A DNA stretch of 63,840 bases, counting the filler, from Phoronis australis (lineage: Eukaryota; Animalia; Phoronida), in NCBI GenBank assembly GCA_002633005.1. It is 9 parts of 9 records of this genome, joined end to end, with 100 filler letters (N's around TTAATTAATTAA, not from the genome) between each part and the next. Parts side by side here need not be neighbours in the genome. Positions count along the whole stretch, not along the records: positions 9,163 to 21,035 come from NMRA01000948.1; 8 more parts are not named here. One strand, given 5' to 3'. Below, in pieces: positions 1-63,840 of the stretch. Position 1 is the first letter of the stretch, and every line of letters begins with the position of its first letter. The position numbers and the translations under genes are program-made. The notes beneath the pieces were generated by a model that was not told the origin of the DNA, searched no databases, and saw nothing but the letters and a program-made list of their open reading frames with translations.

Positions 1-20
1 AAGATGAAGGCTTGACTTAC

Positions 21-57
21 ACGTTCTGTATCGTGAAGCATATCCGCATAAGCTGCC
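21..57 (-). CDS. PRMT7: PRMT7 coding exon 2 (37 nt; (R)AAYADMLHDTER); gene continues left of the window
   Basis: Minus strand reads tttatag|G GCA GCT TAT GCG GAT ATG CTT CAC GAT ACA GAA CGT|gtaag. This matches PRMT7 'RSSYADMLHDKDR', and the phase-2 junction fits exon 1. Confidence 0.92.
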
Positions 58-911
58 CTATAAATAGAAATTTTAGATTGAAAATTGAAATTAACAATAC
101 ATACTCGATCCTTAGATATTTCCAAGCCCTGGTGCAGAGTCTAATACAGGAGAACTGAACTTGAACTCTTGCCATTGCACTGAAATGAGTACATTTTTGG
201 GACACCTGTACATGTATTCATAAATTTTTTTTTCTCAGATTTTCTGTGGAACATAGACTAATGCACGACATGGACAAATTCAACTTTACCTAGGAGTCTA
301 TCCTCAGGTTGCCCTATGGTTCATTCCTATGGGGCGCATCTCCGTCAACACTTCCATTACCCACTGATGTGACCTAAGGTTAACTTCTAGTTAAGTTGTA
401 GTAGAGCGCAGGGTGAACCAATTGCTCACTCACAGAAAGGTAAAAAGTATTGGTGGGTCTGTCTCCAAATCTTGGCATTTTGATAATTTCAAAATTAGCT
501 TGCATCCCTGCAGCCGGTCATTACCAGTCTCACCCCTCCCTCCAGTCGTCGCCAATCCATATGTCCACCAGTCAATGCCAAGTTTTCACCCCTTAATCTA
601 CAAATTATAGGAAGTGGGGGAGATGTGTACCTTTTCATGAATCAGTGAATGGGTACAATTCACTGCCAGAAAATTATCAGGCAATTGACCCTTGGCTGAA
701 CAGTTTGGATGCTCAACTCTCATGACAGTAGCCCACATTGGATATCCAATGGTGCCATGTAGATTTTTCAATATATTAATCAACAAGGGGTGTTGAAGAG
801 TGCAAAGTACACGATAAAAGTAGCTGTATGAAGACTACATAACTTTGCATCGAGGCTAGACAAAAGCACCTCTACAGATGTGCTGATGTTACAGCCCAAA
901 TTGATATGGCA

Positions 912-1225
912 TGAGTTGGTGAGCCAAACTGATGCCTCAGCCAAACTGATGCTCGAGTCAAACTTAAGCTACCGTAAGCTCCCAAATTACTGCCAATGAC
1001 TTATATGTTTTTTTAACAGTCATCAGAACTGAAATTGACAACAATATGGTGTGGTGCATATTTTCGCAGGACACTTCTCCACGAGATTAATCCATACGTG
1101 AGCATTCATTGTCATCAATTTTGGGTTCTGATCAATATCAAAAAAATCTATAGACCACTTGCAGTAACTTGGGAACTTACGGTCGCTTCAGTTTGGCACA
1201 GGCATCAGTTTGGCTAACCAACCCA
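912..1225. mobile_element. Small inverted-repeat (MITE-like) element in PRMT7 intron
   Basis: tgagttggtgagccaaactgatgcc (~912-936) is the near-perfect reverse complement of ggcatcagtttggctaaccaaccca (1201-1225), with extra cagtttgg/ccaaactg copies nearby. Confidence 0.5.
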
Positions 1226-1973
1226 TGCTAAATTGAAGTGCACCAAGTCAGTTTGGCGCAGGGATCAGTTTGGGTAGCCAATACTCAGCTCTTACGGGTT
1301 GGTTTACCAATGTTGTGACTTCCGGGTGTGACCTACAGCCAGATAAAGCCTCTCTAAGTCGTTTGCCAACCATCAATTGCCTTTTAGCTCAACAGTTTAG
1401 ATGCTCGGCTCTCACACGTGCAACCTGGGGTAATGTCTCGGAGTCAATGACACTTTCTTCATTGGCGTTCAACAAGGGTACAAAACCTACGACCAGACAG
1501 GACGTCAGCACTCCTCTAGGGCCAGTCCAGAGTCACACTTCATCAACTGCAGAGAAGACCCAGACCAGAGATGTGGCCAACCTGGGGAGGGGGGGGGGCA
1601 GGTGGCACGCTTGATCTATAGAAGTGAGAGGAGGGTTGTGACATGACTTCCAGGAGTGACGTACAGCCAGATACAGACTCTCTAAGTGGCTGGTCAAGCG
1701 GCAATTGCCTCTTGGTTAAACGGTTTCGATGCTGGGCTCTCACACCAGTGCTGGAGTCTCTGACTACACTTCACTCTACACTACAGTATATGCTGCAAAA
1801 GCAGCAAGGCATTTGAAATAAAGTGTTCCTGAATGCCTCAACAATTTCAATGACTTTTGAATGGCTCTAATCACTAGAGTAAATCCTAAACACCTCAGGA
1901 TTTTTGAAAAGGATATTGAAAATATGATTTCTAATTTGGTAATCACAGAAAATTATGACAAAACAACAATCAC

Positions 1974-2068
1974 CTAGCAATTTCTTGGTGATAATCATAA
2001 TTCTCATCCTCAATAACCCATTCATATTTGCCTGTTACTGGGCAGACACGTGATGAGAATACACTCAT
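1974..2068 (-). CDS. PRMT7: PRMT7 coding exon 1 ([32 protein letters not shown])
   Basis: Matches the PRMT7 N-terminus ([25 protein letters not shown]). 95 nt ending AG|gtgatt, and it splices in frame to 21-57. Confidence 0.93.
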
Positions 2069-2483
2069 CTCAGTGAGACTTCTCGTAATGAGTAAAGGTA
2101 TGAATTGCTTAATACAGAACTGAGTCAGACTCATGTGAGCATGGAGGCTGACATGTTTTCCCAGAGTTCCGCACATACGAAACTGATTAAAGGAAAGAAT
2201 GTCGAACGTCATATACAATATAGTAAACTTTTGTTTACATAATGCCTTATTATAGTACTTAAGTTAATTTTTGTCTAAATATGTGGTTTAAAATTGATTT
2301 ATAATGGGACATTTTGACTTATATCACCGTCAGCAGATATACGAAACTGCTTTAAACAATGCTTGCTAGCCAAAATTACGAAATGCGGAAGTTCCGGATA
2401 ACAACCGCCAGATGTCAGAAAACTCCCCTGATAACTGATAAACGATGTTTTGAATTGGTTTGTGAACCTGTCATATTGCCAAG
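2069..2483. promoter_or_regulatory. Putative bidirectional promoter between PRMT7 and IST1
   Basis: 415 bp separate the divergent ATGs. Overlapping opposite ETS-type cores CGGAAGT/TTCCGG lie at 2386-2397. Confidence 0.6.
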
Positions 2484-2574
2484 ATGTTCGGCCAAAAGCG
2501 AGCGAATTATTTAAAGTTAAAAACTAACCTAAGAGTAGTTATTCACCGATTGAAGCTGTTGGAAAAGAAGAAAA
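2484..2574 (+). CDS. IST1: IST1 (ESCRT-III associated factor) first coding exon, MFGQKRANYLKLKTNLRVVIHRLKLLEKKK
   Basis: Matches the IST1 N-terminus (L..NLRL.INRLKLLEKKK). Strong phase-1 donor A|gtaagt at 2574/2575. No further exon recognised before the spacer at 3707. Confidence 0.9.
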
Positions 2575-3706
2575 GTAAGTTTCTGATTGACGTGGTTACA
2601 GGAAGTCAAAGTCAGAGTAGGAGAGATGTTGTTGTAACCGTGCGTTATGCGTTTACTTTACCGCTCTACTCACACACTACTGAATCGTCGATTCAGCATA
2701 AAATCTACTGAACAGCAACAACATTACTGATAGTTTCATTGTTGTCATCATTCTAAAACAATTTACAGTAGATGTTAGTACCGGTTTCATCACTAGTATA
2801 CACACCAACAGGTAGCATTCTGTTTTGTATCACAAATCACATGACTGAAGGGCGTGACACACTATTGTCACAGCGTATCAGTGCTGGTCCTTTAGCGCCG
2901 GGTAAAATCCAGTTAAAAAGATTGTCATTTTATTCAAGACTTTAAAAGAACAACTCTGACCGCACAATTCACTGTTTTACTGGTTGAGTGTTGATGTTGA
3001 TGTAGTAGTATTGTCTATAAATGTTGATTAAAACATGTCTTTTCAAGTTAAATGTTGTAACTGGTCTTGCTCATTTACTCACTTAATGAGGCCGCGATCA
3101 GCAATAAGTAAGCACTGACTGTCTGCAGAACTGACATGGGTTTAGAATAAACGCCAGGTCAAAAATAAGCGCTCAGGCACTAATACGTGACACAATGCTA
3201 CCTATGCTGGTTTTAACTGCCAGTAAATGCACAGCACCAAGTCAGACCTAGATACAGACTGTAAATTTTTCTTTGTGTTATACTGCATACAGGATGTACA
3301 TAGAGCTGTTCAGAAGTTTCAAGACTCGTAATGATTGCCTATATGAACTACCGGTAAATAGGCAAAATGACAAACAAATGATTTTTCATATATATTCTGC
3401 CTATCTTATGTGCAATACAAACAGGCTAGTCTATTTAGAAAATTTCTAAATAAGGAAGACAATACAGTCAGAAATGTGACTGTTTTAGTCATAATAACTG
3501 TGTGAAGCATAGATATTATGGTAGTTGACTGTATATCAGTGTGTGCGATGGTGAACAAAAAAAAAGAGTGCTGGGAATGCTTAACAGTAGATCAGATTCT
3601 TGATATCTGTATCTGAAAACCACTGTTGTTTGTAGCAAGTAAAAATGACAGGTTATTTCTTGGTAGCAACAAACAGGATGTATTGCATATTTGAAAATTT
3701 AATAAT

Positions 3707-3806
3707 NNNNNNNNNNNNNNNNNNNNNNNNNNNNNNNNNNNNNNNNNNNNTTAATTAATTAANNNNNNNNNNNNNNNNNNNNNNNNNNNNNNNNNNNNNN
3801 NNNNNN
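3707..3806. other. Artificial contig spacer (44N-TTAATTAATTAA-44N); identical spacers at 9063-9162, 21036-21135, 23954-24053, 27416-27515, 52930-53029, 55757-55856, 62233-62332
   Basis: Identical 100-bp structure with a six-frame stop linker. Confidence 0.97.
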
Positions 3807-4379
3807 AATAAAAGTGTTTGCGTAAAGATCCGTTTCATGAAGTTTTTAACAAAAATGAAGCGGAAATAGTGCCTTTAAGACTCACGTCTGAAATTTAGTC
3901 TTACGCTTCAGCCCACTATTTCTGAAAAATAATTAAATATCACTTGAGCAAAAGTGCAGTCTCTGAGAATATACACATAACAGTTAGTTTCTGAAATAAT
4001 TTCTGTAAATATTGTTTCTAGATTGTGACGCGCTCAATAGCTAAATCTTCATTCAACAATTTTGAAGTGAGAACGTAACTTCAGACCAATTGTCTATCTT
4101 AGTTACGGTCTTATGCCATAATCATTGTCCAATAACATTTCGCGTTAAGTCAGTATGCAAAGTTTTAAAGAAAATTTGCATGAAGTGGTTTACCCAGGCA
4201 CGCGTGTAAAAGTTCTCACGACTGAGACATTTCACAAAGTCGGCACATAAATTATATGCGACTCACAGGAAATGTGATCGTGGAAAATTCCGAAATCGAA
4301 GGTTTTTGGAAAGTGTGGGTGGTCATGATGGACCTATATAAAGTCTGCACGGAACGGGGGACTTCAGTTTATTATCACT

Positions 4380-4517
4380 ATGGCTCGTCAGATAAATCTC
4401 CAAGACTACAGGCTTAAAGATATTTATCAACAAGCTCGAGATATTCCGACGACGGTCAACTTTCTGAAGACAAACTTCCTACTGTGGTGCCACCTATCAG
4501 TAATAACGATTTGTTAA
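4380..4517 (+). pseudogene. Short ORF (MARQINLQDYRLKDIYQQARDIPTTVNFLKTNFLL...) behind TATA+Inr; possibly a truncated 5' end of a Merlin-type transposase
   Basis: TATATAAA at 4335-4342, TCAGTT at 4364-4369, ATG at 4380. The pattern L.DI....RD....V.FL....L parallels LAEIVEYTRDEDAALQFLRAHNAI of the 18212 transposase. Confidence 0.3.
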
Positions 4518-5362
4518 ACCACTGTAGTTTAGTCTCGCTTTTCAATTACACGAACATCAAGTGTCTGCTTCAATAGTATTTTATTCGCCTTATAATTGTG
4601 TGTTTCTGATTCCTACATTGGTGACCTCGAACAGCGAACACTTACAATGGCAGAGGGACATAGTGATACAAAGCTTGTTACTGACCTTGCCTCAACTCTC
4701 CAGACGCTTGCAATGCAAACAACTCAGGCGGGTCCTCAATCCCTTGATTTTGGGGGCCGAATATCGACCCCACTTTCCTAAGAAAGATATTGAAAAAACA
4801 CCCGAAATTCCCCTCATTAGTCCCAAAATTTCCCCCGAAGTTCGAGTAATTTGTTACTCGCATAGGTAACAATGTGAAAGAGCGTTAATGTTACTTTTGG
4901 CTACCTGAGGCAGAGACTGTGAGGGTTCGGGGTGAGTGCTACTGTGACCGACTCACCACGAAACATTCCCCTCTCAGACAGCACAGGCACCTTTCCTGTC
5001 GAATAATCAAGGGCCCTGCTTTTGAAAATGTGGACCTTTTACTAAGATTCCTGGTGTAAGTTCATAGCTACGAATTGCGCATTCGTCGAATTTTGGTAGT
5101 TTCTGCCTTTTTAGTGGACCTTTGTTGTCTCGTTTTCTACTTGTTTTCGGGGTTTTTGTTTCACTGAAGCGGACCTTTTTGGCCTCTTCGCAAAAACAGG
5201 GGTGCACCCGCCGTGGGTGCGTGCATGTTTAAGTCAAGGAATACGTATGATCGGGCGGACAATTTTCGTCCATTCGACCATCCGCTTTAAATGGCTTTTA
5301 AGAACGCGTGACCCACACGGCCCGGACTTTGATGTGTGAGGGAGCGTGGTGGTGCTTTAAAT

Positions 5363-6080
5363 CAGTGCTGTAGGGTAAAATTAGCGGTAAGTTGGCGCCC
5401 AATGCCTACCGTATTTCCTTGAGCTTTAAATTTTAAAAGTGCGTTGAATTCACAAAACGTGGCTCATAAATATGTAGGCCTATATTTTGGCTCACGAGCC
5501 GGGGTATTTACTTTGAGTCTGCAGTGGCGAATCTAGAGTGTCGCAGAAAGGGGCCCAACCACACAGGAAGACAAAGGTTCGGTATGATGGCGGAGTTTTC
5601 AGTCACCCGTCGGGTGTGTCTTCGGGGAGTGGCGGTATCCCTTCCGAATATGGTATGGCACCATAATTGTTACGGTCACGCGCGCCGGAATGTTCGGCAA
5701 CACTGCTGTCGTCAGCGTAGCAGTGTATTCATGCATAGGCGGCGCAGTACTGAAAAAAGTGGGGGCTATAGCCCCCAGCCCCCCTGTGGTGCACCACCCA
5801 TAGACCATGGGCGGTGCACTGAAAAAAATGGGGGCTATAGCCCCCCTCCCCCCCAGCTCCCTATGGTGCGCCGCCCATGCATTGATGCCGTAAGCTATTG
5901 TCTCAAGACTACGCCCCACTATACCGTCACTTACTGTGCGTAGGCGCTACGTTAAGATGTAAAAAGATGGTTGGCTGCGCCTATGCCCCACTTTTTAACT
6001 TATGGTGCCTAGGCGCTACGTTAAAATGCCTAAAGGTGGTTGGCTGCGCCTAAGTGCGTCTAAGCCCCACTACAGCACTG
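5363..6080. mobile_element. Non-autonomous hAT-type element with nested short MITEs
   Basis: 11-bp TIR CAGTGCTGTAG/CTACAGCACTG and perfect 8-bp TSD CTTTAAAT (5355-5362, 6081-6088). Two CAT(A/G)GGCGG...CC(A/G)CCCAT units sit at ~5734-5880. Confidence 0.85.
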
Positions 6081-6767
6081 CTTTAAATGGCTTTGATTGG
6101 GCGTCCGTGACGGATAATGTTTGTGCACACGACTACCGTCTGAGAGAGCGTGCCGCCTTGTGGTGGTGGTGGTGGTGATGTTGGTGGTTAGTGCCGTCTC
6201 TACGACTACCACACAATTTTTGAAGCGCGCGTATGGTCGAACGCATAATTCGTCAATACGAGCACGCGCTCTCTACTTAATTAGAGAGCGCGTGATCCAA
6301 CTAAGCGGACAGTTTTGTCTGCACGACCACGGCCTTAATATGGCTTGGAGAGGGCGGGGGATAGTTGTTGTTTTGAGAACCATGCGCGTTTAATTTTCCC
6401 CTGTACGTCAACCACCATCGATTTTGTTCGTTTCACAGAACACGTATGGTCAGGTGGACAATTTTTATCCAGAGGGCGACCTCGTGCTTTAAATGGTCAT
6501 AGTGAGCGTAAGGTGCACTGACAACTGAGCGCATGTTTTTTAGCAGTACGACTATCACACGATTTTGTTCGGCTTATTTTGCGTTGTTAAGTTCAACTTA
6601 CGATCTAACTTAGATAACGCGGATAATTTTTATCCATACGATCACGCACTTGTGACTTGAAGAACCCGTGGTCCAAACGGTCATTTTTGTCCATGCAACC
6701 ACGCACTTCGGTGCCAGTACTTATAAGCGTGGGGTCCAGGAGCGGGTCCAGGAAGTAGAGTTAGGGA

Positions 6768-6923
6768 CAGTGCTGTAGTGGGGCGTAGGCGCAGGTAGGC
6801 GCAGCCAACCACCTTTTGGTATTTGAAGGTAGCGCCTACGCACCGTAAGTTACGTTCATTGCTCAAAGTGATGCAGTGGGCTTTGGGCTCCCACTTACCT
6901 CTAATTTTACCACTACAGCACTG
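6768..6923. mobile_element. Short deleted copy of the same hAT family, opposite orientation
   Basis: Same CAGTGCTGTAG TIRs, with both ends matching 5363-6080 reversed. Degenerate TSD gttaggga/gttggggg. Confidence 0.75.
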
Positions 6924-9162
6924 GTTGGGGGGGGGCACAGGAATAACCAGGATTTTGCCACAAGCGTGCACCCAGCCTAAAATGTAGGGATGGTCTCGAA
7001 TGTTTGGGTGTGTGGACCTTCTTACTAAAAAACGGTGACCAGGATTTGTTTAAGGCCTATGCATTGTGCATCCGACCCCCCCCCCAGCCCCCAGCAATTC
7101 GCACCCCGAACTGCCAAATGGTATCTGGGAGAATTTTAAGGGGGGCATGGCCCCTTGCCCCCGCCCCCTAAATCCGCCACTGGGGTCGGGGGGGGGGGGG
7201 GGAAGAATCACCATGTGTTCGTCCCATCCTCTGGGAACGACTCTGGTTTGAACTTGTGAAGAGCGACACTGCGGATAGGACGTGTGTCGCAAAATTGGTT
7301 CAGTTTTTGGCCGCCAGATGACTCCTTTCCATTGAACATGGCGGTGTCAACGGGGAAATAGTGCGAACAAAAACTTGACGATGAAATTGTAAGGGGACAA
7401 GGTAGGAGACATTTTGTTATATTTTTGGATTGAGAACGATGAGAGAAATCGAACGATACCGAAATCATGTGTGTAAGTCAATGTCCTCATATTGTGAACA
7501 ATACCCGCCCGATTCTTCAGTGTCAATCATAACCTTGTCACCCTCGGATTTCCGGCATTGTGTGGTTGGCGCGCGTTTGCTTGTTTTAGTGTTTTGCAGA
7601 CGATAAAATGTAAGGCGTATGGATTTCTACTTTGTACTACTTTTGTGATTTGCCAATGCAATGTCAAAATATGCGTACTCGGTGTTTTTAACCAGTCGTG
7701 TCGTAACCGTATTCCAGGTCATGTGAGAAATACGATTTTTAAGAGAAGGAAGGTGGGACGCCTGATGAGAAGGCAGGTCAGATGCGTTCACAAAAGACGT
7801 TCCATCACCTAGCACGATGTACACAAACTAAAAGCCGTGTGGCCAACAATGACAATGTGCCACCCCTACCACAAGTTGCCTGACGATAGAGAAGAAAGGT
7901 CTACCGTTTCAGGCGGGAGCAGACGATAAAATAGCGAAGACGTCTGATTAGCGCTCACACGTGAGTTTTTTCAGAGTGTGGATGAGACGTTCAATGTACC
8001 TTCTGAACATGTGAACACTTTTGAAACCTGCGCCTCAAAGCTGTCACCAGGTGGCGCAAGAGTAAAGAAGGCTCCCAACCCGTTTCTGGTGGCATCAGGT
8101 GAATTTTTCTTTTTTGAAAGTATGGACAGCTAAATCGATACCGCATCACCACATCAATTTTCAAAAACACCACAGACCAGAGCAATTACGTTGTTTTTGC
8201 CTTACCCAGGGAGGCATATATAGGAATCGTCAATGAGAAAAAAATAAATTCCGTTTAAAGCTTACTATGTAGGATCTTAACGAGAAGTTTGTTCATTCCG
8301 ACAAATATCTATGAAACTGTATAATCTTCCTCTGTAAAAGTGCTTGTTTAGAAAGCTTGCAGAAATTGGTTTATCCCTTATACCAATATGCCATCGATTG
8401 AGACCCGTGACCATCTCTTTCTAGTTAATTTTATCAAAAAAGAAAGTTACATTCATAGCAACATGACAACGGTATCTATAGCATGACAATTTTTTTTGAT
8501 GGAGATGTTGAAAATGAAATCTCAAAGCACTTTTCCAATTTTATGAATTATCATTTTATTTTCGTTCAATGAAGCTTTTAAATTTTTTCATAATAGTCAT
8601 AAAATGCTTATTCTTGATGACTTCTTTTGCAAAAGTGGATCATTTTAAAAACATTCCTAGCAAGTGATTTGGAGAATAGTGCCTAAGCATAAATTTCATC
8701 TGAATCCGATCAGCCTTTTCTGAGATACGATTTTCCGAAGTTTTTAGGGTCCTACAAAACCTCAACGCTTTTATATTGTATACACCTGTATACCTGCGCG
8801 TCATCGGAACTCTAAAATATAATCGAAATGTCCCTAACGTGTATGAATAAATTTGACCTGTGGTAATTGGGGTGAAATCGAAGGTACTGAAGCACTGAAA
8901 GTATATTGATTTTTTTGAAAAGGGGTAGGCATGCTATACAACTGTTGACTAATTTAGTATTGAGTCTGGCCATTCGATAAATTGGGCAAGAGAAATCAAT
9001 CTGTCGCATACTAGTTTGTGGCGCCGCTTTCAGACAAAGATGTCGAAGTGTGGAAATGTAGTNNNNNNNNNNNNNNNNNNNNNNNNNNNNNNNNNNNNNN
9101 NNNNNNTTAATTAATTAANNNNNNNNNNNNNNNNNNNNNNNNNNNNNNNNNNNNNNNNNNNN

Positions 9163-9546
9163 TTTGTAGAAAGGCTGTCATAGGCTACAACTACGTCACA
9201 GAGCGTAAATTTGATGAATCCTAGCTTCCGATTTTACCCGTTTGGGAAACCGGGTTTCAACTGCCGTAGGCTCACTACAATAAGCGTCCCCTCCCCGTGA
9301 AATGAATTTTTCTAAGTGTTTGTTTGAGCCAATACAGTATACAGCTTTCCACCAAGGCTAGGTGATGCAAGACATTATTCTTTGTTGCATTATAGTAACT
9401 GGTCTTGGCTAATTATCATTTTATGACCTGGTCATCCATTCAGCCATTCACGCATGCTGACTCACAATAGAAGCCTGATAAGAGTGAAGGTGGATAAATG
9501 CGGTGTTCCTACAGTTTCTTGTTTTAGTGGATGTGTTCACGACATG
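9163..9546 (+). repeat. Dispersed repeat, near-identical to ~16982-17519
   Basis: Direct match from tttgtaga.aggctgtcataggctacaa to gtgttcacgacatg. Confidence 0.85.
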
Positions 9547-9637
9547 TAGACAGAAATTTGGTTTAACTCTCGCTTCACAATTGCTGAACAAAGATTTAGG
9601 AAGGTAATCAAGAGAGCACTGAACTCTAGAAATAATT

Positions 9638-9797
9638 CATGGATATTATCTCAGTACCTCATGGATATTATCTCAGTACCTCATGGATATTATCTCAGTA
9701 CCTCATGGATATTATCTCAGTACCTCATGGATATTATCTCAGTACCTCATGGATATTATCTCAGTGAGTACCTCATGGATATTATCTCAGTACTTCA
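9638..9797 (+). repeat. 22-bp minisatellite (CATGGATATTATCTCAGTACCT), about 7 copies
   Basis: Head-to-tail near-identical units with no spacers. Confidence 0.95.
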
Positions 9798-9947
9798 CGG
9801 TTGTGACTTAGCACTTTTGCTCAAGTGAGATTTAATTATTTTTCAGAAACAGTTGTACGGAGCTTCAGACCAAATTTCTATCTTATCTTAAATCATTTTT
9901 CATGACACAGACCCATGGTCAGTTTGTATTATTTTTCATGACACAGA

Positions 9948-10740
9948 CCCAGAAGCTTTTCGGCAAATTATGCCACGCACAGACTAAATCATCAAAGTCA
10001 CGTTGTTATAAATACCTTTTGCGCATAGAGGAGCACCTTAGAAGGTTGTCGATGTGTTTAATTCCTTCCAACTCGAACAAATACTCCCGTTATCAAACTT
10101 TTTCTTTGAGCAGTCCCTATTTCAGTTCCCAAAATCGTGAACTCAACATTTTCACTCGGCGCACGCCAAGAGATTCTTTTAACCAGGCCGAAGGTCAGAA
10201 GTTGCGGACCTACTGGCGAACTTTGAAAGCTGAAGTTGCCGTCCTTTACGTACGTGCTGCCGGGAACCAGCCGTGCATTTGCCGTGTTGTTAAACATTAA
10301 AATGTCACATATGTGCACAAAGACTATTAAATGTCATATCAACAGCATTTATTTTTATCAAATACAAACAATAATTCATTGAAATACAATCAGTTTCAAG
10401 TAACGCCAATTAAAGACAAGTATAAGTGGAGGCATTTTGGAAACGAACATTTGACTGACAAGACCGCAGTGGCTCACCTTTGGCCTATTTAAAGATTGAG
10501 GTCATGAAGTCACATCACCTAGCGAGAGCGGTAAAAATTGGAGCGTGCGCAGTATAAAAATGGTGAGTTAACAATTTTGGGAACTGAACGAGCGACTGCT
10601 CGAACAAAAAGTTCGATAACGGAAGTATTTGTTCGAGTTGGAAGGAATTAAACACACCGCCAACCTCCTAAGGTGTCCCTGTGGTGTGTCTTTCATGCTT
10701 TAGCCAGTGCGAAGCATAATTCGCCGAAAACATTCTGGTG
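9948..10740. mobile_element. Foldback/MITE-like element with long imperfect inverted arms
   Basis: ~10030-10135 is the reverse complement of ~10570-10680, and ~9948-9990 of ~10698-10740. Confidence 0.7.
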
Positions 10741-11077
10741 TATGGATCGCCTATAAGAGCTGCATCGCCTCTGGTTCGGGCCAACAGAGGCGATGGTCAT
10801 TGCCTAGTACAATTCCCAGAGTAAGGATTGCTTAGACTTAACGTTGTTGACAACAACCACATGAGATTTTTTTATTGGCACAGTACTACACATCAGTTCT
10901 CTTCCGTTGTTGGAATAGAATGAGTTAGATGCAATTGCCAACTGGATTGAGAGTGAGAGCAAGAAACACTGAAGTTGACTTAGCTCAACATCTCAACAGC
11001 AGAATTGCTACACATTGAATGGCTTGATCTATAGACGTTGTTATAACTGATTGAGGTGAAGGGCACTGGTCGGATAT

Positions 11078-11164
11078 GGCGGTCCCGGATTTTGAGAACC
11101 AGGCAATCACTGAATAGCGGACCCATTATTCAGTAGATAAAACTGGTTCTCAAAATCAGGGACC
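11078..11164. mobile_element. Hairpin MITE
   Basis: Inverted repeat ggtcccggattttgagaaccag ... ctggttctcaaaatcagggacc. Confidence 0.65.
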
Positions 11165-11789
11165 AGTGGCAGTGGCAGTGCCGAGGTCAAGTTGGCACAG
11201 TGCACACAGCTACATCACAATATTAAGGCTTAATGGCGTATTACTTACTCGTCAATAATAATTTAAATCGGATCAAACCGCAAATAGTTTCACCAAACTA
11301 ATTAGTGATGGCGATCATCACACCACGGAGGCTGCGCATGGTCATAAGAGTGAGTGAGCTAAGTAATGGGATGATCGATCATCGATGGGTTCGGCCTCCG
11401 GGTGATTACTGAGACAGAACGATTCCTCGGTATTTCTGGTAGTAAATCAATGGAAAAATGCCGGGGAATCGCGGTTCTTAGGACATACAATATAAAGAAA
11501 CACAAAAATCAAAACTTACCGAGACTGTTTTGGTGAGCAGTAATCAACTGAAGATAGAAACTTTATTTACCGTGAAACTTCGAAAAACGCGGGAGATCAA
11601 TACAGTGGCCTCAGTGATTCAAAATAACGTTTCGAATTTTACCACCAATTAAAATTTAAGAAAAACCTATAAAAAATCTTTCAAAATATTTAAATTAATG
11701 GAATTGCGTTGAATGGTTGATTTTCCTACTCAATCATCAATAATTTATATTGAGTAAACTAAAAATACAACTATATAAAAAGAAAAGCC

Positions 11790-11867
11790 CAGCCTTGTCA
11801 CCAAGCCTCGAGATGGCGCTGATGGCAAAGCCGATCAGCGTCATCTTGAGGCTTGGGGACGAGGCTG
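11790..11867. mobile_element. Hairpin MITE
   Basis: Inverted repeat cagccttgtcaccaagcctcgagatggcgctgat ... atcagcgtcatcttgaggcttggggacgaggctg. Confidence 0.65.
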
Positions 11868-12143
11868 AAGAAAAGCCGGAGTGGTTCCTTAGCATAGCCT
11901 GTAGATGACTGACACGCAGGTATCATTCAGTAGCACGCGCTTTATCACTGATTGGGGTAATCTAGGCAATCATTGGTTAGCTTTACAACAAAGAAAGAAA
12001 ATTTCGGATGAACGATTTTTAACCTTGTCATGCAAGTGGTGACTGTTTGGTCATTAGCCGCCGGTGCTTATAGCAAAGCCTGCACAAAATGAACACGCAT
12101 CTGGCAAATTTAACCCTTTGTGTTATTCATACTGTGAGAATAC

Positions 12144-12375
12144 AGGGGCCCGTTTCAAGGAAAACTGACTTAGCTAAGACAAATCTTAAATTCCCTTCAG
12201 TTCAATTTTAAAACCAAACTTAAAATTGTCTCAACGGTCTATGCTGTTTTTACTTTGTCTTCAGTAATTTTGACTATCCATCTTTATTAGTGGATGGGGA
12301 AGTTTTAGAGTTTGGAAGTTGAGCCAAATCTTATACTTAACTTACGAACTTAAGTCAGTTTCTTGTAACCAGGCC
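12144..12375. mobile_element. PIF/Harbinger-type MITE
   Basis: Imperfect TIRs ggcccgtttcaaggaaaactgactta ... taagtcagtttcttgtaaccaggcc. Confidence 0.55.
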
Positions 12376-13460
12376 AATCGGCCCAGGACAGCAAAATGAC
12401 GTAAGGCAAAAAAGTCAGCGACGATGGGCCGGCACGGCTCCCGCTAGGCACTGACACAATTTTCCCAGCCGAAGCTGGGATTCACATTTCTTGAACATGA
12501 ATTAAGAACCGATTTGTCTGGACAACAGACCACATTAACACTTCCTTCACCAGTCATGCCAGTTTACAATTGAATTGTTGCATAAAGCACTACCTGTTGA
12601 GAATTCGACCAGCCAATCAGAAACGCTGGTGTAAAAAAATCAGTCAGTCCTGAGGAAAATTAAATGATACCAGCGTGCTCTCTACCACCTAAGTGTGACA
12701 TGGAGGAAACTAGCGAGAAGAAAAGCCTAGCTTCACTTCGTGTTCAATAGATGAAACGCATCAGACTGAAAACGACAAAGGTATATCAGTAAAACGAACT
12801 CTTGGACGTTGGCAACCAAATGACAGCTTTGAACTAGTCAGCTAGAGACGGCATGGGGTTCCTAGCTTTGAAATAACTTTATGCCAATTCAAGTTTTTGT
12901 TGCTAGTCTCAGGGAATGCCTGGTCTCCTCAAGTTGATCCCTGACCCAGGTCGACCCACTGACTGATGGAGGGATATAATCGGCTCAGTTACGACCGAAA
13001 AATGGATTTGGGCAATATCTTAACCTCACTCAGGGGCTTATGGGGCTAAAAAACAACAATATCCATTAAATGTTTGGGATTTTATCATAAATCGCTAATT
13101 CTCATCGTTATCTGCCAGACGTTGTTCGAATTACCAAAAAGCCGAGTGAGCACTGAGCCCATGCAGCTATGAAAATGGAAGTAAAAGTCTTTAAACACCG
13201 TGATTCGACTCTGATTACCGCAACACAAATCTGAGTTACAAGCATTGCTTGTACATGAGACAGTTTTCGAATTCGCGCCAATTTCAGCGTTGACGAGACA
13301 CTGGAAGCCGGTTTTTTAATCATCGCTGAAGCCTGACGGTTGATAGAATTCTTCTATCAGACCGATTTTCAGAAATTTAAACTTGGACTTTCGTTCATTC
13401 ATGGATAGCTTTTTTATGGGGAGCGAAATGCAACAAGAATATGCTTCACAAACATTGTTA

Positions 13461-13745
13461 GCCATGCGCGCTCCCAGCCTAAAATATAAGGGGGCTCGAT
13501 TTTTCGGTATGCGGACCTTTTACTGAAAGGAATTAACGCAAAGACTACAACGAAAAATGGGGACACCGGCTATAGATTCAGGCCCGAGAATTTTGTGCAT
13601 CCGCGTCGACTTCCCGTGGATTTTGTGGACTTTTGTCTCGTTTACTCGGACCTTTTGCCACTTAGGCGGACCTTTCTGCCCAATTCGCCAAATTGGGGAC
13701 TCTTTTAAAACCGGCCCCGAGCCCTCCGCCACGGGTGCGCCCATG
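13461..13745. repeat. Dispersed 'ggacctttt' repeat family, also at ~5010-5228 and ~6960-7050
   Basis: Shared cccagcctaaaat start, internal ggacctttt units and a gggtgcg(c/t)(c/g)catg end. Confidence 0.6.
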
Positions 13746-13959
13746 GTGTTAGTTCAGTGTGACCGCAGCAGCTAGGGGGTTTCAAATTCAACTTGGGGTC
13801 AAAAATCGGAACTTTCCGGGTATTCCTGTGAAGAATTATGTGCAAGCCGGCATAAATACAAATAAAAGTTAAATAACCTACCACTACTTTTTGATTAGTT
13901 TTCAGTGAAGCCAAGAATTATGAAAATGCTTGATGGTATCTTTTCAAGATACCCGGGAG

Positions 13960-14760
13960 CCAACAGATTGTCCAATTTCATGTCTTGTTCTTTCACAAAA
14001 TAAAATCTTTGACAAAGAAGAAGGCATTTTTTGCAATCTAAGACAATTACGGCATGTTATCCTAAAAGTCAGTCGTATTCGAAGTATTTTGTTTGATTGT
14101 TTGGTGACACTAAGCGAAATTAATCTCAGTCACAATGAATTAGTATTTTTAGACTACCAATTGTTTGCAAGAATGCCGAATTTAGGAAAATAACAGAATC
14201 CAGATTGTTTCTGCTGGGTTTGGTTCAAATGTCTTCTACTTGAGTGGAAATCCATTCCATTATAATTGTGAGTTGAAAGAGTTTCAAGAAAAAGTTAACA
14301 GTGTTCCCAATTACCACAATTAGTAGATTTGTAGATTGCAAAATTGCTTTCGAAAAAAAGTTTCCCTAATGACACTTATTGTTAAAACACTTTTGTGAAA
14401 AACCATCCCAGCCTAGTCTGCAAATTAGAGTTCATCACGGAGCTTGAATGCACTGCCACCGGTTACCCAGCGCCTGTGTTCATGATCACCACTCCGTCAA
14501 AAGAACTCATTGATTCCAATCGTCACAAAATCGCTCCATGTTCTTGAACAGCGGATCTATCTGTTTTTAAAGCGATCGGTAGTTGTTTCTGGTAGACTAC
14601 AGCTGCAAAGCGGTAAATTGGAGGGGTTCAAGTTCTGTTCCCACTCCATTGCCATGTACGTGGAGCCGAATAAACAAATTGGCGGCCATAACTCTATTCA
14701 TGACAATTTTGTTCACAGTCGTCGGCTGAGTCGCACTCTTGTCACCTTAACATGTGCTTA
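13960..14760 (+). pseudogene. Decayed intronless LRR-LRRCT-Ig-TM (LIG-type) gene
   Basis: In order: LRRs (LVLSQNKI, LSEINLSHNELVFL), LRRCT (LSGNPFHYNCEL), Ig strands (LECTATGYPAP; DYSCKAVNWRG) and a hydrophobic tail (LAAITLFMTILFTVVG). Broken by stops and frameshifts. Confidence 0.75.
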
Positions 14761-17700
14761 GCAACTAGGAACGACTTGTGTAGATGCATGACTATTTGTA
14801 TTATGAATGGCTAAATAAACAATCTATGTATCTAATATATAAAAATTCGTCATGATCTGGAAAACTACGAAGAAAAAGCAAAATACTAGAATAACATAGC
14901 ATATTTACACGTATATATATAAATCTGCGTATTCATCAGAATATACTGATATATAAGTAATATTTTTGACGCCCAGGTGTAATGTCAACCAATTGAGCCC
15001 TTTCTTATAGGCGTATCCGGGGGGGGGGTCAAGGAAGTCCGGAACCCCCCTTTCCCTTGATTTTTTTAACATCATATCTAGAATTTTCAAATTGTTGAAT
15101 TGGACCCCCTTTTTAAAAAATCTTTGATCCGACTCCCTGTTTCAAAGAAATCCTCGATCTACTCCTGTTTCTGGTCCTAACGCTGCATCATTGTACATTA
15201 TATTTTTTCGTAAAAACATTAGAAGAACTTGCAGACTACTGCTGCTTGCGCCGACACGACGCTTATACGCCATCGTGTATGAACTTCAACTATTAGAATC
15301 CACAACTTTACAACGTAACCAAAGTCGGTTACAGACGACAGAGCGCCTGAACACGAAGTGGAAAACCATAGACTATGGTGGAACCAGTTATAATGTTGCC
15401 GTGCTTAGCCTGGCTTCCGTATTCCATAAAAAACATCAAAAGAATTTACGTCATGAGAATATAAACGGCCACCAACTGTTGCGTGGTATAATCTCGGTAA
15501 GAAAATGATAATTTTGACAAGTCAAAAAATCCATTTTTCTGATATAACCATGGCAACTACGTCGGACTTGTGGTGTTAAATCCAGTCATAATTCTATTGA
15601 AATTCGTTGAAACATTTGTGCCAAAGTTTCGAACTTACCGTAGAACGCAATAAACTACCGACGACGCTGATATATGGTATACACTAAACATGTGGTTATG
15701 ACATCAATGAAAGAAATCAGCAGGAAGAAAAAAGCGCACTCCGCACCTTGGCAGGCCCATCCACTCAGCAAAAATATTTAGTTGCCAATGAAAGCTTATT
15801 CCCCAACGACACTCTTTCAGAAATTTCCACAAAATAATATAATCACGATTGTTTGAGTTCAAATGTCACAATTGAATGACACAGAATTTCACATTTATGA
15901 ACAGAATGATAATAAATACAACCAGGGCTTGGATAAATTAACCAAAAATGTAGCTGCATATGACCCAGTTTCGACTCTGAGATGTCTACATGATTCGCTT
16001 TGATATTTAACAACAGATGAAAATTGTTTCAAAATCGGAGAAGTATCCCTGAAGATGCGTACGATGTTGAAAACCATAATTATTTGCCTGTGTTCACATT
16101 TCAAAAATCCTAATTCAAGTTGAAAAACAGAATTGTCTGACCACAGATCCAGAATCTAGTCAATGTCTACAGAGTGCGGCATCTAAGCCCGTTTTCTGTC
16201 CATGTAGGGAGATTTTGAGACCACTATTTAACACGACAATTAGTTGGTATGGACTTCTTCTCAGTAGATGAGAAGTACTTTTCTGGTTTCAGTTATTGGA
16301 GACTATGCTCGGCGCACAAAATGACACTCCACGTTAAACTCACGGAAGAGCCTGACTCGGATCTCAAGCGACAGCAATCTGCCAATTCTTTCATTTCCGT
16401 GTTGACAATGGAACAATTTGAGACTAAATTCATAACGGTATGCATGAATAGGACTATAAACAAAGCGTTATTTTTGTGATGAAAAATTCCGCACACGACG
16501 CTGAGTATGACTGCAAAATAAGCACCGCATATCGTTAGTGTTAAAGGCCTATGGTCCGAGTTATAGAAGAAAAAAACCTCTTAACGCCGTTTAAGCCGGT
16601 TTTTTGGTGTGACATGGNATCGTCGATGACCCGCACACGCACGCTCACTCACTCTCATACGCAGACGACCTTCAAAACAAACGTCACGTGACAATAACAT
16701 GTGTGTCCATTCTCGTGTTGTGGAGTACGATGTAGCGCACATTTGGACTTAATCGCAATTAATCTGGACTCCACATGAACTTTAAAAATTGTAAAACATC
16801 AGGAAGATTTCAGGTAATTTGTTGAGTCGAAAGTATATTTTTATTCAAGAGTACAAGTTTTCCTATTGACGATCGCGATTCAGCGACGCATCAGTCAGCA
16901 AGTTTTCGCCCTGTGATGAGCACAATTTTTTGAAAAATTATCGTAATTTAATAACGGAAGTTGATAGCAATGCACCACAATTTTGTAGACAGGCTGTCAT
17001 AGGCTACAAATACGTCACAGAGCGTAAATTTTACGAATCCTAGCTTCCGATTTTAGCCGTTTGGGAAACCGGGTTTCAACTGCCGTAGGCTCACTACAAT
17101 AAGCGTACCCTCCCCGTGAAATGAATTTTTCTAAGCGTTTGTTTGAGCCAATACAGTATACAGCTTTCCACCAAGGCTAGGTAANAAACCGGGTTTCAAC
17201 TGCCGTAGGCTCACTACAATAAGCGTCCCCTCCCCGTGAAATGAATTTTTCTAAGCGTTTGCTTGAGCCAATACAGTATACAGCTTTCCACCAAGGCTAG
17301 GTAATGCAAGACATTATTCTTTGTTTCGTTATAGTAACTGGTCTTGGCTAATTATCATTTTATGGCCTGGTCATCCATTCAGCCAAAAGTATTTCCAGAG
17401 GTGGCTTACCAGCCAATTATTCACGCATGCTGACTCACAATAGAAGCCTGATAAGAGTGAAGGTGGATAAATGCGGTGTTCCTACAGTTTCTTGTTTTAG
17501 TGGTTGTGTTCACGACATGCGCGAGGAAAGCGAGTATATCGTGTTTTTTTACTTCCTCGAGAGTCCGAAATGCTCATGGTAGTGAAAAATGAAATGTACG
17601 CTGTAAATAGCAAGTATGAGGCCGTAAAACATCTCCGTGTCTGTGGCCTGCAGACGACGTCGACAGTGCCTCACGAATGCCGGTTTACCAATTAACTCCA

Positions 17701-18169
17701 TACGTTCCGTTTTCTGAGCTTGTTCACGGCGCCTCTCTAGTATTTCTGAGCCAAAGTAATGTGCACGTGATAATGTTGGTGAATTAGCCACGAAACAGCA
17801 AATCTACTTACTCGTCGGGGCCGCGAATTCACTCGGGTTCCGCTTTGGCCACAGCACCTTCAGGGCAGAAGTTGTACATTGACAATCATTATTTGAGTAA
17901 TGTAAACGTAAATAAAGATTCCCTTAACACTTAGCCGTGGGATGGAAATCGAGTTGTTTCACAACAATTTCTACCAGCAAACACTAAATTAGCATGAGCT
18001 CACACGGCCTCGGTGTCCCCTCAATTAGTTTTATTGCACCTAAAGCCGGTAACGCAGTGATTTATTCATTGCTGCCTTCTCAAATCATTTGCACTCACGA
18101 ACACTCCAAAGGCATTACAAATTGCATCTAATGAGACAGACGCCCATTTCAAGCACGTGTACCTATGAC

Positions 18170-18211
18170 TATAAATTGCAAGATACTCTACACGTGGGTA
18201 CCATTTTCGAA
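18170..18211 (+). promoter_or_regulatory. Core promoter of Merlin transposase: TATA box and putative cap site
   Basis: TATAAAT at 18170-18176, CCATTT at 18201-18206 (~31 nt downstream), ATG at 18212. Confidence 0.55.
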
Positions 18212-19114
18212 ATGTCTCTTGCTGAAATAGTCGAGTACACGCGTGACGAAGACGCAGCGCTTCAGTTTTTGAGAGCTCACAACGCCATCAGACGCCAGCC
18301 ACCCCAGTGTGGGGTGTGCCCTCGTTTGATGACCGAGGTGCGTGGTGGCTCAGGAGGAGGTGGGAAGATCTGGCGCTGCCCGAGGCACAAGGCTCAGAAG
18401 GTGTCACTGCGAGACGACTCCTTCTGGTCCAAGTCCAGGTTGACACTGCAGCTATTGGTACAGCTTGTCTGGGCTTGGGCGTTCAAGCAACCGATAGCGC
18501 TTGCGGAGGAGATGCTGGGAATAGACCGGACAGTGATAATGACTTGGTACGGCTACCTCCGAGACGCATGCTCCACACAACTCGTGAACAACCCTATACG
18601 GATTGGCGGCCCCGGAGTCATCGTGCAAATTGATGAGTCGTTGATGGCCAGAAGAAAGAACAACGTAGGCCATGTGGTTCAGCAACGATGGGTGTTTGGA
18701 GGATACTGCCCCGCACAGAACGTTGAATTTCTGCAGTTTGTGCCGAACAGGAACGCCAATACACTTCTCCCCATCATACAACAGTTCATCTTGCCCGGCT
18801 CCATCATTCACAGCGACATGTGGGCTGCCTACAACGGTATTGCCAACCTCCCCGTTGTTCCGCCGTACACCCACCAGACGGTCAACCATACCATGAACTT
18901 CGTTGATCCACAGACTGGCGCACACACCAACCATGTGGAGTGTTACTGGAAGAACGCGAAGATGAGGTTTAAGAGCATGTGTGGTGTCCTCCCTGACATG
19001 TTGGGTGCGCATCTAGACGAGTTCATGTGGCGAGAACGTTACGCGGGCAACAGCGGTCGACAGGCGTTTTTCACGATAGTCGACCACATAGCACTGTGGT
19101 ACCCCACTCCTTGA
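18212..19114 (+). CDS. Merlin-superfamily (IS1595/ISXO2-like DDE) transposase, 300 aa, intact and intronless
   Basis: Zn-ribbon CGVC...CPRH, then GGPGVIVQIDES (D1), WVFGG, ILPGSIIHSDMWAAY (D2), VNH..NFVDP.TGAHTNHVECYW (E) and HLDEFMWR. First ATG after the TATA box is 18212 (the track's start at 18089 is TTG). Confidence 0.93.
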   Translation: MSLAEIVEYTRDEDAALQFLRAHNAIRRQPPQCGVCPRLMTEVRGGSGGGGKIWRCPRHKAQKVSLRDDSFWSKSRLTLQLLVQLVWAWAFKQPIALAEEMLGIDRTVIMTWYGYLRDACSTQLVNNPIRIGGPGVIVQIDESLMARRKNNVGHVVQQRWVFGGYCPAQNVEFLQFVPNRNANTLLPIIQQFILPGSIIHSDMWAAYNGIANLPVVPPYTHQTVNHTMNFVDPQTGAHTNHVECYWKNAKMRFKSMCGVLPDMLGAHLDEFMWRERYAGNSGRQAFFTIVDHIALWYPTP

Positions 19115-19125
19115 GTACCATAAAC

Positions 19126-19151
19126 CCAACGGCCCTTTTAAGGGCCACTCA
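19126..19151 (+). terminator. Histone-type 3' stem-loop (SLBP-binding consensus) ending the transposase gene
   Basis: CCAAC-GGCCCT-TTTA-AGGGCC-ACTCA. The 6-bp stem/4-nt loop lies at 19131-19146, 16 nt after the TGA. Confidence 0.8.
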
Positions 19152-19869
19152 TTACTTCCCAATTGGGCTGTTTCACTTGAAATTTTCTACAACGGTAGGC
19201 CTACAAGGCGCGCCTTATACTTAACAAAATCAAAATTTTTGCACAATTACTATTTTATAATAAATTGTATATCATTACTAGGCCTACAGTGTAATTGGTA
19301 CAATGGTATCACAAGAATCTATTATATAAAATGCATCGTTTGCACAAACTCCGTTTCCCTCGCTCCACTACAAACCTTCGTTAAGCGCGTTTCGGCACCG
19401 CCTTGGTCCCAGGTATTGCACCGGCCCCCTATTTGGATTCGAGGTGTTCTATTTTTTTCTCGCGGGACGTTTTTTCGAGGACGCGGAGGGAGGGTGGTCA
19501 GTTTCATACTGGCCTTGGTGACGTCAGTCGGTCGTCTCAAAAGGCCTGGTTGACGTCACTCCGTCGGCTTAATTTCACTCCCTCCGGCTTCTAATTCATC
19601 GGGCCTTTCGTCGCCAAAATTAATGATGCCTCATTAAAAAATTTTTTACTCTTCCTTGAGTAAACTAAATTATTTACCCGGATGTTGAAAAAGAGGCGTT
19701 CTTCAGTTATTCTGCTGCTAAAATTCAGATGCGTTCTTTGGGCGCCATTGCGTCGCCTATGGAGCCAATTTGCATATTCTTCAATCAACTGTGGAGGTTC
19801 CGTACATGTCATAACAATCGGAAGTGGTTTCATTTCGTTACAAGTTTTTACTATTTTAATACCAAAAAA

Positions 19870-20009
19870 AAACCAGCTGCAGGTCGCATTTGCGACCTGA
19901 AATTTGGAAATGCGAGATGAGATTTTTGTCAGCTCGTATAAAGTCGCAAAATGCGACCTGGAATTTCCAACGAATGCGAGCTGAGTTTTTACACTTCTCG
20001 GCAGATACC
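19870..20009. repeat. Palindromic/duplicated block, candidate Merlin right subterminal region
   Basis: Perfect IR CAGGTCGCA-TT-TGCGACCTG (19880-19899), a degenerate second copy near 19943-19990, ending ...cggcagatacc. Confidence 0.45.
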
Positions 20010-21306
20010 TGGCAAATATAAAGCAGCTATTGTTAATCCGACCATTACTTGGTTGTTGCCAAATCCAAGTTCAAAAGACCACTAACTGAGAACAGCCCTC
20101 CCGATGACTTGTTAGCAAGTCGCGTGACCATGGGATATGCAGAATCGATCATTGGTGCGTTTCATTGGCTAACATTTTCGGCCACTTATGCAAATTTCCG
20201 GATTTGTCGAAGAAAGTTTCGGGCCACATAACACGTGATAAAACCTCACAAAACAGTGGTGTTTCTATTAAATCTTAAGCGATCAACTTATCAAACTTTG
20301 TGGACAAATACGTTTGTTTTTCGCTTAAGATGTCCTCATTACCTTTACCAAATATCCACGACAATATCCCTNCAAAGCTGTATAATATACAGTCATCATA
20401 CAGCTAGCTGGCTGGCTACAATTCGATCAGCTGTTCAGTTTTTGTTCTTATACTACTAGTACTAGTAGTAGTACTGATTCACGCTGACCCGGACTAGTTA
20501 CACCATGTTAGTGTTTTAACATGTAGTTAAAACTGGTAAGGCCCTTTCATTCTAACGTCGACATGGTGATGTTTTGGGGAGTTGCAGTCAGTATGGATGG
20601 TTAACTACGGTCCAGAATCGAAGTTAACTGTGCCAGTTGACTTCACAGTAGACAAGCGGAGCGTCGATGCTGTGGTGTACGGTAGTATGAATGATTAACT
20701 TCGGTTACATCAAAGAAGTTATTGTCAGGGGCCACTGCTATCATCGACAATTACAGGGTAATGTCGTCGCTAAAAGCTGCTCATATTTTGCTTGAGTAGT
20801 CACTAATCGAATTAGAAATAGGTTTTTGTGTCCATTAGCACATGTCAATGTTCCCAAATTATCACATTAAAAAATCCTGGTGTACAAGTGTTGCATCTGC
20901 ACTACGTTGCTATTACTTCGATGACAACATCATCAGCTACAGTATACTTAGACATCCAGAGCCGGTAAAAACAGTTCGATTAACTTTCCAGTTTATGTCG
21001 ACACTCTGCTCAGACCGAAATTAAGTACAAAAGGGNNNNNNNNNNNNNNNNNNNNNNNNNNNNNNNNNNNNNNNNNNNNTTAATTAATTAANNNNNNNNN
21101 NNNNNNNNNNNNNNNNNNNNNNNNNNNNNNNNNNNAGTTGAACAATTTTTATTCATTTCACTTTGAAATGCTCTATTTTTTGGTCATGTAATGTAACGTA
21201 TCATTCTTTTCATATTGATTTTTTTAAGCGTAATGCCCACTTGATACAGACTTTCAAAACCATGACTTTTTCATTTTAACTGATTTTTAATGTGTCCTTT
21301 GGACAG

Positions 21307-21432
21307 GCTGCTGAAAAGGAGGCTGACCTGGCTGGACAAAAGAAGCAACAGAAGCAAGTAAAGAAGACAGGCAGGGAAGTGACTCCTGGGCAGAGTAGCT
21401 GCCAGTCAAGCCAGTCTCAGGGCAAACGGAAG
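21307..21432 (+). CDS. SART3: SART3 (p110/Prp24) internal exon (AAEKEADLAGQKKQQKQ...GKRK)
   Basis: cag|GCT...AAG|gtgggt, 126 nt, phase 0. AAEKEA plus a basic stretch matches the SART3 post-HAT linker. Confidence 0.8.
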
Positions 21433-22259
21433 GTGGGTAATGATGCTTATGATGATGATGGTGACAATAGTAGTAATACCATTTATAGCATTTGTCAGAT
21501 CACATGTTTTCAGCGTCATTTCCTTGGGTCAGCAATGACGTTAGAGTTAAATCTCACTTTACCGCACTTCCTCCCTGTGGTGCTTTTTAAAGCCGATCTT
21601 TCCAGGGATTATTATTTCATCTGCTGCATAGTACCATATAATTTGTGTCATTGTAAATTACCTTGATTTCGCCATATTCAGTCTCCTTGCCTCTCTGAAA
21701 CCTTAGCTTGTGGCGTGTCTGTTTATCGTTGGGACATATGTCAAACGTAAACAGTAAGACTTTATTTATAAAGTAGGTAACCTGTTTGCCTTGTGGTCTT
21801 TAAGATCCTTCTCATTGACAGTGTTCTTTCTTCACAAACTGCAGTTTTTTCAGTCTGAGAGGAGACATTAGCTGCACGTGCTTGATACTATGTAGCAAGT
21901 GCTTCATCAAAGGTATCAAATCTGTGTGTAGACTTCAACTCGGCACTTCTGTGGTTCATGAGAAAACAAATGGATTTATCTTACAGATAGAGTTGCTGTA
22001 CATGACAACAGAAATACAGCTTGTGAAAAAAGGATTGTTCATTAAATGAGAAAATAATTCTGTTAAATAAATGAGAATGCTCCTTTGGTATATGAGGGTG
22101 GAAGGTTGTCTTGCATTGTGATCTTGTTGCCAACCTTCCATTGACCTTAACACTGACCTTCCACTGACCTTGACACCGACCTTCCATTAACATGGTTACC
22201 AACCTCCTATTGGCCTTGTTACTGACCTTCCAATAGACCTTGCCTGTTTTCACTTACAG

Positions 22260-22365
22260 CATGACCAGATTCAATCAGACAGTACCTTTAAAGTGCCTCA
22301 ATTTCCAAGCAAGTCTAGCCAGAAAGAGGAGGTGATTGAGCCTGCTGTCAAACGTCTAAAGCAAG
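22260..22365 (+). CDS. SART3: SART3 internal exon (HDQIQSDSTFKVPQFP...EPAVKRLKQ)
   Basis: ttttcacttacag|...G|gtctgt, 106 nt. Phases link the flanking exons in frame. Confidence 0.75.
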
Positions 22366-22687
22366 GTCTGTATTTGCTTGCGACATCTATCTGTTGAAAA
22401 GTGCTATAAAGCTGAATTCTCTCAAGAAATAAACATTTGATTGAACTCCTTTATTCAGACTAGAAATGATTTTTGGTGCTGGGAAAAATTGATCTTTCGT
22501 CATTGCTGAAAACTATGGAATGAGCTGCCGAGACATTTGTTTGCTGAAATAAAGACTTGGAACCATTTTTTTCAACTCTACTTCATCGACTAACATTTTA
22601 TTTTGAAGCACCAATGAGGTTCGTGACTTAGCACATGGAGATCACTTTTATTGATTTGTTTTGTTTATTTTTTGATGCTAAATGCTG

Positions 22688-22835
22688 GAGTATGTAAATG
22701 AGTATGTAAATGAGTATGTAAATGAGTATGTAAATGAGTATGTAAATGAGTATGTAAATGAGTATGTAAATGAGTATATGTTAATGAGTATATGTAAATG
22801 AGTATGTAAATAAGTATGTAAATGAGTATGTAAAT
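22688..22835 (+). repeat. 12-bp minisatellite (GAGTATGTAAAT), about 12 copies, in SART3 intron
   Basis: Direct tandem units ending 10 nt before the exon at 22846. Confidence 0.95.
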
Positions 22836-22845
22836 TTCATTTCAG

Positions 22846-22958
22846 ACATGCCTGGGGTAGAATTTAAACATGATCCCAGTAAATCTGACCAGACTGTGTT
22901 TGTTAGTAACCTCTCCTTTAACTTGGAGGAGGACAGAATTAAGGAAATGTTCTCAAAG
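22846..22958 (+). CDS. SART3: SART3 exon entering RRM1 (DMPGVEFKHDPSKSDQTVFVSNLSFNLEEDRIKEMFSK)
   Basis: tttcag|...AAG|gtaaac. Matches SART3 'DMP...HD.SK...TVFVSNL' (RNP2). Confidence 0.88.
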
Positions 22959-25900
22959 GTAAACTTTTGAAATTATATGCAAACAAGCAGGTTGGTTTTT
23001 AGTGAAAGGTTTGTGCTAAGCAATGACGGCTGGTAAAGATTTAAAATTTTGTGCCAAGTTTTGTAAAAGGCTGGCTGGTTTTAGTGGGAAGTTTTTGGTA
23101 AGGTATAGTTAGTATGAATGACAATTTAAAGTGATTGAAATGTTGTGCCAAGTTTTGTAAAAAACAGGTTGTTTAATGGGAGATGTTTGCAAAGTAATTA
23201 TAGCTGTTGGTGCAGGTGTGCTGCCACCTATTTATAGAAGGAGGTACCGCAACTTTGCTATGGATGATGTAAAGACACATATTAGTCATGGTAAATAGAG
23301 CCTTTGTGGTGTTCTACGACATGTACAAATATTTTGTGTTGTGGTCTTCTTGTCATTTGGAGTACCCTAACTGCTGTTTCTCAAAAAGGCTTTCAACCTT
23401 TAACTGATCAGATGTAAGTTTTATTTAGACCTGCCAAATTTACTAGCACGTGACTTTTGTGACAAAAATAAACGTAAAGTTGCAACATTCGGCTGTTGTG
23501 TGTAGTGAACAAGAGGCTTGGTTTTAAGCTTTTGTGCCAGTGAAAAAAGTCATAAAGTTACGGTGTTGAAGTGAAACTGTTCTTATTCCAACATTGTCAG
23601 CTGCCATTGCTCCGCGAAAGTGTCTCAATAAGAAAGACATAAGCGTATCACTTTGACATTCAGACAGTCTTTTGGGGGACATAACATGGATATGCAAGAG
23701 GTAAACTTTACCATACAATTAATTCTCTGATGTTGTTTTTGTCATTTGGAGAAATGTTATAATTTCTTAACTTTGGCACTGAATATTAATTTAGTTAATA
23801 TTGGCAATCACAACGATAGTTTTGAAATTTTTTTGATGTCTCAACTCATTAGGTTGTGCCATGTACATATTTGTAGATAGGTGATATCTCTTTAATAATA
23901 ACATTACGTTTTGGCCATTGTTTAATGAGGAATAACACAACGAATGCAAGTACNNNNNNNNNNNNNNNNNNNNNNNNNNNNNNNNNNNNNNNNNNNNTTA
24001 ATTAATTAANNNNNNNNNNNNNNNNNNNNNNNNNNNNNNNNNNNNNNNNNNNNGTAATTCCAAATTGAGGACAATATGCCATACAATTGAAATTTTATTT
24101 GGTCATTTATTCGTAAAAGGTGGGTGAGAATTTACCGCAGTCGGTTCAATGTGCCTTATTGTAAAAAAGAACAAGAGCCTTGCTGTTGTGAATGCATGTC
24201 GTATAGAGAAGCTGTTTGCTGATTTTAGCAAAATTCACTTGACATTTGTTTAATATCATTCGTTTTAATGGTTTCGAAAATAAGTGGCTTTCGCTAATTG
24301 ATGCGTTTTATCAACTAAAAAACTGTAACCTGTATTAATCGACTTTCACACAAGTATGAAGTTATGGATCACTAATCACATGAATGTAAATGTTGATTTG
24401 AGCATCGCGTAAATTATTTCATTGTTTGTTAAACTGCTATCCAACCTCACTTCCATCATGCTCTATTTGACAAACACTTGTCTTTCCTTTTTGCACAATT
24501 TTACACTTGATGAATTCCAAACGTAACAGTCGGTTCAGTGAGTTTTGCCAATGCTTTTCATTGCTCTCTGAAAGGAGCCGTGCAAGTTGACTACAGTGGT
24601 TGTAGACATTTGGGTTATAGCCGTGTAAGTTGACTACAGTGGTTGTAGACATTTGGGTTATAGCTGTGAGACACTGCACTGGAAATTGAGGGCCTGGAAG
24701 GTTTGGTCATGCCATTAACCTTCACTTCTAAATTTTTTTGGGCTTTTTTAATGTTATACACCTATTTTACCTAAAACTCACTATGCTGCCTATTGTATAG
24801 GCAAACAACATTTGGATAGGTATGCTTTTTGTCATACTAAAAGTCAAATCTTGAAAGAACTACTTTGCCAACCATTAAAAGTATAAAGTATACGTTTTAT
24901 GAAACGAGAAAGAACAAGGATTCTAAAATTATGCTTCTTACTACTGTCTTTATCATAGACACGTGACCACCTTTTTTAAGTCAAGTTTTCATGTGGAATA
25001 AAGGTACATTAGAAAAATAACCCCCACCAAGTTTTACTAAAACTTTGTTAAATGAAAACTTTACGCTTAAAAATGCTTTTAGGAATTTGCTTTAAAATGC
25101 CTAGTTTTCACATGAGTGACGTATGAATAAGACGGTTGTTTTTTTCACAAAAATGCCTTGTGTTTTGTGCTTTTAATGCGCCCACATATTTATATGCGGA
25201 CGCATTATGCCGTCACCTCCGTCCGTCCGTCCGTCCATACGGGTGGCGTCCGTCCGGCGTCCGCTGCTTTATCTCCAAAACCCTTTGATATACGTTCCTG
25301 AAATTTGGCACATATGTTCCATTCATGAATGGGACGGCATGTGCGAACTTTCGGACGGATTCGACTACCGGTGTGCCCCCTAGTGGCAATTTTAATTTTT
25401 TATGCTTACCTTTGTATCTTTGTATATGCTTACTATGTAGAGGACGGTTGACGATGATTTTCCGACGATTTTGATTACTGTGGTGCCCCCTAGTGGCAGT
25501 TTTGTTTGTTTGTGCGCCTATGGCTGTATCTCCTAAACCTTTCNATTTGGGTTATAGCCGTGTAAGTTGACTACAGTGGTTGTAGACATTTGGGTTATAG
25601 CTGTGAGACACTGCACTGGAAATTGAGGGCCTGGGAGGTTTGGTCATGCCATTAACCTTCACTTCTAAAGTTTTTTGGGCTTTTTTAATGTTATACACCT
25701 ATTTTACCTAAAACTCACTATGCTGCCTATTGTATAGGCAAACAACATTTGGATATGTATGCTTTTTGTCATACTAAAAGTCAAATCTTGAAAGAACTAC
25801 TTTGCCAACCATTAAAAGTATAAAGTATACGTTTTATGAAACGAGAAAGAACAAGGATTCTAAAATTATGCTTCTTACTACTGTCTTTATCATAGACACG

Positions 25901-26107
25901 TGACCACCTTTTTTAAGTCAAGTTTTCATGTGGAATAAAGGTACATTAGAAAAATAACCCTTACCAAGTTTTACTAAAACTTTGTTAAATGAAAACTTTA
26001 CGCTTAAAAATGCTTTTAGGAATTTGCTTTAAAATGCCTAGTTTTCGCATGAGTGACGTATGAATAAGACGGTTGTTTTTTTCACAAAAATGCCTTGTGT
26101 TTTGTGC

Positions 26108-27415
26108 TTTTTATGCGCCCACATATTTATATGCGTACGCATTATGCCGTCACCTCCGTCCGTCCGTCCGTCCATACGGGTGGCGTCCGTCCGGCGTCCG
26201 CTGCTTTATCTCCAAAACCCTTTGATATACGTTCATGAAATTTGGCACATATGTTCCATTCATGAATGGGACGGCATGTGCGAACTTTCGGACGGATTCG
26301 ACTACCGGTGTGCCCCCTAGTGGCAATTTTAATTTTTTATGCTTGCCTTTGTATCTTTGTATATGCTTACTATGTAGAGGACGGTTGACGATGATTTTCC
26401 GACGATTTTGATTACTGTGGCGCCCCCTAGTGGCAGTTTTGTTTTTTTGTGCGCCTATGGCTGTATCTCCTAAACCTTTCGCAGGATCTTTACGAAATTG
26501 TGTAAGTATATTCATATGATGTTAACAACGGAAGATAACGACTTTTGGACGGATCCGACTACCGGTGTGTCCCCTAGTGGCAATTTTAATTTTTTACGCT
26601 TACCTTTGTATCTTCATAAGTCGTGAACAGATTTTCATGAAATTTGGTATGTAGGCACCTATTAGTGAGATGACGCTATTGTCCCGTTTTCAGATGGATT
26701 CGACATAGTTTGCGCCACCTAGTGGCCATTTTTACTGTTTTCGGGTCGGTATTTTTGCGTCCACCCCTCTATCAACCAAACCGCTCAAAGGATGATTGTG
26801 AAAATTGGCATGTATGTGCTTACTATAAAGAAGACAGCTGACAATGATTTTCAGACGATTTGGACTACTGTGGCGCCTCCTAGTGGCAGTTTTCTTTTTT
26901 TGCGCCTATGGCTGTATCTCCTAAACCATTCACACGATCTTTACGAAATTTGATAAGCGTATTTATATGATGTTAACAACAGACGATGACTACTTTTGGA
27001 CGGATCCGCCTACCAGTGTGCCCCCTAGTGGCAATTTTATTTTTTTACGTTTACCTCTGTATCTTCACAAGTCCTCAACGGATTTTCATGAAATTTGGTA
27101 TGTAGGCACCTATTAGTGCGATGACGCTATCCTCCTTTCGGATGGATTCGACCTAGTTTGCGACATCCAGTGGCCATTTTTACTGTTTTTTGGTCTGTTT
27201 TTTGGCGTCCACCCCTCTATCAACCAAACCGCTCTAAGTACGTATGATTGTGAAAATTGGCATGTATGTTCTTACTATGAAGAGGATGCTTGACGCTGAA
27301 TTTCCCATGACTTTGATTACTGTAGCGCCTCCTAGTGGTATTTTTTTGCGCCCATGGCTCTATCTCCCAAACCGTTTGCAGGATCTTTACTAAATTTAGT
27401 AAGTGTATTTATGTG
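26108..27415 (+). mobile_element. Non-autonomous Helentron-type (HINE/DINE-like) element, left end plus tandem array, cut by spacer; left end duplicated at 25171-25543
   Basis: TTTTTATGCGCCCAC subterminal motif with nearby IR, (GTCC)n microsatellite, then ~150-bp subunits in a ~450-bp higher-order repeat. Confidence 0.75.
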
Positions 27416-27515
27416 NNNNNNNNNNNNNNNNNNNNNNNNNNNNNNNNNNNNNNNNNNNNTTAATTAATTAANNNNNNNNNNNNNNNNNNNNNNNNNNNNN
27501 NNNNNNNNNNNNNNN

Positions 27516-27595
27516 CTATTACTGCTATTACTGCTATTACTACTATTACTGCTATTACTGCTATTACTGCTATTACTGCTATTACTACTGTTACT
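27516..27595 (+). repeat. (CTATTACTG)n simple repeat
   Basis: Visible tandem 9-mers. Confidence 0.9.
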
Positions 27596-28319
27596 CGTTA
27601 TCGTTTTCCTTATCGTTATTATTATTATGAATATTTTAAAATTTATTTAACGAGGACACAATACATGTTTAGCAAAGTGCTAATACATCATGGTCCTCAA
27701 AGATTTTAAAATCATCTCATTTATGGTTCAATGTTCTCATCGGGCTTTCCATGGTGGAAAGCGAATGCTGTTCCAAAGGATTTTAAAGGGGTTCCCATGT
27801 TCAGCCTTAACGATATTGTGAGGAACGTCTTGAAAGCTGTGGAGGCAGAGTACGCCTACTTCTTGGAAACGAGGAGGTTGAGATTTAAAATCTTGTTTAG
27901 ACGTGCACCACCTTCAAAAATTGATTATTTCTAATCTATCGGCAAGCTTTGTATTATTTGTAAATATGACTATATCCATCTGCGGTTTGCCAAGAAGAAC
28001 TGAATTTAGACCGCACTATTTTACTCGCGACTTTCATCTAAACGTGAAGATAATCACCGTGTAATAATTTTTGTCTCTTGTTGAAAATATTCCTTTTCAA
28101 AGAACTGGGGATTGTTCCACGATGATGTGTAAGTTCAAATTTGCGTTAAGTTGAACTCTGGAGGCAGGCATTTTTTGAAAACTAACAATAAGTCGGCTGC
28201 GGTCACTAGGTCAATAGAATAGCTGGTAATGGACATACAAAACACGCAACAATTTTACGTGGAACGGGCTACAATATTCTTAAAAAACATTGGTGATTTA
28301 ACAGAGTGATTTGAACCAG

Positions 28320-28929
28320 GGCCCGGTGCCTAATGTCAGACTCGAACTCGAACTCGGACTCGAAATCTCATTTTCAACTCGACTGGAGTCCAAACTCGAA
28401 ATAGGCGTGCCTAATGTCAGACTCGAAAATTTTTTGACTCGAAATTTGGAGTTTTGACTCCAAATTTCAAGTTTGTTAAGCTAGCGTACTTGAAATCGCA
28501 CTCGAAAATAAAAAATGGCAGCCGTTAGACATTATTTAAGAAATAGAGGCAGAGAAAGGGCAGCTGCGATACGAAGACCACTTCCAGACCGACAAAACCC
28601 GTTGGAGAGCCTGAGTAGCGAGGAAGTATTCCGTAGGTACCGCTTCCTACCCAACACCATAGTCTTCATATTAAATCTAACCAATCTAAACCAATACCAC
28701 AGCAACACATCGTTACCGCCTCTTTACAAACTCCTCCTGACCCTCCGCTTCCTCGCCTCAGGCTCTCATTACACCCTCATCGGGGAATCTCTAATGTATG
28801 GAAAATCGACAGTGGGACGAGCAATCCGTTAAGTTTGCTGTGCACTGATAATGACCACCGGCCACTTTGTGGCATTTCCAACGGGAGATAGTGCAAGAAT
28901 AATCAAGTGCCGGTTTTCTGAGTTGTCAG
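28320..28929 (+). mobile_element. Harbinger transposon 5' end with transposase exon 1 (28515-28929), premature stop at 28830-28832
   Basis: cag|GGCCCGGT terminus with ACTCGAA repeats. The peptide DRQNPLE...FRRYRF...LLLTLRFLASGS...STVGR...FVAFP...K.RF...G|gtaaat is the HARBI1-like N-terminus. The DDE exon is not seen. Confidence 0.85.
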
Positions 28930-30083
28930 GTAAATATGGATCATTTCTTAACTCAGATGTCCGAGACTGGCGACAACCAGATGATCCTTTTAGCAGTTTA
29001 AATGTACACTTACATGAACCTCCCAGCGAGGAAACCGATAACCAATGTGGTGGGGACGAAGGAGAATTGTTGGAATGGGAAAGAAGTCTAATTGAATTTA
29101 TTGGTGTTTGAGTTTTACGTTGTTATTGTTGTTGTTAATCGTTTCCGAGTTAATTGTCATTTTCTATGTAGATATTTTATTTCTATTTTATTATGATCCT
29201 ACCCGTCAGGTCTTTGTGTATGTGAATTACTAGAGTTATTGATGTCATTTAAAATATCTTGAATACCTTGTTATCACGAGTTGAAGTTGTCGCTCACTGT
29301 CACTACTGTATAATTTTGATCTATGTTAAATAATATACATTAGATCTGAGGTTGGGGGAGTGTGACGGGCGCGCCCTCCCTTTGTGAATTATAGAGTTAC
29401 AGTTTCGCGCCATTTTATTACTTGACTCTTCTAATAGGGGTGTTTCATTACGTCACTCATGTCATGGACTCACCCTCACGTGCATTCGTTTAGTTATAAA
29501 AAGCCGCGCACACGCAGTTTTGGCGGGCTGTCTGGGGTTTGAAACCCGCTCCAGTCCGACTCTTAAAAACATGAGTGACGTCTTTTAAGTCTACTATAGT
29601 TTCTTCCAAAAGTTTTAGAGTTGCTTCATAGTCTCTGATAAATTCTTTCTCATAACTTCTGTTTGTAATTTTCGACAATATCAATAAAAAAGAATATATT
29701 TTTAACCAATTCAAATCTCCTTTTACTCCTGCTTTTTAAATATCCAAACTTCAAAACGACTGAGCATCTATCCGTCTGGTCGACACCTGCGGTCATCCAC
29801 GACACACATAAAACACAACGCTGCATATAACACCACCGCTACATTAGAAATAGACTTCAGCTCAAACACTAACGAAAATACTGAAAATAGCAGATATGCA
29901 CCCCAAGCCTGTAGCTGCTGTCTCATGCAGGCAGCAAAAAAAACTTCATTCATGAAAATATTGCGTGCACGTATTCGTGTCACGCGATCTGCGATCATCA
30001 ATGACAAAAGATGACAAACGACACCAAAACAAGCGGAGCAATCTGTGTAAGCCTGCTTCTTTAAAAAATCCTCAGTGGTGCGC

Positions 30084-30222
30084 ATAGGATTGGTTATACA
30101 ACGTACGTGTTTGTACCAGAGTGTTATTATATCTCGATTCGCCCTCGTTCAAATACTTTTGCATATCACGAATCTCGATATAATAACCACTGGTACAAAC
30201 ACGTACGTTGTATTACCTCTAT
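30084..30222. mobile_element. Hairpin MITE
   Basis: Inverted arms atacaacgtacgtgtttgtaccag...ctggtacaaacacgtacgttgtat. Confidence 0.65.
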
Positions 30223-31059
30223 GTATGATATTCTTGCAGCTCACCTCTCCCGCATGCCGAAAGCATATAAAAGAGTGAAACATTCGCCTTTCCGCTTCAC
30301 TGGCGAAATCCTCACGATACATTATGCCGCAGACGTCAGCTATTTGGACTGAAATCACCAATTACGCAGATTTCACAGCAATAGCCTGATATAACGTGCC
30401 CGCATTTTGACAACCACTGACTAACGGGGATGAACTAGTTCTAAAAATACGGATATATATATATATTTTTTTTTTTTTTTACTGCAATCTTTTTTCTTTC
30501 CATTGGTAATTTACATGTAGTTAGAATCTATGTACCTACAAAGTTTACAAACCTGAAAAGGAGAGAAAAGGATTGTTATACAGTATAGAAATTGAAGTGT
30601 GCGGAACCCAGGATCTCTAAAGAGAAACGCCACACCACTCTAGACTACCATCTGCACACAGTTACAATTCAAATAAAATTCGAAAATATAATAGATACCT
30701 TAATATATCTGACACCTAAAATCAACACAGATAATAATGGAACCAAGACTTCGAAGAATACAACGTAAAGACAAACTGATATAGCCTAAATTACGAGAAA
30801 TTGATAGAGTAGTTCTCAGTGGGGGATAACAGCAACTATGAGAACTTAGTTTACCTCAATACTTACATTGAGGTACGCGAGATGTTTGCAGAATGAAAGG
30901 TAATTATGACATTTTTAATTGAATGTCTGCATACATGTGATTATAAGAAAAGGAAGGCTGAGAACCGAACTCTGCCGAGGCGCCATCTACCTCCATCATA
31001 TTGCGACATCTTTAATAATCCTATAGATCTCAACTGGTTGAAAACCTGTAATAGAAATG

Positions 31060-31761
31060 CTAGTTTCTTCTAATTGAGTCGTTTCCCCATCTACACAGTT
31101 TGTAGTAATGGTGAAATATAAGTTGTACGCCAAACGGCAGGACAGTTCCCCGAGAAACACCATATCTCAGGAATTTGAACCCCATATTTTCGTACAACCG
31201 CCTCGCACCGTCGTTTGTAGGCATAACTCCAAGCCACATTCCTATAAATCCATTCTGACTGGCATACTCGAGAGCTGTTGTCACCAATCTTTGAGCAATT
31301 TGTCGCCTCCGAAATTCTTTCAACACGCCGATGCATACAAGTTGTGACCATCCTGGCATATCTTTGGATCTCTCGAAAACAGCAAATCCAACAATACTTT
31401 CCCCGCTGAGGGCTATCCAACTTTCCGTGTAGTCGCTATTTAGCATGTTTAACTGTTTATTCCACGTTTTGCTGACATAACGAAAACCAATATATGAACT
31501 GCGAATAAAAATCAAGGTTGTAAGCCCCAGTGCCACTGCCATTCCGTACGTCCATCCTAGCTGGAACACTGCTACGATGAACGTTGTTACAACGTAAAGC
31601 CAAGTCACCGGATGTTTCCAAACATCTCGGATGAATTGATGGAAGTAAATTTCCTTCATTCGATGATAGTTAAGTTCAGAAACCACTTTCACGTCCTCAC
31701 AACTCCTCAATGGTCTAATTAGGATTTCGCATTTCTGCAACTTGTTATTGCGGTTTTTCAT
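31060..31761 (-). CDS. GNAT N-acetyltransferase, NAT8/Camello-like, single-exon ORF of 233 aa
   Basis: N-terminal IRP, a hydrophobic membrane segment, WIA...IVGF, motif A V..EFRRRQIA..LV and motif B N.GARRLYE.MGF. Confidence 0.85.
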   Translation of the reverse strand: MKNRNNKLQKCEILIRPLRSCEDVKVVSELNYHRMKEIYFHQFIRDVWKHPVTWLYVVTTFIVAVFQLGWTYGMAVALGLTTLIFIRSSYIGFRYVSKTWNKQLNMLNSDYTESWIALSGESIVGFAVFERSKDMPGWSQLVCIGVLKEFRRRQIAQRLVTTALEYASQNGFIGMWLGVMPTNDGARRLYENMGFKFLRYGVSRGTVLPFGVQLIFHHYYKLCRWGNDSIRRN

Positions 31762-33164
31762 TTCAGCGGGTTGTATACAACACTAACGTAGTGAAGAGCT
31801 TCGACTACACTTAAAACATGAGCAACACGCGTGTGTCCCCTAGGTCGAGGCCAATGTTATCGTATGCGTTGTGTTATATGCTTTGTTTCTATTACCCGTA
31901 CTCTAAGTGGTGACGTTGTAGTCAACAACAAAACCAGACTATGATCTCTGGCGGTCTTGGAAGGTGATTTCGACTTATTGTCCCTGCACATATTGAATGC
32001 GATCAACAGGGTCAACTAACTGACAAAAAGTGTGTGGATGCTGAAGCCCCGTGTGTGCTCTATGACTATGCAGTTCCATTCGGAGACTACACAACATTAC
32101 TTGGTAAGTTTTTAGCAATCAGTTTCTATCAACATCGTTCGGTGATGTTATCCCCACCAGTTACCCCCACCGAATAACAGTTTTATTGAGTGGAACTAAG
32201 TGTTTCTTTTTGGAAACTCACCCGATGCCGGGTAAGCTAGCAACACGTATTCATATTGTCCTGGGTGGGAGTGCTCCCAAAATAAGAGGTGTATGGTACG
32301 TGATGCACAGAAGTCAAGAGTGACTTTTCACAGCAGTTTCTCTTCAAAACTATGCTGTTTCCAATAAAATTCTCTAGATGAGTGAGTTTCCTTATTTTAT
32401 AGTGGACCCCACCCCCAGGACCACCAGCTCAGTTATCGAATTAACATGAATAAGCCTTAATTCAGTAAATGTCGTAACATTGCATTGGAAAAAATTGACA
32501 CCTAGAATGAATTTTACTTGTTGAGATCAGAAGCACATTTTAAGTGTCGTGAAAAATACACATTGTTAAATCACTTTTAGCCTGTTTCACATATTTTAAT
32601 TCAGATATTAAATAAGACTTGGGTACAAAGGTTATTAGTTTCTACACATAAACATGAAGATGAAATGTCAAGTATGTTCTGCCTTACAAAAGTAGTTTTG
32701 TCTTGTCTTTTCTTTTACAATTTGCTAATATTTCTATTCTGTTACAGGCAAGAAAAAACAACTGAAACCAACCGCCTGACCATCTATTTCACCGTTGGAC
32801 AAAGTGAAAAGCAATCCTTCAGCAATAACCTGAGAGAATTGAACGTAATTCAGAAATTCAGCACCTGATATGCCTGATTATGGACTCCCTCGCAATGTTG
32901 TTTCTTTCTGTGCTTTTTCAGTTTGCCATTTGTTTTTAAATACACTGATAATTGTTTATTCTCGAATCTTGTGCATAGCAGATTCTTATCCAGCTAGCTA
33001 CAATTGAAAACATACAATAAGACAATCGATGCAGTCACTGAATGTCATTTCCCCATAATCTGTACCAAATTGAAAAGTTTTTACCAATAGTATAAAGCCT
33101 TTCTTCTGAAAGGAAAATTTAATGTCACTCAGCTTTTGGCTTTCATTTCACTGGGTTCTAGTTT

Positions 33165-33640
33165 CAATGGCCTATAGAAGCGCTTGTAAAAAAGGTCCAG
33201 TTTCAACACGTGGCTTTCTTTCATGTAACCTCATTCAGCCTCAATAACATCCACAATTAGACCCTTGAAGGTAAACACAGCAGCATATCACTTGAATCGT
33301 TTTGAGCCCAAAATCAGACTCTGAACTAGACCAGAGTGTGACTAGGTCTTCTTTAGCTTCAGTCCCTCATGTTTCTTCCAGGAAAGGAAATAAGCTATTG
33401 TCCACACATGACTCATTGCCTATGAAAGGGCATCCTCACCAACAAGGCTTATTTGTGTAGCAGTCAGATATAGTTCGTCTGGATACACAGACACTCCACT
33501 GGCACATTGTCTTATGGTAACTTAGTACTGCGATTCACATTTCTCCAGGGCCACTGACTTGCACATTGTGCCATGCAGCACTGCTGGTGTGTGGAAGTGC
33601 TGTGGGAAGAGAACGGAGTAACAAAGCTTGTCTATGATAC
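33165..33640 (-). pseudogene. Decayed YqaJ/lambda-exonuclease-like (PD-(D/E)XK) coding remnant
   Basis: Minus-strand translation FHTPAVLHG...VALEK...V.I.QC..GVSVYP..LYL.A....LVGED, then LKLKK......VQ...VFTFKGL.V...LKLD.FYKRFYRP. This follows the YqaJ motif order, with stops. Confidence 0.6.
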
Positions 33641-34759
33641 AGCTTGAAGTGGCCTTAAAATGTCACTGAACCTGGAACAAATATTGAAATATGAATAATT
33701 AAGTACTCCAGATTGGATCAAAAATGTTATCCCTGTTTTTGAAAAATATATGGTGATTGGTTTACAGTTTCACATAAAAGTAAATAATTACTATTTTCAG
33801 AAACCAAGGGTGTATATAATGAGTATTGCATAAAACTGTGTCTTTATTTTTTATCCCTAGCCATAACAATTCTTTAAAGGCATCACTTGTCTGTAAAATA
33901 TACAAGTTTTTTGAGACAACTTCAAACCTTTGTTACCCATTTTCAAGCCTTTTTAATTTTGATACTTTCAGCAATTTTAAACTCAGATTACAGGTTCATG
34001 GGTCTGTCAAGCATACTTCTAGCCTAAGGTTGAGGGAACCGTTTTTCTTCTAATAGAAGATATGAAGACTTGGGTCATTTAAAAATGATGGATAATCTTT
34101 CTGTTGTTTAAGAGTAATTACAAATCGTAAGGCACCATCAAAAATGCAATTTTCACAAAAATGGCAGTCATTTGAATTTATAACGACTTGCAACATTTCA
34201 AGGCATGAGTTAAGACTATTCAGTCACTGTGAATTCGGAAAATGTAATATATTTTCGTGGTTTTACAATTGATACAAGTAGCAAAACAGTTTCATGAAAT
34301 CAACTTGAAGGGACTTCGTGAAGGTTAAGAATTACCTCACCATGCTCTTTTCCCCAAACATGTATTACCTGTACCAAATATTACAACCCCCCATGCCAAT
34401 ACCCCCTCGGGACCTGAATAAGTAATTTAACAAAGTGACTTTAAAAATACCTTACTGTTTTGCCAGGAAAACGACCCCGAACTGCGCACTTACGTAATCT
34501 TTACTACACAATGAAGAACTCATGTTGTGATATCAGAGTTATCATTGAGCTGTGCTTTTTGGGTGCTGGTGACATAGAAGTCAATCCAGGAACAGACAGT
34601 TACAGCCGATTTCATAAAGGTGGTTTAACAAAAACCAGGTTTAAAACTTGGTCTGCCTAAACCTGGTTATTTTAGACCCGTAACTTGCATTTCAAAATGT
34701 GGTTTAAATGTCTGAAAGCCTGGTTTTGTTAGACCAGGGAGCCGGTTTAGTAACACCAG

Positions 34760-35146
34760 GGCCCGGTCTCCAATCTTTTTACTCGAAATGGAACTCGAAA
34801 TTAGGTTTGGCATTTTCTACTCTACTTTTGGGCGAACTCAAGATAAGTGTCTATTATTCTATGCTCGAGTACACAATAACTTACGTAGATAATTTATTGC
34901 CCATAGTTCACAGTTTGTAAACCCAATATTAAAGCAATAAGTTCGAGTTTGAATTCGAAATTTCGAGTTTTTACTCGAGTTTGTATCACGAATATAAGGG
35001 TCTTCAAGGGCAAACTTGAACTAGAAACTATAATGTATTCGAGCACAGTCTGATAACCAATTACCTTAAGTTCGCACAAAAGGAGCAGAGAAATTGCCAA
35101 AAATAGTTTCGAGTTCGTTTCAAGTACAAAGATTAGAGACCGGGCC
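34760..35146. mobile_element. Harbinger MITE with CAG TSD, apparently nested in an older MITE
   Basis: CAG|GGCCCGGTCTC...GAGACCGGGCC|CAG, with ACTCGAA/TTCGAGT subterminal repeats like 28320-28510. Confidence 0.85.
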
Positions 35147-35617
35147 CAGGTTTAAAGTACCTAAGCCACCCTGCTGTGTCGACCTGGATAAACCCAACAA
35201 AGAAACTATTGAAGTGCTTCAATAAAACCTTGATCACGTCGGTATACAATGGCACACACTTGTAGAATCAGTGTAGACATTTGCGAAAAAGGTCTAAAAG
35301 CTTTTCTCATGAGGTAAAATGTAATGTCTGTGCCCAACACACGTACACACATTAAAGTACATGCTAACCATTAGCCGCAACATGATGATTGTCCAAATTT
35401 ATTTTTGTGCCATTTTAATGTTTATTTTTCGTGGCCAAAGGGGGGACAATACCTCTTCCCTGCAACATTAAATCGGAGACCAATGGAGGTGGACCTCTGA
35501 AGAATCAGATGATGCTGTCTTCAGTCAAGACCGTAGCACTTATGACGGCGACGCCCTACTCGACCAGTCGTATTCTGAGGAATCCGCAGAACACCATCCA
35601 GCACGTACTGGTCTACA

Positions 35618-35772
35618 CATAGGCGGATCCAAGTGGGTCAAGGGGTCTGGACCCCCTTTTCCCTTCATTTTAGTGAAATCAAATCTATAATTTTCAAATT
35701 GTTGACTTGATCCCCCCTTTTAAAAAGTCCTTGACCGACCCCACCCCCTTAAAAATCGTGAATCCGCCACTG
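35618..35772. mobile_element. Short MITE (CATAGGCGGATCC...AATCCGCCACTG); relatives at ~15007-15167, ~42588-42829 and ~53564 onward
   Basis: Imperfect TIRs with a G-run/C-run interior. Confidence 0.6.
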
Positions 35773-36799
35773 CTACTCTTGATCTTGTGTCGTCGTAAAA
35801 CTGAATATTGAAAATAGTTCATTGTGGTATATGAATGCGTGTTGCGGCCGACAGATGACGCGCACGAGGTAATAAATAAAACAACACGGTAATACTTTAA
35901 CAATAGAATACGTCTATTAATTTGCAGCGCTGTGATTTACAAACCATAGTTTACAATAAGTTGTGAGACTGTCGACTAACTGATTCAGACAAGATATCCC
36001 TACTGGTGAGACTACTAATCTACAGTTCCACTGGTCACCCGTAGCTACCGCACACGTTAACGCAAAACAAGTCACAACATAACTAACCCTCTAGAACAAT
36101 CGCTAGACTGGTTCAAATTGACGAACAGGCCGAGACTAACGCCTGTGATAAGTGTCTATACCTCAGTTGTGTACTTTCTGCTTGACTTTTTGGTCACACG
36201 AAGTTGATCGTCCGGCCCCGGCTTTCGTCTCTCTGGCAGTCTGATTTGCCGTCTAGTTCTGGAAACGTGCCCCGTGGTCTGAGGTTTGAGGTCGTTGTCT
36301 ATAGTAGATCCGGTCTGGTCTGGACTCAAGAGCCTGTGTCTTAAATACTACTCTTAGTGGCATCACGCGATGGACCCACCTCTATACCGCCGTATCTATA
36401 TGTACATCTCCCTATAACGAGCTAAATATAACGAGCTAACTGACTATCCCCTAGAAAATTCTTGCATAACTGCCACTATTCCCGGATTTACTACAACAGA
36501 GGTATGCCTATCCCCTGAGGAATTCTTGTATACTTGCCACTCTTCCTCAAATAACCACCCCCTGGGATTTTAACTACCACAGAGGTAGCATTAACATATC
36601 AAGTCCCCTGGAATTTCCTGCACAACACCCGCGATAAGTTCTGCTAAAGACCAAAACATGTTCGCCTGCACGTGGAGAGCATAGCCTCATTATATTACGC
36701 CATTTTCGCTCTAAAACTGCGTCGTGAATGCACAACGCGGTATCATTTAGTTGCGCATATATCATAAAAAAAGTGTTGGTCTTATATTTTCTAAGTCTA

Positions 36800-37810
36800 A
36801 TAATACTCATTTCCAAACAAATCCAATGCTGGAATGATCACTCAATGGGGAAGTTATTCCCAATATGTTCACGCACAAACACCTTGGCTTGCTACTAGAC
36901 CATATGCTAACATTTACTCATCATTGTCGCGAACTCGTTCATAAAGTACAAAAATTAATCAATCCAATTAGACTTGTCTCTCGTCATCTCAACTCCACGG
37001 ATCTTGAAACTCTGTTCAAGTCTTCTGTACTTCCACATCTAGATTACTGTGACATAATCTACCAATCGGCAAACAATGGCATATTTCTTCAATTAGAAAT
37101 ACTACAATACCAAGCAGCTTTTAGCCATAACGCGAGCATATAAAGGGTCCTACACAATCAAGGTTCTAAATAGTCTCAACTAGCAAACACGTCGTAAACT
37201 CCACCTGTCCATGTTTACATTCAAAGTCTTAAACAACATAAACAATCATTCAAATAAAATCCTCTTTGACCCCTGCAAAAGACTTAACAAAAGACCAGTA
37301 CTGTGGCAAAGTAATATATACACTATTCCATTTTCCCTCAGCCAAACCTTCCGGAGATCTACGATATTAACTTGCTTTGACAACTGGAATTCCTTACCAT
37401 CCAAAAATAAAAGAAAACACTTCAACTGTCACTCTCAAAAATAACTTTAAACTGCCAGTCCCATTGACATCATTCCAACTTCCTCGCAACCATGAAATAG
37501 TCCTATACAGATCAAGATGCGGTCTTTTCCTAAGCAACGAGAAATTTAGACATAATTTTATTAATATTTCGTCTCTGTGTTCCTGTGGAGACACTCAGAC
37601 AAATATCCATGTTTTCTTTGCTTGTGAGGTATACAGGGAGCAGAGGGTACAGCTTTTCCAGACACTCGAGCAGTACCCCAATGTTTACAAAAAATATTCT
37701 GATATTCCTCAAATGTACAACAAAATTATTTTTTTCTGTATGGATGTCAAGAACTCAACCCAAATGAAAATAAAATTTATTCGAAATAGTATCAAAATTT
37801 CTTCATGATA
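36800..37810 (+). mobile_element. CR1/L2-group LINE 3' remnant (RT C-terminus and CCHC finger)
   Basis: HKHLGLLLD..LTF..H, KS.VLPHLDYCDIIY, WNSLP and C.CG...T..H.FF.C..Y, in shifted frames. Confidence 0.85.
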
Positions 37811-37838
37811 TTAAATCTCTTTGTGTGAGTGGATAGAA

Positions 37839-38958
37839 ATGTAATAATCTATTTATACCACATGCTGAACGAGAAACATTGCAATGAATCTATTTACCTT
37901 TCTCGACTCGCCTCGGCTTTGTAACTACTTTCTATGTCAGACGACAGGGGTCGGAGGTCGTGACCTTTTAAGAAAAGCCGAACTACTTTTGTCAAATAAT
38001 GCTTATACTCAAAACCAATTGAAAATTTAAACAAAATAGAAATAAATTAAGGTTTAGCAACTATTATAGCTTTTTAGACATTTTATCACGATAAGCTTCA
38101 ACCGGGAAAATATCGTCTGCTAAAGTAGGTTACCACTACTAACTGACTATAATGCTCAAGTCATACGATCCCGATGACACGACACCCGCATTCAAATTGG
38201 GAGATCGTATATTTACAAGTGAGAGAACACGAGAGAAAAATTTCACTGAATTAAAATACAATTATACCACAATATAAGCCCCGAATGGAAGATACAACCG
38301 TGTAATAAACCATAAAGTTATCTCACTGAGACAACATTTTGGCCGGAAACCAAGGCCGGATTCGAACCCGGGCCTCAAGAGTTTCGAGTCGCCGACTTTA
38401 CCACTACACCACTCAGCGGCTAGAATACTTAAATGAGCACGCGCAACAATCGCATGTTCAGCAAAAGGCATTGAACCGACATTTATACGCTATGAAAAAT
38501 AAGACGCATAATTTCCATAAAAACGATATTTTAATTCAGTGAAATTTTTCTCTCGTGGTCTCTCACTTGTAAATCACCGATCTCCAGTTTGAATGCGGGT
38601 ATCGTGTCGTCGGGATCCTTTGCCTTGAGCATTATAGTCAGTTACTAGTGGTAACCTACTTTAGCAGACGATATTTTCCCGGTCGAAGCCTATCGTGATA
38701 AAAAGTGTATTAAGCTATAATAGTTGCAAAACCTTAATTTATTGATTCACTTTATTTCTATTTTGTTATATTATTCAATTGGTTTAGAGTAAAAGCATTA
38801 TTTGACAAAAATAGCTCGGCTTTTCTTAAAAGCTCACGACCTCCTACCCCGGGCCTCTGACATAGAAAGTAGTTACAAAGCCGGGGCGAGTCGAGAAAGG
38901 CAGATCGATTCATTGCAATGTTTCTCGTTCAGTTTGTGGTATAAATAGATTATTACAT
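37839..38958. mobile_element. Large foldback element, ~420-bp inverted arms around a tRNA-like core
   Basis: 37839-38258 is the reverse complement of ~38528-38958 along its length. Confidence 0.85.
38340..38420 (-). other. tRNA-derived Pol III promoter-like sequence (not a functional tRNA)
   Basis: A box TGGTGTAGTGG (38411-38401) and B box GGTTCGAATCC (38368-38358) at tRNA spacing. No clean acceptor or anticodon stems. Confidence 0.65.
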
Positions 38959-40861
38959 GTTCTCAGTTGTTATCCTCCTTATCTAGAGCCCTCTTGGATT
39001 TTTTAGAATTATCACCAACGGGGCTAACGCCCCTCGGGCGATAATTCTCCAACGGGGGGATAACGATTTCGCCTATATTTATCCTATACGCCTGATTGTA
39101 TGGCCATGAAATACAGGTTTGATATGGAAGAACTTCTTTTCCATATTCAACGCGCGTTGAATATGGATTTTCCGTTATGAACGTGATTAAATATATAACC
39201 TCAGTTTGGGTTTAGCTCCGTGCGCAATATTTTCACATGCCAATATTATGATATGAGCTCTGAAAACTGAACAAAAATGAAATAGAAATATTGTTGACAA
39301 TGTTTCTTAATATAGCGTGAAATTTTGCACTTGAGCAGACCACTTCAATCCCAAAAAAATCTCGAACTTGCCACAATATATTTGGGTTTAGGAAAGCAAT
39401 ATACATTACCAATGCATGCCTCCTTGCACTACACTAGTTGAGGATCTTTACGGTCAAGCGTGAGTTCTCAAAACAATCAAAATACGTCGAGCCCAAAAGC
39501 AAAACTGCAACTTCTGTAAACACTGTATTTTTTGTCAATTTTACGATAAATTTCGGAATACTTTCTACCTAAAAATGATAAGAATCGAATAGTAATTATA
39601 TATATTTAGCAAACAGCGTCATCATTGGATAACAGCATATGCTGGTCAATAATTATCTTTTAAATTGATCTTATATGGTCTCAGTCACCAAGACTGATGT
39701 GGAAACAACTCATATAGGCTCTCCGCTTAAACTATGGTGGCAGAACATGTAAACCTACATGCACCACCACTAAACTCCATGGTCGAACCAAAAAATCTAT
39801 GACTCAATGGCAGGACCACAAAAATTAACTCTTTGGCTGCAGGCATAGCACTGCGAGCCCCCGCATTTTCTGACTGATGCCGTAGGGCTCCCAGTGTTTT
39901 CCGCCATTTTTGTCCCGTGTCGTAGCACTCTCCAATCTGGCGTCATAATGACAACGCGAGCTGCTTGTATCTGTGTGGCGCGCGCCCGGTCTATGTGAGG
40001 CCTAACTTTTTCATTCATAACAGCAGAACAAAACCACAGAAACCAAATATCATGTCTTCCCGTGCAATAAAGTAATATCCAAAAATGTCTTGTTGAAAAA
40101 CTCCTAGCATGTAGTTTGATAGGTTGTCGAAAGTGGGTCTAAGACTTGAGCTGAAAAGATATCAAAGGTGAGATTATTCCCGGCATTCAGCCAGGGCCAC
40201 AGGTCGGTGCGTGTAAATATTGATCAATGTAATTATCGGGTTTGTTAAATAATTTTGCCGAGAAATCGCGGGTTGTCCGACATCGTACCTCGAGAGTCTC
40301 GCTTGATGAACAAAAGTGACAAAATGAAAATGAAGCGATGAAATTAGGCTTAATTTGATAATTACAATACTCGATCAAAATTCAGTCTGCTAATTTCGGC
40401 TGTTGTGTCGTCACAATACACTAACCGGAAACTGAAAAAGATAATTTAGGAGCGTGGCGCCTCCTCCAGGATATAGTACACAAGAAAATGTCGGAGTTGC
40501 GAATCTGTTGTCAATAATCTATGGTTGCAATAACTAACCAGCATTAACACACCTGAATGCCTCAGTATACACACCTGTGTATACTCAATAATGCGACTTC
40601 ACTAAAATCAGGGTCCCGTATTTGACATTTCGTTTACAATTAAGTAAGGTAATTGCAATTGCTGAACAATGAAACAGAACAGGAATGTGATCGTAGGCCA
40701 ACATGTAGCATGTGCAAAGTGCAGACACATAGTTTACTTACTGTAATCCGTACGGACCACACATACCCCTAATCTCCAAGAAACGTACTAATAATGTGAC
40801 TTCGCTTATTCAGATGTTAGGAGGATATTTCATCCAATATCTTGCTATCCTTTATCCTTAA

Positions 40862-42555
40862 AGTCCTTCATGCAAACTGCCCATGTGGTTCCAGTATCCG
40901 AAAATACTTACTACATAAATTCTTATTTTCGACACCCTTTCTTTATATTCTTTTCGCCTTTCTTGCCAAAAGCGATCTTTTAACAGTATTTGACCCTTCT
41001 CTCTGAGCGTATGATTACCGGTTGTCATCGGTTATTTCCGTACCCACATTTCCGGCTCATCAGTTCAGGAACTTGTCCTGAACGCCGCCATTTTTTCCTT
41101 GTAACTGAATGTGCTATGGCTTGTTCGAAAAGTCTTCATTATTTTGTTTTATTAGTAATATATTGTGATTCGTTTGCATATGTAGTGTATTTATAGTTTG
41201 TAGTTAGTGGTCGTTGATTTTTTTTGGAATGTTACGCGTACTTAGTATGTTAAAATAGCACGGGTGTTTAATTCCTTACGTATAGGAGGGTCGAACCTAG
41301 GAACCAATATGGGTCGAACCAATTTTTTTTTCGGTTTTATTTTTTTCCTCGTTGTGAAAAAGTACTTTGCTATCATCGGAAAGGTAGTACATTCTACTCA
41401 GTAAAAATCAAAAAAGTATCAAAATCGGGGCAAGCACTGTAAAGTTATTGCAGGTTTTGTGGCGAAATTTGGGTCACTTTGTTTGGATCGCGTCGGCCAT
41501 ATTGGAGGACAGCGGGTTGAGTTACGAGTTTAAAACTTTGTGTAAATTGTTTTCGCCAACAAATTACGGTGAAATTTAGTTAGACATGTCTTTACTTACT
41601 ATTCTGCACGATTTAGCAATGTTCACCAAATTTCAGCCTCGCAGTTGTACTCATTAAGTGATAAATGTGCTCACAATTCCCGTTGGACTTCGTCTCATTT
41701 CTGGCGGCACCTACAATTTCGACTTTTGCTGAACTGAAAGGCATGTTCAATCGGCTACTTTGTAATTTGTGAAGATTTAACGTTGATACATTTTGACAAA
41801 CCGTTTGCTACAAAAAAGAAACTTTGTTCAATTTTCGTGTTTTTTGTGTTTGTGGCCAGCGACCAGTTAGGCCTAAGGGTAGTCTTGGCGCAAAGCTGTA
41901 TAGGCTTACTAAGAAGCTGTATTTTGACTATAGTCTTCACTGGTAGCTGGTGACTGAAACTAACTAAGGTCTGCCGCGGCAGTGTGACACAGGACTAACC
42001 AGCCCGCGACCCGTAATTTCATGCAAGTGTCTGAAACTACCCTTGAATATATGCAGCATTTATCATTTGACCATTTTACTTCGACAAAACATCTTGCAAC
42101 TGAACCGCATGCATTTACCGTTCGCCAGTGTCTGGTCTCGATCCGCACCGGGTCCGATAGGCTGCGGACCCGAGTCTGGCAAAATAATTTCTGTCAAAAT
42201 TTATTCGCCACATTTCTTCAGCAAATTCGATAAAATTGTCCGTAGTTTGATTTTATTAAAATTAAGCCGCGCTGTCGATTATTTCATCACCGTTTGCTGG
42301 CTGGTAACAGTACAGGCACTGCTCCAGTCGCACTGACGGCGTTTTCTCGGCCTGGGTTCCTGAATGAATTGTACTTCCGGGTTCGCGGCAAGTTCAAAAT
42401 GGCGGTGTTTCTTCGGGTGCGAATCGTGAGTGGCGCGTTCATTTAAACTGTTTTCGAGTACGAATCGTGTATTAGTTATGGGGTAGGTACTTCTTGGATC
42501 CTAATAACATCTTCTAACCATGTAATAAGGGTTAACAACGCGTGAGAGAAGGACT
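40862..42555. mobile_element. Non-autonomous Kolobok-type element, copy 1
   Basis: TTAA|AGTCCTTC...GAAGGACT|TTAA. TTAA TSD with AG/CT termini. Confidence 0.8.
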
Positions 42556-43312
42556 TTAACACTATTTAAAAATTAGTGATCCTGATACAGTGGCTTATCT
42601 ACGTTTTCAGTAAGGGGGGGTTAGGATTCGAGCGAATCCGAGGCGCTTAGCGCTGAGCGGAAGGAAGGTTGGGAGGGGGTTTCCGGTCCCCCCCTCCCGT
42701 GTAAGATTTGTTGTGGTTTTCAGTGGCTGATTTCGTTTTTCTGGCGAAATTTTTTTCAATTTTTATTTTTGATCCTGTCCCGAGGGGGGGGGTTGAAACC
42801 CCAGAACCTCCCCTGTAGATCTGCCTCTGTGATACATGCCGCAACAGTGTGGGTTACCGTAGACAAGCGACATTGGAACATATTTCATGTTACTAAAGAA
42901 ACTGAACTCTGGAAAATAATAATATTCATGTAAAAGAAACAATGTTATTTTTAACACCTGTTACATATTTGTCAACTTTCGAGAATGCAAAAACGGGAAT
43001 ACTGAATTTAAAAACGGGTCTTCCGGGTAAAAAGCAGGACTTGTGGGTCTATGCCAAAACAAAAGGGTGAGATGTTCGCCGCAACACACAAAAACGTCCC
43101 GACAACGTTTTTTGTCGAATCGGAAACGTAAAACCCAAAATCACCCAACGGTGTTTTTTTAAGTAGAAAGAGAAATTGCGGATGCGTCAAAAACCCAGGG
43201 AACGTCCTGGGTTTTTTTTTTCCTTTCTGGTCGAACGGGAAAATAGAGTTATGTGGCGTGGGTTATTACAATAGCATACATTTACATATAAACACACACG
43301 CACACACATATG

Positions 43313-43318
<6 letters not shown>

Positions 43319-43368
<50 letters not shown>
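43319..43368 (+). repeat. (CA)n microsatellite
   Basis: Direct observation. Confidence 0.98.
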
Positions 43369-43371
<3 letters not shown>

Positions 43372-45200
43372 TATCCCACATCCCACATACATAAGAATAC
43401 TACTGTCATATCCTATCGAGATTTCATTTCATCTGGGAATGTCAAAACGAGACCGAAGGTCGAGTTGTTGTTATATGACGCCATATGTATGCCAAGCACT
43501 GTACTCAAGCCGGTTAAGTGATGAGACAATGTGAAAGTTTTGAATAATCAGTAAATTTTATTTCATAATAAATCGATCCGAATTTTCAGTTTGTAAAATA
43601 TACAACTTAAAGCACTGAGCCATTCAGTAATATCAAAACTTTGTCGGAAATTTAGAAACAATTCATCCGGCAATATAGAATTTGAAACATTCCCTGAACC
43701 GAGTTGTGCATCAGTGTGTCGTTTTAGCTTCTATCAATGTCTTAGTTTTCTTGGTCTATTTTCGTGTCTTTGCGTCTGGACTGTAAATAGTAATAGACAC
43801 ATTTCCCCGTGTTGATCACAGCATTGGAAAATAACGATGGAAACTGTGCTGATTTGCTGAACTTTAAGAAAATTTTACGCTACGGCCGGCAGCGACGGAG
43901 AGTTGAACCATAGACTATAATAATCTATGGTTGAACGCAGCGAGCAGACGATTGGTTCCGTAGTAAAAAAAAAAACATACTCATTATTATAGCTCTTAAT
44001 TTCCAGTAAAGACCTAGTTAGCTCTCAGTGTAGATATACCGTATGCATCCATAACGAAACCATCGAAAGAGCAATAAAACTCAGAGTAGTTCTGACTATA
44101 CACAGTAGGAGTTGACAAAATACATTGGTTGCAGTACACGAGATAGGGGAATAACGCTACTCTTATCAAGATAAAATTCTACGAGTACCCGCGTCTTGGG
44201 AATTGACAGATGGAGATTCAAATTTAATTATAAGCGCCACAAGGATTTTCAGTCTGTGTACGTCTTGTTCAAAATTACGCTCGTTTTATTCAATTTTTAT
44301 CGTGTATTCAACGAAGCATGTTGATTTTGCATATTAATTGTAGTTAGTTGCAATAACTCACCAGCACTAACAAGACGTGAATGCCTAAGTACACACACGT
44401 GTGCATGCTTAGTTCAAAAATTGATGAAGGACGCTCAGTAATGCGACATCACTTATTGAGACTTTGGTAATTAAAATCGGGGTCCCGTATTTGACATTTT
44501 CCTGTAAAATTAAGTATCGTAATTGCAATTACTGATAAGTAAAACAAAAAATGAAAACTGCAGACATATAAGTCTACTTACTATAATCTGTACTGACTAT
44601 ATATATATATCCCTAATCACGAAGAAACGTAATATTGTGACCGCTTATTCAGATTTCGGGAGGACATTTTATCCAATATGTTGCGATACTTTATCCTTAA
44701 CCACATTTGATTTCAGAGAAAATCAAAAGTTTTTGATTTAGCATTCCTCATCCTTTAACAATTCGTCCGTCAGGAGAAGTGGATTTTCCATATTTCAATC
44801 TATTTTACCTTTGACTCGTCTCAGTTGACCTTTAGTTTGACCCTGAGTTCATTAACAATACCCGAAATAGACTATACATATACGTATACATTGTATGTCC
44901 CACAAAACATTAAAAACGATAAATTTGCTGCATCTAATAAGCCATCGTGTACGGAAAATGGAAATTGGGCGAAATTCAAGATGGCGGAATCTGCCATCGT
45001 TACAAAATGTTCAACAAAGTGCAACCAAGTTAATTTCGTCCCCCTAAACAAAGCTTTACAGTAAATAACATTGCAGGGTCAACTTTTTGGCAACTAGACC
45101 AAATTTAGTCGGTAAACCAACCGTTAAAAGGATAACAAACCCGGCTTGGCCTATTAGCATATACTAAATACAAAACGACTTTCCCATCCAATTCTCTTAA

Positions 45201-47777
45201 AGTCCTTCTCTCACGCGTTGTTAACCCTTATTACATGGTTAGAGGATGTTATAAGGATCCAAGAAGTACCTACCCCATAACTAATACACGATCCGTACTC
45301 GAAAAAAGTTTAAATGAACGCGCCACTCACGATTCGCACCCGAAGAACCACCGCCATTTTGAACTTGCCGCGAACCCGGAAGTACAATTCATTCAGGAAC
45401 CCAGGCCGAGAAAACGCCGTCAGTGCGACTGGAGCAGTGCCTGTACTGTTACCAGCCAGCAAACGGGGATAAAATAATCGACAACGCGCCTTAATTTTAA
45501 TAAAAACAAACTACGGACAATTTTATCGAATTTGCTGAAGAAATGTGGCGAATAAATTTTGACAGAAATTATTTTGCCAGACTCGGGACCGCAGCCTGTC
45601 GGACCCGGTGCGGATCGAGACCAAACACTGGCGAACGGTAAATGCATGCGGTTGCAAGCTGTTTTGTCGAAGTAAAATGGTCAAATCATAAATGCTGCAT
45701 ATATTCAAGGGTAGTTTCAGACACTTGCATGAAATTACGGGCCGCGGGCTGGTTAGTCCTGTGTCACACTGCCGCGGCAGACCTTAGTTAGGCCTCAGTC
45801 ACCAGCTACCAGTGAAGACTATCGTCAAAATACAGCTTGTTAGTAGGCCTATACAGCTTTGCGCCAAGGCTACCCTTAGGCCTAACTGGTCGCTGGCCAC
45901 AGCGCTCGCTCAAGCGAGGTTTATTTAGAACTTGGGTACTTCTGGCGAACTGTGCAAAGTTGTTGGCTTTCAATAGAGACTTTCCCAGACTTTGTATGAG
46001 CGCACCAAGCCTAAAAGAATGGGGGGGCTGGAATTTTTGGGAATGTCTATCTTCTACTATAAGATTCAGTGGGTATGTTCACAGCCATAAATTGCAGACT
46101 CTAAATTTTGATACTTCCTGTCTTCTAGTGGAATATTGTGCTCATTTTCTACTTTTTTCGGAATTCGTGCTTCTGTGACTGACGGAGGCAGACATTTTTT
46201 CCAGTTCTCCAAAAAGGGGGCTCGTTCGAGCACATAAGTATGACAAGTCCAATACAACATGTTATCATTTTTTATTCATTAATTAAACCCAAAATGATTC
46301 AAACTTTTAACATAATAAGTAACTTAAAATGCACAATACTTTACAACATTTAGAATTACAAACACTATTCAACAGCAACAGTTTCCATGATATGAAAGTG
46401 GACATACATGTAACTATTACCATGGTGACGGAATAGTGTTTCCTTACACCAGAATTTGACAAGTATCATTTAAAAAAATATGAAGTTGCAAGGAACAAGA
46501 ATTAGAGGCTTGAAGCTTCACAATCCAACATAGCTTATTTCTCAAATTAAGATTATTCATATTGTTGACTTAATAACCTTAATTAAGAAGCAATAAGTTA
46601 CAAAACTTGACCTGAAAGCAATTGAGACTTAAAATTTAGAAAAATATGAATCATTTTGTGACACCGAATCAAGTCTTGAACAGCAGTTGACAGTCAAACA
46701 AAAAACCATTTCAAAATTATTTCAACTATTTTTTTAGCTTAGTGTAAGATCACCTGAATGGGAAATTTACAGTAAAATAATTCGAATACATCTTATATTT
46801 TTGCACAAAAAAACACGAAAATTTCTTTTTTGTAGCAACGTTTGTCAAAATGTATCAACGTTAAATCTTCACAAATTACAAAGTAGCCGATTGAACATGC
46901 CTTTGAGTTCAGTCGCCATGTTGTCGGTGCCGCCAGAAATGATCGAGACGAAGTCCAACGGGAATTGTGAGCACATTTATCACTTAATGAGTAACAACTG
47001 CGAGGCTGAAATTTGGTGAACACTGTTAAATCGTGCATAATAGTAAGTAAAGATATTTCTAACTAAATTTCAACGTAATTTGTTGGCGAAAACAATTTAC
47101 ACTAAGTTTTAAACTCGTAACTTATCCCGCTGTCCTCCAATATGGCCGACGCGATCCAAACAAAGTGACCCAAATTTCGCCACAAAACTTGCAATAAATT
47201 TACACTGCTTGCCCCGATTTTGAAACTTTTTCGATTTTTACTGAGTAGAATGCACTACCTTTCCGATGATAGCAAAGAACTTTTCAAAACGAGAAAAAAA
47301 TATAACCAAAAAAAATAGGTTCGACCCACATTGGTTCCTAGGTTCGACCGGCCTACGTAAGGAACTAAACACCAATGCTATTTTAACATACTATGTACGC
47401 GTAACACATTCCAAAAAACATCAACGACCACTAACTACAAACTATAAATACACTACATATGCAAACGAATCACGAGATATTACTAACAAAACAAAATAAT
47501 GAAGACTTTTCGAGCAAGCGATAGCACATTCAGTTACAAGGAAATAATGGCTGCTTTCAGGACAAGTTCCTGAACTCATGAGCCGGAAATGTGGGTACGG
47601 AAATAACCGATGACAACCGGTAATCATACGCTCAGAGAGAAGGGTCAAATACTGTTCAAAATTTCGCTTTTGGCAAGAAAGGTGAAAAGAATATAAAGAA
47701 AGGGTGTCGAAAATAAGATTTTGTGTAGTAAGTATTTTCGGATACTGGAACCACATGGGCAGTTTGAGAGAAGGACT
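45201..47777. mobile_element. Kolobok-type element, copy 2 (inverted relative to copy 1, ~0.9 kb longer)
   Basis: TTAA|AGTCCTTCTCTCA...TGAGAGAAGGACT|TTAA. Both arms are reverse complements of copy 1, with an extra segment at ~45900-46800. Confidence 0.82.
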
Positions 47778-49339
47778 TTAAACAAAATAATGCTCTATAA
47801 AACCTCGACAACCCTAAAAACTTTGGAGGAAAATTTGACAACACTTTTCAAAGTCTGCCAAACGGTCAAGCGTGACCTACGCTTCCAGAGAATTACTCGG
47901 CAACTGTGAGAAAAGACCAAGGGCCATAATGTTCATTTGTGAGAGGGGGTATGAGATTTTATTTGGTTCCTGCTTTTATATTTCACGATTGACACCAATG
48001 ATGCATCAGTTATCAGGTGACAGTGTCAGGATTGGTTGAAATCATCCAAACGGTTTAGTATCATTTTAACAGGATCAAACCGAGATTGCAAGTTATTACA
48101 TTGAAAGTGTACAATAAGTCATACATATCACACTCGAATTGCATCAAATATATTAGAATGCAGAAGCCGAAATTGCGATTGCGTGAACATATTTATCTAC
48201 AGAAATAATACGGCGAATATAACTGCACGGAAATCAAGCCCTTCAGAATTTCTTCACTCGAAGATTCGTCGGACTTTTTACTATTCGCTGGTCACTCCGC
48301 CATTTGAATTTTTGTGAACTTGTAGACTGAAGCATTCACTCTGCTCCTTGACTGGCATTTGGGTCGCTGTTAATAAAATGTATAACATGTCATGGGGTCA
48401 AAATGTAAGGTAGCCAGTTAGCTAGCTGTATGAAGACCATTACGGCGTTTTCCCGTTACTCCCAACAAGTTGGGAAGATCACCCCTGTAGCCAATATCTT
48501 ACACGACTGATTAACTCCATTCTGGTATTTGTGGTTGGAGGTCCGATAATGACTCTAATCTCCGATCAGATCGTATCTAGCCTGACTGGGCTGTGCTGCT
48601 AAAAATGAAGTTAAGTTATAACATATTTGAACATAAACCAATAGCACTTCTGAATTCCTTGTCAAATGCTGATCATGTTTAGTTTTTGAATCACTAAAAT
48701 CGCCCAACTACAACAGAAGTTAAGACAATCCATTCTGCCAGGTTTCAGTAGGCCTAACCCTAGCTTTGAAAGCAGTGGGAGATATGCTAAGCAGTTAACA
48801 AAGGAGCCAGATGTTATCGCACGTTCAGAACCCCTCACGTCTGGAAAAGTTGCTGAACGACAGAACGCCATCATGCTTTCGTCAAAATATGTATGTCTAT
48901 TTATGTAAAGCCTTGTACCAAGGCTAAATTTGAGGTTACATGATAGCAGACGATTTCATTTCTTGTTGTTAGAGGAAGGTAAAAACAGGCGAAATATAAC
49001 CCGTAAGACAAATTTGTCACTGGAATTTATTTATTATTCGCTTGTCACTCAGCCATTTTCATTTTACCTATGGCGATGTGCTCTTGAACTTAAACATTCA
49101 CTTAGCTTCTTGATGTCATTAAGTAAAAACTTTGGGTAGAAGATGGCAGACAATTTGATTCGTCGTTGTTAAAGAAAGGTAACAAGAGGCAAAATATAAC
49201 CGATAAGACCGTTAATAGTACTCTAAATTTGGCAAGTCCTAGAACAATAATCAAGTATTTTTATCTCATTCTTTTGATTTGTGTCCGTTTCACAACTTTA
49301 TAAAAAACGTTTGGATGGCCCTTCGAAGCTCTGTTATAG

Positions 49340-49928
49340 CATGACATTTTAATTGAATGTCTCCATACATGTGAGGATAAGAAAGGAAAGGCTGTGAAGC
49401 GAACCCTGCCGGGGCGCCATCTACCTCCATCATACATCGCAACGTCTTAGGCCTATAGTCCAATGGTTGAAAACATGTAATAGTCATATAAGCTTCTTCG
49501 AATTGAGTCGTTTCTCCAGCTATAAAGTTTGGTAGTAACGACGAAATATGAACTGTACACCAAACGGTAGCACAGTTCCTCGAGAAACACCATGTTTCAG
49601 GAATTTGAAACTTATCTTTTCGTACAACCGCCTCGCACGGTCGTTTGTAGCCAAAACTGCAAGACACATTCCTGTAAATCCTTTCTGATTGGTACATTCG
49701 AGAGCTTTTGTCATTAAACGTTGAGCAATTCTTCGCCTCCGAAATTCTTTCAAGATGCCAATGCACACAAGTTTTGACCATCCGGGCATATCTCTGTGTT
49801 TCCCCAAAACAGCAAATCCAACAATACTTTCCCCGCTGAGGGCTATCCAACTTTCCGTGTAGTCGCTATTTAGCGTGTTTAACTGATCATTCCACGTTTT
49901 GCTGACATAACGAAAACCAATATATGAA
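49340..49928 (-). pseudogene. 5'-truncated duplicate of the GNAT gene (3' two-thirds of the CDS plus 3' flank)
   Basis: SYIGFRYVSKTWN.QLN.LNSDYTESWIALSGESIVGFAV is nearly identical to 31060-31761. Homology stops abruptly at ~49928, and a +1 frameshift lies near the C-terminus. Confidence 0.8.
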
Positions 49929-52079
49929 CAAAGGTGCATGAATAGTGTTTTCTTATTTCCAGTTCGAATACCTGTAATTTCCAAATAAAAACTAATTTCC
50001 GAGATTTCGAGTTGTTTTAAGCTTGACGCAATCACCTCTGTCGTAACCAGAAGTATTCAACAGGGGGCCAAATCGGGGGAAATTGTTAACGGACGGCAAC
50101 CTGCGGCACTTCGCTATTAACGAGGAAACAAACGCAAAATATATTGAGTTTCGACCGGGCAAGTCTTATTTGGCAGTGCCAGTCTCTGATATCCCAAACT
50201 GTCTGAGTAAAACAATGGGTTGACTTGACATTTATACAACCCGTAGTATCGAAGTCATGAAGTGGCATAGAACGTGACTAAATTGCATTATTCACAGTCA
50301 CGTGGTTCTTTTCCACTAAAACAGTGGTCAAACTGTTTACCAGGTATTTTTACTGTTTTTTTTGTCGTAAAAATTGTTGAGTTTCTGCTGATGTCAAAGC
50401 ATTTTACCCTTATTTTTAAATTTCAAAAAAGTTCTGCCAACTGCTAGCCAGATTTGTCCCGCTAGGCAAAGCACGTCTCCTCCTAGTGGGTACGGCAAAA
50501 CATAGACGTAACAAATGGAAAATGTGACCTTTGTCCTTATATGTAAAAAAACAACGTCGAGTCACTATATAGCAGCAACCAATCCGACTTTTTGAACGCC
50601 GCCATTTTTTCTAGAACTTCTCGAAATTTTCAAAGTGAATAACTCTCACGTTAGCATCCCCAAGAAATAAATTCGACACGATCTGTTTAAAAGCAGGAAA
50701 ATTTACGAGATTTTGCGTCCCACTGATGGGCCTTTTATGCTGATGAAATTTGAGTGAGTCAGTAGGTAGTGTGTCAGTCAATTTGCTTGTTTAGTTAGGC
50801 GTTATTTTGACTTATGAACCCAGATTTACGTAGCGCCGTAAATTACTAAACACTTCTAACATTCCTTACCAAGTGATCATGGAGCCCCAGAGTCTCGTAA
50901 TCATTGTCACTTCCCGGGCGGCGGAGTGATGGGTAGAACCGTTGTTGAAAAACATTGATTAATCCTAACATAATTTGGTAAAAAATTCAAGTGATCAGTT
51001 AAATTACCCCTCCCCCGGATACCTGAATCGCCGCCGGGGAAACAGCTCCAAACTTTTGGAAGTGATATGTGACTAATACCGGGGTTTTCCGTCGATAGGC
51101 CTAAGCCCACCCGATGAAACGCCCATTGGCGTTTATTCAGAAAATTATGCCGAATAAATGCCCATGGGCGTTTATTTGGTGCTACAACTTCTGGTGTCAA
51201 GTATCCAGATAGTGGGGCGTTGACGCGGAAAATTTCCTCTTAAAAGCCCACTCTCAGTCAACTTTTCGTCACAAGTTCAGTTTGATGGAGAAATTATCAT
51301 TTTTAGAAACGAACAAGGTGTTAGCGAACTGTGTACTTGTTAACATAAAATTTAAAATCACAGTTTTAGGTAAAAAATGTCAAAGTCAGCAAAACTATAA
51401 CTTTCCGTTTACACGCCCCCCTTTTCCGAATAAACGCCCATTTTGTGTTACTAAAACGCCTGAAAATTTTCATTTTCCGAACACACGCCCATGGGCATTT
51501 CTGTTTTTATTTATGCATAGACGGATTTGGGGGGGCAGGGAGCCCGGTTCCCCCCCCCCCTTGGCTGCCGCAAAAAATCAAACACCAAGAGCGTAGGGAA
51601 ATGCTGAGTTTATTAATTAAACCCGGTAATTGAAATTATACGGATGAAACAAGATTTAAATGCGTGCAGTTTTAGTGTTGGGGGGAGGTGCTCAGATCCA
51701 ATTTCAAGTGTCAAATTCGGAACACGGCGCAATCGTAACGGAGCTATGGCTAAGTGCAGGCTCTCCCGCGATATCCCAGGCGACCAGCAGCGGCGCTGCG
51801 CACTACGACTCCGTTTCCGTCGTCTGCGCCACTGTGCAATGAAGAAAATTAATTCATTTTTTAACGAAAATGGAACCTGAGTGAAAAAAATGATAAAACA
51901 GAAGCTGCTGCTAATGTCAATTTTAATCGAAGCCTTAGTGAATCACTCAGAAACTCTGAATTCTCTCTTTGTCAAACCTCATCTTAAGACGATTTCCCAA
52001 AGCAATCCCGTCATTATTGCCAACACTAAAAACGGATTTGGTCTTTTGGCCAATTGAAGACTATTTTAAATACAACAAA

Positions 52080-52457
52080 TTTGTTACGAACCGATTGCAC
52101 AAAGTATAAAATGTGTAATAAGCATTACAAAAAGAAATAGGATTCGCGCGCAAACGCTGTGGACCATAAACAAGTAGGTCTCTTAGTAGCAATTTAGGAG
52201 TTAAATTGTGGTGGTGTAGTGGTAAAGCACGCGCGCTCTATTCGCCAGGTCATGAGTTAGGAGACTGTTAGAATGTGGTATTTGCAGTTTTTCCTGTTTG
52301 ACACGTTCTCCGTGTTTTTTTTTTTTTTTTTTTGCCTTTTTTTCTTGGATAATACTTCAGGAATCCAGGAAAACGTTTGATTTTTAGAGGAAAAAACAGA
52401 AAAATTTCCAGGGCGGGGGGCAAACCACCCTTCCGACCTCTACAGATTCGCAACTCC
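52080..52457. repeat. Dispersed repeat with a tRNA-like A box; inverted copy at ~53680-54025
   Basis: Reverse-complement match. GGTGGTGTAGTGGTAA is present in both copies. Confidence 0.7.
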
Positions 52458-52843
52458 GGCATATTCTTACGAGCTGAGTTGACCTCTCCTGACCTATCTG
52501 CTGCAGTTTCAGGTCAGTTTTAATTTGACGAGAAATACCTGCATCTACTTTACTGTCCAAAACAGCGAAAAAACATTAATTTATATTAATTTCGGTATTG
52601 AAACGCTCTTCAAAATCTTTCAATAGTAGAAGTGTTGGTATTGTGAGTACTTTTGGCAATGCTACTGGTAATTAATTTCAAAATTCAAACTTCGGTTCCG
52701 ACCCTTTATGTCGTCTGCTTGCCCAATAGCAGCATAGTTATCGGACAGTTTTTGATTTACGGTTCACATAGGCCTACTGAGAAAACTACGAAAGCGTGTT
52801 TATAAATCAACATTCTCAAGTGAGCAGTTCTTCTGGGCAGTGT

Positions 52844-52910
52844 TGAGTGGCCCTTAAAAGGGCCGTTGGTTGTAGGTATAGCGTGAAATGGTTCTTAAAA
52901 GAACCGTTGA
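52844..52910 (-). terminator. Two tandem histone-type 3' stem-loops
   Basis: Minus strand: CAAC-GGTTCT-TTTA-AGAACC (52905-52890), then CCAAC-GGCCCT-TTTA-AGGGCC-ACTCA (52864-52849), followed by purine-rich CAGAAGAACTG. Confidence 0.75.
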
Positions 52911-53029
52911 ATAATTCAACATAAATCACNNNNNNNNNNNNNNNNNNNNNNNNNNNNNNNNNNNNNNNNNNNNTTAATTAATTAANNNNNNNNNNNNNNN
53001 NNNNNNNNNNNNNNNNNNNNNNNNNNNNN

Positions 53030-53172
53030 AAGAATTACCTCACCATGCTCTTTTCCCCAAACATGTATTACCTGTTATTTCCACACATTCAGTTGTACCA
53101 AATATTACAACCCCCCATGCCAATCCCCCCTCGAGACCTGAATAAGTAATTTAACAAAATGACTTTAAAAAT
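53030..53172 (+). repeat. Dispersed repeat matching ~34328-34450
   Basis: aagaattacctcaccatgctcttttccccaaacatgtattacctg...gactttaaaaata is shared. Confidence 0.8.
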
Positions 53173-55229
53173 AGCTGTTCCTTTCCAAAGGCTTTGTTCA
53201 TTGTCTCCAATATTGAAAGTAGGCTTTGACAACAGATCTGCACTGGATGGTTAGCTGGAGTCAAATGCTAAAAACCAATTTTTGTCCATTCAGGGACGGT
53301 GCAGAAGCGATGCATATCCCCTCTGCACGGTACAAGCCTTCAAACCTAAAAACCAAAGGTTACGTGAAAACTGATGTGATAGATTTCGATTTCAACGTGT
53401 AACAGATTTCCAGAAGACATATGATAGGGAGTAAACAAATACTAGTCTAATGCAATGGATATTTATCACTCACGTACCCTTTGCCATTGGGATTGGATTG
53501 TAATCTTACTGACTCATTAACCTGTATCGAGTTGACAACATAAACATTCAGCATTGATTGATGCAGTGGCGGATCTAGGATATCACAAGGGGGGGGGCAA
53601 CATTTTGTCCGGCTGTAAGCATTTGCGCAAATTGAACCACGATTGTAGATGCGTATAGCACCGAATGGGGGGAGGTCGGGAGGGGGGCAAACCCCCTCCC
53701 GCTCAGGAAATTTTTCTGTTTTTACCTCTAAAAATCAAGCATTTTCCTTGATTCCTGAAGTATTATCCAAGAAAAAATGAAAAAAAAAAACAAAACTCGG
53801 AGAACGCGTCAAACAGGAAAAAGTGAACGTACCAAAGACTCGCACTCACGACCTGGCGGACAGAGAGCGGGTGCGTTACCACTACACCACCACGATTTAA
53901 CTACAAATCTTATACTAAAAGACATAATTGTTTATGGTCCACAGCGTTTGCGCGCGAAACCTACTTCTTTTCGTAATGCTTATTACACGTTTTATATTTT
54001 GTGCCATCAATTGTTAACACATTTGTCGTATAGTCCGGTTACCTATCGTCGTCAGGCTCCAAAGGTCGTCCGCCATCTTGTTTCGCGTGCAGCGCAACCA
54101 CGCGGGACTTAGCGTTCCAATTTGGAGTGCTCGTCTGCACGTTAGGTACTATAACCTCTCGGGAGAAACACGCATAGAAAAAGTGAGACTAAAATTAGTG
54201 CATTTACCGACTGTTTTTTTGAGACCACTTAAAAACTTGTCGATTTTACTAATGCACTTTTTTGTTCATTTTCAGAAGATATTTTCGAAATTAAATTTTC
54301 TTCAGACGGAACAAAAAGCAACTCAGGGATTGTCTATGCATTGTATCTATTTGTCCCAGGCACTAACCGACACCTGTTAGGCCAAAGGAAAAACGCAGCA
54401 GACAAATGAAATACGCTGGGTGCTTAACAGTTTCGACCCACTCCTTGGTCATCAAAACATTGTCCACTTGTTTTTTTATTGCAAAACATTGTACTGAGCT
54501 CGACATTTATGTTGACATTTTTGATTAAAGCATTTTGAATTTATTTGAAGAAAATTAAAATACTTGTAGTCGTTCAGGTAATGCACTTTTCAATTGGTAC
54601 ATAGACGTTTACAGTCACTTGTGATCGATGTTTTACCGTATTTATCGTAATCTATTTTGCCGGGGTACGCCACGAGCTATGTTGCAGAGTAAAACAAGAG
54701 GAGGATTGCGAATAATGTCATTTATTATGACGTAAATAGAAAGAACCAAATAAGATTCTGCAAGATGGGCATGGAAAAAACGCCATAATGGCAGTATGGG
54801 AATACTGACATCGCCCATCCGAGGAAGCCTAACCCGGGCAATAACAAGGCCGGTAGACTATGAAGAAATATAGGTACTACTAGCGGTGTAACTGAAAACT
54901 AGAACACACAATCTAGGATATACAAAACTAGAATATAAAAAGTAGCATAATGCAACAATGTCTGTAAAGGTAACTAGAGCTAATGACTAGAAATTGCAAA
55001 GCCTGCAACTACAGAGCTGTGGCCGCAGGCTGCGAACGGGAGGAGGTCGGTTGCAACAACAGATCTGGCCTTGGGGGCTGAAACCACAGACCCAGAGTAG
55101 TGGGAGGGGCTGAAAGCTGAAAAGCAAAGTGAGAGACATGGGGAGCTGCAACAACAGGCTCACTAGGAGTTCAGGAAGCCTGGGGAAAAGGAAAAAGCAG
55201 ACTTGCGAATGCATTTTGTTTTAGTGTTA

Positions 55230-55756
55230 ATCAGATTTCCAGCGCCTCATGCGCTGAATCATCGGTTCAGGGACGCCACGGCTGGCCGCTGATGTGGCCG
55301 CGCCAATGCGAAAGCTATGTGACTTATAAGACTTTGTGTCGAGGTCTACAAAGGAAAGCACTTTATTAGTTAACATGGAGTTGAATCAGGAACGTGTAAC
55401 CGGTGATCCACTGAGGTGTTGGAACAGGGGGCCTGGAGAGGGCAGAAAAGTAGAAAAGCACAAGGTTAGGGCAGCTACAGGGCAATGGGGGAGATTGAAT
55501 GGACGGAATCGTAAGTGAGACTGGTTCCGAGCTGTGCTTGAAAGTACGCATAGTGATGACCAACGAATCGCCAGAGGCTGGGAAGACGACGTCGCTGACC
55601 GATATGACATGGGAGGAGAGCGAGGAGGTGGCCGTGATTTCACGAACTCTGAAGAAGGTATGGAAGGCTAGGAGGAACAGGGCACATGCGAGAACCGAGT
55701 CGGCAAAAAACCGAGTGCAGACGGGCAGGCGTCAAACAAGCGGTGAAGCAAAGCTG
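55230..55756 (-). mobile_element. DIRS-group (Ngaro/PAT-like) tyrosine recombinase remnant, cut by spacer
   Basis: LAFH.FFRV.E, ITMR.FKH, CPVAAL, GPLF....GSPVTR and YKSHSFRIGAAT.AA..G....IQRM.RWKSD, with stops and frameshifts. Confidence 0.88.
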
Positions 55757-56036
55757 NNNNNNNNNNNNNNNNNNNNNNNNNNNNNNNNNNNNNNNNNNNN
55801 TTAATTAATTAANNNNNNNNNNNNNNNNNNNNNNNNNNNNNNNNNNNNNNNNNNNNAGGGAACGCTTATCTGCGGTTATAGTTGAGTGATAACAGCACAA
55901 TATACCTGCTACTGTATACATCGTTCTTGCTTAGCGCCGCTTTAGTCCATGTGAATGGTTTTGTTTTACCTCTGTGTAGGCTTATTGTTTGTTCATTATA
56001 AAGGATTTTCCTAACTGTTGGCCCCACTATCACCCA

Positions 56037-57749
56037 TTTTTATGCGCCCACCTATTTATATGTGGACGCATTATGCCGGGCGTCCGTCGGCATCCGTCCG
56101 GCGTCCTGCACCCGCTGCTCTGTCTCCAAAACCCTTTGACAAACATTCATAAAATTTGGCACATGTGTTCCTTTCATGGATGGCACGACATGAGCGAACT
56201 TTCTTAACGGATCCGACCACCGATGTGGCAATTTTAGTTTTTACGCTTACCTCTATGTCTTCAAAGGTCCTCAACGTATTTTCATAAAATTTGCAAAATA
56301 TGCATCTATTAGTGAGATGACGCTTTCGGATGGATTCGACGAAGTTTGCGCTACTTAGTGGCCATTTTTTGCTGTTTTCGAGTCTGTTTTTAGTGTCTAC
56401 CCTCTATCAACCAAACTGCTCTAAGAATAATTGTGAATATTGGCATGTATGTTCTTATTATGAAGACGACGGCTGACGATGATTTCGTCTTCTGTGGCGC
56501 TCCTAGTGGCATTTTTGCGTCCATGGCTGTATCTCCTAAACCGTTTGCAGGATCTTTAAATTAAGCAAATGTATTTATATGATGTTGATAATGGATGACG
56601 ACGACTTTCGGATACATCTGACTACTGGTGTGGCCCTTAGTGGCAATTTCAGTTTTTTACGTTTACCTCTTCAAATGTCCTCAACGTATTGTCATAAAAT
56701 TTGGCGTATAGGCATCTCCTAGTCAGATGACGCTATCATCCCGTTTTCGGATGGATTTGACATAGTTTGTGCCACCTAGTGGCCATTTTTGCTGTTCTTG
56801 AGTCTGTTTTTGGCGTCCACCCCTGTATCAATCAAACGGCCCTAAGTATGATTGTGAGAATTGACATGTATTTTCTTGCTATGAAGAGGACAGCTGAAGA
56901 TGATTTTCCGGCGATTTCGTCTACTGTGGCGCCTCCTAGTGGCAGTTTTTTTTGCGCCCATGGCTGTATCGCTTAAACCCTTTGCAGGTTCTTTGTTAAA
57001 TTTAGCTAGTGTATTTATATTATGTTCACAACGAATGACAACAACTTTCGGACGGATCTGACTACCAGTGTGCCACGTAGTGGCAATTTTATAGTCCTTT
57101 TTGTTTACTTCTGTATCTTCAAAGGTCCTCAGATTTTAAGATAATTTGGCGTATAGGCATCTATTGGTGAGATGATGCTATCCTCCTGTTTTCGGATGGA
57201 ATCGAGGTACTTTGCGCCTCCTAGAAGCCATTTTTCTTGTTTTCGTGTTTGTTTTTTGGCGTCACCCGTCGATCAACCAAACCATTCTCAAGGTGATTTT
57301 TAAAATTGGCGTGTATGTTCTGAGTGTGAAGAGGGCGGTTGACTGTAACGAATTCGACTACTGTGGCACCCCGTAGTGGTAGTTTTGTTTTGTTTTGTTT
57401 TGCGCCATAGATGCATCTCTTTAAAACACTGCATGATCTTTATTAAATTTAGTAATTGTATTTTTATGAACCTAACAACAAATGATGTTTTTCAGGCCGA
57501 TCCAATGAACGCTGTGCCCATATAGGGCAATTTTATTTCTTCTGTTTTCCTTCGTTTCTCTGAAGTTCCTTGACTGATATTTATGAAATTTAAAGGGTTT
57601 AAAGAAGCGATGGCATTTTCCCGTTTTCATATGAATTTGATTTTTGCGCCATCTGGTGGCTATTTTTGTGAAACAAATAATCGACCCTAGAAGCACACCG
57701 TTAGCGGTGCATTTGTGGGCGCATTTCAACGCTCCGCGTTGCTTTTGTT
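56037..57749 (+). mobile_element. Complete HINE/Helentron-type non-autonomous element with internal ~150-bp repeat array
   Basis: Left end TTTTT-ATGCGCCCAC plus IR and GTCC repeats. Right end subTIR GTGGGCGCAT (57715-57724), hairpin CAACGC-TCC-GCGTTG (57727-57741), then CTTTTGTT. Confidence 0.82.
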
Positions 57750-59479
57750 CCTTTACCTATAAAGTGCTATCCAGAACGCCAGTAGTTTCCCAGTAACTCA
57801 ATCCACTAAAAAAGATCCAGCGCGTGACTGTTCTCATTACTGTTGGTAGTGTTGCAAGCAAAATAGTGTTAGCGAAAACGCCAGCGTTTAGCCAGCACGT
57901 GAACCGGGTATTAGTGAACACTGTCAGGATCAAAAAATACGGATTATGCTCCCACATTAGTTCTCAACGGGCATGCGCGGCTCATTGTCCGCCCGACATT
58001 GTTCACGGACATGAGGCCCGTGTGCCTCAATATGGCTGTGAGTCCCTACCAGAATTTGACACTTAGCAGACGGTTTGTTCTGTTTATGAGTCGGTAACCG
58101 GAATTTTGTAAGCACGCCAGTTACTGATATCTCTATTTCACTCAACAGTACTACGGCACGCATTAAGATGCGTTTCGTTGTACTGTTGTGTCCACCCCTT
58201 GAAAGTTCGAACCAATATTTTCTGTAGACGGCGCAGAACTTAAGAGAATAGACGTACTTTAATATTTTGCTTCCGCTTTGTGCCTTTTAAGTATTGGTAA
58301 GCCTGCACTAGCGAGACCCGCGCATGAACATATAGCTTCAGATCAATACACAACACATTTATGTGTCCGTGTGCTTCATAACATGTGCGACTTATGGAAA
58401 CTGTATTTCTTTATATCCAAAGAGTGAGTTGGACGACGTTCAGTTGTAAACAAGATTTTTAGCCAATAAATGGGCAGTTACTCTTGTTGTAAATAGTGAT
58501 ACACTTGTGTGTTTTTAGTGGTCGTAAAACAGCTTTCTATTTGTCAATTACAGATTTTGTTTCATTTTCTTTTCCTCTATGAAAACATAAGCCACTTATG
58601 CGGAATCCTCCGTCAGTTTGAAGCAGCCGTCGTGTGTTTTTGATTCAGTACGTGACAAATAAGTAAACGTGATACAGACATCACATACAACGTCAGAGAG
58701 AAGCAACCATTACAACTTAACGAGGCAAATATCACAGGGGCCATTGTTAACTGTAGGTGTCGCTGTAGATACACGGAATAGTTGTATGCCCTATCTCGGC
58801 TTGATATGTTGCGTTAGAAGTATTACGTTAAAACATGTCTTATTGGTATGGGAACACCCAGCTTTTTGTCGAACGGGAGACGTTACACCCAAAATCGCCC
58901 GACGGCGTATTTTCGTTTCTTATAAGTCGAAAGAACAATTTCGGGTGCCTCAAAACTCCATGAAACGTTCCGTTTTTTCATTTTAGACGAACAAGAAAAT
59001 AATGCTATGGTGGGTGCGAAATTACAGTAGTATATGATTATAGGCCAATGTTACCGAGTGTCAAAAAGCGGGACATTTTGATGGTGTGGCGGGATGACGG
59101 GGAACATTTTTTAAAAAGTGTGACAGTCTTCAAAGAGCCAGACAATTGACAATAACAATGTAAGTTGTCAGCTACACAAGGTATTGGATTAGAGTTTTTA
59201 CAAGCTAACCACTGTTTATATTTGATCTCACTGGTATAAGTAAATACTATAGATAACATTCACTGCTCAGAACGTATCTGGGCAACAGGTAAGTATTGCG
59301 GAAAATAATGAGTTATTATAGAAACAATTTAAAACAGTCATAGATAGATATCAATGACTCCTGTCAAAAGTACACTCACATGATAAAAAGCATAATCAGT
59401 GTCTTTCCAGTCTTGTTCGATACCACTATAAAATCGTAAAGATATGAACAATAATTATTGTACTTAAGTACGCACTGGT

Positions 59480-61040
59480 ATTACCTATTTATCTAAAATT
59501 AAATGGCAGTTCCTGGCAATCAATCGCAAATCTCTCACATTTTCAGAAGACATCAGGGAGAAATACTTTTCTTCATCATTTAAAGATGAAAGATTGACAT
59601 GCGATCTAAGGTCAAGGTCAGCTGAGCACTGGATTAAAACTTGAACTTCGTCTTCAACTACCACACTCTTGTAATGGTTACAGGCCACAGTATCTTCCTA
59701 GCTCAACCCCAGTGGGAGCAGTACCTGACCTGAAAACAGCTAGAACCCTTTGTTCCCCCGAGACCCAGAGTTGACTGTTTCTGTATAGCTTGTTTTCTGG
59801 CCCCTGTCTTACACCCTGCTCACTTTTGACCTTGGTCAAAGTCAACCACACTACCACAGCAACTGTTCATTTGCACAAAGGTTTTCATTTCATGACCTTA
59901 CACTAAGTCCAGTTTACTGGTGTTCCTATATTCTGAGATAACCACTAACACTATGGCACCGATTTTTAACATCCAGTCACAACTCATTGTGTCGCTCATG
60001 CCTTGTTAAAACAAGCCTGCACCAAAACTGAATAACACTAAGCCACCGCCTATGATCAGGAGTTTTCCAGCTCATGTCCCCCAACATAGCAGCCTTGGTC
60101 GCTGTCTTAGACACTCCCATGAAAAACCTCTGGGCCCTGTGATAGACTGTGTTAATTAATATGACTGAATCCCAGATGACCCCATATAAGACAGACATAA
60201 TCCAGTATTGACTGTACCAAAGCATCAAAAAGTGTAGAGAATACATGTAAGGAATACCACCGCAAATGTTATACTTTGCTGACAATAAGCAGGCCAAAAA
60301 CACTTTTTGATGACTGAGCAAAAGCCTTAGACTTTAATTCCGATGTAAGTGTTCACTAAGCCATAGACCTAGATATTTGTATTCGTCTTTCACTTCAATA
60401 GGAAAATTACCACATTTGAAAACAGTTAGTGAGCGAGGAATACTTGACTTTCTAAACTGAGCCAGGTATTTAACTCAGCATATTCTTCATTTCACTCACA
60501 TTATTGGTTATCAAAGCCATATCACCCGCCATATCACCCGCCATATGTAAGGGTGTGGACCATGCTGTTATTTACCATAACCCGCACTGTGACCTTTTCA
60601 TTTCATCCATCAAGTCATTGACACAAATATTAATTGAATTTGGTCGCAAAAGACACCCCTGTTTGACCTCTCTTCTAACGTCAAACTTAGAAGTCAGACA
60701 AGAAGCACCACCCTGAACCCTTACAGAGCATGATACGTTAGTTTAAGGCATAAATTCATTTATCCTCTGACCCTCACACTCGCCACCTTAAATCTCGAAA
60801 TTTCCCGTCTAATGAATCAAACGCCGTCTTTACGTCGACGAAACGCACAACCATGGGCCGCCTTATTTGTATTTTGTTTTCCATCATAGAGGTCAGGGAG
60901 AAAATGTGATCAACACAATTACGCTACTGTCTGAAACCATTTTGCACCTGCGATATGATTTTGTTTTCCTCTAACCAGGTGCCTCACCTGTTGGATAAAA
61001 TGTAACGGTAAACTTTATTAACATGACATAGCAGGGTTAT
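59480..61040 (-). mobile_element. Degenerate non-LTR retrotransposon RT and C-terminal region (clade uncertain)
   Basis: QNGFR..RNCVDHIFSL, FVDVKTAFDS, VKQGCLL.P, KYLGL, AQRFFMGV...LGDMSW and VEDE...LIQC. Confidence 0.85.
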
Positions 61041-61159
61041 TAATAATTGATGCAAACACAAACACACATCTGCTAGGAGGCGCTAAACTTTTCATGTGTA
61101 ATCGTAGAATACTCAGAATACGAAAGTCACTTCTTACCGTATAATACAGTAACATGATT

Positions 61160-61410
61160 TTAACACCCAAAAATGTCTCGTTGAAAAATTCCTAGTGTGA
61201 TAGGTTGTTGAAAATGGTTCTATGACTGGAGGTGAAAAGACATCAGAGGCCAGACTATTCCCAATATCCGGCCAGGGTCCCGGGTTGTTTGCGTACAAAG
61301 AATGACAAATTTTGCGGGGGAAATCGCTGCTCGTCAAATGAAACTGAAACAATAAAATTAGGCTTGATTTGATTACTGCAGCACTCATCAAAACTCAGTC
61401 GAGCAGACAG
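61160..61410 (+). repeat. Dispersed repeat matching ~40075-40390
   Basis: ccaaaaatgtct.gttgaaaaa.tcctag...aaattaggctt.atttgat is shared. Confidence 0.7.
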
Positions 61411-61612
61411 TGGGAAATTCATAATGCAAACTGTTGCGGCCAGTCTTGGGGTCCCAGGCTCTAACAATGGAATATATTGGACACGTGCAGGAGTTGACAT
61501 TCTGTGGCAGGAGTTTTGTGGTTATTTCAAGTGAACGGTCTGTCCTTTGTTATCTTCTGTTGGAGATTGTTTGTTACTGTTGTTTTGTTTTTGCAGATCT
61601 CGACCTATCAAG

Positions 61613-61721
61613 ATGGCGTACGGAAACTTACGAAGAGCCGGCATTGCACATCTCATTTTTGGAATTCTATCTCTTATTGTTGGCATCTCGTTGGTCGCCG
61701 TTACTTTTAGTGGAGGCAGCA
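61613..61721 (+). CDS. First coding exon of an MS4A/CD20-like membrane protein (MAYGNLRRAGIAHLIFGILSLIVGISLVAVTFSGGS)
   Basis: Strong acceptor tttgtttttgcag (61596), caagATGG context, TM helix G.A.LI.GILS..VG and donor A|gtaagt. Confidence 0.6.
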
Positions 61722-62332
61722 GTAAGTCAATAATTAGTAAGATACTAAAGTGATGTTTAGTGCTTTGAATTTTTGTTGTCAGAGAAAATATGACAATGAT
61801 AGATTTGTCTGTCTTCCGAAATATGTGATTATAAAATTGTTATAGAATGAATGTTCTGCTCAATATTTGAAGAGACCATACGTCTGTGTGCCATTAGGAT
61901 AGTATTACCGGTGTTGGTGTTTTCGCCTCAAACACATCATGTCAACTGTTTTTGTTCAGTGACTGTTCTTGTAACTTTAGAATCAGTAACGGATCCCAGT
62001 CGAATGGACATGTCATTATCCTTGGGTTTCATTGATCTCGTATGGGAGAAAGTCTAAGCACAGCTACGAAGGTTAACGCCCAAAGTTCGGAAGACTTTAA
62101 TGAACTGAAGGGAAGATTTGAAAACTTTGGAAGTCTCAAAAACAAAGTTTACTTTATACCACTTATCAATATGAGATTGGTTTCAAATATTTCCTTAATC
62201 AAATTTGCGGTGATTTCAGGGAAAGTACTTACNNNNNNNNNNNNNNNNNNNNNNNNNNNNNNNNNNNNNNNNNNNNTTAATTAATTAANNNNNNNNNNNN
62301 NNNNNNNNNNNNNNNNNNNNNNNNNNNNNNNN

Positions 62333-62364
<32 letters not shown>

Positions 62365-62396
62365 CATACCACTGACATTATTCTGTTGAGAGGTAT

Positions 62397-62471
<75 letters not shown>
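62333..62471 (+). repeat. (TA)n and (TC)n(TA)n microsatellites
   Basis: Direct observation. Confidence 0.95.
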
Positions 62472-62474
<3 letters not shown>

Positions 62475-63840
62475 ATAGACTGATTAATGAATTTGCGAGC
62501 GTGGTATTGACTGGGCAATACATTATTAAGAATTCAATTTAAGTGTATTTTCGAAGCTCATTTATTTTTGAAAAGCTCATTTCAAATGAGAAGATGTTTG
62601 AAATTCTCTCCAAAATTGACAGATTCGATTGGCACGAAAGAGGTAATGAACTATTGAATTCAAAGTCTTATTTGAACTGCTGATACGAACAAATAAACAC
62701 TTGAATTACATTGTTTTTAGGCCCTTTAATTCACACCTGTAGAGTTGGAGGGAATTCATTTTGTAGTTGTTCATACACGGCAATTTGATTTTAGAAATTT
62801 TAAATCCAAATTTGATGTATTGTTCTAAATAGTCATTTTGGCTACTACACTATACTTGCCATCTTGTGTAACCATACCACAGCTGAGTGTAGAACTTATA
62901 GCGGTAAACAAAAAACAATTGTGGATCAACTGAAATTTTCGGATATAATAACATCCTTTGTCAACAGAAACCGAAATAAAGTGAAATCAAACACTATATG
63001 GCAATTGCCATCTTATATATGGCGTAATGAGCATGGTACATTGTTGCGGAAGAAAGTAAAGGATGTAATTTAAAAATGTTCAACCCATTAGATTTAAGTG
63101 TGTTAAGGGCTTCTATCCATAATTGTTATCTTTTGAGTCTGCGAGGGGTACTGGAGTATTGGAGTTTATCTATTATTATTTGTGCAGGAATATCTTGACG
63201 TTGTTGTTTTTGGAATTGAAATAAATATCTATTTTTTCCGAAATTATTTTATGCATTATGTTAAGTCTACGACTGCGAATCCGAGTTTTAGATTATGTTG
63301 AGCTTGCCTTACGCATTAGTTCGAACGGTTTCTTCACGTTATTAAGCAAATATTATTGTTGGTGGTGCGGTCAGAATAATGTTCTTTTTCGCAATTTTAA
63401 TTGGTTTTAAAACACTGGACCATTATCGTTCATAAAATTACACAATTTGCATCCACATTTGCTACATTGTGTGTTGCCTATAGGTATGTCAATTTGGTTT
63501 TTGTTGTCGATGTTTGCTCTAACTAAATAATTTTTAGACTTTTACATTTTCTCCAAGAAATTATAGGTGGATGAGGAAATAAAAGCCAGTTCCAAATTCC
63601 TTAGTCAGCGTAATAATCCTGGCGTACCTACATCTTTTATCCCCTCTTTTCTTGTTAAACGCAAAATGTGTAACTTTACCAACGGCTATACTTTCTTCCA
63701 GTCTTCTCAAACCAATGAAACTTCGAAATGAAACACTATTCTGACTACACCAACAACAATATCATTTACATAATAACATGTAGACAATGTTAAGTCCAAT
63801 ACGTAAGACAATTTCAAAACAATCTACAAACTCGGTTTTG

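Follow-up and report, generated by a model that had tools for sequence, protein, structure and literature searches.

Histone-type stem-loops behind transposase genes: a Merlin-type gene of Phoronis australis and its possible use of the histone mRNA 3'-end pathway

The 3' end of metazoan replication-dependent histone genes is marked by a stem-loop (Rfam RF00032) and a histone downstream element (HDE), which work together with SLBP and the U7 snRNP. Histone mRNAs are apparently the sole mRNAs processed by U7, according to one account (PMC5054213). A recent survey of the pathway places the stem-loop at a median of 30 nt from the stop codon, and in the part of its text that is available neither 'transpos' nor 'non-histone' occurs (bioRxiv 10.64898/2026.10.14.759114). 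Merlin elements form a superfamily of DNA transposons related to IS1016/IS1595, with terminal inverted repeats (TIRs) of 24-462 bp that start with GG and target site duplications (TSDs) of 8-9 bp; the word 'histone' is absent from the main text of their survey, as far as that text is accessible (PMC8101967). U7 snRNA has been linked to transposable elements in a different way, since it represses HERV1/LTR12 via HDE-like motifs (bioRxiv 10.1101/2023.08.25.554787). Our literature search for histone-type 3' ends on transposase genes, which covered titles and the beginnings of abstracts mostly outside subscription journals, found none. Such ends may, reportedly, have been described for EnSpm/CACTA elements.

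Here we analyzed a stretch of 63,840 nucleotides from Phoronis australis (assembly GCA_002633005.1), referred to below as the window. A sequence-only reading of it had pointed to a Merlin transposase gene with a histone mRNA stem-loop at its end, and had proposed that its mRNA may be processed as a histone mRNA.

The transposase gene and the signals behind it

The window indeed contains the intact, intronless DDE transposase gene of 300 aa that had been claimed (Table 1). An uninterrupted reading frame spans 18131-19114 and has an in-frame ATG at 18131, while the second Met of the frame, at 18212, corresponds to the start in the homologues and gives the 300-aa product; the stop codon is at 19112-19114. 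A single ORF and its end-to-end alignment with homologues show the absence of introns. The protein matches Pfam DDE_Tnp_IS1595 (PF12762) with an E-value of 2.1e-14 and 54.3 bits (cut-off 27), and its DDE triad is complete (D141, D202, E243). Among 31 aligned sequences, E243 is invariant, and D141 and D202 are at least 90% conserved. A protein search with 645 candidates found 205 related to the window transposase at E <=0.001, the best being 53-55% identical, and the named relatives among the 120 matches listed belong to molluscs, crustaceans, a sea urchin, Hydra and a rotifer. A representative-protein search returned 522 family proteins at E 1e-30, indicating a large family.

Two further observations concern the protein itself. 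Its N-terminus (18212-18390) contains conserved C33/C36/C56/H59, a possible zinc ribbon, for which Pfam reported no match; Merlins are described as devoid of the IS1595 zinc finger. Proteins P0121 and P0122 (1,600-1,750 aa) each contain 11-14 stretches matching the window transposase.

Table 1. Features of the window around the transposase gene and at the second hairpin site
Feature	Position	Strand	Basis and remarks
High-copy repeat adjoining the 5' region of the gene	17600..18141	.	Read overlay; 17600 is the edge of the stretch examined
TATAAA, candidate TATA box, 36 nt upstream of the conserved start codon	18170..18175	+	Sequence; putative function
Merlin-type DDE transposase ORF, intronless, 300 aa	18212..19114	+	ORF, Pfam, homologue alignment
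5' flank CCAAC of the stem-loop	19126..19130	+	Sequence, Rfam match
Histone-type stem-loop GGCCCT-TTTA-AGGGCC, 6-bp stem, TTTA loop	19131..19146	+	Pattern, Rfam, folding
ACTCA tail, predicted cleavage after 19151	19147..19151	+	Sequence; cleavage site predicted from the known pathway
Candidate histone downstream element (HDE)	19161..19178	+	Pairing to the Rfam U7 consensus at 19165-19171 and 19174-19178
AATAAA, perhaps an alternative poly(A) signal or a chance occurrence	19259..19264	+	Sequence; 113 nt behind the hairpin
Identical 16-nt hairpin, similar flanks, candidate HDE	52849..52864	-	Histone3 34.8 bits, over the cut-off of 34
Second, tandem histone-type hairpin GGTTCT-TTTA-AGAACC	52890..52905	-	Pattern, folding

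The label 'Merlin' fits the type of protein but not the ends of this copy. We searched for TIRs and a TSD around it, between the flanking N gaps, and found none: the best of 27,874 GG/CC pairs matched at 16 of 24 positions and had no TSD. Neither GG-starting TIRs of 24-462 bp nor a TSD of 8-9 bp being present, the window copy was not filed as a complete Merlin element, and without recognisable ends it is probably immobile itself. It has the look of an insertion that was truncated, or of a gene whose ends were lost. Reads of other copies of the upstream repeat diverge from the window sequence at 18141, and the usual continuation of this repeat, sought elsewhere within the window, was not found. 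Farther upstream, a repeat at 16982-17519 recurs at 9163-9546, and there is a 120-nt tandem duplication at 17066-17304.

An intact ORF without TIRs or TSD would also be expected if the Merlin transposase had been domesticated, worked for the host and relied on a histone end for cell-cycle control, and Merlin-derived ORFs without ends are considered possibly domesticated in the Merlin survey (PMC8101967). We regard domestication as highly improbable here. On its left side the gene adjoins a repeat to which it is unrelated, as a truncated insertion would; reads at 90-95% identity and a form with a 32-nt deletion suggest several copies; and there are complete mobile relatives with the same signal, as described below.

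The hairpin that had been claimed 16 nt past the stop codon, with the flanks CCAAC and ACTCA, is present. It has the histone-type features of a 6-bp stem and 4-nt loop, a G-C pair at position 2, a U at loop position 3 and A/C flanks, at 16 nt from the stop. A search with the Rfam Histone3 model (RF00032), which the sequence-only reading had proposed, matched the locus at 19126-19171 with 32.3 bits and an E-value of 8.1e-7, but under the gathering score of 34. The hairpin pattern occurs twice in the window versus 0.02 times expected, and two matches were reached in 0 of 100 shuffles; the folding z-score for 19121-19156 is -3.16. We also searched viral contigs for an exact match of the hairpin and for relatives of the transposase, and found neither there.

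The downstream element, initially called a weak HDE match only, proved to be stronger. Between positions 19165-19178 and the 5' end of the Rfam U7 consensus, which is not the RNA of this species, 7+5 = 12 pairs form at -17.0 kcal/mol; a duplex as good was obtained in 0 of 500 shuffles and for 3 of 2,934 random 24-mers of the window. However, the element has AATTGG in place of the purine-rich AAAGAG core, and even three true histone genes, taken from other hosts, gave poor pairing with the Rfam U7 consensus. For these reasons the complementarity is suggestive only as evidence for a histone-type end. A U7 search across five assemblies gave one weak match (19.8 bits), which was not accepted as a U7 gene.

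The assertion that no AATAAA follows within a few hundred bases has to be corrected, as one is located at 19259. It may be there by chance, because 0.23 are expected per 300 nt at the window frequency. It may also mean that the histone-type signal, real as it is, is a relic or secondary at this locus: the end-less copy could be silent, or polyadenylated at 19259, or dual-ended like H2A.X, for which dual 3' ends are described (PMC7807067). The non-canonical HDE core and the missing TIRs and TSD would agree with such a relic or dual end, as would the RNA reads. We read about one fifth of each of three RNA runs from the same species, of unspecified library type. Depth per bin over the ORF was low (1.5-8.5, 0-6.0 and 0-5.7 in the three runs), with reads in both orientations. 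It was 0.4-1.3 at 19162-19232 and 0-0.6 in the bin of the AATAAA, versus up to 8.5 over the ORF, which argues against polyadenylation at 19259, although other copies may diverge there. Moreover, the ORF, the catalytic triad, the hairpin and the U7 complement are all intact, and we consider a relic or dual end unlikely. No pile of read ends was found at 19151 in these three runs, which are of thin depth and unspecified library type.

Reads over the hairpin mostly had the flank of the second hairpin site at 52.8 kb (35 of 37, 33 of 39 and 4 of 5 in the three runs), so most of them come from other loci. That site resembles the end of the transposase gene over 46 nt at 87% identity, with a distal CACTTGA common to both, and its duplex with the Rfam U7 consensus has -11.7 kcal/mol, to which 7 of 500 shuffles came up. 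The position of a gene ahead of these hairpins falls in an N gap. Since tandem hairpins are also present in L004, G003:C18, L068 and L077, the tandem hairpins and candidate HDE at 52849-52929 (minus strand) are probably the gene end of another mobile element.

Elsewhere in the window, two related frames of the NAT8/camello-like GNAT acetyltransferase type lie at 31063-31782 and 49523-50056, both on the minus strand; a NAT8-like gene of the window resembles eukaryotic clusters, mostly chordate. Fragments at 55366-55804 (minus strand) resemble what we take to be a tyrosine-recombinase gene.

The stem-loop among Merlin relatives

By protein search, relatives of the transposase were located at three metagenome loci, at 16 genome-contig loci and at further places in five of those assemblies. 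We kept 22 distinct loci after dropping 13 repeat-place rows, L019/L061, L060 and L066 (match short of the 3' end). Record titles, introns and histone genes indicate that many of these loci are evidently animal DNA inside symbiont assemblies. As a separate observation, the prokaryote reference assemblies G001, G003, G005, G007 and G009 (loci L004, L010, L014, L015 and L019) include sizeable animal-like contigs with introns and transposons, and in two of them with histone genes.

A fully paired sense-strand hairpin at the gene end or within 147 nt of it was found in 4 of the 22 relatives (L004, L006, L007 and L014), whose catalytic part is 47-52% identical to that of the window transposase. L004 has two tandem hairpins, 43 and 96 nt past the stop, and the distance is 45 nt in L006 and 147 nt in L007. 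At L014 the transposase frame continues across the hairpin, which occupies the final codons of this frame as it is read and stands 4 nt past the stop of another frame. L069, a fifth hairpin-bearing Merlin, was fetched via its hairpin and is left out of this count. TIRs of the Merlin type are present in L001, L002, L004 and L007. L004 is a complete Merlin, with GG-starting TIRs of 121 bp, a TSD of 8 bp and both hairpins inside the element, and the TIRs of L007 measure 64 bp. Apparent GT-AG introns occur together with the histone-type 3' end in L004, L006, L007 and L069.

The six Merlin hairpins, rows selected for having a hairpin, are paired in 36 of 36 cells, and both sides have changed in 3 of the 6 pairs. 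Of 500 shuffles, none came up to their pairing or their covariation score, but 92 had as many pairs changed on both sides. A strict motif, composed after these hairpins had been seen, was sought on both strands of the loci that had not been retrieved through an RNA family (545,884 bases); it occurs five times in all, each time (5/5) at one of these Merlin gene ends. As a negative control we used bacterial-type IS1595 loci, obtained with the alignment from two sets of related bacterial genomes (122 and 201); the hairpin was found at 0 of these 54 loci, many of which are near-copies. The Histone3 scores of L004, L006 and L069 are 22.6-27.6 bits, and among 121 other genomes, all from one bacterial family, 17 have matches of 21.5-29.4 bits, so that these low-scoring hairpins take their weight from position and strand.

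Some of the signals resemble those of histone genes in detail. The 16-nt hairpin of L014 is identical to that of an H3 gene in the same assembly (G009), whereas its downstream letters are unlike the HDE of the histones of its host. L007 has CAAAAGATTC downstream, which is similar to CAAAAGGTTC of the H3 gene from another assembly, G003; L006, too, is similar to this G003 gene in its downstream letters.

Conservation in other copies of the family, on which the sequence-only reading had let its proposal depend, is therefore partial: the four hairpin-bearing relatives have stems that changed and still pair, but the other 18 of 22 have no hairpin. Among the latter are the three nearest relatives with available DNA (L001-L003, 65-67% identical in the catalytic part). 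A relaxed scan of ten hairpin-negative relatives returned no convincing degenerate hairpin. A tree built from 47 catalytic segments requires four changes of the hairpin label, three of them forced by supported branches. The signal is thus patchy in its spread and seems to have been gained or lost several times.

Histone-type ends behind other transposons

Assembly G005 has 18 Histone3 matches, and 16 of them lie behind transposon-type genes. Twelve hairpins are behind Tc1/mariner-like genes or have a flank in common with them, two of these being confirmed by Pfam DDE_3. Two are behind the PIF1 helicase of a Helitron-type gene (one confirmed), and two belong to a convergent, Harbinger-like pair (L155 4223-6461), formed by a DDE_Tnp_4 nuclease and a second ORF with one sense-strand hairpin each. 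The Tc1/mariner family, with about a dozen copies in one assembly, is found at L156 (G005:C137:33000-38500), L024, L037 and other loci. Its transposase ends in GGCTTTTTTAAAAGCC, with the downstream element CAGAGAGAG, and one copy is enclosed by TIRs of 30 bp. In the Helitron-type region L157 4547-9406, the end of the PIF1 helicase ORF precedes the histone hairpin by 121 nt, and the downstream element is the same as in the Tc1 copies.

G003 gave nine Histone3 matches, among them one H3 gene and six tandem hairpins behind an unnamed ORF. At L022, L025, L028, L032, L034 and L036 (G003:C18), a repeated ORF is followed by several tandem histone hairpins; having no Pfam match, the ORF was not assigned to a superfamily. 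The eight matches in G009 include five histone genes, known from their translations, and the Merlin L014. A histone gene search across five assemblies gave a match in G003 only, and none in G005. Another frame, in L067 (G009:C156) at 155-514 on the minus strand, encodes 120 aa without a Pfam match and is followed by a hairpin 21 nt on; it is a candidate non-histone client. That hairpin has the best score of G009 (43.4 bits), with the histone HDE of the host downstream.

We also weighed the idea that the hairpin of the window gene is a neutral passenger, that is, a fragment of some histone gene's 3' end, or a small repeat with a hairpin in it, which came to lie behind the ORF and has no role in processing. 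The near-identical 46-nt piece at 52.8 kb, the RNA reads that mostly derive from other loci and the nearest relatives without hairpin would be in line with it. However, sense-strand hairpins stand at gene ends in four transposon superfamilies, each gene of the convergent pair has its own, the stems have changed and remained paired, and the downstream element is kept at the right spacing. A passenger is thus quite improbable.

Judged by sequence comparison, the signal is real, conserved in part of the Merlin family and common to other transposon superfamilies. Since the same signal recurs in distant relatives and in other DNA transposons, it is likely that these elements make use of the histone mRNA pathway of their hosts. 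A broader reading, to which we give an even chance, is that unrelated DNA transposons of invertebrates (Merlin, Tc1/mariner, PIF/Harbinger and Helitron) repeatedly took the stem-loop and HDE of the host, and that transposase mRNAs may form a large group of SLBP and U7 clients besides the histone mRNAs.

Proposed processing and comparison with known systems

We propose that the transposase pre-mRNA of the window is probably processed in the histone manner. SLBP would bind the hairpin at 19131-19146, the U7 snRNP would pair at 19165-19178, and CPSF73 would cut after about 19151, releasing an mRNA without a poly(A) tail. The position of the cut is presumably that of the histone pathway. By a further step, the transposase mRNA might then track histone mRNA, with accumulation in S phase and storage in oocytes for the cleavage divisions. 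Cut-and-paste elements gain copies at replication, when they jump ahead of the fork and the gap is repaired from the sister chromatid. The benefit of a histone-type end could thus be that the transposase is expressed during S phase, and in oocytes or cleavage embryos, at the time when copies can be gained. The original suggestion of a histone-type 3' end is strengthened by the hairpins in distant Merlins, with their changed but paired stems, sense orientation and place within complete elements, and by those in other superfamilies, and is weakened by the 18 of 22 relatives that do without.

If the broader reading is true, transposition would be timed to S phase and to oocyte and cleavage stages, and transcripts of DNA transposons would be hidden from poly(A) RNA-seq, so that their activity in these animals would be underestimated. 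Transposase clients would overturn the histone-only view of the SLBP/U7 pathway and would give a testable mechanism that ties the timing of cut-and-paste transposition to replication. The intron-bearing relatives would serve as natural test cases for histone-type processing of intron-containing genes.

Taken together, the window gene is like a metazoan replication-dependent histone gene in its 6-bp/4-nt stem-loop with the G-C pair 2 and loop U3, in the closeness of this stem-loop to the stop, in a stretch that may be complementary to U7 and in its intronless ORF. It differs from histone genes in that the client is a transposase and that its HDE is devoid of the purine-rich core; several Merlin relatives differ further by introns, tandem hairpins and distances of up to 147 nt. 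With the Merlin superfamily the window copy shares a DDE_Tnp_IS1595 domain as well as the catalytic triad, but it has no detectable TIR or TSD. Repression of HERV1/LTR12 likewise links U7 to transposable elements through HDE-like sequence. There, the motifs are near transcript starts and U7 inhibits transcription, whereas in the window it is the 3' end of a gene from a DNA transposon that has a stem-loop and a candidate HDE.
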